This document shows positions 1 through 64,000 of a stretch of DNA of 64,000 bases, piece by piece. Location of the stretch: NCBI GenBank assembly GCA_964436545.1, contig CAYTCJ010000002.1, positions 110,738 through 174,737 of the forward strand. The letters run 5' to 3'. This DNA is from an uncultured Candidatus Saccharibacteria bacterium (lineage in GTDB: Bacteria > Patescibacteriota > Doudnabacteria > UBA920). The translations under genes were made by a program, and so were the position numbers. Within the stretch, counting starts at the first letter, position 1; each line of letters starts with the position of its first letter. The notes under the pieces were generated by a model that had not been told where the DNA came from, made no database searches, and worked only from the letters and a program-made list of their open reading frames with translations.

Positions 1-86
1 GTGGTTTGGCCTTCGGACTGGGCGGACAGAGCACAGCTAAAAGATGGCTGGAAAACTTAGAAGAAGACTTAACAAAGAAAAACTAG
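1..86 (+). CDS. 3' fragment of an upstream gene (frame 3 open from the window edge to TAG at 84-86)
   Basis: Open frame from position 3 to the stop at 84-86. It is followed by an intrinsic terminator at 100-133. No similarity could be judged from 28 residues. Confidence 0.2.
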   Translation, partial: GLAFGLGGQSTAKRWLENLEEDLTKKN

Positions 87-99
87 CCTTATGAAAGAA

Positions 100-133
100 A
101 AACCCTCCCAAATACCTTTGGGAGGGTTTTTCT
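100..133 (+). terminator. Rho-independent terminator (AAACCCTCCCAAA-tacc-TTTGGGAGGGTTT followed by a T-run)
   Basis: Perfect 13-bp GC-containing stem, 4-nt loop, T-tract. Sits between the upstream fragment and mltG. Confidence 0.7.
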
Positions 134-141
134 GATATAAT
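133..141 (+). promoter_or_regulatory. Extended -10 element TGATATAAT 6 nt upstream of the mltG ATG (near-leaderless arrangement)
   Basis: TGnTATAAT consensus at 133-141, ATG at 148. No Shine-Dalgarno sequence. The same 15-nt string CTGATATAATAAAA recurs at 4872-4885. Confidence 0.4.
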
Positions 142-147
142 AAAATT

Positions 148-1029
148 ATGAAAAAACAGTTAATAATTGGTATGGTTTTGTTATTACTGGTTGGATTAAT
201 TGGGGGCGGATTTGTTTATTGGCAAAGAAAAGCTAGGTGGCAAGAGTACAAAAAAAATGTGGAAAACCAAAAAGCCGAAGAAATTACCATTCGCATTATT
301 GAAGGTTGGCCTAACCAAGAAATTGCGGAGTATTTGGAAAAACAGGGGATTGTAACCAAAGAAATTTTTTTAAAAACCGCTTCCAACTTTAATTCTTTAG
401 AATATCAAAGTCGGCTTCCCATGGAAGCGCAAAAAAATCTGCAAGGCTTTTTGTATCCCAATACTTACCGTTTATTTAAATCCATTACCAACCGTGTCAT
501 TACCCCAGATGCCGACGCTGCGCAAATTGTAATTAAAAAACTCTTAAACGAATTTTTTAACAAACTACCCACAGACGCGGAAAGCTTAGCCAAACAACAA
601 GGTTTGAGTTTATACCAAGCCATTACTTTAGCTTCCATTGTAGAAAAAGAAACCGGAAGGAATGCTCTAACCCCCAATGCCAAAAATCTTTTGGAAGAAG
701 AAAGAAAACTTGTGGCGGGAATTTTTTACAATCGCTTAAAAATTAAAATGGCTTTACAAAGCGATGCCACCATCAACTACATTACCGGTAAAAACGACCC
801 GTCGGCTACTTTAGCGGACTTAGAAATAGATTCCCCATATAATACCTACAAATATGCCGGCTTACCGCCCACACCCATTGCCAACCCTTCGCTATCTTCC
901 ATTTTGGCGGTTTTAAACCCTACCAAAACCGACTATTTATACTTTCTACACAAACAACCCACAGGAGAACCGGTATATGCCAAAACCTTTGACGAACATG
1001 TTAAAAATAAGGTAAGATACTTAAAATAA
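148..1029 (+). CDS. mltG: Endolytic murein transglycosylase MltG (YceG family)
   Basis: N-terminal transmembrane helix. YceG-like hallmarks including the GLPPTPI motif and 'YLYF..H' near the C-terminus. 293 aa is typical for the family. Confidence 0.85.
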   Translation: MKKQLIIGMVLLLLVGLIGGGFVYWQRKARWQEYKKNVENQKAEEITIRIIEGWPNQEIAEYLEKQGIVTKEIFLKTASNFNSLEYQSRLPMEAQKNLQGFLYPNTYRLFKSITNRVITPDADAAQIVIKKLLNEFFNKLPTDAESLAKQQGLSLYQAITLASIVEKETGRNALTPNAKNLLEEERKLVAGIFYNRLKIKMALQSDATINYITGKNDPSATLADLEIDSPYNTYKYAGLPPTPIANPSLSSILAVLNPTKTDYLYFLHKQPTGEPVYAKTFDEHVKNKVRYLK

Positions 1030-1042
1030 TAATAATACTAAT

Positions 1043-1480
1043 ATGAGTACATCAAATTCGGAAAACCAATTCTTACGAGAAAGAACAAAAAGAGAAGTTA
1101 GATTTTATATAATGTTCACCAGTCCTGAAGAAAGGAACAAAGCAAAAAATGTTCTAGACGCACTTTTAAAAGAAGATAGGGAACAAGGCATCTACCAAAT
1201 ACCAGCTGGTCCAGATTATCCTCTAACTCAAAAAAATATCCTCAATGCTGAATATAAAGAATCACATGATGATGAAAACCCAGAAAAAACTGATGTTGGT
1301 TTAGAAATTTCCTTTACTCATACACCTGATTATTTTAAAACACCTGAGGCGCTTGAATTATTCTTAATTAACGAATTAAAAAAGAGAAATTTACATATAA
1401 ATAAAAAAGATGGTCATGATGAGGTTTACGAAGTGGTAGGCAATGAACCTCAAGAATTCACACCACCCCAATCAAACTAA
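1043..1480 (+). CDS. Hypothetical acidic protein (145 aa)
   Basis: Clean ORF with no recognisable motif. Its 3' end overlaps convergent fmt by 9 nt. Confidence 0.45.
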   Translation: MSTSNSENQFLRERTKREVRFYIMFTSPEERNKAKNVLDALLKEDREQGIYQIPAGPDYPLTQKNILNAEYKESHDDENPEKTDVGLEISFTHTPDYFKTPEALELFLINELKKRNLHINKKDGHDEVYEVVGNEPQEFTPPQSN

Positions 1481-2401
1481 AACGCTCCCATTAAACTCTT
1501 TGTTTCCATGCAAAAAGTCTGAAATTTTTATGGCTTTTTTTCCCTCCACTTGGAGGGTTTTTATTTGCAGAAAAGTATTTTCCCCACAAGCGACTATCCC
1601 GCCATCTAAAACTTGTCCATATCTGTAGGCATCTGCCCCAAGGCTATGTTCTGTCGTGTGGCAATCTAAAATCTTAATTTTTTTACCATTCCAAGTTGTC
1701 CACACCCCCGGCCACGGGTAAAACGCCCGAAATCGGTTATAAATTTCTCTCGCGGTTTTTTGCCAATTAATTTGACCATCAGTTTTATTAATGTGTTTAG
1801 TAAAAGTCGCTTGAGTATGCTCTTGAGCTTGGGGTATAAGCTTACCTAAAGCATAATCGTTTAAAGTTGTTAAAATTAACTCAGCCGAAGCAAAAGCCAT
1901 CTTCTGGCTTAAGCTTAGGGCATTGTCGTCATTGTCAATCTTTAGGTTTAAATTAGCCAATATCGGCCCATGGTCAACTAATTCATCTAGAATAAATAAA
2001 CTGACGCCCGATTGCGTTTCCCCATTTAATAAGGCCGATTGGATAGGGGAAGGTCCTCGGTATTGGGGTAAAAGCGAAAAATGCACATTGATAGTTTTTA
2101 ATTTGGGTAAATTAATTAACTCTAAAGGTAAAATTTTACCGTATGATACCACCACAAAAACGTCCGCACTAAGCGCTGTAAGCTGATGGATTAACTCCAT
2201 ATTACCTTTAACTTTTTCCGGTTTAAATAAAGGTAAATTCATTTCCTTAGCCAATACCGAAACCGGGCTTTCGGTAAGCGTCTGGCTTCTACCCACTGGA
2301 GCATCGGGCGAAGTAACTACTGCAGAAATCTCAAATTTTCTAGATAAACTCTCTAGTATGGGCAAAGCAACATTCGATGTTCCAAAAAAAACAATTTTCA
2401 T
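1472..2401 (-). CDS. fmt: Methionyl-tRNA formyltransferase
   Basis: MKIVFFGTS start. Formyl_trans_N signature HFSLLPQYRGPSPIQ. About 309 aa. def lies nearby on the same strand. Confidence 0.85.
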   Translation of the reverse strand: MKIVFFGTSNVALPILESLSRKFEISAVVTSPDAPVGRSQTLTESPVSVLAKEMNLPLFKPEKVKGNMELIHQLTALSADVFVVVSYGKILPLELINLPKLKTINVHFSLLPQYRGPSPIQSALLNGETQSGVSLFILDELVDHGPILANLNLKIDNDDNALSLSQKMAFASAELILTTLNDYALGKLIPQAQEHTQATFTKHINKTDGQINWQKTAREIYNRFRAFYPWPGVWTTWNGKKIKILDCHTTEHSLGADAYRYGQVLDGGIVACGENTFLQIKTLQVEGKKAIKISDFLHGNKEFNGSVLV

Positions 2402-2513
2402 AATTTCTTTTCTGTCATCCCGATCCCTCTTCCAAATGGGAAAGGGAAATAACTAATACAAACTCTTTAAACTTTCTCTATAAGATTCTAATTTATCCGA
2501 AAAGCATAAAAAG

Positions 2514-3113
2514 CTATTTTAACATTTGCCTTAACACTTCTGCCTCAATTCTGCAATCGGTGAGCGCATCGTGCCTGGAACCTAAATTTTTAATGTTATA
2601 TTTTTTTACCAAATCTTCCAAACTGAATCCGGTAAATTTCTTTTTATTAGTCAACTGATTTTTACTAGCGAGCACAGCAAAAAAATAAGCCCAGAGATTA
2701 AAAAAATGATAATCAAATTGCCATTTAAGCTTATTCTCTCGGTAAGCCTTCCGTAAAAAATCCATATCCATCGGACCCCCATAATTACACAAAATCACTT
2801 TTTGGGGATTAAATTTTTTATTAAAGGCTTTTAAGACTACGCCTAAAGCCGGGGCATGCTTTACCCATTCGGCTTTAATACCGTTGATGCGCATAGATTC
2901 TCTATTGCGATTCTGCCACCGGACTGACTTGGCAAAAGCATTAAAACACGCTTTTTCTTTTAAAGTCTGCTTGTCTAAAAGCACGCCGGCAATTTGAATA
3001 ATTTCATGCTTATTCACGTCCAAACCAGTCATTTCCAAATCTATAAGTAATAAGTCTTTGTTAAAATGTCCCGCGAAGCGGGATCCCGCTTCGCGGGACA
3101 TATTTTTTTTCAT
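2514..3113 (-). CDS. DEDDh-family 3'-5' exonuclease (DnaQ / Pol III epsilon-like)
   Basis: Exo I motif LLIDLEMTGLD. C-terminal HDALTDCRIEAEVL resembles Exo III (H-x4-D). The listed start at 3155 is probably too far upstream. Likely starts are ATG 3111-3113 or the ATG inside the 36-bp palindrome (3099-3101). Confidence 0.7.
   Translation of the reverse strand: MKKNMSREAGSRFAGHFNKDLLLIDLEMTGLDVNKHEIIQIAGVLLDKQTLKEKACFNAFAKSVRWQNRNRESMRINGIKAEWVKHAPALGVVLKAFNKKFNPQKVILCNYGGPMDMDFLRKAYRENKLKWQFDYHFFNLWAYFFAVLASKNQLTNKKKFTGFSLEDLVKKYNIKNLGSRHDALTDCRIEAEVLRQMLK
3066..3101. repeat. 36-bp perfect GC-rich palindrome ATGTCCCGCGAAGCGGGA|TCCCGCTTCGCGGGACAT, followed by T8
   Basis: Read directly. Each half is itself a hairpin (TCCCGC-GAA-GCGGGA). 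A central GGATCC is present. It sits in frame in the 5' end of the exonuclease ORF and encodes MSREAGSRFAGH. A related stem GTCCCGC-cata-GCGGGAC occurs at 33248-33265. Confidence 0.85.
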
Positions 3114-3219
3114 ATTCCTAAAATTAATAATTTCAATCCTGGTGTCCAAATGCATCCAAATTGTGAACTAAGCGCGGTTTAGTGGCATTCGGATGTTAAT
3201 TCGTAGCATTTGGATCGGA

Positions 3220-3756
3220 TTATACTTGTTTAATAATTTTTCTAAACACTTCAGCTTCCAAACGCACTTTTTCCAAAGCATCGTAAGGATTTTTTTGTTT
3301 AAATTTAAAGTAATCAAAAAAAGTATTGGCCGTAGGCATTTTTTTTAAACCGAAATTTAAAGTAAAAATATAACCCAAAGTCCACAAATCCAAAACATGA
3401 GAATCGTAATCAAAGGCCACCAAAGCTTTTTTAAATGCCATTTTTAAAAATAACAAATTGGTTAAATTGTGGGTGGCCAATAAATACTGCTTGCCAAAAA
3501 CTTTATGAAATTGCTTAATGGCATCGTAAATTTTAGGACTTTTTTTTAAAGTTTCCGGAGGAATCCTTAAAAGTTTACTGTGTTCCCAAATTACATTATC
3601 CAAATAACTTACCCGCACATACGAATTAAAAAAACCTTTTTCCAAAAGATTATCTTTATCTAAAACAATGGCGGATAATTGTAAAATGTTATCCTTATCG
3701 GTATCGTTTCCGGTAGTAATTAATTCAAAAAATAAAATATCTTTAATAAATTTCAT
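3220..3756 (-). CDS. DnaQ-like exonuclease paralog with a degenerate catalytic motif I (FELITTGND instead of D-x-E)
   Basis: Same architecture and same C-terminal motif (YDALEKVRLEAEVF) as the neighbouring exonuclease. The Exo I acidic pair is replaced, so it may be catalytically inactive. Confidence 0.5.
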   Translation of the reverse strand: MKFIKDILFFELITTGNDTDKDNILQLSAIVLDKDNLLEKGFFNSYVRVSYLDNVIWEHSKLLRIPPETLKKSPKIYDAIKQFHKVFGKQYLLATHNLTNLLFLKMAFKKALVAFDYDSHVLDLWTLGYIFTLNFGLKKMPTANTFFDYFKFKQKNPYDALEKVRLEAEVFRKIIKQV

Positions 3757-3843
3757 ATTTCTAATCTACCAATTAAACAAATCTGGGATGTCAACAAATA
3801 AAATTTGTAGAGATTTGTATATTTGTTTCATTCGTATATTTGA

Positions 3844-4341
3844 TTATTTCCACGCCTTAACTTTTTCTTCCCCTTTCGTGTAATTTTTTATTAAATCAAT
3901 AATCAATACTCCATTGGTGTGGTCAATTTCGTGCTGAGCCACTCTGGCTATCCAACCATCATCGGTAATTTGAATTTTTTTCCCTTCTGCATCCTGCGCT
4001 TCAATGACTACTTGAATCGGTCTTTTTACCATACCATACACCCCAGGGATAGATAAACAACCTTCTTCAATTTCTCCCTTTTTCCAACTTTTTTTAACTA
4101 TCTTGGCATTATATAAAGGGAATAAACCTTCACCGCTTTTTTCCAAATTAATAATTATAAGTTTAACCGATTTTCCCACCTGTGGAGCAGCGAGACCAAT
4201 CCCGTCCGCATCGCGGACAGTTTCGATCATATTATTGGTCAGATCTATCAGGGCGGGGGATAACGGAAAAACCACCGGATCAGTCGGTTTTCTTAATATT
4301 TCATTAGGATAGGTTAAGATGGGTAAAATCATAAATTGCAT
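3844..4341 (-). CDS. def: Peptide deformylase
   Basis: Def motifs GLAAPQVG, EGCLSIPG and QHEIDH are all present. 165 aa. Confidence 0.9.
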   Translation of the reverse strand: MQFMILPILTYPNEILRKPTDPVVFPLSPALIDLTNNMIETVRDADGIGLAAPQVGKSVKLIIINLEKSGEGLFPLYNAKIVKKSWKKGEIEEGCLSIPGVYGMVKRPIQVVIEAQDAEGKKIQITDDGWIARVAQHEIDHTNGVLIIDLIKNYTKGEEKVKAWK

Positions 4342-4348
4342 CTTAAAA

Positions 4349-4630
4349 TTAATTTTTTTGCTCCTGATTGCGCTTTTTTACCAAATAAGAAAACAGTTTT
4401 CCCGGAGTTTGAATATTTTTATTTTCCAAAACTTCTCCCATAATTTTTCTTAAATAGTCGTGATGATATCTCGTAGCCATACCCAAATACAAACCAAAAT
4501 GCCGACGATCGTTAAATTTTACCGACAACTCTTCCGCAAGCAAATGCGCAGGGGAATGCAAATGCCGGTTAGGTTTGGTGCGAGTGCTGACTTTGGATAA
4601 TTTTTTTGTAATTTTACCAAGGGCTTCCAT
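4349..4630 (-). CDS. Hypothetical basic protein (93 aa)
   Basis: ORF immediately upstream of def on the same strand. Lys/Arg-rich. No family recognised. Confidence 0.4.
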   Translation of the reverse strand: MEALGKITKKLSKVSTRTKPNRHLHSPAHLLAEELSVKFNDRRHFGLYLGMATRYHHDYLRKIMGEVLENKNIQTPGKLFSYLVKKRNQEQKN

Positions 4631-4637
4631 TTCTCAA

Positions 4638-4880
4638 TTATATCAGGACTTACACACTGAGCCAAGTTCAACAAGAGCTTGATTTGGTCTGAGTTCGGGC
4701 TTAGCCCGAACTTTAAGACCAAATCATCACGATCCAGGCATTTTCTGAGGATTTTTGGAGACGTAGTCTGACTACGGCGACAAAAACCTTGAAGAAAATA
4801 ACGAAGAAATTGGCCGGAGCCACTTTAAGGGTCGGGCTTTGCCCGCCCTATAAAGTGGCGATGCGGAAGTCCTGATATAA
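4638..4880. ncRNA. Candidate structured RNA (riboswitch-like leader) or MITE-like element bounded by a 14-bp perfect inverted repeat
   Basis: TTATATCAGGACTT (4638-4651) is the exact reverse complement of AAGTCCTGATATAA (4867-4880). Three perfect nested hairpins lie inside (4683-4723, about 4762-4776, 4818-4860). GC content is well above the flanks. Only spurious ORFs overlap. It lies between divergent genes. Confidence 0.4.
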
Positions 4881-4921
4881 TAAAACTTCAAAAAAAGCTA
4901 TTAAACAAAGCATTTTTAGGC

Positions 4922-4927
4922 TATAAT
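4922..4927 (+). promoter_or_regulatory. -10 hexamer TATAAT 7 nt upstream of ATG 4935 (leaderless-type promoter)
   Basis: TATAAT at 4922-4927, ATG at 4935-4937, no Shine-Dalgarno sequence. A second extended -10 (TGATATAAT) at 4872-4880 overlaps the right arm of the inverted repeat. Confidence 0.35.
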
Positions 4928-4934
4928 ATAAGTT

Positions 4935-6269
4935 ATGCAACAAATTGACATTGCGGGCTTAAAACTTAATCAACTTAGCAAAACCGATTTGCTAACCAGG
5001 CTATTAAAAGAACTTCGGGCTAATCATTCCATTTGGCTTACCACCGTGTACTCGGAATTTTTATACGCTGGGCTCTGTGACCCAAAAATTATGGGGCTGT
5101 TAAACCAAGCTGATATTGCCATACCCGATGGCATAGCGATGTTTTGGGCAAAACGCTTTTTATACCTCCCGTTTACCGCCAAAACTTATTTGGGTAAAAT
5201 TTTTGAAGCTATTTGGCAAGCCGGCTATTCTTTATTGGCCATTATTTTTTACAAAAAATGGATCCTTTCCGCCTTGCCGGAAAAAATTGTGGGTGCAAAT
5301 TTAATTTGGGATTTAGCCAAACTGGCTAATGACAACCATTTATCCATTTACCTATTGGGTGGATTTGGCGACACTCCAGAACTTGTCAGAAAAAAACTTA
5401 CAACTTACAACTTAAAACTTAAAACTTATACCTCCAATAAACACCCAAGTGATACAACTATAATTAATGACATTAACCAAGCATCGCCCGACATTCTTCT
5501 GGTAGCTTATGGACCAATAAAACAAGAGCAGTGGATTTTAGAAAATCGTAATAAATTACCATCGGTTAAATTGGTGGTAGGGTTGGGTGGAACTTTTGAT
5601 TATCTGGCGGGCCGGCGCCTAAGTCCGCCTGAGTGGATAAGACGCGTAGGCCTAGAATGGCTTTTTCGGCTCATTACTCAACCCCACAGAATAACAAGAA
5701 TTTATAATGCCACGATAGGTTTAGTCAATTTATTAATTCATTATAAAGTTTTTACTTCACTACCCTTAAGACCCAATGTGGCAATTATTATTTTAAACAA
5801 TAAAAATCAAATCTTGCTTTGCGAACGAAATACCCATAACCACGAAGTGGATATTATCAGCACTCGCGAAGCCTTAACGCAAACCAACTATTGGCAATTA
5901 CCCCAAGGGGGGATTGATGCCCACGAAGACCTCGTTGGGGCTGCAAGACGGGAAGCCAGAGAAGAAACTTCACTTACTAATTTACAAGAGCTCTATATTT
6001 CTCCTCATACTCATACTTACTTTTGGAATAATGCTTTAAGAAATTTTAGGAAAAATAATCGCCACAAAAACCGCGGGCAAATTCAGAATCTGGTTTACTT
6101 GAAACATTTAGGACCAGACACGGAAGTTCAAATTGATAATCATGAATTTTCCAATTACCAATGGACGGACATAAATGCTTTAGACAAAACCATCCATCCG
6201 GAGCGAAAAACCCTTACAGCTATTGTGCTAAAAGATTTGAAAGAAATGCAAGAAAAAGGTATAATATAA
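4935..6269 (+). CDS. WecB/TagA/CpsF-family glycosyltransferase fused to a C-terminal NUDIX hydrolase domain
   Basis: The central region (VVGLGGTFDYLAGRRLSPPEWIRRVGLEWLFRL) matches the TagA/WecG fold family. The C-terminal part carries a NUDIX box (GGIDAHEDLVGAARREAREETSL). Confidence 0.7.
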   Translation: MQQIDIAGLKLNQLSKTDLLTRLLKELRANHSIWLTTVYSEFLYAGLCDPKIMGLLNQADIAIPDGIAMFWAKRFLYLPFTAKTYLGKIFEAIWQAGYSLLAIIFYKKWILSALPEKIVGANLIWDLAKLANDNHLSIYLLGGFGDTPELVRKKLTTYNLKLKTYTSNKHPSDTTIINDINQASPDILLVAYGPIKQEQWILENRNKLPSVKLVVGLGGTFDYLAGRRLSPPEWIRRVGLEWLFRLITQPHRITRIYNATIGLVNLLIHYKVFTSLPLRPNVAIIILNNKNQILLCERNTHNHEVDIISTREALTQTNYWQLPQGGIDAHEDLVGAARREAREETSLTNLQELYISPHTHTYFWNNALRNFRKNNRHKNRGQIQNLVYLKHLGPDTEVQIDNHEFSNYQWTDINALDKTIHPERKTLTAIVLKDLKEMQEKGII

Positions 6270-6291
6270 TAGCAAAATTTGCATCGGGTAT

Positions 6292-6465
6292 ATGTTAGGC
6301 CTACAAGCCTTTAAAAATATTTGGATAGTTACGGTAATTTCTGTTACTTCTATATTATTGACTGAACCTATATTAACTTACACAATCACTCACGAGTTTT
6401 CCACCAAGGGGGTCATTGCTGGTTTAATTTTAGGGTTTATAGGTTTAATATTAACTTTGATTTGA
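6292..6465 (+). CDS. Possible 57-aa small membrane protein (below the ORF-track cutoff)
   Basis: ATG at 6292 with a hydrophobic C-terminal half (GVIAGLILGFIGLILTLI). No other support. Confidence 0.2.
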   Translation: MLGLQAFKNIWIVTVISVTSILLTEPILTYTITHEFSTKGVIAGLILGFIGLILTLI

Positions 6466-6480
6466 GATTAAACAATAAAT

Positions 6481-6732
6481 ATGAGTGTTGAATTTTTAGG
6501 ATATATCGCAGGTAGTTTAGTGGCAATTTCAGTTTTACCACAAGTTATAAAATCTTGGAAAACTAAATCCACCAAAGACATTGCTCTTTCTTGGGCAACA
6601 ATAAACCTTGTAGGACAATTTTTATGGATAGTTTTTGGATTTTTAATTCATAGTAACTCTTTAGTCATTATGTCTGGAATTACCTCAATTTTTCAAATTT
6701 CTATGATATATTTAAAACTTAAACATGGATAA
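6481..6732 (+). CDS. SemiSWEET / PQ-loop family sugar transporter (3-TM unit)
   Basis: 83 aa with three predicted helices and the PQ motif (VLPQVIKSWKTKSTKDIAL) typical of MtN3/SemiSWEET proteins. Confidence 0.65.
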   Translation: MSVEFLGYIAGSLVAISVLPQVIKSWKTKSTKDIALSWATINLVGQFLWIVFGFLIHSNSLVIMSGITSIFQISMIYLKLKHG

Positions 6733-6759
6733 TTTCTCTAAATTCATAATTCATAATTC

Positions 6760-8265
6760 ATGATAAGAACTCGCTTTGCTCCCTCACCAACCGGCTTTGT
6801 TCATATTGGCTCCTTAAGAACGGCGCTGTTTTCTTTTTTGTTTGCCCGTCATCACCAAGGCACTTATGCCCTAAGAATTGAAGACACCGACCAAAACCGT
6901 TTTGTGGAAGGTTCGCTGGAAAATATGCTAAAAGTGTTTAGCCAAATGGGCATAAACTTTGATGAAGGCCCTTATCTGGAAAACGGCCACATTAAACAAA
7001 AAGGCGAGTTCGGCCCATATATTCAGTCGGAAAGAAAACACCAAGGTCTGTACCAAAAATATGCTAACGAGCTCCTTACTAACAAAAAAGCCTACTACTG
7101 TTTTTGCACCCCAGAACGTTTAGAGGAAATGCGCAAAGAGCAAACTGCCTTAAAAAAACCGCCTATGTACGACCGGCACTGTCGCCATTTACCCGAAGCT
7201 GAAATCCAACTCAAACTGCAAGAAATTCGCCAAGCAGGCAAAGAACCAGTAATCCGCTTTGCCATGCCCCTTACCGGCCAAACCGTCATTCACGATTTAA
7301 TTTACGGGGACATCACTTACGAAAATAAAATTTTAGATGACCAAGTGATTTTAAAATCCGACGGTTTTCCTACCTATCATTTAGCCGTGGTGGTAGATGA
7401 CCATCATATGCAAATTAGCCATGTTATTCGGGGCGAAGAATGGATCCCTTCCACACCCAAACATTTGCTAATTTATGAAGCATTAGGTTGGAAGCCCACT
7501 CAATTTGCACATTTGCCTTTAATTGTTAATGCCGACAAATCCAAGTTAAGCAAACGGCAAGGTGATGTCGCGGTAGAGGATTATATAAATAAAGGCTACT
7601 TGCCCGAAGCTTTAATTAATTTCATTGTCCTCTTGGGCTGGAATCCAAAAACCGAACAAGAACTCTTTTCCATTCAAGAATTAGTGGAACAATTCGACTT
7701 GGCCAAAATCAACAAATCGGGTGCGGTATTTGATTTAGTCAAACTTGATTGGATAAGCTCGCAATACTTACGTCGTTTAACCGGCCAAGACCTCGCTCAA
7801 AAACTTAAACCTTTCTGGCAACAAGCCGGAGTGGATGTAAGTAAATTTTCCGATGCCTACTTGGAAGCCATTGCCGAATTAGAAAAGGACCGGCTTAAAA
7901 AACTTTCCGAAATAGGGGAGAGGACACAATTTTTCTTTGCCCTACCCGAATACGAAGCCGAATTATTAGTCTGGAAAAAGGCCAATGCCCCCGACGCCAA
8001 AAATAAATTACTTGCCTTATGGGAATTATTTAAGCAAATGGATGAAAAATTATTGCCTACGCCCGCTAACGTTCAAACCGCTTTAGAAACTTTTATTACC
8101 CAAAATAATTTTGACAAGGGGAGTGTGCTATGGCCCTTAAGAGTGGCGTTAACCGGCAAAGAAAAATCTCCGCCACCTTTTGATGTGGCGAGTGTGTTAT
8201 CTTTGGGATTAGGAAAAACGGAAGTTTTAAACAGAATCCAAACAGCCATAAATAAGCTTAAATGA
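6760..8265 (+). CDS. gltX: Glutamyl-tRNA synthetase
   Basis: HIGH motif (APSPTGFVHIGSLRTALF), KLSKRQG (KMSKS), class I catalytic core. 501 aa. Confidence 0.9.
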   Translation: MIRTRFAPSPTGFVHIGSLRTALFSFLFARHHQGTYALRIEDTDQNRFVEGSLENMLKVFSQMGINFDEGPYLENGHIKQKGEFGPYIQSERKHQGLYQKYANELLTNKKAYYCFCTPERLEEMRKEQTALKKPPMYDRHCRHLPEAEIQLKLQEIRQAGKEPVIRFAMPLTGQTVIHDLIYGDITYENKILDDQVILKSDGFPTYHLAVVVDDHHMQISHVIRGEEWIPSTPKHLLIYEALGWKPTQFAHLPLIVNADKSKLSKRQGDVAVEDYINKGYLPEALINFIVLLGWNPKTEQELFSIQELVEQFDLAKINKSGAVFDLVKLDWISSQYLRRLTGQDLAQKLKPFWQQAGVDVSKFSDAYLEAIAELEKDRLKKLSEIGERTQFFFALPEYEAELLVWKKANAPDAKNKLLALWELFKQMDEKLLPTPANVQTALETFITQNNFDKGSVLWPLRVALTGKEKSPPPFDVASVLSLGLGKTEVLNRIQTAINKLK

Positions 8266-8270
8266 TCAAT

Positions 8271-8312
8271 AAAAATTTTACCCGGGAAAACCGGGTAAAA
8301 TTTTTATTTTTT
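8271..8312 (+). terminator. Rho-independent terminator after gltX (AAAATTTTACCCGG-gaaaa-CCGGGTAAAATTTT + T-run)
   Basis: Perfect 14-bp stem, 5-nt loop and a T-tract directly after the gltX stop. Confidence 0.7.
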
Positions 8313-8340
8313 GCCAAATTCTGGTATAATTTATACCATA

Positions 8341-9642
8341 ATGTTAACTTTAATTGAAACAAAAAAATTTAAAATTATTTGGATTACTTTGGTGAGTTTT
8401 TTGTTATGGTTAAGCCCAATTTTAACCTTTTCCCAAACCCCAAGCTCAGTTAACGACTTAACTGCCAGCAAAACAGACAAGCAAAAAAAATTAACCGAGA
8501 TTAACCGGCAAATTCAAAATTTAAGCAAACAAATTTCCGATACCCGTGCAAAGACCAATTCCTTAAAAAATGAACTCTTTATTTTTGACCGCGAAATTGC
8601 TTCCACCGAACTGCAAATTCAAGCGAAACAAACCCAGATTGAAGATACCAATTTACAAATTGAAGAAATAGAAAAACTAATTGAACAACGAATCAACGAC
8701 ATTAATGAAAACAAAAAAATTCTGGGCAGTTTAATTTACGAACTTAACCAATTTGATGATGTATACGGCTTACAAACTACCTTAGGGGCCGGCAACCTTT
8801 CGGATTTTTTGGACCAAATTCAGTATAATAATTCTTTACAAGAAAAAATTTACCAGTTACAGGAAAAAATCAAGGAAATTAAAGCCAAACTGGAAAAGCA
8901 ACAAAACGAACTAAAAATTCAACTGGCAAACTTGGAAGAACTTAAACACCAATTGGAAATTACCAAACAATCCATTACCGAACAAAGAAACCAAAGACAA
9001 ATTTTACTTAATCAAACCCGAGGCCTCGAAAGTAATTTTCAAAAACTACTCGCACAAAGTAAAAAAGAAGAATCGGATTTAGAAAAAGAAATTGACGAGT
9101 TAGATTCCGCCATTAGAGCTAAATTGGGCAACAGGACAATAAAAGTAAGTAAGGGTATTTTAGCTTGGCCCATGGACGGCATTCTTACCCAAAAATACGG
9201 CAATACCGGCTTTACCGCGTTAGGGTATGATTTTCATAACGGTATTGATATTGCTGCTCCGGCCGGACAACCCATTTACGCAGTCTACGATGGCGAAGTC
9301 TTGTATACCGATAATAGCGATGCCTCATATGGCAATTGGGTGGCTATAAAGCATAATTTAAGCATAAAAAACTCGGAAACTAAAATTATTACCCTGTATG
9401 CCCATATGCGCTCGTTTAAAGTTAAAGTGGGTGCCAAAGTTAAACAGGGAGACATAATTGGCTACGAAGGCAACACCGGCAATACCACAAAAAAACTTTA
9501 TGGGCCGGAAAGAGGCTATCATATTCATTTTGGCATTTACGATGCCGAAGGTTTTGGGGTGAAAGATGGTAAATACCAAAATATTTATGGACCTTATAAA
9601 ATTCCTTTTGGCTATACCTATAACCCTTTAGATTTTTTATAA
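8341..9642 (+). CDS. Secreted M23 (LytM) metallopeptidase with a long N-terminal coiled coil (EnvC-like architecture)
   Basis: Signal peptide. Heptad-rich Q/E/K region. C-terminal M23 motifs HNGIDIAAPAGQPIYA, GNWVAIKH, LYAHM. The ORF track starts at TTG 8311. ATG 8341 follows TATAAT at 8325-8330. Confidence 0.8.
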   Translation: MLTLIETKKFKIIWITLVSFLLWLSPILTFSQTPSSVNDLTASKTDKQKKLTEINRQIQNLSKQISDTRAKTNSLKNELFIFDREIASTELQIQAKQTQIEDTNLQIEEIEKLIEQRINDINENKKILGSLIYELNQFDDVYGLQTTLGAGNLSDFLDQIQYNNSLQEKIYQLQEKIKEIKAKLEKQQNELKIQLANLEELKHQLEITKQSITEQRNQRQILLNQTRGLESNFQKLLAQSKKEESDLEKEIDELDSAIRAKLGNRTIKVSKGILAWPMDGILTQKYGNTGFTALGYDFHNGIDIAAPAGQPIYAVYDGEVLYTDNSDASYGNWVAIKHNLSIKNSETKIITLYAHMRSFKVKVGAKVKQGDIIGYEGNTGNTTKKLYGPERGYHIHFGIYDAEGFGVKDGKYQNIYGPYKIPFGYTYNPLDFL

Positions 9643-9645
9643 TCT

Positions 9646-10560
9646 ATGACTCAAACCACATTTAAATTTATCTGCTTGGCGTTGTTATTTTTTTACAGTT
9701 TTACTCCGCCGGTCCTCGCCCAAACCCATGTGGGTAGCACGTATAGTGGCCCCGAAGCTCAAATTAAACAGTTTCTTTGCACCCCTTCGGATGCCAGCAC
9801 TAATGGCGGTAAAGCGAATAATGACTTATACAACTGTATTAATCGCATCTACCGCTTTGCCTTAGTCACAGCTGCTTTTTTTGCTGTCTTTATGATTGTC
9901 TTAGGTGGCTGGGTATATATGTCAGCCGAAGGCAACGAAGAATCGGTAACTAAAGCTAAAGATATTTTAGTTACCAGCATTGCTTCCATTGTAATTCTTT
10001 CCAGTGGCTATGTCCTCTTAAAATTTATCAATCCCGACTTAATTCAATTCCAACCCATTCAACCGCCCAGCGTGGTGGGGGTGGAGAGAGGGTATAGTTT
10101 TGCCAACTTAGTAAGCGGGGGACTAGGTAGCGGAGGTGGCAGTGGGGGTGGAAGTAGTGGTGGCAGGAGCGTTCAAAATTATATTTTAGCTGGTTATAAT
10201 ATTGGTCCATATGCCACCAGTCCTAATCATGAAATTGTCGTTTCTAATATTTATCGTAACTTAGGAAGTTACAATTTTTCCTCTGCCACCATAATCGATC
10301 AATACATGAAAAAAATCAGACCCAATACTCCACTTACTGGTCAAATGATTATAAATTCGGCAAGTAAATACTCCATAGATGCCAAATTATTAGTCGCTTT
10401 AATGCAAGCCGATAGCGCCTTAGGCACAGAGGGTTTAGGTAAAAATACCAATAACCCCGGCAATGTTGGAAATACTGATGACGGTAGTATTAGACGTTTT
10501 CCTGATTGGCAAAGTGGAGTTAACGCGGTGGCCGAATGGCTATCTAGACACCGAGCATAG
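9646..10560 (+). CDS. Secreted two-TM module protein with a Gly/Ser linker and a C-terminal GH73-like (glucosaminidase/lysozyme-like) domain
   Basis: Signal peptide, then a 129-aa module with two hydrophobic helices, then a GGLGSGGGSGGGSSGG linker. The C-terminus (LVALMQADSALGTEGLGKNTNNPGNVGN) resembles GH73/FlgJ-type muramidases. The assignment is by motif only. Confidence 0.55.
   Translation: MTQTTFKFICLALLFFYSFTPPVLAQTHVGSTYSGPEAQIKQFLCTPSDASTNGGKANNDLYNCINRIYRFALVTAAFFAVFMIVLGGWVYMSAEGNEESVTKAKDILVTSIASIVILSSGYVLLKFINPDLIQFQPIQPPSVVGVERGYSFANLVSGGLGSGGGSGGGSSGGRSVQNYILAGYNIGPYATSPNHEIVVSNIYRNLGSYNFSSATIIDQYMKKIRPNTPLTGQMIINSASKYSIDAKLLVALMQADSALGTEGLGKNTNNPGNVGNTDDGSIRRFPDWQSGVNAVAEWLSRHRA
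9710..10097 (+). repeat. Copy 1 of a 388-bp direct repeat, 100% identical to 11068-11455
   Basis: Nucleotide-for-nucleotide identity from GGTCCTCGCCCAAACCC through GGGTATAGTTTTG. It encodes an identical 129-aa module in two adjacent genes. Confidence 0.9.
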
Positions 10561-10599
10561 TTAAATTTTAGTTTGACTCTTCAATTATTTTAACCGCCT

Positions 10600-11010
10600 A
10601 TGAAAAAAATTATTGTGATTATAGTTATCTTACTGGTCTGCTTCCTGGTGGCCTTAGGGATTTTAGTAATTCTTAATCAAAAATCCACATCGCCCAATTC
10701 TAACAAACAAACTCAAAAAAAATCGTCTTATAAAATTTCTTTATACGTCGATAAGGACGGTTTTAAAGATGTCTTTCTAAATGACTCTAAAGTTCCATTA
10801 CCGGCAAAAGATATTGAGCAATATATTTCATTTTTTATCAATGGTCCGGGAGATTTAATTTGGGTAAATTGTAACGAAAATTACAAACTCAAAAGCTATT
10901 ATAGTAATACTGGAGAGAATATTATCTTTGATCCCAGCATTGGGTTAGGTTTAGAACTAGAAAAATATATTTATAAGCACATAAGCCTGAGTTGTGAAAA
11001 ATATGAATAA
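10600..11010 (+). CDS. Small membrane-anchored protein (136 aa) between the two hydrolase genes
   Basis: N-terminal transmembrane helix, Cys-containing C-terminus. Its stop overlaps the next gene's start. Confidence 0.45.
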   Translation: MKKIIVIIVILLVCFLVALGILVILNQKSTSPNSNKQTQKKSSYKISLYVDKDGFKDVFLNDSKVPLPAKDIEQYISFFINGPGDLIWVNCNENYKLKSYYSNTGENIIFDPSIGLGLELEKYIYKHISLSCEKYE

Positions 11011-12121
11011 AAATATTTGGATTTTAGCTCTGTCAATTTTACTCCTATTTAACTTTAACGTTTCATTGGTCCTCGCCCAAACCCATGTGGGTAGCACGTA
11101 TAGTGGCCCCGAAGCTCAAATTAAACAGTTTCTTTGCACCCCTTCGGATGCCAGCACTAATGGCGGTAAAGCGAATAATGACTTATACAACTGTATTAAT
11201 CGCATCTACCGCTTTGCCTTAGTCACAGCTGCTTTTTTTGCTGTCTTTATGATTGTCTTAGGTGGCTGGGTATATATGTCAGCCGAAGGCAACGAAGAAT
11301 CGGTAACTAAAGCTAAAGATATTTTAGTTACCAGCATTGCTTCCATTGTAATTCTTTCCAGTGGCTATGTCCTCTTAAAATTTATCAATCCCGACTTAAT
11401 TCAATTCCAACCCATTCAACCGCCCAGCGTGGTGGGGGTGGAGAGAGGGTATAGTTTTGATAAAATTGATCCAAAAATCTTTGGTGAATTTAAAAATTTA
11501 GATAAAGCAAATTCCACCCCTCAAAGTTTTGCAAAAACTGAAATTACCAATTGTAAATCAACCACAGGTAGAATTAATGGCTTTTATCAATTTTCACAGT
11601 GTAATGGAACTTGGGTAAATGATTTATATCCATCGAAAACTGAAACCTGTAAAGAATCTAATGGCAGTGCCAGCACTATTGGCACATCAGCTTGTGGCCC
11701 AAGTTCTATGGCGACCGTTTTAAAATATTACGAAACCAAGCAACAATTAAAACCAGAAGCTAGGGTAAAAAATATGGAAATTAATCCTCAAACCATTGCT
11801 GGTCTGACTGTCGAGCTTAACGAAAGAACTTGTGGACTTGGTACCAACGCTGGCATGTTCTTAAAAGTTGCTAAGTTATATGGTTTGAATGCAAGTACAA
11901 TTTCAGGGTGGACCAATATTACCAAAGAATTAAATAACGGTCATCCAGTGATTGCAGCTATGGGACCCGGCAAATTCACAAGCGGGGGGCACTTTATAGT
12001 ACTACACAAAATTGAGAATAATATTATTTATATAGCTGATTCAGGTCCAAGAGGGATAGATAAATCAGATATCGCTACTGTTCAAAAAGAATTAAAATAC
12101 GCAATATTAATTTCACCTTAG
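10994..12121 (+). CDS. Secreted two-TM module protein with a C-terminal papain-like (C39-like/CHAP-like) cysteine peptidase domain
   Basis: N-terminal module identical to the previous hydrolase. The C-terminus has a Cys nucleophile context (SACGPSSMATVLKYY) and a downstream GGHFIVLH...D, consistent with a C39-like peptidase. Confidence 0.55.
   Translation: MKNMNKNIWILALSILLLFNFNVSLVLAQTHVGSTYSGPEAQIKQFLCTPSDASTNGGKANNDLYNCINRIYRFALVTAAFFAVFMIVLGGWVYMSAEGNEESVTKAKDILVTSIASIVILSSGYVLLKFINPDLIQFQPIQPPSVVGVERGYSFDKIDPKIFGEFKNLDKANSTPQSFAKTEITNCKSTTGRINGFYQFSQCNGTWVNDLYPSKTETCKESNGSASTIGTSACGPSSMATVLKYYETKQQLKPEARVKNMEINPQTIAGLTVELNERTCGLGTNAGMFLKVAKLYGLNASTISGWTNITKELNNGHPVIAAMGPGKFTSGGHFIVLHKIENNIIYIADSGPRGIDKSDIATVQKELKYAILISP
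11068..11455 (+). repeat. Copy 2 of the 388-bp perfect direct repeat
   Basis: Identical to 9710-10097. Confidence 0.9.
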
Positions 12122-12180
12122 TCGCATAAGATACATTATGCGACGCTATGTGTCTTAAATTATCACTGCTTCCTAATAAA

Positions 12181-12211
12181 TATCCATGTGTATATAAACA
12201 CATGGATATTT
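12181..12211. repeat. Perfect 14-bp-arm palindrome AAATATCCATGTGT-ata-ACACATGGATATTT. A second palindrome, GTCGCATAA-gataca-TTATGCGAC, lies at 12122-12146
   Basis: Read directly in the convergent intergenic region. No T-run follows, so it may be an operator or a hairpin rather than an intrinsic terminator. Confidence 0.6.
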
Positions 12212-12419
12212 ATTTACCTATGAATTCTTCTCCCCTTTTTTTACTAACACCGATTTTAAAATTTGTATAAATGTTTATTTTTTCTTTCTACAAATATAAC
12301 TCCCCCCAACATAGTGTAAAAATTTAAACAAAAGTTAACGTTCGCATTAAATTAAAAGTATATTCTAAAAGTATATTCTGTTTTTACCTTATTAATTAAG
12401 CATAAAAAAACTGGCAGTA

Positions 12420-12765
12420 AAATTAAAAACTGCCAGTGGACTAAAAGAGGTTGGAAAGCAAAAAGCTCTCAGGGCCGGAGGAGACTGGCCCGTTTACAAT
12501 CCTCTTTTAGCCACTGGCAGTTACCAGGCACCAGCCTGGCAAAAAAAATCGATAGCGCAAACTTGGCTGTTTTAGCCAAACACCCACCCCTGAGTGCAAG
12601 ACTTCTATTCAAATAGCCTTTTGAGCTAATTGAAGATTCTTGGGTTTGCGCTAAGGCACTTAACTTTAGGAGCAAAGCGCTCAACTGAAAAGCTAAGCTA
12701 AACTAGACGCAAGGGAGAAGAAGCCTTGCTATTTAGGAAATCCCGCCCTTTGGGATTTTTATTTG
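12420..12765. ncRNA. GC-rich structured non-coding region of about 340 bp (candidate ncRNA, strand uncertain)
   Basis: A 20-bp imperfect long stem (12430-12450 / 12500-12520) is followed on the minus strand by a T-run. A plus-strand terminator lies at 12738-12761. There are many internal hairpins and only a spurious 71-aa antisense ORF. GC content is far above the flanks. Confidence 0.35.
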
Positions 12766-12795
12766 ATGTAATCATGTCAGATTTGGTAAAAAAAG

Positions 12796-13182
12796 TCAAC
12801 GACTGGATTTAGTAAACCCGGCTTGCTTAGCCTCGGTTTCTGTATTAAAACACCTTTCCGGTTTTGTATTTTTATAAAAAGCACCGGTAGGTAGATGGTA
12901 CGTCATTTTGCCGGTAGAGCTAATATTGCCCTTAATTTTGCAGGTTTCTAAGGTATTAGGGGTAGTACTACCCTCCCCTACCTCAGGCGGTGAATTTTGC
13001 TTAAAGGTGGAATTTTTAGTATAATTAATGAGTAATTCATGCCGTTTTTTTTCACTCAGGGTTTCGCTTTTATACTTGCCTAACCCAAACCCCGCCAAAA
13101 ACGTTAAAATAAAACATAAAGCAATTTGTAATTCCTTAGGGTGATCCTTAAACCAATTTTTTATTTCTGTATAATTTACCAT
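12796..13182 (-). CDS. Membrane-anchored protein with a small conserved Cys-containing C-terminal domain (CKIKGN...YHLPTGAFY...CFNTETEAKQAGF)
   Basis: N-terminal transmembrane helix. The C-terminal about 45 aa resemble a small 'C-x-IKGN...YH-P-G..Y...CF.tE.eA...GF' module seen in secreted bacterial proteins. Confidence 0.45.
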   Translation of the reverse strand: MVNYTEIKNWFKDHPKELQIALCFILTFLAGFGLGKYKSETLSEKKRHELLINYTKNSTFKQNSPPEVGEGSTTPNTLETCKIKGNISSTGKMTYHLPTGAFYKNTKPERCFNTETEAKQAGFTKSSR

Positions 13183-13207
13183 ACAAAAATTATACCATAA
13201 GTCTAAT

Positions 13208-14605
13208 TTGAAAGTTTGTACTTCTTATATGCAATACGCTTTTGTTTTAGGCAGAGTCTATACTCTCTCCATTGCGGAAATTTTGGCTGTACTGGAAAAA
13301 ACCGACCCGGCCTGTGGTTTGGTAGATAACCCGGTAAAAATTTTAGAAGCTTCTAAAGAAGTTTTAATTATTGAAACCCCTAAACCCCTCCTCTGCCTAC
13401 CTTTGCAAAAAAAATTAGGCGGGGTAATTAAAATTTTAAAAATTGTGGACGTAGTGGAAAAGCGAAAGCAAGAATCTTTAAATTTTGCTTTAAGAAATTA
13501 TTTTAAACCCAGTCTCCTTAAAAAAGAATTTTTTAAGGAGTATAAAGGCAAGAAACAATTTGGGATTAGTGTTTATGTGCTGGATGAGGAATTAATTACC
13601 AAAACCAACTTTAACCAAACTCCCCACTACCCGGCTCCCAAAAATTTCGCCGATCCATTAGCCAAAAACAAGCCCATTACGCAAACCGTGTGGGGCGAAC
13701 CTAACCGGATTGGCATGATGATTAAAAAAAGTTTAACCGAAAGTGGTTTAAGTGTAAGGGTTGCTTTGCCTGAAAAATTTTCTCTCTCGCTTTCCTCAGT
13801 CGTGGTGAGTAAAAATTTACTTTTGGAAAAAGGAGCGGAAATTTGTTTGGTGGCCGGCAAAGAAAAAGTCTATGTGGCAAAAACTTTAGTAGTGCAAGAT
13901 TTTGAAGATTACGGCCGAAGAGATTACCAAAGACCCATTAGAGACGAAGAACAAGGCATGATCCCCCCAAAAGTCGCTCAGATAATGTTAAATCTATCCG
14001 GGGCCAAACCTAATGAATTTGTGTTAGATCCGTTTTGTGGTATTGGCACTATGGTGCAGGAAGGTTTATTATTGGGTTTTAAAATGTTTGGCAGTGATAT
14101 TAATCCCCTAGCTATAAGAGGTAGCGAACAAAATTTGGAGTGGTTTAGAAACCGTTACCATGTACCGGCTGGAAAATACATTATTAACTGCTCAGATGCC
14201 ACAGCAGTAAGTGACTTAGTCAAACAATCCCCTATTTCCGCCATAGTTACCGAATGCACCTTAGGACCCATTTATGGCAAATTACCCAATCTTCAAGAAA
14301 TCCAAAGCAATTTCCAGACTTTAAGCCAGCTGTACCAGCAATGCTTTACAGATTTTGCCAAATTTTTAAAACCCAAAACCAAAGTGATAATGTGTTTACC
14401 GGCTTACAAAACCGGTAAAGACCAGTATATTATGACTCCGCCTCTTGACTGGGCTAAAAATTTAGGCTATAATATTTTGGAACTTATTCCCAAGAAAATT
14501 GCCAACCAAATGAAGTTTTTAAAACTCACAGATAGGAAAACGGCAATTTACGACCGCAAAGATCAAATTGTGGCTAGGGAAATAGTTATTTTTGAAAAGA
14601 ATTAA
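13208..14605 (+). CDS. SAM-dependent methyltransferase of the Trm11/RlmL (UPF0020) type, likely RNA N2-guanine or N6-adenine methylase
   Basis: Motif I VLDPFCGIGTMVQEG and a downstream DINP (NPPY-like) motif. The long N-terminal region could be a THUMP-like RNA-binding part. Confidence 0.6.
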   Translation: MKVCTSYMQYAFVLGRVYTLSIAEILAVLEKTDPACGLVDNPVKILEASKEVLIIETPKPLLCLPLQKKLGGVIKILKIVDVVEKRKQESLNFALRNYFKPSLLKKEFFKEYKGKKQFGISVYVLDEELITKTNFNQTPHYPAPKNFADPLAKNKPITQTVWGEPNRIGMMIKKSLTESGLSVRVALPEKFSLSLSSVVVSKNLLLEKGAEICLVAGKEKVYVAKTLVVQDFEDYGRRDYQRPIRDEEQGMIPPKVAQIMLNLSGAKPNEFVLDPFCGIGTMVQEGLLLGFKMFGSDINPLAIRGSEQNLEWFRNRYHVPAGKYIINCSDATAVSDLVKQSPISAIVTECTLGPIYGKLPNLQEIQSNFQTLSQLYQQCFTDFAKFLKPKTKVIMCLPAYKTGKDQYIMTPPLDWAKNLGYNILELIPKKIANQMKFLKLTDRKTAIYDRKDQIVAREIVIFEKN

Positions 14606-14695
14606 TTTATCTTATCCACTAATTCACGAATCAACACAAATTTCACTAAACCGATATTCGTGTCATTCGTGCTATTAGTGCATTAGTGGACAATT

Positions 14696-14980
14696 ATGGC
14701 ACATAAAAAAGCTGGTGGCTCAACCGCCTTAGGCCGAGATAGCGTTTCCAAACGACTCGGCGTGAAAATTTTTGGTAACCAACTGGTTAAAACCGGACAA
14801 GTTATTATTAGACAGCATGGGACAAAATTCCATCCTGGAAAAAATGTCCGCATGGGTGGCGACTCCACCTTATATGCCACTGTTAATGGCAAAGTTCATT
14901 TTCAAAAGAAAATGACTGCCAAATTCCACGGCAACCTTAGAAAAACCAGAATTGTTAACGTAGTTTCTGAAACTAAATAG
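14696..14980 (+). CDS. rpmA: Ribosomal protein L27
   Basis: [10 protein letters not shown]...[26 protein letters not shown] matches the L27 signature. It has a short C-terminal extension. Confidence 0.9.
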
Positions 14981-15002
14981 TACTTAAAAGTCAGTCTACT
15001 TT

Positions 15003-15040
15003 TAAAACACCGCTTCAATAAATATTGAAGCGGTGTTTTA
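15003..15040. terminator. Bidirectional intrinsic terminator between convergent rpmA and the 193-aa gene
   Basis: AAAACACCGCTTCAATA-aat-ATTGAAGCGGTGTTTT is a perfect stem with A/T runs on both sides. Confidence 0.7.
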
Positions 15041-15619
15041 CTTAAATGTTATATTAGGATCATTTGCCCATATGGCTTGAATTCTTTCGTCGTGGACAGT
15101 AATTTGAGTGGGGTTTTTTAAATCTAAGGCCAGATTTAATGTACCAGCTATAGTAGGTAAGCATGCACCCTCTAATTCACCCACAGCATCTGTGGCTACA
15201 TGTGAGTCAAAATCAAAGCCTCGCGCATTCACCAAACGCTTTAACTTCTCTACTAGATTGGGGTCTGCGAAAACGTTTTCTTGAAAATTATTTGACAGAA
15301 TAATTAAACGACGACCCAATCGCTCTTTCCATTTTTTTAAATTTATTAAGTATAATTTATTTTCCTCACGCAAACTTTCTTTAATTTCTCCTTTTTCTGC
15401 GTGCGTAATTGCAATTACCAATTCGTCGGGCTTAACCCTATTTAAAAATAAATCTTCTTCTTTGAATTTCATTAAAGCGGATAATTCAGCATCATCTACT
15501 GAGTTAGCCTCCCTTAACATAAACCCCGGGTGAATTAAAAAGTGAATCTTAGACACTTTGGTTAATTCGGTTTTATTTTCCGGCAATGGCTCTTCTCGAT
15601 ATTTTCTCATAAAACCCAA
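15038..15619 (-). CDS. Hypothetical protein (193 aa)
   Basis: Clean ORF. No family recognised. Confidence 0.45.
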   Translation of the reverse strand: MGFMRKYREEPLPENKTELTKVSKIHFLIHPGFMLREANSVDDAELSALMKFKEEDLFLNRVKPDELVIAITHAEKGEIKESLREENKLYLINLKKWKERLGRRLIILSNNFQENVFADPNLVEKLKRLVNARGFDFDSHVATDAVGELEGACLPTIAGTLNLALDLKNPTQITVHDERIQAIWANDPNITFK

Positions 15620-15621
15620 TT

Positions 15622-16344
15622 TTATTTTAATTCAAAACCGGTTCTTACAATGGCGGTGATTTCTTTTTCCACCGAAGATGTATCGTAGTAACCTTCGCCG
15701 GAAAGATCGGTTGAATTGGGTGCGGTAATTTGCATCACGCCCATGCTGGCAGATTTTAATTTGCCTAATTGGGCCTTGGAACTCCTTGCTATCATTTCCG
15801 CTCTAGTTTTGGCATCTTCTGTGGCTTTACCCAACATCTCCACCCTTAACTCAGACAATTTACTGTAATAGTATTCCACTCGGGAATTTGTCATGGTCAC
15901 ACCTTGGTTAATCATCTCCCCTACTAAATCGGAAAGTTGGGGCATTTTGCCTATTTCACTAGAAGTTAAAGTAATATCTCTAGAAAGCGTATAACCGGTC
16001 TGACTACTGCTCCCATCTTTATACGTATAGTCATTGGCAATATTTACCGCGGATAAATCTATACCCTGTTTTTCAAAGCCTAATTTTTTTAAATTATTTA
16101 ATACCACTTCGGTATCGTCCGTAAGGGCCAAATTTGCGGATTTTAAATTATACAAATCGGATTTACGACTAATGGTTGCAGACCACTTAGCCACATCTGA
16201 GGTAATGGTTTTTTTGGCCGAACCGGTCACTGCAATACTGTTATCTTTCTTAAAATTTACCAAACCCCTTCCCAAAATAACCATCCCCAAAAGAAAACCC
16301 ACAACTCCCAAAATTGTAATAGTAATTTGATTTTTATTAAACAT
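15622..16344 (-). CDS. SIMPL-domain protein (DUF541 / 26-kDa periplasmic immunogenic protein family)
   Basis: N-terminal transmembrane helix. About 240 aa. The C-terminal MGVMQITAPNS...EGYYD...VEKEITAIV pattern is typical of SIMPL proteins. Confidence 0.65.
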   Translation of the reverse strand: MFNKNQITITILGVVGFLLGMVILGRGLVNFKKDNSIAVTGSAKKTITSDVAKWSATISRKSDLYNLKSANLALTDDTEVVLNNLKKLGFEKQGIDLSAVNIANDYTYKDGSSSQTGYTLSRDITLTSSEIGKMPQLSDLVGEMINQGVTMTNSRVEYYYSKLSELRVEMLGKATEDAKTRAEMIARSSKAQLGKLKSASMGVMQITAPNSTDLSGEGYYDTSSVEKEITAIVRTGFELK

Positions 16345-16357
16345 AAATTTTGATAAA

Positions 16358-18070
16358 TTATTTCTTTACTTTCACCACGGCTTTCATAAACCCGGCAAAT
16401 AACGGATGCGGACTTAGCGGACGAGATTGGAATTCGGGATGAAACTGTGAGCCAATGAAAAAGGGGTGGTCTTTTAATTCAATAATTTCCACTAGTTTGC
16501 CGTCGGGCGTGGTGCCGGAAATAATTAAACCGGCGTTAACCAACTGTTCTCTAAATTCATTATTGAACTCATAGCGATGACGGTGCCTTTCGTTAATAAT
16601 CGGACTGCCGGTACTCTTTATAATCCCCGCTTCCAAGTAGGCCTTTTCCGTGTGTGTGCCTCTGGCAATTAAACACTCCCACCCACCTAAACGCATAGTC
16701 GCCCCATATTCACGTTTTAACAATTTCTTTTCTTGGTAAGGCATAATATGAATTACCGGAAAAGGAGTTTTGCCATCCACTTCCGTGGTGTTGGCATTTT
16801 TCAGTTTGGCCACATGCCTGGCAAACTCAATGGTAGCCATTTGCATACCATAACATAAACCCAAATAAGGAATGTTGTTTTCTCTGGCGTACTCAATTGT
16901 CTCTATCATACCTTCGGTTCCCCTACTCCCAAAACCACCGGGCACGACAATTCCATCGTAACTGTTTAAAACGGCTTTGGCACCTTTCTTCTCCACATCT
17001 AAACTGGAAATCCAGTGTAAATTGGCTTTTACATTATTTGCCCAAGCTCCATGTTTAATGGCTTCTACAACCGATATATACACATCGGAAAGTTTATAGG
17101 CGCCGGTTTCATAATATTTTCCCACTACGGCAATATTTACCGTATTGGTAGCCTCATTTAATTTAGTAATTTTATTGGCCAAATTTTCCCACTGCTTTAA
17201 ATCACGTTTTTTGGGTTTTAAATTGAATTTGGCTAAAATCTTATCGGTTAAACCTTGCTCGTCAAAACTTAAAGGCACTCGGTAAATACTGTCTACATTT
17301 GGAGCGGCAATAATATTTTCTGCCGGCACATTACAAGTCCAAGCCAAAGTTTCTTTTCGGCGGTCATCGATTTCATTTTCCGCTCGGGCAATTAAAAAAT
17401 CCGGTTGAATTCCGCTCCCAATTAATAGTCGAACCGAGGTTTGAGCCGGCTTGCTCTTCATTTCACCAATTGACGGCGGGGTGGGTAAATAAGCCACATG
17501 GATATGCACCACTTCACGACCGTCTCGGTATTTCATAATCCGGTTGGCTTCCATAAACAAAATATTTTGATACTCGCCCACCGTTCCCCCGATTTCCGCA
17601 ATCACAAAATCAGCTTGTCTTTCTTCCCCCGCCTTCTCCAGCCGAGCAATAATCTCCTCCGGCACATGCAAGGCCACTTCTACATCTTCGCCGTCATATT
17701 CAAAATTTCTTTCTTTCTGAATAATTTTTTGGTAAATTTGTCCATTGGTAACGTAATTAGAAGCGGATAAATCGGTATTCATAAACCGTTCATAATTGCC
17801 CACGTCTTGGTCGGTTTCCATCCCATCTTTGGTCACAAACACTTCCCCGTGTTCTTGGGGACGAATGGTACCGGCATCGACATTTAAGTAAGCGTCCATT
17901 TTTACCGGCGCCACCGTAAAACCGCGGGATTCCAGCAGGGTAGCCAAAGAGGCTGTAGTCACGCCTTTACCCACAGACGAAATTACTCCTCCGGAAATAA
18001 AAATAAATTTGGTGGCTAATTTTTTGGCTTTACGAGGCTGAATATGATAGGACATATAAACAATTTTCAA
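16358..18070 (-). CDS. pyrG: CTP synthase
   Basis: ISGGVISSVGKGVTTASLA P-loop region. Glutamine amidotransferase triad region (GLCYGMQ). The ORF track uses a TTG start. The ATG at 18053-18055 (MSYHIQ...) is more likely. Confidence 0.9.
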   Translation of the reverse strand: MKIVYMSYHIQPRKAKKLATKFIFISGGVISSVGKGVTTASLATLLESRGFTVAPVKMDAYLNVDAGTIRPQEHGEVFVTKDGMETDQDVGNYERFMNTDLSASNYVTNGQIYQKIIQKERNFEYDGEDVEVALHVPEEIIARLEKAGEERQADFVIAEIGGTVGEYQNILFMEANRIMKYRDGREVVHIHVAYLPTPPSIGEMKSKPAQTSVRLLIGSGIQPDFLIARAENEIDDRRKETLAWTCNVPAENIIAAPNVDSIYRVPLSFDEQGLTDKILAKFNLKPKKRDLKQWENLANKITKLNEATNTVNIAVVGKYYETGAYKLSDVYISVVEAIKHGAWANNVKANLHWISSLDVEKKGAKAVLNSYDGIVVPGGFGSRGTEGMIETIEYARENNIPYLGLCYGMQMATIEFARHVAKLKNANTTEVDGKTPFPVIHIMPYQEKKLLKREYGATMRLGGWECLIARGTHTEKAYLEAGIIKSTGSPIINERHRHRYEFNNEFREQLVNAGLIISGTTPDGKLVEIIELKDHPFFIGSQFHPEFQSRPLSPHPLFAGFMKAVVKVKK

Positions 18071-18073
18071 TAA

Positions 18074-18295
18074 TTAATTTTCAATTTTCAATAAATTAGT
18101 TTGAACTTTGTGTTTTTCCGGTAGAATAATTTCTACTTGATTTTCATTCAACTCTCTTTGCTCAGTTTCATAATTGCGAATTTGGACTAATACTGCCAAC
18201 GCTATTCCACTGGCCACCAAAACAAAAATTAAAATTAACAACAAACTTCTAATACGTTGGTTGGCTTGCAAGTAATTATCAAGATCGGTTGGCAT
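18074..18295 (-). CDS. Small single-TM protein (73 aa)
   Basis: One hydrophobic helix (LLLILIFVLVASGIALAVLV). It lies between pyrG and rplI on the same strand. Confidence 0.35.
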   Translation of the reverse strand: MPTDLDNYLQANQRIRSLLLILIFVLVASGIALAVLVQIRNYETEQRELNENQVEIILPEKHKVQTNLLKIEN

Positions 18296-18745
18296 TTATT
18301 CGGCTGGTTTAATTAATAATTTTAAAGTAGCGGTTATTTGCGTTCCAAAATTAACTTTACAACTATACTCACCTAAAGCTTTAATGGGCTGAGAAAAACG
18401 AATTTGAGACTTTTCCACTACCACTCCCAAATCTTTACTTAAACTTTCCGCCACATCTTTTTCTCTTAGACTGCCAAAAATTTGCCCTTTCTCCCCCACC
18501 TTAACTTTTAAAGTTAAGGTGCGCTTTTCCGTTTCAGTTTTTAATTTTTGGAGTAAATGAAGATGTTTTTCTAATTTTTGCTTAGCTTCTTGTTGTTCTT
18601 TTTCCACTTTAGCCATAAGGGGCGCCGTTGCCACCACGGCAAAGCCTTTGGCAATTAAAAAATTTTGTGCGTAACCGTCGGCCACTTCTTTTATTTCCCC
18701 GACTTTTCCGCCTCCGGGTTGATTTTTAACAAATAATACTTTCAT
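18296..18745 (-). CDS. rplI: Ribosomal protein L9
   Basis: [36 protein letters not shown] is the L9 N-domain signature. 149 aa. Confidence 0.85.
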
Positions 18746-18756
18746 AAAAAATAAAA

Positions 18757-18797
18757 AACTCTCTTTCGCTAGTTAGCAGATTAAGAGAGTCCTTTTG
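18757..18797 (-). terminator. Intrinsic terminator downstream of ftsX (minus strand)
   Basis: On the minus strand: AAAAGGACTCTCTT-loop-AAGAGAGTTTTTT. Confidence 0.5.
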
Positions 18798-18903
18798 ACA
18801 TTTAGGCAATTCCTATTTTGGGCTCTTTATTAGTATAGTCTAAAATTTATTTTTGTCAAATATATAACCTGCGCTGTGCGTAAGCCCTAAAATAACAAAT
18901 TCT

Positions 18904-19815
18904 TTAAATAAGTAAATATTTTCTAATAGCTAAAAAGGTGGAAACCACCGATAAAACCAAAGCAATAATAAACAATAAACCTACCAATAGCCAAAAATTA
19001 ATTAAACCCGACTCATTCGCACTTACAGAAATAAAATTCATTAAACCCGACAAGGGCTTAGAATAAATGGGGGCTAATAAACCCGCGGTAAACAGCGTGG
19101 CAGTTAAACTATATAATCCGCTTTCCACAATAAACGGGGTGCGAATATACCAATTGGTAGCTCCTACCAAACGCATAATTTCAACTTCTTCTTTACGGTT
19201 AAAAATCGTCAGACGGATGGTATTAAACATAACCAAAATCGCAATGGAAGAAAAAACCAAAACCAAACCCAAGCCAAAACTCACCACAAATTGCAAAATT
19301 TTGGTTAACCGTTCAATAATTTCTTTATTGTCGTTATAATTAATTTTGTCTATAAAACCCGAAAAACTTCCGGCTTTAATTTTTTCCGCCAAAATGGGAA
19401 AATCGCCCAAATTATTGGCTTTTATTCGCAAAGTAGCTAACAACGGATTTTCGTCCACCTCGCTTAGAGCCGATAAAATTTGCGTATTATTGGCGTGCCT
19501 AGCCTTAAATGTCTCCAAAGCGGTTTGAGCCGAAACATAAGTTACTTCTTTAACCAAAACCTCTTCCTCAATACTTTTTTTTATATCTAAAATTCTCTCC
19601 TCAGCCAATCCCTTTTTTAAATAAACACTAATATCCACCCTTTGCTTAATGGCAGAAACACTCATACTGGCTAAACTAAAAATTAGAATCAATAAAGCGA
19701 AAGTCAGTAAGGTTACCGTCATCACCAAGCTCGCCGAAACCGATAAAATCCAATTCCGAGTAAAATTACTTACTCCACTTTTTAGGATTCTGATTAAAGA
19801 AATTCTGTTTAGCAT
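18904..19815 (-). CDS. ftsX: Cell-division ABC transporter permease FtsX
   Basis: FtsX topology (TM1, large periplasmic loop, three C-terminal TMs). Immediately downstream of ftsE. Confidence 0.8.
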   Translation of the reverse strand: MLNRISLIRILKSGVSNFTRNWILSVSASLVMTVTLLTFALLILIFSLASMSVSAIKQRVDISVYLKKGLAEERILDIKKSIEEEVLVKEVTYVSAQTALETFKARHANNTQILSALSEVDENPLLATLRIKANNLGDFPILAEKIKAGSFSGFIDKINYNDNKEIIERLTKILQFVVSFGLGLVLVFSSIAILVMFNTIRLTIFNRKEEVEIMRLVGATNWYIRTPFIVESGLYSLTATLFTAGLLAPIYSKPLSGLMNFISVSANESGLINFWLLVGLLFIIALVLSVVSTFLAIRKYLLI

Positions 19816-19918
19816 AAAAACAACAGGAGTTAAAAAAAATTAATAAATTACAAAAGTGAATTTTACAAATTTGTCATCTTACCCAATTTACTGATTGCTG
19901 ATTAGCTGATTGCTATTC

Positions 19919-20596
19919 TTACAATTTATACTTTCCCTTTTCTTGCTCCATGGTGATTTTACCATTTTCTAAAGTAATTACCCGTCTCTGAATTTTATTA
20001 ACCAAATCCGCAGCATGAGTGGCTAATAACACGGTAGTGCCTAACCGATTGATTTTTAAAAGTAATTCCAAAATTTCATTCGCATTGACTTCATCTAAAT
20101 TTCCCGTAGGTTCATCGGCCAACAATAACACCGGTCTATGAGCCAAAGCGCGGGCAATGGCCACGCGTTGTTTTTCTCCACCCGACATTTCATTGGGAAA
20201 ATTATTGCGCTTATGCACCAAACCCACCAAATCTAAAATTTTAGGCACATCTTGCTGAATTTTTTCATTCTCATAGCCACACACTTCCATAGCAAAGGCA
20301 ATGTTTTCAAAAGCCGTTCTCCTAGGTAGGAGTTTAATGTCTTGAAACACAAACCCGATTTTCCTGCGTAAAAAAGGAATATCACTTTCTTCCACGGTCT
20401 TTAAATCGATTCCGTCAATTAATATTTTACCTTCATCGGCTTTTTCTTCGCCAATAATTAACTTTAAAAAAGTGGATTTACCCGCCCCCGAAAGCCCAAC
20501 CATGGAAATAAATTCACCTTGGTTAATTTCCATATTTAACTTATCTAAAGCTTTGGTGGGACCGTAGTATTTAGTGACATTAATAAATTTAATCAT
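19919..20596 (-). CDS. ftsE: Cell-division ABC transporter ATPase FtsE
   Basis: Walker A GLSGAGKST, ABC signature LSGGEKQRVAIARAL, Walker B LLLADEPTGNLD. 225 aa. Confidence 0.85.
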   Translation of the reverse strand: MIKFINVTKYYGPTKALDKLNMEINQGEFISMVGLSGAGKSTFLKLIIGEEKADEGKILIDGIDLKTVEESDIPFLRRKIGFVFQDIKLLPRRTAFENIAFAMEVCGYENEKIQQDVPKILDLVGLVHKRNNFPNEMSGGEKQRVAIARALAHRPVLLLADEPTGNLDEVNANEILELLLKINRLGTTVLLATHAADLVNKIQRRVITLENGKITMEQEKGKYKL

Positions 20597-20720
20597 AAAT
20601 CACAGATTCACCGATTAGCACTGATTACACAGATGTAAAACATTAATCTTTAACCAAATAAATTATACCAGATTTAAATACTTAATAACAGAAAAAAGTA
20701 TTTTTTGATAAATATATGTG

Positions 20721-21821
20721 TTATCTGTTTATATTCTGTGAATCTGTGGTCATCTCTAAATATTTTTCCACAAATTCCCCTAACTCACCGTCTAAAACAG
20801 CATCGGGATTGGTAGATTCAAATTCAGTGCGATGATCTTTAACCAACTTATACGGATGAATCACATAACTTCGAATTTGATTGCCCCATTCCGCACTTTT
20901 AAACTCCCCGCGTAATTCTTGTTTTTCTTTTTGCAATTTTTCCTCTTCCAAAGCTTTGAGCTTAGCCATTAAAATTTTCATTGCCACTTGACGATTTTGG
21001 TGTTGACTTCTTTCGTTTTGAATGGAAACCTTAATACCGGTAGGGATATGCGTAATCCGAATGGCACTATAAGTGGTATTTACGCTTTGTCCCCCATGAC
21101 CGCTGGCAGTATTGGCTTCAATTTTTAAATCTTTTTCGTCAATTTTTAATTCTTCCTTTTCTTCTAAAAGGGGGAGTAATTCTAACAGCGCAAAACTGGT
21201 TTCGCGAGTATGCGCCGGATTAAAGGGACTTAAACGCACCAAACGGTGCACTCCGGCTTCGCTTTTAAACAAGCCGTAAGCATACGGGCCTTTTACCTCT
21301 ACCACCGCGGTTTTTACTCCGCCTTGCTCGCCCTTAGCCAATTCCAAAATTTCCGTACTAAAACCTTGTTTTTCCGCATACCTTAAAAACATTCTAAGGA
21401 GCATGCTGGCCCAATCCTGCGCATCCACTCCCCCGGCTCCGCTGTGAATGGAAAATATGGCGTTATGATCATCGTATTTTTTACTCAAGAGTGCCACAAA
21501 CCGATTTTTTTTGTATCTTGCTTCTAATTCATCAATTTGCTGTTTTATGTAATCCAAATCCGTGTGCTCAGATCCGCGTAGCAAATCCGCAACCAGATCC
21601 GCCTCACTCTCAAGCGCGATCCAGAAATCATAAAATTTTTTCAACTGATTATACTCCTGACTCACTTTTTGCGCGTGCTGATTATCTTGCCAAAAATCCG
21701 CCGATTGCATCGCATCTTCCAATTCTAAAAGCCGTTGCTCTTTTTGGGGCAAATTTAAGTGAGATTTCAAATTTAAAATTTCAGATTTAAGCTTGTCTAA
21801 ACGTTTGATTAATTCGTTCAC
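20721..21821 (-). CDS. prfB: Peptide chain release factor 2, encoded in a single frame (no programmed +1 frameshift)
   Basis: SPF motif (RLSPFN) and GGQ motif (GHGGQSVNTT). 366 aa continuous. Confidence 0.85.
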   Translation of the reverse strand: MNELIKRLDKLKSEILNLKSHLNLPQKEQRLLELEDAMQSADFWQDNQHAQKVSQEYNQLKKFYDFWIALESEADLVADLLRGSEHTDLDYIKQQIDELEARYKKNRFVALLSKKYDDHNAIFSIHSGAGGVDAQDWASMLLRMFLRYAEKQGFSTEILELAKGEQGGVKTAVVEVKGPYAYGLFKSEAGVHRLVRLSPFNPAHTRETSFALLELLPLLEEKEELKIDEKDLKIEANTASGHGGQSVNTTYSAIRITHIPTGIKVSIQNERSQHQNRQVAMKILMAKLKALEEEKLQKEKQELRGEFKSAEWGNQIRSYVIHPYKLVKDHRTEFESTNPDAVLDGELGEFVEKYLEMTTDSQNINR

Positions 21822-21989
21822 AAAACAGTGTTAATTGGTCTTAACAATTCTCATTATAGCAAAAATTTAAAAACGGGTATTTTACTACAAAAATAAAAAT
21901 TTGTCAATCCTGCCATTTTTTAAGAGCCTTGTCTTTTTGGTCAGGTATGAAAAAATTATTATAGCAGGGCAAACTATACCCAAACCCTG

Positions 21990-22292
21990 CTACCAGCCCC
22001 AAGGAGGGCAAAATGAAATTTTGGATTTTTTGTATCGGGGTAGAAGTTTTTGGTCTGGCGCTTCGCGCCATGGCCTACGACTTCGGAGCGGAGGGTTGGA
22101 ACACCTTCCGCACCAACGGGGCGGTGGCAAACCACGTGGTTTGCAACTTTTTCCTCGCCCCAGCCGGCCTCTGGGCCGGCGCCATGTTGTGGATGGTCCG
22201 CCGACACTGGCGGTGACCACCACAAACGGCCGAATACAAAAACTCGGCCGTACCTTTAAGCATTATTTCCGCCTGAGAGCGGGTTTTTTATT
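21990..22292 (+). other. GC-rich island of about 300 bp made of consecutive perfect hairpins and ending in an intrinsic terminator (22269-22290)
   Basis: At least seven perfect stems (GGCGC-ttc-GCGCC, GCAAAC-CACGTG-GTTTGC, GCCGGCC-tctg-GGCCGGC, ACGGCCGA-n10-TCGGCCGT and others). All six frames are open. GC content is much higher than the genome. Confidence 0.5.
22013..22216 (+). CDS. Candidate 67-aa two-TM small protein with a strong Shine-Dalgarno sequence (AAGGAGGG, 5-nt spacer). Alternatively part of a structured RNA
   Basis: Strong RBS plus ATG. Two hydrophobic segments. A terminator lies downstream. It sits inside the hairpin-rich GC island. Confidence 0.3.
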   Translation: MKFWIFCIGVEVFGLALRAMAYDFGAEGWNTFRTNGAVANHVVCNFFLAPAGLWAGAMLWMVRRHWR

Positions 22293-22833
22293 TAACTACC
22301 CACAAAGCGCCGGAAAGAAACACATAAATACCTAAAGTATTCAGACAAAAAACTAAAAATAAAAACCGATACTTGGGCATATTACCAATACCCATAAGCC
22401 CAATACCAATTTCATCCGGCAACGGCAAAATAATAAAGATGGCACCTATAATGGGCATTAACCACCGCATCGCCCGAATTTTAAAAATTTTTCCCATTTC
22501 CAATTTAAAAAATTTTCCCGCCAACAACCGCCATTCTGCCCATAATCCGTGCTTTAAAAATCTTAAAATGTAATAATCGCTCACCATGGCCCCCAGCCCG
22601 CCAAAAACACTTAGAGAGAGCAAACTAAACATGTCGGTCATTTCATACAACATAAAAAATCCGGCCGGAGCGGTAAAGAAAGAAGCGGTAAACATACCGG
22701 AGACAAATATCCCCCCTACCCTTAATTCACCCGCCAACCTTGCCAAGGCATGAAAAACACCATAAGCTTCGCCTAAAATGCCCACTCCCAGCAACAGTAA
22801 AAATAATAAAGTATTGGGATAAGTTTTAATCAT
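22288..22833 (-). CDS. Integral membrane protein (181 aa, about 5 TM)
   Basis: Hydrophobic throughout. No family recognised. Overlaps the ATPase gene start by 8 nt. Confidence 0.5.
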   Translation of the reverse strand: MIKTYPNTLLFLLLLGVGILGEAYGVFHALARLAGELRVGGIFVSGMFTASFFTAPAGFFMLYEMTDMFSLLSLSVFGGLGAMVSDYYILRFLKHGLWAEWRLLAGKFFKLEMGKIFKIRAMRWLMPIIGAIFIILPLPDEIGIGLMGIGNMPKYRFLFLVFCLNTLGIYVFLSGALWVVK

Positions 22834-25525
22834 GCAATAATTTTTGGTTTAAGATTTTTTTGGTAATTTCCAAAATGGGAATAATTGTAGAGGAAATTAA
22901 AACCAACCCCATCCAAGTCTGGCCCTCTAAGCGGGTGGTGGAAAAAATCGTCTGAAAACCGCTTAAGTGCGTAAGGCTCCATAAAAACGGCAACTGCACA
23001 AGAATAGACAAGTTTAACCACTGATTATTGAAAACTCCTTGAAAAAATCCCTCTCGGTCATTTTTTAAAGCCAAAGCTTTAAATAGTTGAATAAGAATTA
23101 AAGACACAAACGTGGCTGTGCCCGCATACTCTAAATTGTCGGTAAATTTCCAAAAATATAAAAAGATAAAAATATTTAACACCGTGGTCCACACGGCAGC
23201 AACCAACATATAAACTAAAGCGCGAGTGTTAAAAATGCCGGCCTGAGGATTTCTGGGTTTTTCCGACATAACACTCAAACTGCCCTTTTCCGCAGACAAA
23301 GCCAAAGCCGGCGGACCGTCGGAAGCCAAATTCACAAATAAAATTTGCACCGAAGTTAAAGGTAAAGGCCAACCCAATACCACAGCCAAAGCAATTAACA
23401 CCACTTCACCCACATGGGCGGATAACAAATAAGTTAAATATTTACGAATATTGCCAAAAATTATTCGCCCCTGCTCCACGGCGGAAACAATGGTGGCAAA
23501 ATTGTCATCTAGTAAAGTAATCGCTGCCGATTCTTTAGAGACATCTGTCCCTTTTATGCCCATAGCCACTCCAATATCCGCTTGTTTTAAGGCGGGCGCA
23601 TCATTTACCCCATCGCCGGTCATAGCCACCACTTCTCCCTGTTTTTGCAACACGCTGACAATTTTCAATTTATCTTCCGGTGAAACCCGAGCAAAAATAT
23701 TGGTACGTTTTAAAACCACTTCCAATTCTTTTGCCGGCATATGCATTAATTCTTTACCGCTTACAACCGTGTCGGTTTCTGTAATAATCCCTAATTCCAA
23801 ACCAATGGCTTTGGCAGTTTGCGGATGGTCGCCGGTAATCATAATTACCCGAATACCGGCATTTTTACACACCGCCACCGCTGTCTTGGCTTCGGGTCTT
23901 AAAGTATCCGCCATAGCCACCAAACCTAAAAATTCCAAATTATGGGGCGTGGCTTTTAAATCTTTTAAAGTATGATTTTTAGCCAAAGCAATCACTCGCC
24001 TGCCGGCTTGAGCGGATTTTTCAGTTGCCTGCAAAAATTCTTGTTTGTGCTGATCGGAAAACTTTATTGGTGAGCCCTGACTGTTATAAATATAATCGCA
24101 CATTTCCAAAACCGCCTCTACCGCGCCTTTCACATAGACGGTTTGGCCTTGAGCTGAAGCATGCAAAGTCGCCATATATTTTTTTTCCGAGGTAAAGGGA
24201 ATTTCTTCCAAACGAGGAAATTGACTAACTAAATCTTCCTTACTGATTTTTGCTTTTCGGCCGGCAACAATAATGGCCCCTTCTGTGGCATCCCCCATTA
24301 CCTGCCATTGGTTATCCGCAAAAACCAAATCGGCATCGGCACACAAACAACCAGCCACTAACAATTGGGTTAAATCGTCGGGTAAAATTGTGACAACATT
24401 TTTATGATAAAAAATTTCACCTTCCGGACTAAAGCCGGCTCCGGCAAACACATACTCCCCTTGGGGGGTTATTACACTTTTAACTGTCATTTCGTCTTTG
24501 GTTAGGGTGCCGGTTTTATCGGTGCAAATTACCGAAGTACAACCCAAAGTTTCCACCACAGGCAAACTTTTGGTTAAAGCGTGTTTTTTGGCAATCTTCG
24601 CCGCTCCTAAAGCTAAAGATACGCTCACGACCGCCACCAAAGCCTCGGGTACCACTGCTACGGCCAAAGAGAGCCCAAACAAAAACATTTGCGTTAAAGA
24701 TTGCTCGTGCCAGACACCCAACAACACAATTAGACTTACCACCACCAGAGCCAAAATCCCAAGTTTCTTACCTAAACTGTCTAAATTTTTTTGCAAAGGC
24801 GTTTTTTCCGGATTCACCCTCTTTAGCATACCGGCAATTTTGCCAATTTCCGTATTCATGCCTGTGGCCACCACCAAACCCACCCCCCGACCATATATAG
24901 CCAAAGTCCCGGCAAAAACTAAATTAGTTCTGTCTGCCAAAGGAGTTTCGGGACTATGCACTCTGCCTGCATTTTTTTCTGCCGGCACCGACTCCCCGGT
25001 AAGCATGGCCTCCTCCACCTGCAAATTATAACTTTCTACTAAACGACAATCGGCATTTAACCGATTCCCCGCGGTAATTATCAATAAATCACCCGGAACA
25101 ATTTGGGTAGATAAAATTTCTTCGGTCCTCCCCTCGCGGATCACTAAACTTTTCGGCACAGCAAATTTTTTTAAGCCCGCTAAAGATTTTTCGGCTTTAT
25201 ATTCTTGAATCAAACCTAAAACCGCGGAAGCCAAAACAATCGTCATAATAGCGCCCATTTCCACCCAATGCCCCAACACCCCCGACAAAATACTTGCCAA
25301 AATTAAAATAATCACCAAAATATTTTTAAATTGCTGAAAAAATATTTTAGCCAAGCTTATGGGTTTTTTCGCTTCAATTTCATTGGGTCCCCATTTTAGC
25401 CATCGCTCACAAGCCACGGTCTTACTTAAGCCCGAACTTTTATGGGAAGCCAAAGCTTTTACAGCTTCCTCAACCGATAAATTATGCCAGAATTCATTCT
25501 TCATACTACTGATTATTTTAGCCAT
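22826..25525 (-). CDS. P-type cation-transporting ATPase (type IIA Ca2+/Mg2+-like)
   Basis: DKTGTLT phosphorylation motif, TGDGVNDAPAL hinge, N-terminal cation-ATPase domain. 899 aa with 10 predicted TMs. Confidence 0.9.
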   Translation of the reverse strand: MAKIISSMKNEFWHNLSVEEAVKALASHKSSGLSKTVACERWLKWGPNEIEAKKPISLAKIFFQQFKNILVIILILASILSGVLGHWVEMGAIMTIVLASAVLGLIQEYKAEKSLAGLKKFAVPKSLVIREGRTEEILSTQIVPGDLLIITAGNRLNADCRLVESYNLQVEEAMLTGESVPAEKNAGRVHSPETPLADRTNLVFAGTLAIYGRGVGLVVATGMNTEIGKIAGMLKRVNPEKTPLQKNLDSLGKKLGILALVVVSLIVLLGVWHEQSLTQMFLFGLSLAVAVVPEALVAVVSVSLALGAAKIAKKHALTKSLPVVETLGCTSVICTDKTGTLTKDEMTVKSVITPQGEYVFAGAGFSPEGEIFYHKNVVTILPDDLTQLLVAGCLCADADLVFADNQWQVMGDATEGAIIVAGRKAKISKEDLVSQFPRLEEIPFTSEKKYMATLHASAQGQTVYVKGAVEAVLEMCDYIYNSQGSPIKFSDQHKQEFLQATEKSAQAGRRVIALAKNHTLKDLKATPHNLEFLGLVAMADTLRPEAKTAVAVCKNAGIRVIMITGDHPQTAKAIGLELGIITETDTVVSGKELMHMPAKELEVVLKRTNIFARVSPEDKLKIVSVLQKQGEVVAMTGDGVNDAPALKQADIGVAMGIKGTDVSKESAAITLLDDNFATIVSAVEQGRIIFGNIRKYLTYLLSAHVGEVVLIALAVVLGWPLPLTSVQILFVNLASDGPPALALSAEKGSLSVMSEKPRNPQAGIFNTRALVYMLVAAVWTTVLNIFIFLYFWKFTDNLEYAGTATFVSLILIQLFKALALKNDREGFFQGVFNNQWLNLSILVQLPFLWSLTHLSGFQTIFSTTRLEGQTWMGLVLISSTIIPILEITKKILNQKLLHD

Positions 25526-26259
25526 AAATCTTTAAGCGCAATCCTTCTAACCAATTCCCAAATTTGGTTATGCACCAAATCTACCGGTAAAAGATTTTTA
25601 TCTTCCATACACTCCACAATTTTGGTATTGGGAAAAAGCTCGGCGATTTGCAAATAAACATTTTGGGCTAACCGTAAATGAGTTAAATTTTTTTCGTGAA
25701 CGCTATCTATCCAATTCTCTTCCGATTTACGACTTTGGATTAATTTATGGGCCGACATATAAGGCATATTTAAAATAATATTCAAATCGGGTTTGGGCAT
25801 GCCAAAAATCGTGTATTCCAAATTATCCAACCATTTAAAAAATTTTAAACGCTCGGCTTCCTCGGTAATTTTACAACCTTGGTGTCCGGCATTGGCCGTA
25901 ACATACCTATCGGATAAAACAATTTTTCCTTCCAAAAGCCATTTTTTTATTTGGGCCGAGGCATCAAATCTGTCTACCGCATAAAAAATAGAAGCTGCAT
26001 AAGCATTCACTTCACCATATTTCCCTTTTAAATATTCATCAACCAAAAACGCGGTAGGCTGGCCATGACGAGGAAAATGAATACTTTCGGTTTTAAACCC
26101 ATTCAGTTCCAATTCTTGCTGTAACAATTTCCTTTGAGTAGATTTGCCACTGCCATCGATGCCATCGATGACAATTAACTTACCCAAAGGTTTGGATGGT
26201 TTTTTGCCAAATGGGGATCTTTTTAAGATTGTCATAAAATAAATGCACCAAAATGACAA
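25513..26259 (-). CDS. tmk: Thymidylate kinase
   Basis: P-loop IVIDGIDGSGKSTQ and DRY...AGHQG lid/NMP motifs. The true start is probably downstream of the listed one (the N-terminus is over-extended). Confidence 0.7.
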   Translation of the reverse strand: MSFWCIYFMTILKRSPFGKKPSKPLGKLIVIDGIDGSGKSTQRKLLQQELELNGFKTESIHFPRHGQPTAFLVDEYLKGKYGEVNAYAASIFYAVDRFDASAQIKKWLLEGKIVLSDRYVTANAGHQGCKITEEAERLKFFKWLDNLEYTIFGMPKPDLNIILNMPYMSAHKLIQSRKSEENWIDSVHEKNLTHLRLAQNVYLQIAELFPNTKIVECMEDKNLLPVDLVHNQIWELVRRIALKDLWLK

Positions 26260-26339
26260 AATTAAGCCTAAATGACAAAAACTTTCCCAATTTAATTCTT
26301 GTCATTTATTTAACTTGTGTCAATTAAAAACGAGCCTAC

Positions 26340-26891
26340 TTAAGTTAATGCTTTGAGTAACCTTTCTATTTTTCCATACAGCTCTTCCAAGCTCCCCACA
26401 TTCTCAATTTTATAATCCGCCCTAGCACCCAAAATCGGAATATCCTTTTCCGTTAATTCTTCCTTATCCTGCCGAGCAAAAGCCTCAAAACTCAATTTAC
26501 CATCATCAACTTTTTCATGCCTAGCCAAATATCTTTTATACCTTACTTCCACCGGCGCAGTAATATAAAAAGTTTTGGCTTGTAAATCCGTTACCACTTT
26601 TTCAAACTCATCCATTCTTACTCCATTAATAACAATCAACCGATTATTCAAAGGCTCAATCCGTTGTTTTAACGCATTAAATAATACTTGGTTGCCAAAA
26701 ATATTTCTTAAACCCAAACCTAAATCAATTTCGTTTCTTCGAGTTTTAGGCAAGGCCAAGACGGTTAAAATTTCATCCAACAAGTGACTAAATTTTATGT
26801 GGAAACCTTGGTATTTGTCCACCAAATACTTAGCCACTTCATCTTTCCCCGCTAATTTTTCTCCAATCAAAGCAATTACTAATTTTGTCAT
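26340..26891 (-). CDS. P-loop kinase-like protein (possible (d)NMP/dephospho-CoA-kinase-like) with a degenerate Walker A (GEKLAGKD)
   Basis: N-terminal IALIGEKLAGKDEV resembles a P-loop but is not canonical. 183 aa. Confidence 0.35.
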   Translation of the reverse strand: MTKLVIALIGEKLAGKDEVAKYLVDKYQGFHIKFSHLLDEILTVLALPKTRRNEIDLGLGLRNIFGNQVLFNALKQRIEPLNNRLIVINGVRMDEFEKVVTDLQAKTFYITAPVEVRYKRYLARHEKVDDGKLSFEAFARQDKEELTEKDIPILGARADYKIENVGSLEELYGKIERLLKALT

Positions 26892-27035
26892 ATTTGTCCC
26901 TATAAATAAACCATATCCTTAAACCACATAGAACTCCTTTTTGTCCTTACTATGTCATTGTAATCCAATTATACCATAAATTGACTAACATTAAATATCC
27001 AGTTATGATGAATTTATGAGAATTATCATGAATTT

Positions 27036-27641
27036 ATGAAAAAAAATAGAGACTTGGAATTACTATATGAACTGGGTGCTTTACGGTTTATTCCACGAGC
27101 TTGGAAGCAGTTTTTTAATGCGGATTTTGAAAATTTAGCCGAACATCATTTCCGGGTGGCGTGGCTGGGAATGCTCTTGGCCAAAATGGAAAAACGAGGC
27201 GATGCCGGCAAAATTGTCCAAATGGCTTTAGTTCACGACATTGCGGAAAGTCGCACCGGCGATGCTCATGCCATTTCTCGGCAATACGTTAAACGTAACG
27301 AGCACTTGGGTGCCATGGATATGTTAAAAGACACACTTTTAGAACAAGATATGCTAAACCTGTGGCAAGAATACGAAGATCGCCACACTATTGAAGCCAA
27401 AATTGTTAAAGACGCCGATTGGTTAGATGTCGATTTGGAAATTAAAGAACAGTTAGCCAGAGGCCATGCGTCTTTAAGAGTGTGGATGCCCCAAAGAAAA
27501 TTGGTTTACGACAAATTTAATACCGCCTCAGCCAAAAAGCTCTTTAAGCTTATCCACCAATCCGACCCGTTTGATTGGCTCCTTCATGCCCGTTCGCGCT
27601 TTACCGAAGGCGATATGAAACCAAAACCAAACAAGAATTAA
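27036..27641 (+). CDS. HD-domain phosphohydrolase (YfbR-like 5'-deoxynucleotidase candidate)
   Basis: HD motif region HHFRVAWLGMLLA ... VHDIAESRTGD. 201 aa. Confidence 0.65.
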   Translation: MKKNRDLELLYELGALRFIPRAWKQFFNADFENLAEHHFRVAWLGMLLAKMEKRGDAGKIVQMALVHDIAESRTGDAHAISRQYVKRNEHLGAMDMLKDTLLEQDMLNLWQEYEDRHTIEAKIVKDADWLDVDLEIKEQLARGHASLRVWMPQRKLVYDKFNTASAKKLFKLIHQSDPFDWLLHARSRFTEGDMKPKPNKN

Positions 27642-27669
27642 GAAGTATGAATTAAGCATTAAGATAAAT

Positions 27670-28362
27670 ATGACACATCAATACGAAATTGAAATTAAAT
27701 CTTTACTAGGCTCTAAAGACAATGCCGACGCTTTGGTAGAAAAAATGAAGGCTTCGGATTCTGACTTTAAAATTTTAGGTTCCCATAAGCAACTCAACCA
27801 TTATTTTGTCGGGGGAAACTTAACCTCTTTATCCGATAAACTTCATCACCTGTTAAACGACGAGTTAAAAACTAAATTAACTGACTTGGTAAAACGAGCA
27901 AAAAATTTTTCCGTACGCACTCGCGAAGCCGACGGCCGAGTGATTTTAGTCGTTAAAGCCACAGTCGATGACACCACCAGCGAAAACGGCACCGCGCGTT
28001 TGGAATTTGAAGCAAAACTTGATAACTTAAACTTGGAAGAGCTGGATAACCTTATCCTTAATGCGGGTTTTACCTACCAAGCCAAGTGGTCCAGAGAAAG
28101 ACAAGAATTTTTATTTCACTCCGGTAAAAGAGAACTCGCGGTGAGTATAGACAAAAACGCCGGCTATGGCTTTTTGGCAGAATTGGAAGTAGTGGTTAAT
28201 GATGCCGGTAAAGCCGAAGAAGTTAAAGCTTTTATAAGGGAAACCATGTCAAAACTGGCTATAGAAGAACTCCCACAAGATAGACTCCAAAGAATGTTTG
28301 ATTTTTATAACCAAAATTGGCAAGATTATTACGGCACAGAAAAAGTATTTACAATTAACTGA
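27670..28362 (+). CDS. CYTH-like domain protein (triphosphate tunnel metalloenzyme candidate)
   Basis: N-terminal EIEIK motif (the ExExK hallmark of CYTH) and alternating acidic beta-strand pattern. Weak call. Confidence 0.4.
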   Translation: MTHQYEIEIKSLLGSKDNADALVEKMKASDSDFKILGSHKQLNHYFVGGNLTSLSDKLHHLLNDELKTKLTDLVKRAKNFSVRTREADGRVILVVKATVDDTTSENGTARLEFEAKLDNLNLEELDNLILNAGFTYQAKWSRERQEFLFHSGKRELAVSIDKNAGYGFLAELEVVVNDAGKAEEVKAFIRETMSKLAIEELPQDRLQRMFDFYNQNWQDYYGTEKVFTIN

Positions 28363-28419
28363 TTTTTATTTGTATTATTTGCATCATTCGCATTAATTAG
28401 CATATTAGCATCGAGTATT

Positions 28420-29370
28420 ATGCATCCGGAACATCAATACCTAAATTTATTAAAAGACATTTTGGAAAACGGCGATCGCAAAGTTGACCGTGGCACACAC
28501 GATGCGTCTTTTAGCGTGTTTGGCAGACAAATCCGGTTTGATTTATCTACAGGCGACTTTCCCCTCCTCACCACGAAAAAAGTCTATTGGAAAGGTGTCT
28601 TACACGAGCTTTACTGGTTTTTTTCCGGCCAAAGCAACATTAAATACTTAGTGGATAATGGCGTGCATATTTGGGACGATTACCCCTTAAGAATCTATAA
28701 CGAGGCTGTAAAAGCCGGCCAAATGCCCAAACTTACCAAAGATGACTTTATAAAAAAAATTGCTGAGGATGCGGAATTTGCCAAACAGTGGGGTGAATTA
28801 CCTAAAATTTACGGTGAACTGTGGCGACGTTGGCCAACCAGAAGCCAGAGGACCATTGACCAGCTCCAATGGGTGGTAGACGAACTTTCCGAAGACCCCA
28901 ATGCCCACAACGCCATAGTTAACTCTTGGAATCCGGAATATTTATATACCATGGCCACCAGAGAAGACGCTTCCCGCTTCCCCATTTGTCACAATATGTA
29001 TCAGGTCAATATTATTAAAGACAAAGTTTGCCTACAGCTTTACCAAAGAAGCGCGGATATTTTTTTAGGTGTGCCTTTTAATATTGCTTCTTATGCGCTC
29101 CTAACTTTAGTGCTTGCTAAAATTTTAAACCGTGAGCCCGGAGAGTTTGTTCACACTTTTGGTGATGTGCATATATATGAAAATCATCTGGAGCAAGTCA
29201 AGGAACAACTCAAACGAGAACCCTTGCCGTTTCCCAAAATTATTTTAAACGATGAAATAAAAACTTTAAACGATTTTACTCCCGACAAAGTTCGCTTGGA
29301 AAACTACCAAGCCCACCCTCCGTTAAAAGCCGAACTCTCCGTGTCGGGTGGATTGTTTGAACACAGCTAA
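28420..29370 (+). CDS. thyA: Thymidylate synthase (long, Lactobacillus-type ThyA with an insert)
   Basis: Complete ThyA signature, including the catalytic Cys context PICHNMYQ and the motif EL.WFL.G. 316 aa. Confidence 0.9.
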   Translation: MHPEHQYLNLLKDILENGDRKVDRGTHDASFSVFGRQIRFDLSTGDFPLLTTKKVYWKGVLHELYWFFSGQSNIKYLVDNGVHIWDDYPLRIYNEAVKAGQMPKLTKDDFIKKIAEDAEFAKQWGELPKIYGELWRRWPTRSQRTIDQLQWVVDELSEDPNAHNAIVNSWNPEYLYTMATREDASRFPICHNMYQVNIIKDKVCLQLYQRSADIFLGVPFNIASYALLTLVLAKILNREPGEFVHTFGDVHIYENHLEQVKEQLKREPLPFPKIILNDEIKTLNDFTPDKVRLENYQAHPPLKAELSVSGGLFEHS

Positions 29371-29734
29371 CTTTATGAATATATATTTAAGCCATTCCAA
29401 AAATTTTGACTACCAAAATCAATTTTATTTACCTGTAAAAAATTCACCTATAAGCCAAAATCACCACATCTTATATCCCCACCAAAACAGCCAAAAACCC
29501 TTTCCAGTAAAAAACTTATTGGCCAAACACCAAATCCAATTAATTATTGCCGAAATCACTTACCCTTCCACCGGTCAGGGCATTGAGCTTGGCTGGGCCA
29601 ATGCTTGCCGGATTCCCATTATTGGTATTCACCGTTTTGGCGCTAAAATTTCTTCCTCCCTTAAATTAATTACCCGCAAAATTATCCCTTACCGAAAAAT
29701 TGACTCTATACTACCCAAGCTCATTATAAAATAA
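29348..29734 (+). CDS. Nucleoside 2-deoxyribosyltransferase-like protein (candidate)
   Basis: The GQGIELGWANACRIPIIG motif resembles the Nuc_deoxyrib_tr family active-site region. The start may be at 29378 (MNIYLSH). Confidence 0.35.
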   Translation: MDCLNTANFMNIYLSHSKNFDYQNQFYLPVKNSPISQNHHILYPHQNSQKPFPVKNLLAKHQIQLIIAEITYPSTGQGIELGWANACRIPIIGIHRFGAKISSSLKLITRKIIPYRKIDSILPKLIIK

Positions 29735-29781
29735 GTTTATTAATTTTTCCCTGTCAGTTCCCTTAGTCCCATTCGTCATAT

Positions 29782-30255
29782 ATGATTTCTCTCATCGCAT
29801 GCATAAATAAAAACCGTGGACTCGGATACCAAAATAAACTCCTCTACCAACTCCCCGAGGATATGAAGTTTTTTCGGGAAACCACCAAAAATAGTGTGGT
29901 AATTATGGGCAAAAATACGTTTTTATCCATTGGCCGGCCTTTGCCTAACCGCACTAATATTGTAATCACGCGAGATAAAAATTTTAAAGCCGAGGGGTGT
30001 GAGGTAAAATATAGTGTTGATGATGCTTTAGAGGTAAGGACGACCACTACTCGCCCAATCTTCGTAATCGGCGGAGCGCAAATTTACGAACAAACCATTC
30101 CACAAGCCAACACGCTCTATTTAACCATAGTAAATGATGACAAAACACCAGCCGATACCTTTTTCCCCACATATGATAATTTTAAACATCAAGAATTAAT
30201 TTCTGAAGGCGTTTCCCAAGGATACCAATATCAAATCCTAAAATTTACAAAATAA
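29782..30255 (+). CDS. folA: Dihydrofolate reductase
   Basis: ISLIACINKNRGLG...MGKNTFLSIGRPLPNR...VIGG matches DHFR motifs. 157 aa. Adjacent to thyA. Confidence 0.85.
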   Translation: MISLIACINKNRGLGYQNKLLYQLPEDMKFFRETTKNSVVIMGKNTFLSIGRPLPNRTNIVITRDKNFKAEGCEVKYSVDDALEVRTTTTRPIFVIGGAQIYEQTIPQANTLYLTIVNDDKTPADTFFPTYDNFKHQELISEGVSQGYQYQILKFTK

Positions 30256-30407
30256 AACTATCAATCACAAAGTGTCATTTCCGACGAGTGCATCTAAGAT
30301 CCGGGATCCAGATTTATAACTAAATCCTCAATATTACTTAGAGCATTCATAATTTTCTAATAATCTTTACGACGGTATAACAAATTTTATTTAAAACCAA
30401 CACCAAT

Positions 30408-31322
30408 ATGCCCATCTTAGAAATTGTCCTGCCTATCTTTTTAGTGATTATTGCCGGATTCTTGGCAGGAAAAAATAAACTTATCAATCCCGAGCACTTA
30501 GACGCTCTCAATAATTTTGCTTATTTTATTGCTTTACCCGCTTTAATAATTATCAGCTTTTGGTCAATTAATTTTTCCAGTCCGAGTTTGTTAAAAATTT
30601 TAGGTTTCAATGTATTAGTCTTGGGCTTGTTTGCTTTTCTAATTTTATTTGGTTTAAATTTTACCCCTTTTAAAAACTCCACTAAAGCCGGAATTTTTTT
30701 AAGCGCACTGGTAGGTAATGCCATTTATATTGGTTTTCCCATGGGCAAAGAAGCTTTTGGCTTACATAACTTCACCTACATTGCCGGAATCGGCTCCGTG
30801 CATTTAGTGTTAGGCACTTTTTTAGGCATTATGTCTGCCATTTACTGGAGCAAACAACACCATAACTTAAAGTTGTATTTATGGGAATTCGCCAAAAACC
30901 CCCTAATTCTTTCTATGGGTTTGGGAATCCTCCTTAGCTTTGCACCCCCTTTTGGCACCGCAGAAATTATTTTAAATAAAACTCTTAATCTGCTCGCGGT
31001 TACCGCTTCGCCGATTGCGCTCTTTGCATTAGGCAGTTTTTTATCTCTCCGTCAACATCAACTCTCCACCGGACTCTTAATTCTACCGGTGATTTTAAAA
31101 ATTATGGTTTTTCCCCTCTTTGTCTTTGGGCTATTAACTTTATTTCAGTTACCTTTGGAACAAATAAAAATGTCAGCTTTTTTAAGCACCATGCCAACTG
31201 CCATTACCACCTTTGTTATTGCGGAAAAATTTAAATTAGACGAAACCTTAATTGCCAGCGCTTTGCTAATTACCACCGCGCTATCTGTTATCACCATCTT
31301 TTTGTATTTAAGTTTAATTTAA
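30408..31322 (+). CDS. AEC-family (auxin efflux carrier-like) transporter
   Basis: MPILEIVLPIFLVIIAGF start. 10 predicted TMs. 304 aa, typical of the AEC family. Confidence 0.7.
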   Translation: MPILEIVLPIFLVIIAGFLAGKNKLINPEHLDALNNFAYFIALPALIIISFWSINFSSPSLLKILGFNVLVLGLFAFLILFGLNFTPFKNSTKAGIFLSALVGNAIYIGFPMGKEAFGLHNFTYIAGIGSVHLVLGTFLGIMSAIYWSKQHHNLKLYLWEFAKNPLILSMGLGILLSFAPPFGTAEIILNKTLNLLAVTASPIALFALGSFLSLRQHQLSTGLLILPVILKIMVFPLFVFGLLTLFQLPLEQIKMSAFLSTMPTAITTFVIAEKFKLDETLIASALLITTALSVITIFLYLSLI

Positions 31323-31353
31323 AAAACTCCCAATTTTAAGCGGGAGTTTTTTT
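31321..31353. terminator. Bidirectional intrinsic terminator between the AEC transporter and dcd
   Basis: AAAAACTCCC-aattttaagc-GGGAGTTTTTTT. Confidence 0.7.
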
Positions 31354-31366
31354 ATTTTTCTAATAT

Positions 31367-31945
31367 CTATTTCTTTCTAACTTCGTTGGTAAGTTTAGAA
31401 GCCAAAGGCGACTGCTGGCCTGCATACTTATTGCCCAGTTTTTTTCTGTAAGGCACTTCTACCGGAGAGGAAACTTCCTCAAACGTAAACGCACAAATGC
31501 GCATACCGGGGTAAAGGGCCACGGGCATTACGCCTAAGTTCCCCAGTTCCATAGTGGGCTTACCCACCCACCCGGGATCAAAAATACTGGCAGTGCCGTG
31601 CACAATAATACCTAAACGGCCGAGCGATGAACGACCTTCAATTCGGCCCAATAAATCGTCAGCCAATTCCAAATTTTCCACAGTGGTAACTAAAGCAAAA
31701 TCTCCCGGTTGCATTACAAACGCTTCCCCCTTTTTTACCACAATTTCCTTCATTAGTTTGTCGGTATCCACCTTACCTTTTAAATCTATATAAGGATGGC
31801 TGGAATGTTTAAACACCCGAAAATTATTGCCTAAATGCAAATCTATAGAACACGAACCCAGTTGCTCCTTAAAATTCGGCTTAGGCGTAATTTTTATTCT
31901 ACCCTCTAACAGGGCTTTTTTTATATGCGTATCAGATAATATCAT
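31367..31945 (-). CDS. dcd: dCTP deaminase
   Basis: MILSDTHIKKALLEGRIKITP ... GSCSIDLHLG is the Dcd/dUTPase-fold signature. 192 aa. Confidence 0.85.
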   Translation of the reverse strand: MILSDTHIKKALLEGRIKITPKPNFKEQLGSCSIDLHLGNNFRVFKHSSHPYIDLKGKVDTDKLMKEIVVKKGEAFVMQPGDFALVTTVENLELADDLLGRIEGRSSLGRLGIIVHGTASIFDPGWVGKPTMELGNLGVMPVALYPGMRICAFTFEEVSSPVEVPYRKKLGNKYAGQQSPLASKLTNEVRKK

Positions 31946-32168
31946 AATTTTTTAATCCCCCCTCTTAGGGTAAGAGGGGGCTAGGGGGTGATATTGTTTA
32001 ATTCCAACCCTAAAATAATACACGAAAAAACCTTTCTTGACAAAATTTTCTCTGTGGATTAAAATAACCTAAATTATGAAATTCCAAAACCTTTCCAGCA
32101 TTATTAGCATTATTATTCCTCGCTTCAGGCAGTGGAAGAGTTTTTAATGCTTTAAATTAAATTCTCTG

Positions 32169-32200
32169 AAATCCCTGCCGTTAGGCAGGGATTTTTATTT
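32169..32200 (+). terminator. Intrinsic terminator (AAATCCCTGCC-gtta-GGCAGGGATTTTTATTT)
   Basis: Perfect stem plus T-tract inside a 1.7-kb region with no coding sequence. Confidence 0.6.
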
Positions 32201-32289
32201 TTATGGCTATATCATAAAAAAACAATCCATTAGTCCTATTGGTCATATAAATCTTATAAGACCTATATGACTTATATGACACAAACAAC

Positions 32290-32811
32290 CTTTAGACCGC
32301 CACCCCTTGCCCCCGAAGACTCGGGCGCAGAGAACATCGGCCTAAAAGGCCACTAAAAGGAGGATTTATGTTGGTGTTTCTGAAGATGGATGGGTACGTG
32401 AGTACCCAGGCGGGCCTCAATGCCCTCCAGGCCCAAGGGCTCCGGCCTGCGGGTCGCCAAGAAATCAGCGTCGCCCTAGACATGGGCGACAATGAAAAAA
32501 ACACTTATATGGTTTTTGCCAGACAGAAGGACTGGCAAACATCCTGCCCAGAGGCGTCAATCCGCCAATGGGAACCTACGCCGATCACAACGTGCCCGGT
32601 ATTGTACCGGGTTTGGATGGGAAATCCAGAGCCCCGAGAAATCCGGGAAATGTCGGTGGTGGGCGTGTGGCACGACCCCATATTTGTTGGGGTCAAGGAT
32701 GACTAACCGCGCGGGGAGGGGTGCAGAAAGATTTTGTATTTATAGGCCTTAAAACAGCCAACTAAAGCAAATTCTCTCTGCCCCCTCCCCGCAGAAAATT
32801 CTTTTTTTATC
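32290..32811 (+). other. GC-rich island of about 520 bp. Candidate structured RNA and/or foreign small gene
   Basis: GC content far above the flanks. Three or more frames are open on both strands. Multiple perfect hairpins. A 15-bp long-range stem GCGGGGAGGGGTGCAG / CTGCCCCCTCCCCGC (32710-32793) is followed by a T-run. Confidence 0.4.
32368..32706 (+). CDS. Candidate 112-aa ORF with a strong Shine-Dalgarno sequence (AAAGGAGGA, 4-nt spacer). May be spurious within a structured RNA
   Basis: Strong RBS plus ATG. GC-rich codons unlike the host genome. No recognisable domain. Confidence 0.25.
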   Translation: MLVFLKMDGYVSTQAGLNALQAQGLRPAGRQEISVALDMGDNEKNTYMVFARQKDWQTSCPEASIRQWEPTPITTCPVLYRVWMGNPEPREIREMSVVGVWHDPIFVGVKDD

Positions 32812-33012
32812 TTCTACCTTTTGACTCTAATTTTGCAGATATTATCCAACTATGGTATGGTATGAATACCTTAAACTTAGCATTCGGATTTGATTATTAC
32901 TTTTACTAATTAAATCCGAGTGCTAAGGGACCTAGCACTATTCAGCGAAGCCACAGGGTTTCCGGTTAGCCACTCTCCTCCAGCTAACCTGCTTAATAGC
33001 CCCCTGTGTGCC

Positions 33013-33042
33013 AAAAAAAATGGGGCGCTTACCGGTGCCCCA
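33013..33042 (-). terminator. Minus-strand intrinsic terminator (TGGGGCACCGGTAAGCGCCCCA + T8)
   Basis: Stem TGGGGC/GCCCCA with a 10-nt loop, followed on the minus strand by TTTTTTTT. Confidence 0.5.
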
Positions 33043-33184
33043 CTCTCAACTTTTGACAAAATTATTAAAATCCTATAAACTTTTTCTATGAAGCGATTAC
33101 AAACCAACTTAAGCCTTAACCTCCTTACCCTTACATACTTAAGGCGTAATTTGGTTTAGTTTTCAGTTAATACTTCTCTTTACC

Positions 33185-33216
33185 AAACCCCCGCCTTAAG
33201 GCGGGGGTTTTTTTAT
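33185..33216 (+). terminator. Plus-strand intrinsic terminator (AAACCCCCGCCTTAAGGCGGGGGTTTTTTT)
   Basis: Perfect 8-bp GC stem plus T7. The upstream ACUUAAGGCG (33139-33148) can pair with the 5' arm, giving an antiterminator-like alternative. Confidence 0.65.
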
Positions 33217-33425
33217 TTTACTGTAAACAGTAAAATAACCCTTCGTAGTCCCGCCATAGCGGGACGAAGTAGGGTAAATGATTTACCAAAGGAGGAAAAG
33301 TTAGTTGGTGGTCAGATTTTAGATTTTTAATTAAAAATGTTGGCTTTAAAATCAAATTTTAGGTTCTCCACAGAGTCGAACACTAAAATGATAAAAGTCT
33401 AAAATATGACCACCCAACAACAACC

Positions 33426-33460
33426 CAAAAAAATTTCTTCGGGCTTTAAGCCCGAAGACG
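33426..33460 (-). terminator. Minus-strand intrinsic terminator (CTTCGGGCTTAAAGCCCGAAG + T7)
   Basis: Perfect 8-bp stem followed on the minus strand by AAATTTTTTT. A second terminator about 115 nt downstream of the rplA terminator, delimiting a short GC-rich transcript candidate. Confidence 0.5.
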
Positions 33461-33521
33461 TATACATTCCCCGACAGGGGGATCCAGGTGTCCCCTGGCC
33501 AACCCTGTGGAACCGCCCTGT

Positions 33522-33547
33522 CCGGCGAGCCCCCGCTCGCCGGTTTT
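33522..33547 (+). terminator. Plus-strand hairpin plus T-run (CCGGCGAGC-cccc-GCTCGCCGG-TTTTT)
   Basis: Perfect 9-bp stem plus T5. Confidence 0.5.
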
Positions 33548-33573
33548 TCTTTTTATTAAAATGCCAAAAACAT

Positions 33574-33612
33574 GAAGACGGACTTCTGGGATTTTCCCAG
33601 AGGTCCGTCTTC
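33574..33612 (-). terminator. Terminator hairpin immediately downstream of rplA
   Basis: GAAGACGGACCTCTGGG-aaaat-CCCAGAAGTCCGTCTTC on the minus strand, followed by a U-rich tract. Confidence 0.55.
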
Positions 33613-33620
33613 AGATGGAC

Positions 33621-34325
33621 TTAGTAGATTTTCACTTTTATCCCCGGGCCCATAGAAGCATTCATGCTCATAGATACAATATATTGTCCTTTTAAAGATG
33701 CCGGCTTGGCCGATACAATCGCTTCGTGTAAGACTTTAAAATTTTCTTCCAAAGCCTTAGCTTTAAAATTGGTTTTGCCAATAATTTGGTGAATATTACC
33801 GCTATCATCATTTTTAAAATTTACCTTACCGCCGGCAATAGCCTTCACCATTTCCCCAATATTGGGTCCCACGGTACCGGTTTTGGGGTTAGGCATTACT
33901 CCTTTTGGCCCTAAAATTTTGGCAATCAGGGCTAATTTGGGCATTAAAGCCGGTTCAGCAATGGCAATATCAAACTCCACTTTCTCGGTTTCTTTAATTT
34001 TTTTAATTAAATCTTCCCCGCCTACCAAAACCGCACCAGCGTCTTTGGCTTCTTTTTCCTTACTTTCCGTAACAAAAGCCACCACGCGTTTTAATTTACC
34101 GGTGCCATGGGGTAAACTGGCCGTTCCGCGCACCGCTTGGTCTGTCTGCTTGGGGTCAATCCCCACTCTTACATGCACTTCCACCGAACCAACAAACTTG
34201 GTGTTTGCAGTTTGCTTGGCTAAGGCGACTGCTTCACTTAACGAATAAACTTTATTACTATCTACCAAACTGTTGTTGGCTTTGACTCTTTTGGCTAACT
34301 TAGACATTGTTTCCTTCCTCATCAC
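33621..34325 (-). CDS. rplA: Ribosomal protein L1
   Basis: L1 signature throughout. The likely true start is ATG 34305-34307 (MSKLAKR), preceded by GAGGAAGGAAACA, one of the few clear Shine-Dalgarno sequences in the window. Confidence 0.9.
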   Translation of the reverse strand: MMRKETMSKLAKRVKANNSLVDSNKVYSLSEAVALAKQTANTKFVGSVEVHVRVGIDPKQTDQAVRGTASLPHGTGKLKRVVAFVTESKEKEAKDAGAVLVGGEDLIKKIKETEKVEFDIAIAEPALMPKLALIAKILGPKGVMPNPKTGTVGPNIGEMVKAIAGGKVNFKNDDSGNIHQIIGKTNFKAKALEENFKVLHEAIVSAKPASLKGQYIVSMSMNASMGPGIKVKIY

Positions 34326-34475
34326 CCACTTGTCATTCCGGACTTGATCCGGAATCTATTTTATGGACTCTGAAATAAATTCAGAGTGACAAAGGAGACT
34401 TAGTGGTTTACGATCTTAATGATCTCCCACAAATTAATTAATAAAATTTTAAACTAAAAAAATTTACAAACTCTT

Positions 34476-34850
34476 TTAGACTTCCTTTTTAGCCATACGC
34501 CAGTGGAAAAACCAAACCGGTGTAGCAACAATTAACATAGACAAAGCTGTTGGCAAATCTCTTAATTCATATCCGCCGTGATTAAAATCTGTTAATATTA
34601 AAGACTTTAACCCAAAATTCAATAAGATAATAGAACCAATCACCGCAATAACCAAAGCAACAAAAGAAACCAAATATAAATAAACTTTTTTCAAATTCAT
34701 AGGTAAGTTATTTTCTTTGGCTTCCTTGCTTGAGGCAAATAAGAAAACCAAACTAATTATTAACAATGGGATAAACCCAACTCCAAAAATAGAAAATATA
34801 ATCATATTTTTTAAACTTCCTTTTTGGCCAGACGCCAGTGACCCCACCAA
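34476..34850 (-). CDS. Small 2-TM membrane protein, paralog A (C-terminal PVWFFHWRMAKKEV)
   Basis: Two hydrophobic helices. The C-terminal motif is shared with the upstream paralog. The true start is probably internal (MNLKKVYLYLVS). Confidence 0.45.
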   Translation of the reverse strand: MVGSLASGQKGSLKNMIIFSIFGVGFIPLLIISLVFLFASSKEAKENNLPMNLKKVYLYLVSFVALVIAVIGSIILLNFGLKSLILTDFNHGGYELRDLPTALSMLIVATPVWFFHWRMAKKEV

Positions 34851-35200
34851 ACCGGACCGGCAACCAATAGCATAGCCAAGGCTTGCGAGGCATCGCGTTG
34901 TTTTTGAGCAGTCCGATTGTCTTCATTTTGCTTTTTTTGCAACGCTTCTTCTTCGGGAGAACACTTGGGCATTTCTCCGTTTGGCAAAGCTGGTTTAGAT
35001 GAATAACAGACTGACATATAATAATCTCTATCGGCTTTGGTAAACACCCAGGTTTTAAGGGCTAAATTTAAAAGCATAATCGCCCCCACTACCACAATAA
35101 TTAGCGAAATAACCGAAACCAAATAAAGATAGGCCTTTTTTAAACTCATAGAATTATTGAGCAAAATTGACAAAAACGACGAAAATGACAAAATTATCAC
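34811..35200 (-). CDS. Small 2-TM membrane protein, paralog B (C-terminal PVWWGHWRLAKKEV)
   Basis: Same architecture and motif as paralog A. The pair is inserted between rplK and rplA. Confidence 0.45.
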   Translation of the reverse strand: MIILSFSSFLSILLNNSMSLKKAYLYLVSVISLIIVVVGAIMLLNLALKTWVFTKADRDYYMSVCYSSKPALPNGEMPKCSPEEEALQKKQNEDNRTAQKQRDASQALAMLLVAGPVWWGHWRLAKKEV

Positions 35201-35247
35201 TGCATTTCATTTTTGTCATTCTTGTTCATTTTTTTGATTTTTGTCAT

Positions 35248-35670
35248 TTAATTAACTACCTCTACTCCCATACTTCTGGCGGTACCCGCCACAATTCTTT
35301 CCGCAGCCGAAATATCATTGGCGTTTAAATCAGGCATTTTCTTTTCGGCAATTTCCGTAATTTGCTTTTTGGTAATCTTGCCCACTTTATTGGCTAAAGG
35401 GTTAGCGCTCCCTTTGGGTATGCCAATAGCCTTCATAATTAAATTCGCCACTGGCGGAGTTTTTAAAATAAAACTAAAAGACCTGTCTTCGTAAATGGTC
35501 ATTTCCACCGGAGTAAGCATATCCCCGCCTTGAGTCTTATCGTTAAATTCCTTAACAAATTGTGCAATGTTCACACCGTGGGGCCCAAGGGCGGTACCCA
35601 CTGGTGGGGCTGGAGTTGCTTTACCGGCCGGAAGCTGTAATTTTAATACTGTCTTAATTTTCTTTGCCAT
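35248..35670 (-). CDS. rplK: Ribosomal protein L11
   Basis: [35 protein letters not shown] is the L11 signature. 140 aa. Confidence 0.9.
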
Positions 35671-35869
35671 AAATTTCCTTAAATTCGAAATTCTAAACCC
35701 GAAATTCGAAACAATACTAATAATTAAAATCTAAATTTCATAATTTTAGAAGCGAAATTATGAAATTAACTTACACTAATCACTAATTGGCACTAATACA
35801 CAGATTATCTTACTCAGTTGGGTGTTAAGAAAATCATCTGTGTATTGGTGGTATCTGTGTTCTGTGAAA
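35671..35869 (-). promoter_or_regulatory. rplK 5' leader region containing CACAGAT/ATCTGTG inverted heptamers and GAAATTCGAAA tandem units
   Basis: On the gene strand: CACAGAACACAGATACCACCAATACACAGAT...ATCTGTGTATTAGTGCCAATTAGTGATTAGTG...AATTTCGGGTTTAGAATTTCGAATTT. A possible L1/L11 autoregulatory leader. Function not established. Confidence 0.35.
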
Positions 35870-36415
35870 TTAAACTTTCTTTACTTGCAAAAAATCCAAT
35901 TCTACCGGAGTTTCTCTACCAAAAATGGTCACCATAACTTTTACCTTACCGTGAGTTTCATCCACTTCACCGATTTTACCTTCGTAATCTTTAAACGGAC
36001 CATCGGTAATTTTGACCAAATCTTCCACTTTAAATTCCACTTTAAACTTAGGTTCATCGGCGCCCATTCGCTTTTGCAAAAACTGCCATTCCTCGGTGGA
36101 AACCGGCGTGGGCACAGTCCCACTGCCCACAAAACCGGTAACATTGGGGGTATTCCGAACCACATACCAAGAGTCATCGGTTACTATCATATCTACCAAA
36201 ACATACCCTGGAAAAATTTTTTCTTCTACCGTGGTTCTTTTGCCTTCTTTAATTTTAATTTTCTTTTCTTTAGGCACTATGGCGTCAAAAATTTTATCTT
36301 GCATACCCATAGATTCAATTCTCTGCTTCACGTTTAAAGCCACGCTATCTTCGTAGCCTGAATAAGTATGCAAAACATACCACTGCCTTTGACCGGTAAC
36401 TTGTTGTCTGGACAT
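35870..36415 (-). CDS. nusG: Transcription antitermination factor NusG
   Basis: NGN domain (WYVLHTYSGYE) and C-terminal KOW (VKITDGPFKDYEGKIGEVD). 181 aa. Confidence 0.85.
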   Translation of the reverse strand: MSRQQVTGQRQWYVLHTYSGYEDSVALNVKQRIESMGMQDKIFDAIVPKEKKIKIKEGKRTTVEEKIFPGYVLVDMIVTDDSWYVVRNTPNVTGFVGSGTVPTPVSTEEWQFLQKRMGADEPKFKVEFKVEDLVKITDGPFKDYEGKIGEVDETHGKVKVMVTIFGRETPVELDFLQVKKV

Positions 36416-36424
36416 AAAATAAAA

Positions 36425-36607
36425 TTATTTGGTTACTACCTTTTCAAAAAAAGTTAAAATGCCTAAATCGGCCAAACCTAGCAATAAAGATACCACAACG
36501 CTAAAAATTATTACGGTTAAAGTATACCGTAAGGTTTCTTGTTTGGTAGGCCAAACCACTTTGGAGAGTTCGGTTTTAACCTCAACTAAAAAATTGAAAA
36601 TATTCAT
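36425..36607 (-). CDS. secE: Preprotein translocase subunit SecE
   Basis: 60 aa with a single TM. The KVVWPTKQET motif is typical of SecE. Sits in the canonical secE-nusG-rplK order. Confidence 0.75.
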   Translation of the reverse strand: MNIFNFLVEVKTELSKVVWPTKQETLRYTLTVIIFSVVVSLLLGLADLGILTFFEKVVTK

Positions 36608-36766
36608 ACTTTTTTAAAAGGCCTTCTTTTGGGCCTTTATACCCCATATAATAATGGATTTATTAATGTTTGTCAATATTGTCAGCTATACCCATTTAGA
36701 ATCCCCGTACCCAAGCGGAAAAACTACAGCCCTAGTCATGGGAAGTTAAATATACCGTCCCCAATC

Positions 36767-37147
36767 TTACTCTAACAACTTTTTTACTTTGCTAAAAACT
36801 TCTTCCATATCGGTTTGAGCTTTAACAAAATACTCGTCAATTTTTAAACTTTTTACCCTTAAAATATCTTTATCTGTCCATAAATTACTTAGCACCATTA
36901 CCCGAGTATTGGCAATTTCCGCATCGGGATATTCTCGAATTTTCTGTAACACTGTAAAACCATCCACTTTCGGAATCAGTAAATCCAACAAAACCAAATT
37001 AGGCTTTTTGTCTAAAATTAAATCTATGGCTTCCTGACCGTCTTCAGCCTGGTACACATCGTACCCTAAAGTCTTTAGCTTGTCCGACATAACTTTACGC
37101 AATAAGCCGTCATCTTCCACCACAATAATTTTTTTGGGATTCGTCAT
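36767..37147 (-). CDS. Stand-alone response-regulator receiver domain (CheY-like)
   Basis: KKIIVVEDD ... LLDLLIPKVDGF ... K: phospho-acceptor Asp and conserved Lys are present. 126 aa, no output domain. Confidence 0.75.
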   Translation of the reverse strand: MTNPKKIIVVEDDGLLRKVMSDKLKTLGYDVYQAEDGQEAIDLILDKKPNLVLLDLLIPKVDGFTVLQKIREYPDAEIANTRVMVLSNLWTDKDILRVKSLKIDEYFVKAQTDMEEVFSKVKKLLE

Positions 37148-37161
37148 AATATAATTATACC

Positions 37162-38091
37162 CTATAAACCTTGAATTTCAAAATTGGCGGTTAATACTCC
37201 GCTTTTTCCAATTCTTACCGGCATCGCTCCAATCAAATTACCCTTATCCACATCAAAAGCTTGTAAAAGATACTTCCCCGGATTGGCCCGCAAAAAATAT
37301 TTTCCTTCTTCCTGAGTTACCGCCATGCCAAAACGAATGTTCGGAAAGGTCGGACGGGTTAACAACAAACTAATCCGAGATATGGGTAAAGAAGTTTTAG
37401 CCTGAACCACTCTGCCCCAAAGTCGACTTTCCGGAACTAAACTGGCCCCCACAAATACCAACATATAAACTAAAGCCCAAGGAATAACCCACCAGGAATT
37501 AAACTGATGTTTATAAGCATAAATGACTAACCCTAACAAACCTAACCAAAAAATCATGGAGACTATAAAATTCAACAACCATTGTTTGTAATAAGGCTTT
37601 TTTATGATTTTTTGTTTCGCAATTTGATTCCAATCTTCTTTGACAGGATCCATGGGAATATTGGGAGCGATTACATCCGATTCACCTTTAATTTCAAAAA
37701 ATTCGCCCCGATAAATATTGTAATAAATTAAATCATTGCTACGATTCACAATTTTCGATGGAAAAGCATAGTTGCTTTTTTGAGGAAAAATCTTAAACTT
37801 TCCAGGTCTGGCTAGAAAACCATATCTCCCTCCCAAATCTGTTATGCACTCGCCTTCCACCTTACCGGTATCTTCGTAAACCAAAATTACCTTCACCGGA
37901 TCCAAAGGTTGTTTGGAAATACTATCGTAAATTATTCCCCAAAATTCTTTGGGTCTTTTTAATTGGATAAAAACCAAAAACCGATTAAACAGACTAATAA
38001 ACTTTAATACCAAATTACTCAACACCGGCTTAGTAAAAATGATTTTTTTCTCAATTTTCATAAATTTTTGTTTGCGCCACTTGTAATACAT
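37162..38091 (-). CDS. Membrane protein with carboxypeptidase-regulatory-like (prealbumin-fold) domains flanking two TM helices
   Basis: GKVEGECITDLGGRYGF and GKYLLQAFDVDKGNLIGAMPV resemble CarboxypepD_reg-like beta-sandwich repeats. There is a central double TM. The listed start overlaps the folD stop, so the true start is probably MKIEKK. Confidence 0.45.
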   Translation of the reverse strand: MYYKWRKQKFMKIEKKIIFTKPVLSNLVLKFISLFNRFLVFIQLKRPKEFWGIIYDSISKQPLDPVKVILVYEDTGKVEGECITDLGGRYGFLARPGKFKIFPQKSNYAFPSKIVNRSNDLIYYNIYRGEFFEIKGESDVIAPNIPMDPVKEDWNQIAKQKIIKKPYYKQWLLNFIVSMIFWLGLLGLVIYAYKHQFNSWWVIPWALVYMLVFVGASLVPESRLWGRVVQAKTSLPISRISLLLTRPTFPNIRFGMAVTQEEGKYFLRANPGKYLLQAFDVDKGNLIGAMPVRIGKSGVLTANFEIQGL

Positions 38092-38887
38092 TACCTAATA
38101 ATTTGGCCACCGTAACCGGACCCACTCCCCCCGGTACCGGTGAAACAGCTTTGGCAATTTTAACCACTTCCGCGAAATTTACATCGCCCACTATGGTACC
38201 ATAATCCTCGGAAGTTCCGGCATCAATAATTATGGCATTCGGCTTAATGGCTTCCGCGGTAATTAAGTTGGGTTTACCTACCGCGGAAATTATCACCTCG
38301 GCTTGTTTTAATAATTCCGCAGTATTTGTGGTTTCCCGATTAGCCGTATTTACCCTTATACCTTGTCGGTTTAATAAATAAGTTAAAGGTTTTCCAACTA
38401 ATTTACCTTGACCCAAAACCAACACATTACAACTTTTCAAATCGACTTTTAATGTTTGTAAAATTTCCAAAATCGCTCCGGCTGTGGGTGGAATCATGCT
38501 TATATCTCCGGCGTAAAACCGATTGATGCGTTGCTTACTTAAACCTTCCACATCTACATTATAACTCACTTCGTCTAAAACCTGCTGAGTATCAATATGC
38601 GCCGGCAAAGGTAATTGTAAAATCAAACCGCATAAATTCTTGGTGGTGTTTAAGTTTCGGATGGCTTGCATTAAAGCTTCGGTTGTGATGGTCGAGGGGA
38701 AATCGGCTCTTAAAAATTTCATCCCGCACTCTTCGGCTTTCTTGGCTTTCATTTCCACATATTGTCTGGAGGCCAAATCTTCTCCCACTAACACATCACA
38801 AAAAACCGGCTGGAAACTTAAACCCGCCACGGCTTGTTTAATTTCGGCTAACAATTTATTCGCAATAATTTTTCCATCAATTATCAT
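38051..38887 (-). CDS. folD: Bifunctional methylenetetrahydrofolate dehydrogenase/cyclohydrolase
   Basis: FolD signatures: GKPNLIT, PVPGGVGPVTVAKLLGN, NADP-binding GxGxxVG. 278 aa. Confidence 0.85.
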   Translation of the reverse strand: MIIDGKIIANKLLAEIKQAVAGLSFQPVFCDVLVGEDLASRQYVEMKAKKAEECGMKFLRADFPSTITTEALMQAIRNLNTTKNLCGLILQLPLPAHIDTQQVLDEVSYNVDVEGLSKQRINRFYAGDISMIPPTAGAILEILQTLKVDLKSCNVLVLGQGKLVGKPLTYLLNRQGIRVNTANRETTNTAELLKQAEVIISAVGKPNLITAEAIKPNAIIIDAGTSEDYGTIVGDVNFAEVVKIAKAVSPVPGGVGPVTVAKLLGNVLQVAQTKIYEN

Positions 38888-38926
38888 TAAAATACTACTT
38901 TATCCGCTTAATATTTTTTAGATGAT

Positions 38927-40876
38927 TTATCGATTTTTTGCCCACCAATTCAAAACCTCTTTAACAATGGGCACGGAAACACTGGAACCTTCCCCCCCGG
39001 CTTCCACTAACACCGTAATGGCAATTTGCGGATCTTCATACGGGGCATAGGCTGTAAACCAAGCATGAGTTTTTTTAGGATCACTGCCGTCAAATTGTGA
39101 TGTTCCGGTCTTGCCCGCAGAAGTAATGGGTAAAGTATTCAATAACCTACCCGATCCGCTGAGTACAGTTTCCCGCATACCTTCCTGAACCAGCTTAAGA
39201 TGTTTATAGTCCACAAATTTAGAAATTTTTACTTTGGGGGTTTGTTCAAAAATTATTTGTTGTTGCTCCTCATCTATTATACTCTTTAATACCTGTGGTT
39301 GCATACCCACCCCTCGATTAGCTATCGTGGCAGTCCATAGCAAAACTTGAAGTGGCGTGGTTAATAAATCACCCTGACCAATCCCCACATGGTAGGTATC
39401 ACCCAAATACCATTTACTTAAAATGGGGTCATGTTTAAAATATTCCGCTTTCCATTGCACATCAGGCACCAAACCCGGTTTTTCACCGGGCAAATCCACG
39501 CCTGTCATTTGACCTAAACCGAATTTTCTATAATAAGCCGACAATTTATCTATCCCAAGTCCGGGCAAATTAGCTTTAGGATAACCCCCGGCAACAATAT
39601 AAAAAAAGATATCGGAACTTTTAGCAATGGCCAATTTTACATCCACCATACCCAACCCGTCTCGTTTCCAACCATAAAAATTATAATTAATCATAGGATT
39701 GTATTGATTGGGAATCACCAACACGCCATTATCTTTGTACTCGGTCTTTTCTGAAATTACCCCTTCTTCCAAAGCCATTAAAGCCACCATTGGCTTAACC
39801 GTGGAACCCGGCGGATAAGTGCCTTGAATTACCCGATTAAACAAAGGCAGCCTTTTGTCGGCAAGAATATTTTGATATTCGGTTTGCGTCAAACCCTTGG
39901 CAAACCTAGAGCCATCCAGACCCGGAAGACTCAATAAACTCAAGACTTCTCCGGTTTCTGGTTTCATGGCCACCACTGCCACTTTCCCGCTGGGCAGAAG
40001 ACGTTTAACAATCTTATAAATTTCTTCTTGGAGTTGTTTGTCAATATTTAAATTTAATGTCAGTCCGCCCCGAGGCTCTTTAGTGCCTAATTTGGAAAGC
40101 AAATTACCCTTGGCGTCAACTTCAATTTGCGTATAACCGTTTTCACCTTTTAAATATTTTTCATAATTTTGCTCGATTCCCGATTTTCCAATAAAATCCA
40201 AATTGTCATACCCTTCGGCCTTCAAACCCTTTAATTCCTGAGCATTAATAAACCCGGGGTAGCCCAATAAATGAAAATACACTTCCGGAAAATCGTATTC
40301 GCGCACCGGAATTTTTTGTAAAGAAAAACCTACAAATTGACTGGATTGAGTATCAAACAGGATACTTTCCTGCTCAGAGATATTCTGGGCAATTAATATG
40401 GGGTCTAAGGAACTTTGTCCCGCGGAAATAATTTTATTTTGCGCCACCTTAACCTCAAATTTCACAATTTTTGATAAGGCTTCCAAATAAGGTAACAAAT
40501 CGTTTTTGGGCAAATCAAAAGGCACGGCAACTAAATTAAAGCTGGCGGTATTTTTGGCTAAAACTTTGCCAAACCGGTCTTTAATGATGCCTCGGGGCGC
40601 CAAAATAACTTGTCGTCTAAGACGATTTTGATCGGCAAAATTATTATAATAGTGTCCTTTTAAAACTTGTAAATAAAATAACCTGAACGTCACTCCTAAA
40701 AACACTGCGAATAAAGCCAAGGTTAAATAAAAAAAGTGATTTTTTACCGTTCTTTCCGAAAAACCTTCTACCGAACTTAAGCCATCAATAGCTGATTCTT
40801 CCCAATCTAAAGGCTTTAAGAGCCTCGACTGTCTCCTGTCATCAGAAAAATCTAAATTAAACGGATTTCTTTTCAT
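38927..40876 (-). CDS. mrdA: Penicillin-binding protein 2 (elongasome transpeptidase)
   Basis: N-terminal TM plus dimerisation domain. Transpeptidase motifs STVKP (SxxK), SSD(SxN)-like, KTGT. Immediately downstream of mreBCD. Confidence 0.85.
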   Translation of the reverse strand: MKRNPFNLDFSDDRRQSRLLKPLDWEESAIDGLSSVEGFSERTVKNHFFYLTLALFAVFLGVTFRLFYLQVLKGHYYNNFADQNRLRRQVILAPRGIIKDRFGKVLAKNTASFNLVAVPFDLPKNDLLPYLEALSKIVKFEVKVAQNKIISAGQSSLDPILIAQNISEQESILFDTQSSQFVGFSLQKIPVREYDFPEVYFHLLGYPGFINAQELKGLKAEGYDNLDFIGKSGIEQNYEKYLKGENGYTQIEVDAKGNLLSKLGTKEPRGGLTLNLNIDKQLQEEIYKIVKRLLPSGKVAVVAMKPETGEVLSLLSLPGLDGSRFAKGLTQTEYQNILADKRLPLFNRVIQGTYPPGSTVKPMVALMALEEGVISEKTEYKDNGVLVIPNQYNPMINYNFYGWKRDGLGMVDVKLAIAKSSDIFFYIVAGGYPKANLPGLGIDKLSAYYRKFGLGQMTGVDLPGEKPGLVPDVQWKAEYFKHDPILSKWYLGDTYHVGIGQGDLLTTPLQVLLWTATIANRGVGMQPQVLKSIIDEEQQQIIFEQTPKVKISKFVDYKHLKLVQEGMRETVLSGSGRLLNTLPITSAGKTGTSQFDGSDPKKTHAWFTAYAPYEDPQIAITVLVEAGGEGSSVSVPIVKEVLNWWAKNR

Positions 40877-40880
40877 ACCT

Positions 40881-41411
40881 TTAGCTTATGGCTTGAATAT
40901 CCAACTTTTTAACCACCCAAGTCACTTTTTGCCACAAAAAATACATGGGTATGGAGAATAATAAATAGACCAGTACTCCAATTAACTGATACACCAAAAT
41001 ATAAACTAAGCCCAAATTATTATGATATATCCCGTTATTAAAATTAAAGAGCATGCCACACACCCACAAAAGTCCCTCACTTAAAACATAAGAAAAGCAC
41101 AATAAAAGAATAGAAACTTTAATATTGATTTCGTAGACTAAAAAATTTCTTACTACCCAATTTACTATCCACACCACCAATAAAAAACTGAAACTAAAAC
41201 TCCCAAAACTTTGGGGACTATAAATATCCAAAATCAATCCGGAAGCCATGGCAAAAAATAAAAAATCATAATGCCTTTTTTCCATTGCCGACAAGGTACA
41301 CAGAATTAACAACAAATTAACATGAAAAAACGCTTCCGCAAATAATCCCGTTATTTCTAAGTTGACAGCCAAAGTAAATAAAATTAATCCGGTATATAAA
41401 AAATATTTCAT
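40881..41411 (-). CDS. mreD: Rod shape-determining protein MreD (candidate)
   Basis: 176-aa polytopic membrane protein in the mreB-mreC-X-mrdA position. Confidence 0.55.
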   Translation of the reverse strand: MKYFLYTGLILFTLAVNLEITGLFAEAFFHVNLLLILCTLSAMEKRHYDFLFFAMASGLILDIYSPQSFGSFSFSFLLVVWIVNWVVRNFLVYEINIKVSILLLCFSYVLSEGLLWVCGMLFNFNNGIYHNNLGLVYILVYQLIGVLVYLLFSIPMYFLWQKVTWVVKKLDIQAIS

Positions 41412-41415
41412 ACGC

Positions 41416-42213
41416 TTACTTCACCACAAACACAAAATTTAAAGCTCCAAAATCCACCGGACTGATTAAAGTGGCTTTTTTAAATAATTCATTTTGTCCG
41501 GTAATTACCTCCCCCACTTCCCCAATGGCTAAATTTTTTGGAATTTTTTCATTTACTCCGGCGGTGATAATTAATTGACCTTTGCTCAGTTCCTCTTGCT
41601 GAGAAATTTGGTCAATTATCAATCCGGAGTTAAAAGAACCCCTAACTACTCCCAAATGACCGGTTTGACTCACCTTGGCATCGGTGGAAAAATTAGTGTT
41701 GGTAATTAATTGTACTGCGGAAAAACCCTCGTTGACATAGGTAATTCTACCCACTAAAAAACCCAACGCCGACACAGCTAAACCCGCCTCGGCTCCCTCT
41801 TGGGTGCCACAATCAATCACTACCGAATCAATTATGCCGGTAGGGTTTTTACCAATTACCGAGCATGGAATCAGTTCGTGCTTTTCAGTCTTTACAAACT
41901 TCAATTCTTTTTTTAGTTGTTCATTCTCCAGTTTTAGCTGATCAAAATTCACTTGCTGATTTTGCAGGGTATAAATTTTCTGTTTTAAAGTCTGATTTTC
42001 TTTGACAATTTGCCTTAAGTCATAAATGGTGTAAAAAAACTTTTTGACAGGACTTACGGTTTTGTTTACGACAAAATTTATGGGTCTGGGAATGTAAATA
42101 ATCGCCCGTTCTAGAATCCCCAGCCAGCCATAATAATGAGAAACGGTCATTATGGCGACCACGCATAAACTAATAAAAAAAATTGCGAAACCTTTTGAAT
42201 AAATAAACCTCAT
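41416..42213 (-). CDS. mreC: Rod shape-determining protein MreC
   Basis: N-terminal TM, coiled coil (LKLENEQLKKELKF), C-terminal beta-rich domain. 265 aa. Confidence 0.75.
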   Translation of the reverse strand: MRFIYSKGFAIFFISLCVVAIMTVSHYYGWLGILERAIIYIPRPINFVVNKTVSPVKKFFYTIYDLRQIVKENQTLKQKIYTLQNQQVNFDQLKLENEQLKKELKFVKTEKHELIPCSVIGKNPTGIIDSVVIDCGTQEGAEAGLAVSALGFLVGRITYVNEGFSAVQLITNTNFSTDAKVSQTGHLGVVRGSFNSGLIIDQISQQEELSKGQLIITAGVNEKIPKNLAIGEVGEVITGQNELFKKATLISPVDFGALNFVFVVK

Positions 42214-42272
42214 AGACTTATTCGCTAAGGACTGAGAGCTTCAATCAAGATGAGACAAAAGTCCTACCTCTA

Positions 42273-43334
42273 TTAATTTTGACGAGGAATCCGGCCAAAA
42301 TCCAACGGAATCAAAATATCCTTTAAATTTTCCAAGTCTTCCACCACCACCCCTGCGCCTCTGGCCACGGAAGTTAAAGGATCTTCGGCAATAATTACCG
42401 GCATGGCTGTGGCTTCAGAAACTAAAGTATCTATACCTCTTAGCAAACTCCCCCCACCGGCAAAAACAATTCCCCGTTTTAACACGTCAGAGGTTAATTC
42501 CGGTGGAATTTCTTCCACTACCGCTTTCACTCCATTAACAATGGCCCTTAAGGCCGGTAAAAGCGCATTGCGAATATCAGTATCGGAAACCGTAATTTCT
42601 TTCGGCAAGCCGGTTAATAAATCTCTGCCTCGAATTTGTGTATACAGTGGCTCCTTAAGCCCATAAGCTGAACCAATTTGAATTTTAGCTTCTTCGGCAC
42701 TTCTTTCTCCAATCAGTAAATTAAAATTTTCTCTCACATACTGCATAATATTCTCGTTCATTTCATCGCCTGCCACGCGCAAAGATTTAGACAAAACAAT
42801 GCCCCCTAAAGAAATTAAGGCGATTTCCGTAGTACCACCCCCAATATCTACCACCATAGAGCCGGTTGGATCTTGCACGGGCAAACGCGCTCCAATGGCT
42901 GCCGCCATAGGTTCCTCAATTAAAAACGCCTTGGTGGCGCCGGCATTAATTGCCGCGTCCACCACAGCTCGTTTTTCCACTTCGGTTACTCCGGAAGGGA
43001 TTCCAATCACCACTCTCGGTCTGCGCAAAAAACTTAAAGTCTGACTGTGAACTTTATCTATAAAATACCGAAGCATCGCTTCGGTTACCTCAAAATCGGA
43101 AATCACGCCATCTACCAACGGCCTCGTGGCCACAATATGCTGAGGCGTTCTGCCCACCATTTTTTTTGCCTCCACCCCAATCGCCAAAATTTGCTTGGTC
43201 CGCTGATTAATAGCCACCACGCTGGGCTCATTAATAACAATCCCTTTACCTTTCACATATACTAAAGTATTGGCCGTGCCCAAATCGATCCCAATATCTT
43301 TGCTGAATTTTTGATAGATTTTATCAAATAGCAT
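42273..43334 (-). CDS. mreB: Rod shape-determining protein MreB (actin homolog)
   Basis: DIGIDLGTANTLVYV phosphate-1, DIGGGTTEIA phosphate-2, adenosine motif GIVFAGGGSLL. 353 aa. Confidence 0.9.
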   Translation of the reverse strand: MLFDKIYQKFSKDIGIDLGTANTLVYVKGKGIVINEPSVVAINQRTKQILAIGVEAKKMVGRTPQHIVATRPLVDGVISDFEVTEAMLRYFIDKVHSQTLSFLRRPRVVIGIPSGVTEVEKRAVVDAAINAGATKAFLIEEPMAAAIGARLPVQDPTGSMVVDIGGGTTEIALISLGGIVLSKSLRVAGDEMNENIMQYVRENFNLLIGERSAEEAKIQIGSAYGLKEPLYTQIRGRDLLTGLPKEITVSDTDIRNALLPALRAIVNGVKAVVEEIPPELTSDVLKRGIVFAGGGSLLRGIDTLVSEATAMPVIIAEDPLTSVARGAGVVVEDLENLKDILIPLDFGRIPRQN

Positions 43335-43451
43335 TTAAGAAAAATTAAAATGTAAAACTCAAAGTATAAACTGACAAATAAAAATTCAAAATGATTATTG
43401 CAATTTTTACTTTTGCAGTGTCATTTTGATTTTTGATTTTTAAATTTTGAT

Positions 43452-45134
43452 TTATTGAAGAAAACTTATTAACTCATTTATTTTTATAAGTTGAGTTTCA
43501 CTTAATGCTCTTTTCTTTACCTCCACACTCTCCTTCTCTAAGGTTTTTGAGCTTACCACGATTCTGTAAGGAATACCAATTAAATCACTGTCGGCAAATT
43601 TTACTCCGGCGCTTAATTCCCGGTCATCATATAATACCTCAATTCCGTCTCTAAGCAAAGTCTCATACAAATTTTCCGCCACCTGTTCTGTGCCTTTTAA
43701 GGCAATTAAATGCACGGTAAACGGCGCAACCGCCGGTGGCCAAATTATCCCTTTGGCATCGTGAAATTTTTCCACCACCGCTGCCATAGTCCTACCCACG
43801 CCAATGCCATAACAACCCATATAAAAGGGCTTAGCTTCGCCATCTTCGTCTCTAAAATTTGCCCCTTTCATTAATTGGGTATAATGGTAGCCAAGTTGAA
43901 AAATATTCCCTACCTCAATCCCGCGCTTTTCTTCCAAAGGTTTATTATTAACCGAAATAAACCCCGCTTTCACTAAAGCAATATCGCCAATTATATCCGG
44001 CTCATAATCTCTGTGAAGATTAACATTTAACAAATCACAATGTTGTTTATTGGCCCCGCCATACATATTTTTAACAGTTGCCAAAGAATCATCAGCCACA
44101 ATAATTAAATCTGGATGCTTAATTTTTACGGGTGATAAGAATCCGGGCTCAGAGTTTAAGTTTTGCCTGATTTCTTCATCTGTGGCATGTCTTAACTCAA
44201 CAGATTTTATTAGACTTTTTAACTTTACTTCATTAACCTCAAAATCCCCCCGAATAATTGCCAAAATAAACCGTTTTTTTTCATCTACATACAAAACATC
44301 TTTAATTTGTCGCCACAAAGGCAACTTATGAAACTTAACGCCGTCCTCCATAGTCTTACCTCTTACTGCCTCCACTTCCACCAATGCTTGTTCGGGTTCA
44401 TTTAAATTCATATCGGCTTTTATAAATTTTGCCACGTCTTCGTGAGCGCTGTAAACACCGTCGGTAAAAAATTTGGTTTCGCCAATGGGCGATTCCACTA
44501 CAAACTCATGACAATATTCCCCGCCAATATAACCATTATCGCTTTCCACCACTAAAGTCTCCAAGCCCAAGCGCTGAAAAATTCGAGTATAAACCTGTTT
44601 AAGTTTTTCGTATTCCAGTTTAAAATCCTCTTCGTTTTTATGAAAAGAATAACCATCTTTCATAATAAACTCCCTTACCCTTAAAAGTCCGCCTCTGGCC
44701 CGAAGTTCGTCTCTAAATTTAGTGGAGAATTGATACAAATGAAAAGGCAAATCTTTATAACTGAGTTGATATTTACGCACTAAATCCACAAACATTTCTT
44801 CCGCTGTCCCGCCTAAGGCAAACTCACTCTCCCTGCGGTCTTTAACTTTCATTAACTCAAAACCCGTAGTGCTGGTCCGGTTGGTTTCTTGCCACAATTC
44901 CAAAGGATGCAAAATTGGGGCCGACATTTCTTGGGCTCCGGCCCTATCCATTTCTTCCTTAATAATTGCCATAATTTTTTGCTGAACTCTATAGCCGACA
45001 GGTAAAAAATAATACCTGCCCGCTACCGACTCGGCAATGAACCCCGCCTGCTTTAAAAGCTTGGAAGAAATAATTTTTAAATCTTCCTCGGAAAAGGTTT
45101 TACTGGTTTTCAAAAAATATTTACTTTGTCTCAT
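43452..45134 (-). CDS. proS: Prolyl-tRNA synthetase (class II)
   Basis: Class II motifs and ProRS anticodon-binding C-terminal region. 560 aa. Confidence 0.85.
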   Translation of the reverse strand: MRQSKYFLKTSKTFSEEDLKIISSKLLKQAGFIAESVAGRYYFLPVGYRVQQKIMAIIKEEMDRAGAQEMSAPILHPLELWQETNRTSTTGFELMKVKDRRESEFALGGTAEEMFVDLVRKYQLSYKDLPFHLYQFSTKFRDELRARGGLLRVREFIMKDGYSFHKNEEDFKLEYEKLKQVYTRIFQRLGLETLVVESDNGYIGGEYCHEFVVESPIGETKFFTDGVYSAHEDVAKFIKADMNLNEPEQALVEVEAVRGKTMEDGVKFHKLPLWRQIKDVLYVDEKKRFILAIIRGDFEVNEVKLKSLIKSVELRHATDEEIRQNLNSEPGFLSPVKIKHPDLIIVADDSLATVKNMYGGANKQHCDLLNVNLHRDYEPDIIGDIALVKAGFISVNNKPLEEKRGIEVGNIFQLGYHYTQLMKGANFRDEDGEAKPFYMGCYGIGVGRTMAAVVEKFHDAKGIIWPPAVAPFTVHLIALKGTEQVAENLYETLLRDGIEVLYDDRELSAGVKFADSDLIGIPYRIVVSSKTLEKESVEVKKRALSETQLIKINELISFLQ

Positions 45135-45208
45135 AAATCACAGATTAATGCACTGATTACGCAGATAACACAGACATATTATTGATAATCCTTTTAATTA
45201 AAACTTTT

Positions 45209-45538
45209 TTACTTTGTCTCAAACCGGTCTAAAATTGTATAAATTTCTGAAAGTTTTTGATTTAACACTCTACTTATTTCTGAGTTTGGTATAAAATCTT
45301 GCTCAAGTATATCACCCGCTTGTTTTTTATAAGCATCTATAGACGTAGCCTTCTCGATTTTACTTTTACCACCGGCAATTTTCATCATCCCCTTAAAATC
45401 TTCCACAGATACTTTTAACTGTTCCAAAATTGCGATATTTCTGGCACCTGCGAATCCTGCATGATAAGTCCTAGGCCGAAACGCTCTTAATTGAGCTAAT
45501 CTCGCTCCCTCACTTAATTCACCGGTTTCTAATGACAT
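45209..45538 (-). CDS. Hypothetical protein (109 aa)
   Basis: Clean ORF. No family recognised. Confidence 0.4.
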   Translation of the reverse strand: MSLETGELSEGARLAQLRAFRPRTYHAGFAGARNIAILEQLKVSVEDFKGMMKIAGGKSKIEKATSIDAYKKQAGDILEQDFIPNSEISRVLNQKLSEIYTILDRFETK

Positions 45539-45600
45539 AAAAAATCTTTAAATAATAAATTATTATTATTGCTATCTGCACTCATCTGTGTATCTGTGAA

Positions 45601-46752
45601 TCAAAATCCTTTCACATCTTTAATTGTCACCAAGACCATCAATAAGAGTAAAAAAGCAAAACCAAAAGCATTAAAGGCTTGCTCCCATTTTTGATTATTT
45701 CTTTTACCTCTAATTTTTTCAATTAATAAAAAGAAAACTCTTCCGCCATCTAAAGCCGGAAAAGGCAAAATATTTAACACGGCCAAATTTAAAGACAAAA
45801 AAGCGGTAAATTGTAATAAATAAATCATACCCTTATCTGCCACTTGTCCGGTAATCTGCGCAATCTTTACCGGTCCGCCTAAAGCACCTAAACCGATTTT
45901 AGCGCTTATTAAGCCATACAACCCGACTACAATATTATGCAGTTGGCCATACGTGGCATTGGCCCCTTGCCACCAAGCAGTCAAAAAAGTAAATCGCAAA
46001 TTACCCACATTGGCTAAAGCAATGCCGGTAGGACCCTCCCCGGACTTAAAAATCTGTTGGGAATTGACTGCTAAATTTAAAACTTGTTGGTTACGATGAA
46101 CTGTAAAACTTAAAGTTTGTCCGGAGTTTTGTAAAATAAATTCCCTAATTTCCTCAATGCTAACAAAATTTTTCCCGTTAATGGCAACAATATTATCTCC
46201 GGCTTTTAAACCGGCCATTTCAGCCGGGCTGTTAGGCAACACTTCCACAATAGCCAATTGTTGATGGGTAAATTGCGCCTTTGGGGGCAAATCTGAAAGT
46301 TGGTTTACCGCTGTAGGCATCCCCACCATAAAACCGACACTCAGCAAACCCCAAGCTAAGATTACATTCATTATTACCCCAGCCACAAGCGTTAACAACC
46401 TTGCCCAAAAGGGCCGGTTAATAAAAGACTGCGGATCGTGCTCGTGTTCATTATTTTCTCCTAAAATTCTCACGAACCCACCTAAAGGAATTAAATTAAT
46501 GGAATAAATAGTAGACTCATCCGGGGTTGAATCTTTTTGGTCTAATGGTTGATTTGATTGCTTTCTCGGATGCCCTAAAATGACTTTCCAACCACTTAAG
46601 GTTTTTTGAAAGCCGACTAAACGAGGCGGGAAACCAAACCCAAATTCCAAAACCCGCATTCCGCTTTTTTTAGCAACAATAAAATGCCCAAACTCGTGCA
46701 CAAACACGAGCAAGCCAAGGATGATGATAAAAATAATGATTGTGGTCAACAT
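45601..46752 (-). CDS. rseP: RIP metalloprotease RseP (site-2 protease, M50) with a PDZ domain
   Basis: HEFGHFIVAKK (HExxH) in TM1, a central PDZ (GLKAGDNIVAINGKN), and the C-terminal LDGG motif. 383 aa. Confidence 0.8.
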   Translation of the reverse strand: MLTTIIIFIIILGLLVFVHEFGHFIVAKKSGMRVLEFGFGFPPRLVGFQKTLSGWKVILGHPRKQSNQPLDQKDSTPDESTIYSINLIPLGGFVRILGENNEHEHDPQSFINRPFWARLLTLVAGVIMNVILAWGLLSVGFMVGMPTAVNQLSDLPPKAQFTHQQLAIVEVLPNSPAEMAGLKAGDNIVAINGKNFVSIEEIREFILQNSGQTLSFTVHRNQQVLNLAVNSQQIFKSGEGPTGIALANVGNLRFTFLTAWWQGANATYGQLHNIVVGLYGLISAKIGLGALGGPVKIAQITGQVADKGMIYLLQFTAFLSLNLAVLNILPFPALDGGRVFFLLIEKIRGKRNNQKWEQAFNAFGFAFLLLLMVLVTIKDVKGF

Positions 46753-46831
46753 AAATTTAACAAATACTCACTCTTGCAAATTCCTAATTACTAATTAGTC
46801 TAATTTCTAAACAATACCCAAATCCTAATTC

Positions 46832-47188
46832 TTAATTTTTTGACTTTTTATATATTGCATTAAAAATAAGATTTAATGCTTTTGCTTCCAACCACAGTTT
46901 TCTAGCCTTGTCTGCCATTTCCGTGACAGCAATAGCTGACATTCTCAAAAAGTGCTTACATTCCCTAGATTCTTTTTTACAAATACCAATTTTGTGGTAA
47001 AAATCTTTTCTACTTTCAGCATCATCGGCTTCGCAATAATTTGCCCCAACACTTGTGCCACATTTTATTAATTGATTAATAATTGGTCTCGTTATTTCAT
47101 TTTTAGGCAAATCTTTACAAAATTTTATTATCTCCTCGCCAAATTTAGCTGTTCTTTCTTCCAAATCAAATTTTAAGTCTTTCGGCAT
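46832..47188 (-). CDS. Four-helix-bundle protein of the 23S rRNA intervening-sequence (IVS) protein family, free-standing
   Basis: 118 aa. INQLIKCGTSVGANYCEA and CKHFLRMSAIAVTEM match the S23-IVS/four-helix-bundle family pattern. Motif-level call. Confidence 0.5.
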   Translation of the reverse strand: MPKDLKFDLEERTAKFGEEIIKFCKDLPKNEITRPIINQLIKCGTSVGANYCEADDAESRKDFYHKIGICKKESRECKHFLRMSAIAVTEMADKARKLWLEAKALNLIFNAIYKKSKN

Positions 47189-47234
47189 TAGAACTTATTT
47201 AGGTCAATTAGAAATTAAAATAATTAGGTCAATT

Positions 47235-47792
47235 CTAAACCGTCATTACTTCTTTTTCTTTGCTTTCCGCGTGTTGTTTAATTTCTGCATTATACTTATC
47301 TACAATTTCTTGAAGTTGTTTTTGGCCGGCGGTTAAATCATCTTTGGAAATTTTTCCTTCACTTTCCGCATTCTTCATGGCCTTAATCACGCTTTCCCTA
47401 ACATTCCGTATGCTAATTTTACCCTTTTCCGATATTTGGCCGATTAACTTAACCATTTCTTTTCTTCTCTCTTCACTTAGAGCCGGTAAAGAAATTCTAA
47501 TTACTACGCCATCGTTAGACGGATTAAAACCCAAATTCGCCATTTGAATCCCTTTTTCAATTGCCTGTAATTGACCTTTATCCCAAGGACTAATTACCAA
47601 GGTTTTGGCATCACTTACACTTACCGAAGCCACGTGTTCCAAAGGCATTTTACTGCCATAACTTTCCACCACTACAGTATTCAGCAAAGCCGGATTAGCC
47701 CGACCGGTTCTCACACTGGCTAATTCGTGTAAATAATGCTCAATGGCTTTTTCAAATTCCGGTTTATGTTGATTTAAGATTTGATTTACCAT
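47235..47792 (-). CDS. frr: Ribosome recycling factor
   Basis: VRTGRANPALLNTVVVESYGSKMPL and the C-terminal coiled coil are typical of RRF. 185 aa. Confidence 0.9.
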   Translation of the reverse strand: MVNQILNQHKPEFEKAIEHYLHELASVRTGRANPALLNTVVVESYGSKMPLEHVASVSVSDAKTLVISPWDKGQLQAIEKGIQMANLGFNPSNDGVVIRISLPALSEERRKEMVKLIGQISEKGKISIRNVRESVIKAMKNAESEGKISKDDLTAGQKQLQEIVDKYNAEIKQHAESKEKEVMTV

Positions 47793-47945
47793 AACAATAT
47801 GATACTAATCTACAAATTATTACTAATAATGCAAATAATACTAATTTTGATCTTTTAAAATTCTCTATGCAGACCAATAAGCTCTTGTTTCGCGAGGTAT
47901 TCGTATAATTTGCATCATTCGCATGCATTAGTATATTAGTATCGC

Positions 47946-49001
47946 TTATTGATTTACATAATTCCCCGCATAGACTATTTGAGGCAATTGAGGATCAATC
48001 AATAAATAATTTACAAATCCCGAAGTGTTTACTTCTTGCGTTTGCCAAGTTTTTGCCCCATCGGTGGATTTATACACCACTTTACCTACACTTAACATTA
48101 CAATATTGCTCGTGGTTTTGGCCACGGTAACGGCTCTAGCCGGCAATTCCGAACTTTGTTTGCCGGGCAAGCTCAGCTTTTCCCAAGTTTTACCCTCATT
48201 GGTGGTTTTAAACACCCCCTTGCCTGCAGTTAAATATATCAGAAGCGGGCTGGTTTTGTCTATATAAACCTGATTAAAAGTCTGCTCGTTTAAACCGGAA
48301 AAATTTTCCAAAAATCCGCTTTGGTTAGTTAAATTTGCGGTCAAGTTTTCAAACTCGCCTTTTTCCAAATTGGTTAACTTATAAAGTCCCTTGGTTTTCA
48401 GTAATACATACATCGATTGATTTTGCCACAAGATTTTATTTATCCGATCATCAAAATTTTTAATTAATTTCCAATTTCTGCCTCCATCGGCGCTATAGAT
48501 TAAACTACCGGCACTATTGCCCAGAACAACTTGGTTGGGCGCTTGCGGATTTAAAGCCACCGTCCTTACCGAAACCACGCTTACGGCTTCACTATATATT
48601 TCTTCCCAACTTTTACCTCCGTCTTCAGTTTTTACCACTCTGCCCTTGTCCGCAAAATATCCACCGGCGTAAAGGATTTGAGTGTTAAACGGATGAATGG
48701 CAAAATCATAAGTAAAAATTTTACTTAAAATTCTTGTCCAAGTGGCCCCACTATCCTCAGATTTATACAACCCATCGTTAAAGCCGGACACATAAACAAT
48801 TTCTCGATTTTTGGGATCCAAGTCCATTTTGGCAACATTCAATCCGGCTAAAGTAGCACTGTTATCTTTAACCACATTGATGCCGGCCCAGTCCACTCCG
48901 CCATTGGTAGTTTTAGCCACCCCGGCAACCACCGGTGTCTTAAAAGGATTACATGATGCCGATATCAATAACAAGCCAATTACAAGTATTTTGTTTTTCA
49001 T
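47946..49001 (-). CDS. Secreted lipoprotein with BNR/Asp-box repeats (beta-propeller, Ycf48/sortilin-like)
   Basis: Lipobox LLISASC. Five or more S-x-D-x-G-x-T-W repeats (SEDSGATW, TEDGGKSW, SADGGRNW, TNEGKTW, STDGAKTW). Confidence 0.65.
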   Translation of the reverse strand: MKNKILVIGLLLISASCNPFKTPVVAGVAKTTNGGVDWAGINVVKDNSATLAGLNVAKMDLDPKNREIVYVSGFNDGLYKSEDSGATWTRILSKIFTYDFAIHPFNTQILYAGGYFADKGRVVKTEDGGKSWEEIYSEAVSVVSVRTVALNPQAPNQVVLGNSAGSLIYSADGGRNWKLIKNFDDRINKILWQNQSMYVLLKTKGLYKLTNLEKGEFENLTANLTNQSGFLENFSGLNEQTFNQVYIDKTSPLLIYLTAGKGVFKTTNEGKTWEKLSLPGKQSSELPARAVTVAKTTSNIVMLSVGKVVYKSTDGAKTWQTQEVNTSGFVNYLLIDPQLPQIVYAGNYVNQ

Positions 49002-49085
49002 AAATTTTCAATTTTCGAATAAAACAAATCTACAAAATTTTTTATTCGTTGTTATTTGTAAATTCGTTCCATGGGTTGATTTAAA

Positions 49086-49832
49086 TTAAATTTTTAGCAT
49101 TACTCCCTGCATAATAAATTTTTTATTTTTATTGGTATTAAACTCTTCCAAAGCTTTCAGCCCCACTCCCAACAATCCATACTGTTCGGGCAATTGCGCC
49201 AACCTTTCCGACACCAGATATACAAAATTTTCTAACGTTAATAAAAATTCGTTATCCTCCAACTCGGCAAACACATTAACAGCGTTAAGTCTTTCCGCTA
49301 AACTTTTGCCCAAAAAACTCATTACCGATGGCAGACGAGTGGTCGTGTCTGCCGGATAAACGGATTTAGGCGAATTAAAATTAAAAATCTGGCATCGGGA
49401 CATAATAGTTGGCAAAAGCTTTCGGGTATGCGCAGTTAAAAAAATACACGTATCCGGCGCGGGTTCTTCCACCACTTTAAGCAAAGCGTTTGAGCTGTAC
49501 CAATTCAATTGGTCCAAATGGGGTATAAAAACAATCTTACTTTTGGCCACCATTGGTTTTAAAAACATTTTTTCTGTAAACTGCCTAATCTGCTGTGCCT
49601 CTTTCTCATTTTCAGGATCTACTTTAAACTCTAAAAAATCCGGGTGGGTGAAGGGTGTATGAGCGGTATCTGTCCGGCTCTTCAGGGATAAAATATTTTT
49701 TGCAAATTCATACACCACGTTTTCCATATTGGCACCTTTGGGGCCTAAAAATAAATAGGCGTGCGCCAACCGATGATTTTGGGCTTGAATTAACAAAATC
49801 TCTAAAATTTTTTGAGCTGAGGGCAAGAGCAT
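49086..49832 (-). CDS. holB: DNA polymerase III delta-prime subunit
   Basis: AHAYLFLGPKG degenerate P-loop, SRC region, HPDFLEF. 248 aa. Confidence 0.6.
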   Translation of the reverse strand: MLLPSAQKILEILLIQAQNHRLAHAYLFLGPKGANMENVVYEFAKNILSLKSRTDTAHTPFTHPDFLEFKVDPENEKEAQQIRQFTEKMFLKPMVAKSKIVFIPHLDQLNWYSSNALLKVVEEPAPDTCIFLTAHTRKLLPTIMSRCQIFNFNSPKSVYPADTTTRLPSVMSFLGKSLAERLNAVNVFAELEDNEFLLTLENFVYLVSERLAQLPEQYGLLGVGLKALEEFNTNKNKKFIMQGVMLKI

Positions 49833-49863
49833 AAAAATAATTGAACTACAAATTACTGAGAAT

Positions 49864-50400
49864 CTATTTGACTATAATTACCCCTTGCATCTGAGAATTT
49901 AAATGATTATGATACGGCCATTCTCCGGATTTTTTAAATTCAAATTGCCATTTACCCCCAGCCTGTATGGCTTGTTTAGGGTCAAACTCCGAATAAAGAC
50001 TGTGGGTAGGGTGCGGGTTGCTCGCCGGCCACATGGGCGATTTGGAATTATTTTTAAAAATTACAAAATCCCCGACTTTTAAATTTACAGTGGCGGGGGA
50101 AAATTTTTCTCCGTCAAAATCCACTTGCACTACTAAAATATCGGGAGCTAAAGGCTCAGCCTCGGCTCCTTCAGAAAGCTTCTTTTCCGGCAAAGCCGGA
50201 GCCACAGCCGGAGTATCTTTTATACTGTTTTGGGGGTTAGTTGGGGTTTGGGTAGTGGGCTTTACACCCAGAGCCAAGTCGCTCTTTAAAGTAGTTTGAT
50301 CTTCTGCTGAATTTGGGACTGTGGGTTGCCGGTTAATTAAATAATTAAACAGCCCGGCCACTGCTAACATAAAAATAATAAAATATAAAAATTTACGCAT
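49864..50400 (-). CDS. Secreted protein with a Pro/Thr-rich linker and a cupredoxin-like C-terminal beta domain (no Cys ligand)
   Basis: Signal peptide. The PTTQTPTNPQ linker. The C-terminal HPTHSLYSEFD...YHNHLNSQMQGVIIV resembles EfeO/cupredoxin-like folds. Low-confidence call. Confidence 0.35.
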   Translation of the reverse strand: MRKFLYFIIFMLAVAGLFNYLINRQPTVPNSAEDQTTLKSDLALGVKPTTQTPTNPQNSIKDTPAVAPALPEKKLSEGAEAEPLAPDILVVQVDFDGEKFSPATVNLKVGDFVIFKNNSKSPMWPASNPHPTHSLYSEFDPKQAIQAGGKWQFEFKKSGEWPYHNHLNSQMQGVIIVK

Positions 50401-50636
50401 AAATTTTAAAACTTTATGTTATATCCTCCTTTGCTGTATTAATTCCCAGCTACGGAGGATGATTCTGAATTTATTTAATAATTTGTTATAATTATAACAT
50501 AATTTAAAAAATATGAGAAAAAAAATTTTAGATGACTTTATTAGCAAAGCCAAAAAGCGAGAAATTAAAAAACGACCTCGAATGAAAGTTTATGGCAAGG
50601 GCTTAATCCTTAGCCAAACCCACGCAGGTAAAAAAC

Positions 50637-51647
50637 TTGCCAAACATTAACTCTCACGCCATGCTTAACCACCCGCCAAAAATTTTGGTACTTGTAGGGC
50701 CGACTTCGTCCGGAAAATCGGCATTGGCGGTTAAATTGGCAAAAAAATTTAAGGGTGAAATTATCTCCTGCGATAGCCGACAGATATATAAAAAAATGGA
50801 TTTAGGCACTGGTAAAGTGACTGGCCACTGGCAAACTGTGCCAGTGACCAGTCATCTTAAACGAGGTGGGAAATCTAAACGCAAATTTAAAAAAGTCTAT
50901 TTTTATAAATCCATTCCTCATCACTTGATTGATTTTCAAAATCCCAAAAAACAATATTCAGTGGTTCATTTTCAAAAGTCGGCCCAAAAACTCATTGCAC
51001 AAATTACTCACAAACAAAAACTCCCAATCTTATGCGGAGGCACCGGTCATTGGATAGATGCGGTAGTCTTTAACCAAAGCCTGCCTCAAGTTAAACCCAA
51101 CCTCAAACTCCGAAAAAATTTAGAAAAACTTGAAGCCAACGAACTATTTGCAAAATTGAAAAACTTAGACCCCCAGCGCGCTCAAACCATTGACAGATTT
51201 AACAAACGTCGCCTTATTCGGGCTTTGGAAATTATTTTCACCACCGGCCAACCTGTCCCGGTTTTATCTAAAAACTATAAACAACTCTCAAAAAACCATA
51301 GTGCATTATGGCTGGGTTTAAAACTGCCCAAAAATCTTTTGTATAAAAAAATTAAAACTCGCTTACAGCAAAGACTTAAAGCCGGTATGATTAAAGAAGT
51401 CCAGCGACTAAAAAAACAAGGCCTGTCGTGGCAAAAACTGGAATCCTTTGGTTTGGAATACCGGTATATAAGCCGATATTTAAGAGGTAAGATAAACTAT
51501 GAGGAAATGTTTAACCAGCTGTTATTGGCCATTCAGCACTATGCCAAACGGCAACTTACTTGGTGGAAAAAAAATCCTGCCATTCATTGGTTAAAACCCC
51601 CTACTCCCAACACTGACAAACTTATTTTAAAATTTTTAAAATCTTAA
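50637..51647 (+). CDS. miaA: tRNA dimethylallyltransferase
   Basis: P-loop GPTSSGKSALAV, SCDSRQIYKKMDLGTGK. 336 aa. The true start is possibly ATG 50661 (MLNHPP). Confidence 0.85.
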   Translation: MPNINSHAMLNHPPKILVLVGPTSSGKSALAVKLAKKFKGEIISCDSRQIYKKMDLGTGKVTGHWQTVPVTSHLKRGGKSKRKFKKVYFYKSIPHHLIDFQNPKKQYSVVHFQKSAQKLIAQITHKQKLPILCGGTGHWIDAVVFNQSLPQVKPNLKLRKNLEKLEANELFAKLKNLDPQRAQTIDRFNKRRLIRALEIIFTTGQPVPVLSKNYKQLSKNHSALWLGLKLPKNLLYKKIKTRLQQRLKAGMIKEVQRLKKQGLSWQKLESFGLEYRYISRYLRGKINYEEMFNQLLLAIQHYAKRQLTWWKKNPAIHWLKPPTPNTDKLILKFLKS

Positions 51648-51655
51648 TTTAATAA

Positions 51656-52501
51656 TTAAGCCAAAGCTTTAACAATCAAATTTTTATTTAATTTTAAAGC
51701 TTGGTTAGTGTCATAATGTACCATATTAACCCCTACGGTATTTAACCTCGAAATAACCGTATGTATCAATCGGTGACGCATTTCACCATAAATACCCTCG
51801 CCATTCGCTAAGCAAGCTTCGTTATAATCAAACACCTCTTTATACATATGCCTAACATTTTCCAATTCGGCACCAAACCTTTTAATAAATTGCTTTTCCA
51901 AACTTTCCACTGTATTATCGCCTTTCGCTTGCGCCCTGAGTAGTTCACTCATAGCTTGAACAAACGGGTGTTGCATATTAATATTAAAAAGCCATATACC
52001 CGAATTATCTACTACTCCGTGCACCAACGCCTCGTGAGAAACCCCTTGCACTTGCAATTGAACTCTCTGTAAAACTGAATAAGCAATATCACCTCGTTGT
52101 CCATGTATGGTAAACGCATTCTCATTAGGGGGTGAAATGAGCTTAGGTCTTTTAGGATAATGAGAAAGCTTATGCAATTTCTTTAAGGTTTTTACCGGAT
52201 GAATGTGAACATCTGCCACCCAAAACCCTTGAGCTAATTTACCTTCTAAATACCTAATCTGCCCTGTCATATTTACGCCATTGGCAGTGCCTATTTTTAG
52301 ATTATCTAAAGACGATTCACCGGTTGATGAATGCAAAAATACTTCGGCGATTTCTTGATTATTCTCTTGAGCTGATCTTAACCACTTAGCCACTCCAGCT
52401 TGCCAAACCGGATCTGGTTCTTTTTCTTTTTCTGCTTTCTTTTTCGCCTCTAAAGTTAAACCGGCGACAAGACCTAAAAATTCACGTCTGGGTAAGTTCA
52501 T
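51656..52501 (-). CDS. Hypothetical protein with a twin-arginine-like N-terminus (RREFLGLVAGL)
   Basis: 281 aa. The N-terminus resembles a Tat signal. No enzymatic motif recognised. Confidence 0.4.
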   Translation of the reverse strand: MNLPRREFLGLVAGLTLEAKKKAEKEKEPDPVWQAGVAKWLRSAQENNQEIAEVFLHSSTGESSLDNLKIGTANGVNMTGQIRYLEGKLAQGFWVADVHIHPVKTLKKLHKLSHYPKRPKLISPPNENAFTIHGQRGDIAYSVLQRVQLQVQGVSHEALVHGVVDNSGIWLFNINMQHPFVQAMSELLRAQAKGDNTVESLEKQFIKRFGAELENVRHMYKEVFDYNEACLANGEGIYGEMRHRLIHTVISRLNTVGVNMVHYDTNQALKLNKNLIVKALA

Positions 52502-52594
52502 ACCTTTATGGTATTTTTTTTAACGATAATTCATTCATTTCTTTTCAAACAACATTTTAAATACTGTGTAGTATTGAAATGTTGTAAAAAATCT

Positions 52595-54133
52595 TTAGGC
52601 TAATTTTTGTTTCAACAGTTCATTAATTTTCTGCGGATTCCCCTTCCCTTTCAGCTCCTTCATAGTTTGTCCCACCAAAAACCCAAAACTTTTTTGCTCT
52701 CCGCCTTTATAATCCGAAACGGCTTTTGGATTATCTGTCATTACCTTATCAATTGCCAATGCAATCACTGCATCATCACTTACTTGTTTTAAACCCAAAT
52801 CCTCCACAATGTTGGAAGGATCGCCACCTTTTTCAAACATTACTTTAAACACTTGTTTGCCGGCAGAACCGGAGATTTCACCGGTTTGAATCATTTTTAA
52901 AAGTTCGGCAAAATTTTCCGCATCCACTCGTGAATCCGCCGGGTTTAAAAGCTGTTGATTTAACAAAGCGCTAAATTCCCCCAAACACCAATTCACGGCT
53001 TGTTTGATAATTGCCTGTCTGCCTGTAGGGGAAGCCATTGGCTTCCCGTTTTCTGGGCGGGCAATGCCCGCCCCTACATCTACATTCATCCATTCATCAA
53101 CCTCACTCACTACATTTTCAAAAAAAGTTGCCATTTCTTTCCAAGCAATTAAATTTTCCACATCGGCCTTAGGCAAACCGTATTCATTTAAAAATCTCTG
53201 TCTTTTTTGTGCGGGCAACTCCGGCATTTTACTTTTAAGCTCGCCTAAATACTCTTGAGTAAAATGTAAAATCGGCAAGTCAGGATCCGGAAAATACCGG
53301 TAGTCATTTGCCTCTTCTTTGGTTCTTTGTTCTACGGTACAACCTTGTTTTTCATCCCACCCCATAGTTACTTGCTTAGGCATGCCACCGGACTTTAAAA
53401 TTTCTATTTGGCGGGCAATTTCGTAATCGATGGCATTTTGCGCAAACCGAAAAGAATTAATATTTTTTACTTCCACTTTATATTTAGGCAAAGTGGTTTC
53501 TCCGGGTTTTCTCACGGAAATACTGGGTTCACAGCGCATAATGCCTTTTTCCATATCACAAGACGAGGCACCTAAATACTTTACAATATTTTTTATTTCC
53601 GATAAAAACGCGTAAGCTTCCTCTCCACTACTTATTTCCGGCTCCGTAACAATTTCGAGTAGCGGAGTGCCGGCACGATTATAATCTACCAAAGAATACG
53701 GCAAACCTTCGGGGTGAATATTCTTTCCCGCATCTTCTTCCAAATGAGCACGGGTAATATTTACTCTTTTTACTTTCCCGTTGACTTCAATATCTAAAAA
53801 ACCACTCCTAGCAATTGGTTTATCAAATTGGGAAATTTGGTAGCCTTTAGGAAGGTCGGGATAAAAATAGTGCTTACGGTCAAACTTGCTCCACTCGTCT
53901 ATTTGGCAATTTAAAGCCAACCCCACCATAGCGCTAAGCCTGATGGCCTCTTTATTAGCCACAGGCAAAGTACCAGGCTGACCTGTGTTGACCTCGTCAA
54001 TATCTACATTCGGATCTGCTTGGTCCGGATTATTTGGCGCTATGCCAAACATCTTAGATTTTGTCGCAAGCTGAATGTGGATTTCAAAGCCAATAACTGG
54101 CTCATACTCGGTTGATGCTGGATATGTTTTCAT
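52595..54133 (-). CDS. gatB: Glu-tRNA(Gln)/Asp-tRNA(Asn) amidotransferase subunit B
   Basis: GatB N-terminal catalytic region (PVIGFEIHIQL) and C-terminal YqeY-like tail. 512 aa. Confidence 0.9.
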   Translation of the reverse strand: MKTYPASTEYEPVIGFEIHIQLATKSKMFGIAPNNPDQADPNVDIDEVNTGQPGTLPVANKEAIRLSAMVGLALNCQIDEWSKFDRKHYFYPDLPKGYQISQFDKPIARSGFLDIEVNGKVKRVNITRAHLEEDAGKNIHPEGLPYSLVDYNRAGTPLLEIVTEPEISSGEEAYAFLSEIKNIVKYLGASSCDMEKGIMRCEPSISVRKPGETTLPKYKVEVKNINSFRFAQNAIDYEIARQIEILKSGGMPKQVTMGWDEKQGCTVEQRTKEEANDYRYFPDPDLPILHFTQEYLGELKSKMPELPAQKRQRFLNEYGLPKADVENLIAWKEMATFFENVVSEVDEWMNVDVGAGIARPENGKPMASPTGRQAIIKQAVNWCLGEFSALLNQQLLNPADSRVDAENFAELLKMIQTGEISGSAGKQVFKVMFEKGGDPSNIVEDLGLKQVSDDAVIALAIDKVMTDNPKAVSDYKGGEQKSFGFLVGQTMKELKGKGNPQKINELLKQKLA

Positions 54134-54152
54134 AATTCATTATTCATACTTC

Positions 54153-55634
54153 TTAATTCATCTCCGGATGCTTTTTATGCCACGCGGTGACTTGCTGGTA
54201 AGCATAACCTAAATTAAATATGGTTTGCTCGCCCCACTGGGGGCCAATAATTTGGAGACCCACGGGCAATTCTATTTCTGCGCCATCGCTAGGTTTACCC
54301 ATTCCGCAAGGCACGGACACAGCCGGAAGTCCGGCTAAAGAAGAAGGAATATTTAATTGATCGGCAATATACCCAAACAAAGGATTATTTTTAGCATTCC
54401 CAATTTTTACCGCAACATTTGGACTAGCGGGACATACCAAAGCATCAACCTGTTTAAAGACTTCTGCAAATTCATTTACAATTAAGCGTCGCACTTTTTG
54501 TGCCCGTTTATAATACGCATCATAATAACCCGCGGACAATACGTACGTACCGGTAAGAATTCGGCGTTTAGCTTCGTCCCCAAAACCTTCGGCACGGCTT
54601 TTGGCATAAACTTCATAAAGATTTTTGGCTTCACGAGAGGAATGCCCATAACGAATCCCATCGTACCGCATTAAATTAGAAGAAACTTCACTGGGACAAA
54701 TTATGGCATAAACCAAAGAACCGTATTTCGTGTTAGGCAAACTCACTTCTGAAACTTTAGCGCCTAATTTTTCTAATTCCTTAACCGCGGTTAAGACTGC
54801 ATTTTTTACCCCCGGCTCCATACCTTCCACAAAATATTCTTTGGGAATTCCTAGTCTCAAACCTTGAATATCTGCTGTTAAATTTTGAGTATAAGTTGGC
54901 ACCGGCACATCACCGGTAGTAGAATCGTGAGTATCTTTGCCGGAAATAATTTCAGCTAATTTTGCCAAATCTTCCACCGAATAAGCCACAGCGCCCGGAC
55001 AATCCAAAGAACTACCCATGGCAATAATGCCGTTTCTGGACACCCGACCATAGGTAGGCTTCCAGCCACTAATCCCACAAAGTGAAGAAGGTTGCCTAAT
55101 GCTTCCACCGGTTTCGGTAGCGGTTGCCCAAGGTGCCAAACCTCCTGCCACAGCCGATGTAGAACCACCACTACTACCACCCGGAATTCTGCTAATATCC
55201 CACGGATTTTTGGAAGCTCCAAAAGCGGAAGTTTCCGTACTGCTCCCATGAGCAAATTCATCTAAATTGGTTTTACCCAATAACACGGCTTTTTGCTCTC
55301 TTATTTTTTTTGTAACTTGACCTTCATAAGGAGGTAAATAATTTTCTAAAATTTTACTGGCAGCTGTGGTTTTTACTCCTTTGGTTAAAAACAAATCTTT
55401 GGAAGCATAAGGGATTCCGCACAAAAAAGGGTTTTCTCCCCCGCTGGCCATATATTCATCGGCTTCTGTAGCCTGTTTTAAAGCTTCTGCTTCACAAACC
55501 GTAATAAAGGAATTCAACTCGGTATCGTATTTTCTCACGCGCGCTAAAAAATACTTCGTCAATTCCACAGAAGAAACTTTTTTCTCATCTAATAACTTTC
55601 GCAGTTCAGTGAGTGATAAATATTCAAAATTCAT
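54153..55634 (-). CDS. gatA: Glu-tRNA(Gln) amidotransferase subunit A (amidase signature)
   Basis: Amidase signature GGSSGGSTSAVAGG and Ser-cisSer-Lys triad context. 493 aa. Confidence 0.9.
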   Translation of the reverse strand: MNFEYLSLTELRKLLDEKKVSSVELTKYFLARVRKYDTELNSFITVCEAEALKQATEADEYMASGGENPFLCGIPYASKDLFLTKGVKTTAASKILENYLPPYEGQVTKKIREQKAVLLGKTNLDEFAHGSSTETSAFGASKNPWDISRIPGGSSGGSTSAVAGGLAPWATATETGGSIRQPSSLCGISGWKPTYGRVSRNGIIAMGSSLDCPGAVAYSVEDLAKLAEIISGKDTHDSTTGDVPVPTYTQNLTADIQGLRLGIPKEYFVEGMEPGVKNAVLTAVKELEKLGAKVSEVSLPNTKYGSLVYAIICPSEVSSNLMRYDGIRYGHSSREAKNLYEVYAKSRAEGFGDEAKRRILTGTYVLSAGYYDAYYKRAQKVRRLIVNEFAEVFKQVDALVCPASPNVAVKIGNAKNNPLFGYIADQLNIPSSLAGLPAVSVPCGMGKPSDGAEIELPVGLQIIGPQWGEQTIFNLGYAYQQVTAWHKKHPEMN

Positions 55635-55697
55635 AATTAGCGTTTAGCGTTTAGCGTTTAGCGTTTAGGCTAAATCCTAATCGCTACCGACTAAAAG

Positions 55698-55979
55698 CTA
55701 GAGTATTGTTTTAACCTTAAAGTATCTGTCTTTCATTTCCGGCGCTTGGGAAAAAATATCTTGATGAATATCCGATACAACCGGCACATCTGCTCTTTGC
55801 ACGTTCACGAGACCCGTAACCTGCGACACCTCTTCCAAACCCTCCACATTCACCGCTTTAAGCTCTTCCACATATTCCAAAACCTTAGACAAGTCTTTTT
55901 GGAACTTGTCCACCTGAGCGTCAGTAAGTTCAATTCTGGCTAAAAATGCAATTTTTCTTACTTCTTCAATAGTTAACAT
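55698..55979 (-). CDS. gatC: Glu-tRNA(Gln) amidotransferase subunit C
   Basis: 93 aa. LTIEEVRKIAFLARIELTDAQ is typical of GatC. Located upstream of gatA-gatB. Confidence 0.8.
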   Translation of the reverse strand: MLTIEEVRKIAFLARIELTDAQVDKFQKDLSKVLEYVEELKAVNVEGLEEVSQVTGLVNVQRADVPVVSDIHQDIFSQAPEMKDRYFKVKTIL

Positions 55980-56021
55980 AAAAAAATTATACTCAAATCA
56001 AGCCCTGCGGTCAAACCCGTT

Positions 56022-58427
56022 TTAACTCTTGGGATTTTGATTAATCCGGGCAAACACCGTGCGTAAAAATTGACGCTGGATTTCCACGCCCATATGCTCA
56101 AATAATTTTCGACTTTCCAAAATATAGTCAATTAACGGATCTTCGGAAGCATAAGAAAATAGTCCGGCTTCTTCTTTTAAAATATCCATTAATTCCAAAT
56201 GCCCGCTCCAATTCTGGTCTATAATTTGCAAAACCAAATTTTGACAAGCCGAATAAACTTCCGGATTGGTTTTTAACCTTTCCATTTGGCCGGTTAATTC
56301 CCGAACAATCCCATTCACCGCTGTCTGAAACCGAAACGGCCTTTGGGAAACAAACACCGGATTAAACCATTCGTTTAAATTCTCCCCCCAAGTTTTTTTA
56401 GCATTTAATTCGGCTAAACCACTTCCGGTAATTTTTAACCCAAAAATCGCATTTAATTCTTGAGTGATTAACTCGGGGACTTGAAGCGCTAAAATATGCT
56501 CTACGGTTTCCGTAATGGCATTTTGCACAAAAGCTTCAAAACCTGTGGGGTTTTCTAACAAGCTGTCTCTTAATTTATAAACCTCAAACCGTTGATAGTT
56601 AGTTACGCTATCATACTTATATAAATAGATGCGACCATCAAAATTCTTACTTTCCACAAAATCTTGCGCTTTTTTAAAAGCCAAATCCAAACTCGGCGCG
56701 CTAATGTATTCATCTTCCGGAATATCAAACTCTTCCATGGCGTCAATAATGCTTTCACTGCCAAACAACCGCATAATTTCATCTTCCATGGAAATTAAAA
56801 ATTGCGATTCTCCCGCATCACCTTGCCTGCCACTTCTCCCAACTAATTGATTATCGATCCGGCGTGACTCGTGCCGTTCTGTGCCCAGCACAAACAGACC
56901 ACCCACATCGGCCACCCCTTGGCCCAATAAAATATCTGTGCCTCTCCCGGCCATATTCGTAGCCACGGTAATCATGCCTCTTTGTCCGGCTTTGGCGATT
57001 TTTTCACTTTCCGCCTTGTGGTCTTTAGCGGTCAAGAGTTGATAGGGTAAATTTTGTTCATCTAAAATTTCCGAAATTAAATGAGCGATCTCCACATTTC
57101 TGGCGCCAATTAAAATGGGCTGACCTTTACTATTAATATGCTTAATTTTTTTTATTAATCCGGCAAATTTGCCTTTTTCAGTTTTAAAAAACAAATCATT
57201 ATGGTCAATTCTGGCTAACGGCCGATTGGTGGGGATTTGCACTACATCTAACTTATAGACTCGGTTAAATTCCTCCCTTGCAGACATCACCGTGCCACTC
57301 ATGCCCGAAAGTTTTTCGTACATGGGAAAAAAATTCTGAAAAGTAATACTGGCAGCGGTCCGGTCGGCTTCTTTCACTTTAACCTTTTCTTTGGCCTCAA
57401 TGGCTTGGTGCACGCCATCGGTAAACCTTCTCCCCGGCAATACCCGGCCGGTAAACTCATCTACAATTTCTACACCTTCCGGTGAAATAATGTAATCCCT
57501 ATCTCGCTCAAATAACACTCTGGCTCTTAAGCACACGTCTAAATAAAAAGCGAACATGGGTTTGTCTTTGGAAAAAATCGTTTCCCCCAATAATTTTTCC
57601 ACTCGATTCAAACCACTATCTGTCATGCTCACGGCCTTATTTTTATAATCCACTTTAAAATCTTCCTCTTCCACCAGCCTCGCACATAGCTCGGTGAATT
57701 GAGTATAATAATTTCTTTCTTCCTTCAAAGGCTCGGCAATAATTAATGGCGTGCGAGATTCATCTATTAAAATCGAATCAATTTCATCTACAATGCCAAA
57801 ATGCAACGGATGCTTGAGCCTTAACACTCGGTCGGATTTTGCATACACCAAATTATCCCGTAAATAATCAAAACCCACTTCTTGATTGGTTACGTAAGTT
57901 ACATCACTCAAGTAAGCTTTGCGCCTTTGCTCGCTTTTCATGGTAGAAGTCACATAACCTACGCTCATTCCCAAAGCTTCATACAGCTTACCGTTTAATT
58001 TAGCGTCTCGTTCTGCCAAATAATCATTGGTGGTAATAATGTGCACACCTTGTCCGGTAAGCGCATTTAAATATACCGGCATGGTTTCGGTTAAAGTTTT
58101 ACCTTCGCCCGCTTTCATTTCCGCCACTCGGCCTTGGTGAATAACCATACCCGCTAAAATTTGCACATCAAAAGGCACCCGATTTAATACCCGCCGTGCT
58201 GTCTCGCCCACCACTGCGAAAGCGGGAATTAACAGCCTGTCTAAAGCTTTGCCTTTTTGCAAATCGTCTTTAAACGCCGAACCCGCGAGCTTTAATTCCT
58301 TATCGCTCCAGGTTTTTAACTCCTCTCTTTCCTTAACAATTAACTTAACCTTATCTTCCAAACGGCTAATATAATTTCTGTCCAAAAAGTCGTTAAATTT
58401 TTGTTTTAGATTTTGTGTAAATTGCAT
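56022..58427 (-). CDS. secA: Preprotein translocase ATPase SecA
   Basis: DEAD-like motor (MKAGEGKTLT Walker A, the VDEIDSILIDESRTPLII Walker B (DEID)/helicase motif II region), PPXD, HSD. 801 aa, lacking the C-terminal Zn finger. Confidence 0.9.
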   Translation of the reverse strand: MQFTQNLKQKFNDFLDRNYISRLEDKVKLIVKEREELKTWSDKELKLAGSAFKDDLQKGKALDRLLIPAFAVVGETARRVLNRVPFDVQILAGMVIHQGRVAEMKAGEGKTLTETMPVYLNALTGQGVHIITTNDYLAERDAKLNGKLYEALGMSVGYVTSTMKSEQRRKAYLSDVTYVTNQEVGFDYLRDNLVYAKSDRVLRLKHPLHFGIVDEIDSILIDESRTPLIIAEPLKEERNYYTQFTELCARLVEEEDFKVDYKNKAVSMTDSGLNRVEKLLGETIFSKDKPMFAFYLDVCLRARVLFERDRDYIISPEGVEIVDEFTGRVLPGRRFTDGVHQAIEAKEKVKVKEADRTAASITFQNFFPMYEKLSGMSGTVMSAREEFNRVYKLDVVQIPTNRPLARIDHNDLFFKTEKGKFAGLIKKIKHINSKGQPILIGARNVEIAHLISEILDEQNLPYQLLTAKDHKAESEKIAKAGQRGMITVATNMAGRGTDILLGQGVADVGGLFVLGTERHESRRIDNQLVGRSGRQGDAGESQFLISMEDEIMRLFGSESIIDAMEEFDIPEDEYISAPSLDLAFKKAQDFVESKNFDGRIYLYKYDSVTNYQRFEVYKLRDSLLENPTGFEAFVQNAITETVEHILALQVPELITQELNAIFGLKITGSGLAELNAKKTWGENLNEWFNPVFVSQRPFRFQTAVNGIVRELTGQMERLKTNPEVYSACQNLVLQIIDQNWSGHLELMDILKEEAGLFSYASEDPLIDYILESRKLFEHMGVEIQRQFLRTVFARINQNPKS

Positions 58428-58455
58428 TTTTTCCGATTAGGACATGAACCTTAAT

Positions 58456-59180
58456 TCTTTTTTTTTGAGGAGGAGGGCTAGAGCTTGCCCCGTACTTGAT
58501 ACGGGGGGTGAGCTATCTATCTTTTCCCCTCTTTTCCAAAGAGGGGTTAGGGGAGTTAATTACTTCTAGCATTCTCTGATAAACTCCTTCTATATTTTTT
58601 ATCACATCAATATTCTGAAACCTAATAACTTTAATACCAATCAATTTCAAATATTCAGTTCTTTGTTTATCGGCTTTAATCAGACTTTCCTCAAAATGAT
58701 GTCCTCCATCTAACTCCACAGCTAACTTTTTTTCTGGACAATAAAAATCTAAAATATAATTGCCTATACCAAACTGCCTAAAAAATTTACAACCTTTAAT
58801 TTGTCTATTCCTTACAATATTCCAAATTTTCCGTTCTGGTTCTGTTAAATTTTTCCGCAACTTTCTTCTTAAATCTTTATTTTTAGCAATATTACTTATC
58901 AACATAACTCCCTCCAAATAACTCCCTCCAACTCCCTCTTTGGAAAAGAGGGAGGGTAAGACAATGTATTTTGTAGATCCTCTCTTTTCCAAAGAAGGTG
59001 GTTAGGAGATTCCTGTTCCCTCTCTTTTCCAAAGAGAGGGTTAGGGTGAGTTAGCTGTCTTCTTCCCCACTTTTCCAAAGCATGCCCTGAGCTTGCCGAA
59101 CGGGAGAGGGCTAAAGCTTAACCTGTACCTGATGCGGTTTGCATTCCATACCTAGTGGGCTTGCCCTGAGATAATTGATT
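58456..59180. repeat. Hairpin-repeat array surrounding the DUF559 gene, with five or more copies of an about 30-bp unit CCCTCT(C)TTTCCAAAGAG(A)GGGTTAGGG(G)GAG in both orientations, plus GAGCTTGCC x3
   Basis: Copies at about 58529-58562, 58933-58972 (inverted), 58976-59008, 59015-59050 and 59063-59085. About 35-bp direct repeats GTGAG(C/T)TA(T/G)CT...TTCCCC(T/A)CTTTTCCAAAG lie at 58500-58545 and 59046-59082. GC content is elevated. Confidence 0.75.
58513..58992 (-). CDS. DUF559 endonuclease-domain protein (Vsr/restriction-endonuclease-like fold). Both ORF ends are encoded by flanking hairpin repeats
   Basis: The core (LDFYCPEKKLAVELDGGHHF...D...VIRF) matches DUF559. The N-terminal MEKRGS...LFSKEGVGG and the C-terminal EKRGKDR are translations of CCAAAGAGGGG repeat units. 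The likely real start is MLISNIAK. Confidence 0.65.
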   Translation of the reverse strand: MEKRGSTKYIVLPSLFSKEGVGGSYLEGVMLISNIAKNKDLRRKLRKNLTEPERKIWNIVRNRQIKGCKFFRQFGIGNYILDFYCPEKKLAVELDGGHHFEESLIKADKQRTEYLKLIGIKVIRFQNIDVIKNIEGVYQRMLEVINSPNPSLEKRGKDR

Positions 59181-59286
59181 TTGTTTCAAATTTCCTTATT
59201 TGCATTAAAATTATACCATAAAAAGTTAAACCGGCGAAACGCAGTAATGCGCTCCGCCGGTTGTTGCGTTTTCCTTCCTCCCCTTC

Positions 59287-59691
59287 CTAATGATCCTCCC
59301 TCTGCCACCAGTCCTGCATTTCTTCACTGCAAAGCTCGCAACGCAAAGTTACTTCAGTAACCCCGTACTGCTTGAGCTGTGTATCATCGATGTTAATGAC
59401 TCTCCACTGATGATCGCATTTGATCTTCTTGGGGAAATACGGAATGATAGTTTCATCTGGATGCACATGAGCGTACATACTTTCCTCTTTCTGATTGAAT
59501 TTTATTTTTTTGGCAACCCCGACGACCTTAGTGCCGGAGTAAAAACAAAAAACCCTTCCTCGCAAGGAAGGGGCTAAATTCATCTGCATCCTAAACTTGT
59601 TTACCCCGTAGCGAACCAAAGGTTCTGCTATTGGAGTTTCAGGATTTATTTTAGATGCTGAAATTAATTCAGCATGACAAGAAAAAATCAA
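59287..59691 (-). CDS. Hypothetical 134-aa protein with Cys pairs (CDHQW...CELCSEE), possible zinc ribbon
   Basis: Overlaps the upstream YerC-like gene by 4 nt (ATGA), implying co-translation. No family recognised. Confidence 0.4.
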   Translation of the reverse strand: MIFSCHAELISASKINPETPIAEPLVRYGVNKFRMQMNLAPSLRGRVFCFYSGTKVVGVAKKIKFNQKEESMYAHVHPDETIIPYFPKKIKCDHQWRVINIDDTQLKQYGVTEVTLRCELCSEEMQDWWQREDH

Positions 59692-60005
59692 AGTAACCCT
59701 TTCCCAACGAAGGAAAGGTTATGGTGCACGCCATTTCTTTTTAACATCAACTTATACCCACCCTTGCCATTCTTAAGCCACTTGGAAATCCGAGCAATGG
59801 TCCGGCTGGAAAGCCGAGTCTGTTTTTGAATAAGGTTATATGACACTTTGGCATTCAGCATTTGCACGGCGAGCCAACGGTTGCCGAATTCGTCCAGTTC
59901 ATCTGGGGTAAGCAAATCGCGAAAAAAAGCCTTAGCTTCTTTTATATTCTTTAAAGCCAAGATTGCTTGGAGCAACTGTTCAGTTTTAAGATTATCCCAT
60001 TTCAT
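59688..60005 (-). CDS. YerC/YecD-like TrpR-family DNA-binding protein
   Basis: 105 aa. LLTPDELDEFGNRWLAVQML...QTRLSSRTIARISKWLKNGKGGYK matches the TrpR-related YerC/YecD pattern. Confidence 0.55.
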   Translation of the reverse strand: MKWDNLKTEQLLQAILALKNIKEAKAFFRDLLTPDELDEFGNRWLAVQMLNAKVSYNLIQKQTRLSSRTIARISKWLKNGKGGYKLMLKRNGVHHNLSFVGKGLL

Positions 60006-60201
60006 ATCAATTCAATATTAGAAATTAGAAATTCTGAATATCACTTTACTTAAGTAAAGTATATCATATCCCCAAAATCTGTCAAGAAACTTTCACTAAA
60101 ATGTGCTATAATGTAAATAATGTGGTTAATTAATTATTAATTGTCATAGACAATACTTATTGCATCAGTGTAATCTGTGTTATCTGTGTATCTGTGAATA
60201 T

Positions 60202-60753
60202 ATGATGATATTTTGGATAATTTTAGGAGTTTTGGTATTAGGAGCCATAGGTATTTACAATGGGCTTATTCGTTCTAAAAACCGCGTAGACGAAGCTTGG
60301 AGCGACATTGAAGTCCAGTTAAAAAGAAGGTATGACCTTGTCCCTAATTTGGTGGAAACCGTGAAAGGTTTTGCCAAACAAGAAGCCGGTGTGTTAGAAA
60401 ATGTTACCAAGGCCAGAAATTTGGCCATGGGCGCCGGAGCGGATATGAAAGAAAAACTTAAAGACGAAAATCTGCTTTCCGGAGCTTTAAAGTCACTCTT
60501 TGCGGTGAGCGAAGCTTACCCTGACTTAAAAAGCAACACTAACTTTTTGCAAATGCAAAAAGACTTAGCCGATACTGAAGATAAAATTCAAGCAGCCAGA
60601 AGATTCTACAATGGCAATGTTCGAGACTTTAACACTAAATTGGAAGTCTTCCCTTCTAACCTGTTTGCTTCTATGTTTGGCTTTACCAAACGAGAATTTT
60701 TTGACATCGACGAAAAAGGTGTTGAAGGCCAACCAGTGAAAGTTAGCTTTTAG
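60202..60753 (+). CDS. lemA: LemA-family membrane protein
   Basis: N-terminal TM. YNGLIRSKNRVDEAWSDIEVQLKRRYDLVPNLVETVKG is the LemA signature. The ORF-track start (60160) lies inside the ATCTGTG repeat leader, so ATG 60202 is more likely. Confidence 0.8.
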   Translation: MMIFWIILGVLVLGAIGIYNGLIRSKNRVDEAWSDIEVQLKRRYDLVPNLVETVKGFAKQEAGVLENVTKARNLAMGAGADMKEKLKDENLLSGALKSLFAVSEAYPDLKSNTNFLQMQKDLADTEDKIQAARRFYNGNVRDFNTKLEVFPSNLFASMFGFTKREFFDIDEKGVEGQPVKVSF

Positions 60754-60810
60754 TTAGTAGTGGGTAGCATTTAGCTAAACGCTAATCGCTAAACCCTAAA
60801 CGCTTTTACC

Positions 60811-61722
60811 ATGCTCACCTACGATCATATAAATAAAAATAAAAGGGAAAGCTGGATACTCATATTCAGCTTTTTGGTAATTATCTCCGTATTAGGTTTT
60901 GTGTTTAGCCAAGCATACAACGCGCCGGAAATTTTATTTTTTGCAGTGGGTTTTTCGATTTTTTCTTCGCTAATTTCGTATTATTTTTCCGACTCCATCA
61001 CTCTTGCCCTCTCGCACGCACAAGCAGTGGACAAACAATCCAACCCGGAGCTGTATCGCCTTGTAGAAAACCTCTGTATAACCGCCGGCCTGCCTACCCC
61101 TAAAATTTATATAATTGACGATACGGCGCCTAACGCTTTTGCCACAGGCAGAGACCCTAAGCATGCAGTGGTGTGTTTTACCACCGGGATTTTAGCCAAA
61201 TTAGAAAAAACCGAATTGGAAGGCGTAGTAGCGCACGAACTTTCCCACATTGGCAATTATGATATTCGCGTAATGACTTTGGTAGTTGTTTTAGTCGGCA
61301 CAGTCACACTACTTGCTGACTGGATGCTAAGAGCTTCCATTTTTGGCGGACGCAAAAAATCCAACAGCGAAGGCGGTGGACAACTCCAAGCTATTCTAAT
61401 TATTGTGGGTTTAATTTTAGCCATCCTCTCCCCCATAATTGCCACGCTCATAAAATTAGCCGTTTCCCGCAAAAGAGAATTTCTAGCCGATGCCAGCGGT
61501 GCCCTGCTTACCCGCTACCCGGAAGGCTTAGCTAGGGCTTTGGAAAAAATTAGTGCTGATACTGAACCTCTGGAAGTAGCCAACAAAGCTACCGCCCATA
61601 TGTATATTGTGAATCCTTTAAAAGCAGACGAGCAAGGGAAAGTCGGATGGTTAGCTTCGCTTTTTAACACCCACCCGCCAATAGAAGAAAGAATTGCCAA
61701 ACTTAGAAATATGAACTTATGA
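60811..61722 (+). CDS. htpX: Zinc metalloprotease HtpX (M48)
   Basis: HELSHIGNYD (HExxH) between TM helices. 303 aa. The canonical lemA-htpX pair. Confidence 0.85.
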   Translation: MLTYDHINKNKRESWILIFSFLVIISVLGFVFSQAYNAPEILFFAVGFSIFSSLISYYFSDSITLALSHAQAVDKQSNPELYRLVENLCITAGLPTPKIYIIDDTAPNAFATGRDPKHAVVCFTTGILAKLEKTELEGVVAHELSHIGNYDIRVMTLVVVLVGTVTLLADWMLRASIFGGRKKSNSEGGGQLQAILIIVGLILAILSPIIATLIKLAVSRKREFLADASGALLTRYPEGLARALEKISADTEPLEVANKATAHMYIVNPLKADEQGKVGWLASLFNTHPPIEERIAKLRNMNL

Positions 61723-61803
61723 AGAAAAATTATTTATCCGCTGTAGCTTTAGCGAAGGCGTAAGAGAAATGAACCTATAAAATTTAAAGCTAAAAAATCA
61801 AAA

Positions 61804-62319
61804 TTAAAAAACCAATCTTGCCACAACTTCTCCCCGAAAACCTTTAGTTTTTAACTTTTGTGCGATTTTTTGCTTAACCTGATTTTCCACCTCGTTAAAA
61901 TTACTATAATGAGGTTCTAAATTTGTTTCGGATTTCACAACTATCCCGACTTTTTTTAAAAACTTTTTGGCAATTTTTATTTCCTCTGCCAAGGTAAGTC
62001 CTTCCGCTAAAACTTTCTCAATGATTTTTGGGGGCAATTTTTTTTCCATCAATTTTTTCTTAATGCCATAATACCCAAAATTTTTATACTGCTTTAAATT
62101 TTCCACATAAACTTCCGCAAACTTTTGATCATCCAAATAGTTTTGAGCCGTAAGTCTTTGAATTACAGCATCGGCAATACTTAAGTCGTAATGCCTGATT
62201 TTCAGCTTTTCCCTTATTTCGCCTTCGGTGCGCAACCGCAAAGTTAACAAAAACATCGCGTACTCGTAAGCTTGTTCCGCATTCCTCGGCTCTTGGGTTT
62301 TAGTTGGTTTTTTATACAT
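61804..62319 (-). CDS. recX: RecX-family regulatory protein
   Basis: Three-helix repeats. AEQAYEYAMFLLTLRLRTEGEIREKL...YLDDQKFAEVY is typical of RecX. 171 aa. Confidence 0.6.
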   Translation of the reverse strand: MYKKPTKTQEPRNAEQAYEYAMFLLTLRLRTEGEIREKLKIRHYDLSIADAVIQRLTAQNYLDDQKFAEVYVENLKQYKNFGYYGIKKKLMEKKLPPKIIEKVLAEGLTLAEEIKIAKKFLKKVGIVVKSETNLEPHYSNFNEVENQVKQKIAQKLKTKGFRGEVVARLVF

Positions 62320-62528
62320 AAAAAGTCAAATCAACAAATTGGACAAATCTACCAATGTCTACAAATATGTTTATAATTATTTGCGGATTCGTTTGTTTGT
62401 AAATTTAAATTTATTAGCAGTCTATTGACTAGAGTGATAATTTGGTTATAATATAGTTATCTGACATAATTAAGTTTAGCAGATTATCTTATCTGTGTAA
62501 TCTGCATTAATCTGTGCATCTGTGAACT

Positions 62529-64000
62529 ATGAACAGCAATAACTTCTCTTACATTTTAGAACGACTCTCTTCCAGAGCTAAAAATGCGCTCATTGCCGCC
62601 CAAATGGCCAGTGAGGAACTTAAACATGACCATATTGGCACCGAGCATTTACTGTTTGGCATAATTTCCGAAAAATCCAGTTTTGCTTCGGAAATTTTAA
62701 ATAAAACCAAACTCAGTCCGGAAATAGTTAAACAAGAAGTAATGCTGGTTAACAGCAATAACCAAGTCGCCAGTTGGAAACCCGTATTGTCGGAAAATTT
62801 AAAATCCGCCATAGAAAAATCCGCCATTATGGCGAGCCAATTTGGTTACCAATTCATTGGCACCGAACATTTTTTGTATGGCCTATTGGCTATGCAACAA
62901 AACAAAGCCCGAGTAATTCTCTCCAAACTGGGCGTGGATTTATACGAACTGGAACAAAACTTGTTAAACGTATTTGAAAACATTTCTAAATTTCCGGAAA
63001 TTCCCGAAAACGATAACAAAGCGCAATCCCCCCAAAATCCCCTTAACCAAAATCAGAAAAAACCCTCTGCGCTGGATTACTTTACTACCGATTTAGGCAA
63101 AAAGGCGTCCCAAGGCTTAGTGGATCCGGTGGTAGGCAGAAAGACGGAAATTGAAAGAGTGATTTCCATACTCAATCGCCGAACCAAAAATAATCCTTTA
63201 CTCATTGGGGAAGCCGGAGTGGGCAAAACCGCCATTGTGGAAGGTTTGGCTTTAGCCATTGCCAAAAAAGAAGTGCCCGATTCCCTTTTGGACAAAAAAA
63301 TTCTCTCTTTGGATTTAGCTTTAATTGTGGCTGGCAGTATGTTTAGGGGTGAATTTGAAAATCGCTTAAAACAAATTATTGAGGAAGTAAAAAATAACCC
63401 GAATATTATTTTATTTATAGATGAACTGCATACCATGGTGGGGGCAGGTGCCACAAGTGGCAGTTTAGATGCGGCCAATATTTTAAAACCCGCTCTCGCA
63501 CGAGGCGAACTACGGGCCATTGGCGCCACCACTTTAGCCGAATACAAAAAACATATCGAACCCGACTCCGCTTTGGAAAGAAGATTCCAATCGGTGTTAG
63601 TGGAAGAGCCCACTAAAGAAGAAGCGGTGAATATTTTAACCGGTTTGAAGCCTAATTATGAAAAGCACCATAATGTAATTATTACCGACGATGCCATTAA
63701 ATCTGCAGTGGAACTTTCGGCTCGCTACATTAATGACCGCTATTTACCCGACAAGGCCGTAGACTTAATCGACGAAACCGCCGCTTTTTTAAGAAGCATA
63801 ACTTCCCCCAGCAAGCTTTTTCGGCTTACCAAAAAATTAGAAAACGATTTACAAAGTTTGGAAGCGGAAAAAACCAAAGCCGTTTTAGCTCAAGATTTTA
63901 CCACCGCCTTGCATTTAAGAACTCAGGAAGAAAAACTACTCAAACAAAAAGCCGAGCTGAGTAAAACCTTACTCAGCGAGAACCAAACCCCAAAACACAC
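62529..64000 (+). CDS. clpC: ClpC/ClpB-family AAA+ chaperone ATPase, 5' partial (runs off the window)
   Basis: Two Clp_N repeats, then the Walker A region GEAGVGKTAIVEGLA. Absent from the ORF track because there is no stop in the window. The antisense ORFs 62549-62827 and 63077-63613 are spurious. Confidence 0.8.
   Translation, partial: MNSNNFSYILERLSSRAKNALIAAQMASEELKHDHIGTEHLLFGIISEKSSFASEILNKTKLSPEIVKQEVMLVNSNNQVASWKPVLSENLKSAIEKSAIMASQFGYQFIGTEHFLYGLLAMQQNKARVILSKLGVDLYELEQNLLNVFENISKFPEIPENDNKAQSPQNPLNQNQKKPSALDYFTTDLGKKASQGLVDPVVGRKTEIERVISILNRRTKNNPLLIGEAGVGKTAIVEGLALAIAKKEVPDSLLDKKILSLDLALIVAGSMFRGEFENRLKQIIEEVKNNPNIILFIDELHTMVGAGATSGSLDAANILKPALARGELRAIGATTLAEYKKHIEPDSALERRFQSVLVEEPTKEEAVNILTGLKPNYEKHHNVIITDDAIKSAVELSARYINDRYLPDKAVDLIDETAAFLRSITSPSKLFRLTKKLENDLQSLEAEKTKAVLAQDFTTALHLRTQEEKLLKQKAELSKTLLSENQTPKH

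Follow-up and report, generated by a model that had tools for sequence, protein, structure and literature searches.

What is a small nuclease gene doing inside an array of short hairpin repeats in front of secA, and do the gene and the repeats form a single mobile element? Within the window, by which we mean the whole 64-kb stretch of DNA analysed here, a DUF559 gene lies between inverted repeat units in a block that separates secA from its promoter, and an earlier reading made from the sequence alone had likened this block to a small selfish or mobile module with a homing-type nuclease, or to a repeat-mediated insertion hotspot. We characterised the repeat units, the gene and its predicted product, the insertion site in relatives, and a collection of DUF559 loci from many phyla, and we argue below that the locus is probably a selfish cassette in which the DUF559 gene sits between two inverted repeats of the triplex type in the secA leader.

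Repeat units in the block

Five hairpin units were identified, in line with the minimum of five given by the sequence-only reading, but where that reading took each of them for a perfect hairpin, only three are intact and two are decayed. The intact units have perfect stems of 9-10 bp with a 3-nt loop and, when folded as single-stranded DNA with ViennaRNA, whose model does not include triplexes, reach -8.8 to -9.8 kcal/mol (z = -2.3 to -3.75). The first of these, at the 3' end of the gene (U1, 58526-58558, plus strand; CCCCTCTTT-tcc-AAAGAGGGG-TTA-GGGGAG-TTA; -8.8 kcal/mol, z = -2.7), precedes the stop codon and directs its tail into the DUF559 gene. The second, at the 5' end (U2, 58916-58954, minus strand; CTCCCTCTTT-tcc-AAAGAGGGAG-TT-GGAGGGAG-TTA), has its stem at 58932 and its tail towards the gene, is inverted relative to U1, and contains a 19-nt core that is 100% complementary to U1, so that the gene is enclosed by terminal inverted repeats (58527-58561 against 58916-58952) extending over about 35 nt. 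The tail of U2 is tandemly duplicated (GGAGGGAGTTATTTGGAGGGAGTT, 58906-58931, minus strand, 14-nt spacing), and this duplicate is the source of a GGAGG motif. The third intact unit (U3, 59018-59053, plus strand; CCCTCTCTTT-tcc-AAAGAGAGGG-TTA-GGGTGAG-TTA; -9.8 kcal/mol, z = -3.75) is oriented as U1 and has the form of the E. coli TM-ECO type A repeat.

Both decayed units are also on the plus strand. U4 (58978-59009) has stem mismatches, a tail of TGGTTAGGAGA and a fold no better than that of shuffled sequences. U5 (59064-59110) is interrupted, its left arm and loop being followed by 23 nt (CATGCCCTGAGCTTGCCGAACGG) and then by GAGAGGG. The same 23-mer also interrupts a unit in L003, a locus elsewhere with a closely related gene, and the stretch in U5 may represent a nested insertion. 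A second hairpin type is found at 58473-58510 (plus strand), where CCCCGTA-cttga-TACGGGG (58488-58506) is flanked by GCTAGAGCTTGC (-7.7 kcal/mol, z = -3.2); this region is 97.5% identical to positions 507-546 of L003, where it lies on the opposite side of the gene, and a degenerate copy occurs at 59106-59137. The flanking direct repeats described earlier proved to be real (58473-58504 and 59106-59137, 32 nt, 81% identical), as did a motif present in three copies, (A/T)G(A/G)GCTTGCC, at 58480, 59088 and 59156.

Outside the block, dispersal within the 64 kb amounts to one solo unit with a perfect stem (31958-31990, plus strand; CCCCCTCTTA-ggg-TAAGAGGGGG-CTA-GGGGGTGA), which precedes a dCTP-deaminase-like gene (31367-31945, minus strand) by 12 nt; in relatives, solo units precede secA. 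When as many as 3 mismatches are allowed, the 19-nt unit core occurs 7 times against 0.05 expected, and Markov-1 simulations give 0.2 strict hairpin-plus-tail units where the window has 4. Across the whole window, no Rfam family exceeded its gathering threshold, with no intron match among them, and the window holds no tRNA or tmRNA genes.

Probable assignment to the intrastrand-triplex class

Each unit, about 33 nt in length, runs from a pyrimidine 5' arm through a loop to a purine 3' arm and then to a mirror-image, G-rich tail; the mirror blocks in the window are GAGGGG-TTA-GGGGAG, GAGAGGG-TTA-GGGTGAG and GAGGGAG-TT-GGAGGGAG. The BoxC / PIT / TM-ECO class described by Holder et al. 2015 (NAR 43:10126; PMC4666352), and in the earlier work of Hoyne and Maher cited there, shares this order of pyrimidine arm, loop, purine arm, second loop (often TTA) and G/T-rich mirror of the purine arm, as can be seen by setting CCCTCTCTTT-tcc-AAAGAGAGGG-TTA-GGGTGAG from the window beside CCCTCGCCCC-ttt-GGGGAGAGGG-TTA-GGGTGAGGGG from TM-ECO. 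Triplex motifs were defined by a pyrimidine/purine stem of at least 6 and a third block of at least 6 nt on the same strand, with G opposite G and A or T opposite A, and both loops of our units (3 nt for the first, 2-3 nt for the second) lie inside the published range of 1-6 nt (PMC4666352). Solo units, inverted pairs with facing tails and variable loci are further points of likeness, whereas the window units are richer in AT and have third strands of 6-8 nt. The repeats of the window thus very probably belong to the BoxC / PIT / TM class of intrastrand-triplex repeats. As single-stranded DNA, TM-ECO repeats form triplexes in vitro, evidence for triplexes in vivo was not found, and the E. coli TM-ECO gene contexts that were analysed included no transposase, integrase or mobility gene (PMC4666352). 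The E. coli repeats were thus published without an associated gene, whereas in the window a nuclease gene lies between the units and, as shown below, this pairing is general. A G-quadruplex reading of the G-runs was set aside because no unit has more than two G-tracts per strand.

The nuclease gene and its predicted product

The DUF559 coding sequence (58513-58905, minus strand) runs from an ATG at 58905 to a stop codon at 58513-58515 and encodes 130 aa, with the Pfam core at 58558-58881. Its identity, which the earlier reading had recognised, is confirmed by a match to the Pfam HMM PF04480 (E = 5e-32, 110.5 bits against a cut-off of 20.6) that covers profile positions 3-108 of 109, corresponding to residues 38-145 of the 159-aa mechanical ORF. 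The only Pfam matches of this ORF are DUF559 and MTES_1575, both PD-(D/E)xK, and Pfam found no DDE, HUH, serine or tyrosine transposase domain in it. The mechanical ORF (58513-58992, TTG start) overruns the flanking units at both ends. The N-terminal part of the protein had been regarded as repeat-derived, and the mechanical ORF does run into the repeats, but its first 29 residues lie upstream of the real start; this is the ATG at 58905, which is preceded at 5 nt by the ribosome-binding site GGAGG from the duplicated U2 tail and is the methionine at which a 97%-identical homologue (P0001) also begins. At the C-terminus, about 14 residues (INSPNPSLEKRGKDR) are repeat-encoded, and not the 7 that had been claimed, with roughly the last 11 coming from U1.

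The AF2 model of the 130-aa protein has a pLDDT of 84.7, with residues 123-130 below 50, and the model and Pfam both indicate a single domain. In a Foldseek search of the PDB, the model matched 3HRL, 3R3P (I-Bth0305I), 1VSR and 1CW0 (Vsr), which places it in the Vsr-like alpha/beta fold. The nearest solved structures are 3HRL, which also matches by sequence (E = 1.6e-18), and the homing endonuclease I-Bth0305I (3R3P; Foldseek E = 1.8e-4, TM 0.78; profile E = 5e-4); the match to Vsr is weak (Foldseek E about 0.08, 14% identity). All 17 columns that are invariant among 43 homologues are retained, including D53, E64, D66 and H70. Judged by sequence and model, the gene encodes a putative nuclease of the YcjD/Vsr-like PD-(D/E)xK family. 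It is under purifying selection, with dN/dS values of 0.19 against L003 and 0.13 against L001. The elevated GC content reported earlier holds for the repeats (0.47) but not for the nuclease core (0.28, within the lowest 1.2% of windows) or for the entire block (0.379, with 0.386 in the 64-kb window). That the gene shows no rise in GC had been missed, as had the published repeat class and the generality of the pairing across phyla.

Probable insertion in the secA leader and copies elsewhere

The invaded host gene is secA (56022-58427, minus strand, ATG at 58427). In relatives, the order is TATGGTATAAT, about 30 nt, and then GAAACAAAA directly joined to the secA ATG, and both motifs are kept in L090, L092, L099, L100 and L102. 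The window retains the promoter-like TATGGTATAAT (59220-59210) and a leader (59179-59220 together, minus strand) that ends in GAAACAAAA (59187-59179), but here GAAACAAAA is parted from the secA ATG by the block of cassette and repeat array (about 58431-59178, minus strand). The boundaries of the block, especially the secA-proximal one, are approximate and were read by eye; a MAFFT alignment of the leaders misplaced the promoter because of the 750-bp insertion. A terminator-like hairpin of the upstream gene (59229-59262, minus strand) marks the end of the neighbouring unit.

Among 20 SecA relatives (61-84% aa identity), none had a DUF559 gene near secA. The leader ran uninterrupted into the secA ATG in 9 of 16, and one solo unit sat exactly there in about 7 of 16, so that empty sites exist both with and without a solo unit. 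Nor is the repeat unique to this locus: besides the solo unit at 31958-31990, in L003 a 97%-identical DUF559 gene and the same flanking units adjoin an HD-domain gene, and L001 carries a 79% relative between HD and CAP genes, the HD-CAP locus that houses it being absent from the 64-kb window. An exact look-up of the SecA and TrpR-like proteins of the window in the contig index gave no record for either. Nucleotide identity between the window and L003 (88.5%) is confined to 58506-59044, that is to the units and the gene, and the neighbours beyond differ. The mobile module proposed in the sequence-only reading is supported by these copies and empty sites, and we consider it highly likely that the block is an inserted, mobile-type cassette in the secA 5' leader. 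With the secA promoter and leader placed ahead of the cassette, a common transcript of DUF559 and secA is probable, and by parting secA from this conserved promoter and leader the cassette may change the expression of an essential gene. A target-site duplication was rejected, as the best junction similarity (14/21) was equalled by 401 of 2000 shuffles (20%).

DUF559 loci across phyla

The survey comprised 83 loci from many phyla, selected for carrying DUF559, and counted as a hairpin any GC-rich, perfect hairpin of at least 7 bp within about 110 nt of a gene end. Such hairpins were found upstream in 61 and downstream in 62 of the 83 loci (73-75%), against 3.4% of control windows; because the loci were selected for DUF559, this means that DUF559 is nearly always found with units and not that units are usually found with DUF559. 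The locus search had confirmed matches with the 159-aa ORF, repeat-coded ends included, and selection bias was rejected as the source of the enrichment because loci whose match stopped short of those ends still had hairpins at 62% and 68%. A one-sided mirror tail was present on 79% of 253 hairpins against 35% in arm/flank shuffles. In E. coli, ycjD is a DUF559 gene paired likewise with flanking units, and the DUF559 gene on plasmid pAQ6 of Picosynechococcus PCC 7002 shows the same pairing. The locus in the window exemplifies a very widespread DUF559-repeat partnership, and the pairing across phyla suggests that DUF559 is the missing partner of the BoxC / triplex repeats.

A probable selfish cassette and the alternatives

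We consider it reasonably probable that the locus holds a selfish cassette, in which a DUF559 gene between two inverted triplex-type repeats has entered the secA leader. The full element would be [unit>]-DUF559-[<unit], with both tails towards the gene, and here it is surrounded by more units and other small hairpin types. Translation would begin at the ATG at 58905 from a ribosome-binding site supplied by the tail of the upstream unit, transcription would probably come from the secA promoter, and the repeat-encoded ORF ends would be incidental; gene-less inverted pairs and solo units may be non-autonomous or decayed relatives of the full element. The nuclease would recognise the structured repeat, or the junction of two facing tails, and cut there, and recombinational repair from a gene-carrying copy, with the units as homology, would then copy the gene in. 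The net process would be homing among repeat sites, in which sense the homing-type label given earlier may be apt. We put forward tentatively the possibility that the repeats are acted on by the nuclease and that this drives spread. Some observations sit less well with a selfish cassette: a target-site duplication is lacking, the additional DNA-binding domain found in I-Bth0305I has no counterpart in this single-domain protein of 130 aa, and in published genomes units greatly outnumber DUF559 genes (in MG1655, 23 TM-ECO repeats and one ycjD).

Alternatively, DUF559 may be a passenger at an insertion hotspot, the repeats being made or spread otherwise (for instance by replication slippage at non-B DNA or by another enzyme) and the gene gathering units or landing in unstable, repeat-rich spots while doing something else, such as mismatch repair of the Vsr type in connection with methyltransferases. 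E. coli TM loci vary extremely (PMC4666352), the secA leader appears to be a repeat-prone site because of the solo units in about 7 of 16 relatives, many of the genes that host in-frame elements encode DNA methyltransferases, and other small hairpin elements are nested in the same arrays. The geometry of the loci, however, is too regular for chance, with the tails facing in for 39 of 50 gene-bracketing pairs (other arrangements, 11/50), a tail-to-tail gap of 351-544 nt, and the ATG frequently fused to the tail. Furthermore, the homology block between the window and L003 spans units and gene together, the upstream and downstream arms co-vary within loci (permutation p < 0.0005), and the internally deleted derivatives at L050 and L073 retain both ends of the gene, its ATG and its 3' end. 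We consider a passenger role unlikely.

REP/REPIN systems provide another model, with dispersed short structured repeats, one gene between two inverted copies, and gene-less inverted doublets as the replicating unit. RAYTs, the REP-associated tyrosine transposases, belong to the IS200/IS605 family and are single-strand enzymes of the HUH/Y1 type, and REPs are plain imperfect palindromes with no mirror tail. By this analogy DUF559 would be a domesticated, mostly single-copy host nuclease that spreads or maintains the repeats in trans for the benefit of the host. The gene is flanked by two inverted units (U1 and U2, with the inward-facing tails of most bracketing pairs), as RAYT genes are, and is under purifying selection; DUF559 relatives are rare on plasmids (40/72,556) and phages (2/50,697), which sets the element apart from ordinary plasmid or phage cargo, and in E. 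coli the units far outnumber the gene (PMC4666352). The window protein, however, is not HUH/Y1 but Vsr-like PD-(D/E)xK, without known strand-transfer chemistry. Against a fixed host gene, the gene and its units lie at different loci in close relatives and are absent here in all SecA relatives, 14 of the 83 elements lie in frame inside unrelated host genes (HrpA, MmeI-type, Eco57I-type or HsdM) at differing sites in orthologues, and deleted derivatives adjoin full copies. In addition, ycjD is missing in 38% of complete E. coli genomes (3378 with, 2048 without), which shows that the gene is dispensable, and that alone. Relocation, in-frame insertion, deletions and the absence of ycjD are thus a better fit to a mobile gene, and a domesticated, RAYT-like role seems distinctly unlikely.

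It could also be argued that the hairpins are expression signals of the gene itself (ribosome-binding, mRNA-stabilising or terminator structures) and that nothing is mobile. The purine arm and tail do supply GGAGG before the ATG, both here and at the solo units before secA and dcd, and hairpins at the ends could protect the mRNA. Yet the hairpins are not followed by a T-run, identical units occur without the gene, in frame within coding regions and in arrays, the gene itself is polymorphic for presence or absence, and the mirror tail would have no role in a plain stem-loop, all of which makes this explanation very improbable. That the repeats are genuine coding sequence for N- and C-terminal extensions of the nuclease can be dismissed, as it is refuted at the level of conservation: although the mechanical ORF spans the units and some homologues end in similar NSPxPSL peptides, the downstream hairpin is not tied to one frame of the ORF (25/16/21 loci in the three frames), the stop codon may precede the downstream unit, lie within it or follow it, homologues start at the internal Met, the C-terminal tail of the model has a pLDDT below 50, and the Pfam domain ends ahead of the unit. 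The earlier view of the repeats as non-coding is borne out accordingly.

Comparison with other mobile systems

A selfish cassette of this kind differs from the systems that it most resembles. The EDxHD / Vsr-like homing endonucleases share its catalytic fold and, like it, are encoded by selfish genes, free-standing or inserted, that a given site may have or lack. I-Bth0305I, however, is a multidomain enzyme of a phage group I intron with a unique, conserved gene target (Dassa 2009, PMC2677866; Taylor 2011, PMC3239194), whereas the window protein is single-domain, chromosomal, free of any intron or intein, and tied to a repeat and not to a unique site. E. coli Vsr belongs to the same fold superfamily as the window nuclease, but no Dcm methyltransferase adjoins the window gene, and vsr has neither flanking repeats nor a mobile setting. 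Insertion sequences and MITEs likewise have terminal inverted repeats; the block differs in having no target-site duplication and no transposase. Rickettsia palindromic elements and other in-frame insertions of MITE-like type are short palindromes that lie in frame inside genes, leave those genes unbroken and carry no gene. Their siting recalls the in-frame elements at L015, L071 and other related loci, but the DUF559 elements carry a nuclease domain of about 110 aa in frame, and the window copy is intergenic.

Implications

In a literature search that covered a minority of subscription journals, we found nothing linking DUF559 to BoxC or intrastrand-triplex repeats, and an earlier report is possible. 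BoxC / PIT / TM repeats are recorded from hundreds of genomes, and some cyanobacteria carry hundreds of copies. Through decades of cataloguing they have been assigned no origin, function or mobilising enzyme, and DUF559 is a very large family of nuclease fold with no assigned role, so that their specific and geometrically regular pairing gives each a candidate explanation. At its broadest, and speculatively, DUF559 proteins could be structure-specific (hairpin/triplex) endonucleases that are the protein partner of BoxC / PIT repeats, and the gene between facing units could be a new kind of mobile element that spreads or seeds the repeats in most bacterial phyla and settles in frame in helicase and methyltransferase genes. 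The pairing makes the question testable in E. coli (YcjD with BoxC) and with pAQ6 of Picosynechococcus PCC 7002. It would also explain the DUF559 'domains' inside HrpA helicases and the MmeI, Eco57I and HsdM methyltransferases, the enrichment of DUF559 proteins among predicted targets of programmed inversion (PMC9881135), and the odd PSPxxGEG-like protein ends produced by gene callers. In JGI annotation, these DUF559 genes are labelled 'very-short-patch-repair endonuclease'.

The block as an insertion in the secA leader

The block is an inserted cassette in which a conserved, selected nuclease gene lies between two inverted triplex-type units. Every gene of the region is on the minus strand, the TrpR-like gene (59688-60005) coming first in gene order, followed by an ORF of 134 aa (59287-59691), a terminator-like hairpin (59262-59229), the cassette, and secA (58427-56022). 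The 134-aa ORF had no Pfam match, nor any tblastn match in the 20 related secA loci, which carry different sequence in the trpR-secA interval. These relatives (61-84% aa identity) came from a SecA scan of metagenome contigs, and several keep the LemA, TrpR, SecA, and GatC neighbourhood. Their common layout is a promoter-like TATGGTATAAT, a leader of about 30 nt, and GAAACAAAA directly before the secA ATG; the promoter and the GAAACAAAA-ended leader are kept in L090, L092, L099, L100, and L102 (SecA identity 64-84%). In the window, TATGGTATAAT lies at 59220-59210 and GAAACAAAA at 59187-59179, both on the minus strand, and about 750 bp (59178 to about 58431) intervene between GAAACAAAA and the secA ATG, so that the cassette parts secA from its promoter and leader (59179-59220, minus strand).

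The empty-site comparison that the sequence-only reading had proposed came out in favour of a mobile block. None of the 20 relatives has a DUF559 gene near secA, and among the 16 with upstream sequence the insertion point is empty in nine, and about seven carry, immediately before the secA ATG, a single solo unit of this class, oriented like the gene-distal unit U1 of the window. The block is an insertion that relatives lack at this site. A target-site duplication was not supported, the junction match of 14/21 being equalled by 20% of shuffles. In its present position the DUF559 gene is probably co-transcribed with secA.

Copies with flanking units were also found elsewhere. The closest homologue, P0001 (97% aa identity, at locus L003), adjoins an HD-domain gene, and a relative of 79% identity sits between an HD and a CAP gene, where a direct repeat of about 115 nt, composed of three units, flanks it. 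Over 557 nt (window 58506-59044) the window has 88.5% identity to L003; this homology comprises the units and the gene, and the neighbours beyond it differ.

The repeat units and the nuclease

The hairpin repeat of the window is real, its 19-nt core (up to three mismatches) occurring seven times against 0.05 expected. The array reported around the gene contains three intact units, U1 (58526-58558, plus strand), U2 (58916-58954, minus), and U3 (59018-59053, plus), and two decayed ones (58978-59009 and 59064-59110). The two gene-adjacent units are mutually inverted (19 nt, 100% complementary), and the GCTTGCC triplicate was recovered in three occurrences. The elevated GC content ascribed to the block is true of the repeats only, because these stand at 0.47 whereas the nuclease core stands at 0.28 (lowest 1.2% of windows) and the whole window at 0.386.

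The tail of the units mirrors the purine arm, as in GAGGGG-TTA-GGGGAG or GGGAGAGGG-TTA-GGGTGAGGG, a layout whose sequence matches the design expected of an intrastrand (paperclip) triplex. Scoring at least 7 of 8 positions, with G opposite G and A or T opposite A, we found a one-sided mirror tail in 79% of 253 hairpins, compared with 35% (maximum 43%) in 500 shuffles of arms and flanks between loci. The repeats belong to a known class, the TM-ECO, BoxC, or PIT motif (e.g. CCCTCGCCCCTTTGGGGAGAGGGTTAGGGTGAGGGG), of which E. coli MG1655 has 23 copies (Holder et al. 2015, PMC4666352). According to the same paper, over 260 genomes contain kindred G/C-rich motifs, cyanobacteria being very rich in them; in vitro a stable triplex is formed by the TM-ECO single strand but not by the duplex, and footprinting in vivo revealed no trace of one; inverted TM pairs occur at five MG1655 loci, and between-strain variability is unusually high at TM loci. 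The words endonuclease, Vsr, and ycjD are absent from that paper, whose survey of gene contexts at the E. coli TM-ECO sites encountered neither a transposase nor an integrase.

The mechanical ORF (58513-58992, minus strand; 159 aa from a TTG start) matches Pfam DUF559 over residues 38-145 (E = 5e-32). The true start is the ATG at 58905, with GGAGG 5 nt upstream, from which the protein begins MLISNIAKN, as does P0001. Purifying selection acts on the gene (dN/dS 0.19 and 0.13), and its product keeps all 17 columns invariant among 43 homologues, including D53, E64, D66, and H70. Among solved structures the nearest are 3HRL, from a DUF559 protein of Neisseria (sequence E = 1.6e-18), and the catalytic domain of I-Bth0305I, a homing endonuclease (Foldseek E = 1.8e-4, TM 0.78; profile E = 5e-4), with Vsr and the AbaSI / PvuRts1I nucleases coming after them. 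Few plasmids (40 of 72,556 records) and few phages (2 of 50,697) carry DUF559 relatives.

The sequence-only view of the repeats as non-coding was borne out by 83 related loci, in which the downstream hairpin can occupy any of the three reading frames of the ORF (25, 16, and 21 loci) and the stop codon lies before the unit, in the tail, either arm, or the loop, or beyond, and by an AlphaFold model that is confident in the core (mean 84.7) with pLDDT below 50 at residues 123-130. The units are kept as DNA and not as protein, and the repeat-encoded ends of the ORF are incidental.

DUF559-unit pairing across phyla

Across phyla, DUF559 genes are paired with such units in a regular geometry, and the window locus is one instance. 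A scan of one genome per species confirmed at least 518 DUF559 relatives, of which the best 80 span Patescibacteria, Cyanobacteria, Nitrospirota, Nitrospinota, Desulfobacterota, Bacteroidota, Chlorobiota, Planctomycetota, and Proteobacteria; adding the window and two loci from metagenomes brought the non-redundant set to 83. Perfect, GC-rich hairpins of 7 bp or more were present upstream of the core (within 110 nt) in 61 of these loci and downstream (within 100 nt) in 62, with 78 loci having one on at least one side; among 2441 control windows drawn from these loci the share was just 3.4%. Relatives had been confirmed with an ORF that included the repeat-coded ends, a possible source of ranking bias; in loci whose match stops short of those ends, hairpins were still present in 62% and 68%, and selection bias was rejected.

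In these loci pyrimidines always predominate in the 5' arm and purines in the 3' arm, loops are mainly 3 nt, and on both sides the consensus adjacent to the hairpin, read toward the gene, is TT(A/G)GGGG(A/G)GTTA, to which the ATG of the gene is frequently fused (...GGGGAGTTATG). Adjacent units bracketing the core have their tails facing the gene in 39 cases versus 11 other arrangements, and the tail-to-tail gap of 351-544 nt is the ORF alone. The similarity between upstream and downstream arms is higher within a locus (0.72) than between loci (0.58; permutation p < 0.0005). L050 and L073 also hold gene-less facing pairs that retain the ATG and the last 10-20 nt or so of the gene and are internally deleted derivatives. 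How often units occur without the gene cannot be gauged from this survey, since loci were chosen for having DUF559; E. coli units are mostly without one. At L050, the stretch upstream of the DUF559 gene (3232-3871) holds three tandem elements of about 200 nt, in each of which facing units enclose a 135-nt interior, and two gene-less facing pairs keeping the gene 3' end lie on either side of the gene (3891-3985 and 4499-4593); the locus is a possible hotspot for derivative elements.

E. coli and Picosynechococcus show the pairing too. In E. coli K-12 (locus at 1351204-1351760), the C-terminus of the DUF559 protein YcjD reads ...NRRSPSP* and overlies a degenerate unit, GGTCACCCTCTCCCTGAAAGAGCGAGGGGG; its gene is followed by a duplicated piece of the ycjD 3' end and TM-ECO no. 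9. Among 5426 complete E. coli genomes, ycjD was found in 3378 and missing from 2048, and about 2,080 are without a near-full-length match to the K-12 version of the region; in the one ycjD-negative strain examined (4/1-1), the sapF-fabI gap holds a TetR-RND-MFS efflux operon. On plasmid pAQ6 of Picosynechococcus PCC 7002, a DUF559 gene is flanked by cyanobacterial unit variants, CCCCGATTCGGGG-GCTA-GGGGG.

In-frame copies in host genes

In 14 of the 83 loci the core lies within an open frame of 326-1498 aa. The insert falls between the DEAD and Helicase_C domains of HrpA-type helicases and splits the methyltransferase domain of MmeI-type proteins; Eco57I-type methyltransferases and HsdM are further hosts. 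DUF559 and units are in frame in L015, L053, L082, L067, L048, L079, L023, L028, L071, L049, L058, and L062, the units being translated as PSPxxGEG-like linkers, and L015 has additional in-frame solo units. In two MmeI-type orthologues of 54% identity, the sites of the element differ by about 50 residues, and the position of the full element in one is occupied by a solo unit only in the other. The in-frame copies are independent insertions whose frame is kept by selection. A gene-family table lists 'DUF559 domain-containing protein' as 14-fold enriched among predicted programmed-inversion targets, together with DNA methyltransferases (PMC9881135), a signal that the inverted units flanking DUF559 and insertion into methyltransferase genes may explain.

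Proposed mode of spread

We infer that the nuclease would recognise the structured unit, or the junction of facing tails, and that recombinational repair would then copy the gene in, which would amount to homing among repeat sites; solo units and gene-less pairs would be derivatives or targets of the element. By analogy with REP/RAYT and with free-standing homing endonuclease genes, we rate it as a putative selfish element made of a nuclease plus structured repeats; the DUF559 family may be selfish, or may be domesticated as RAYT. The repeat class, the DUF559 protein family, and Vsr-like homing endonucleases are already known separately. In the searchable literature, with most subscription journals outside its scope, we found no paper linking DUF559 to BoxC/PIT, describing the element of a gene between facing units with its deleted derivatives, or reporting its in-frame residence in helicase or methyltransferase genes.

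Other repeats in the window

A second hairpin type lies at 58473-58510, with a degenerate copy (81%) at 59106-59137, and is on the opposite side of the gene in L003. Modules swap sides between the two loci, and the arrays resemble mosaics in which several tiny elements are combined. Further short hairpin sequences (23-39 nt) are apparently nested within triplex-type units, often in the second loop (the tail-hairpin interval), at 59081-59103 and 58473-58510 of the window, at 1112-1134 of L003, and upstream of secA in L094, L098, L089, and L087; one of them, TGTCGCtcagatgcattcGCGACA, is found in L094 and L098. A solo triplex-type unit, CCCCCTCTTA-ggg-TAAGAGGGGG-CTA-GGGGGTGA (31958-31990, plus strand), lies 12 nt upstream of a dCTP-deaminase-like ORF (31367-31945, minus strand), its purine arm occupying the expected Shine-Dalgarno position, and solo units stand at the matching position before secA in several relatives (L086, L099, L096, and L089).
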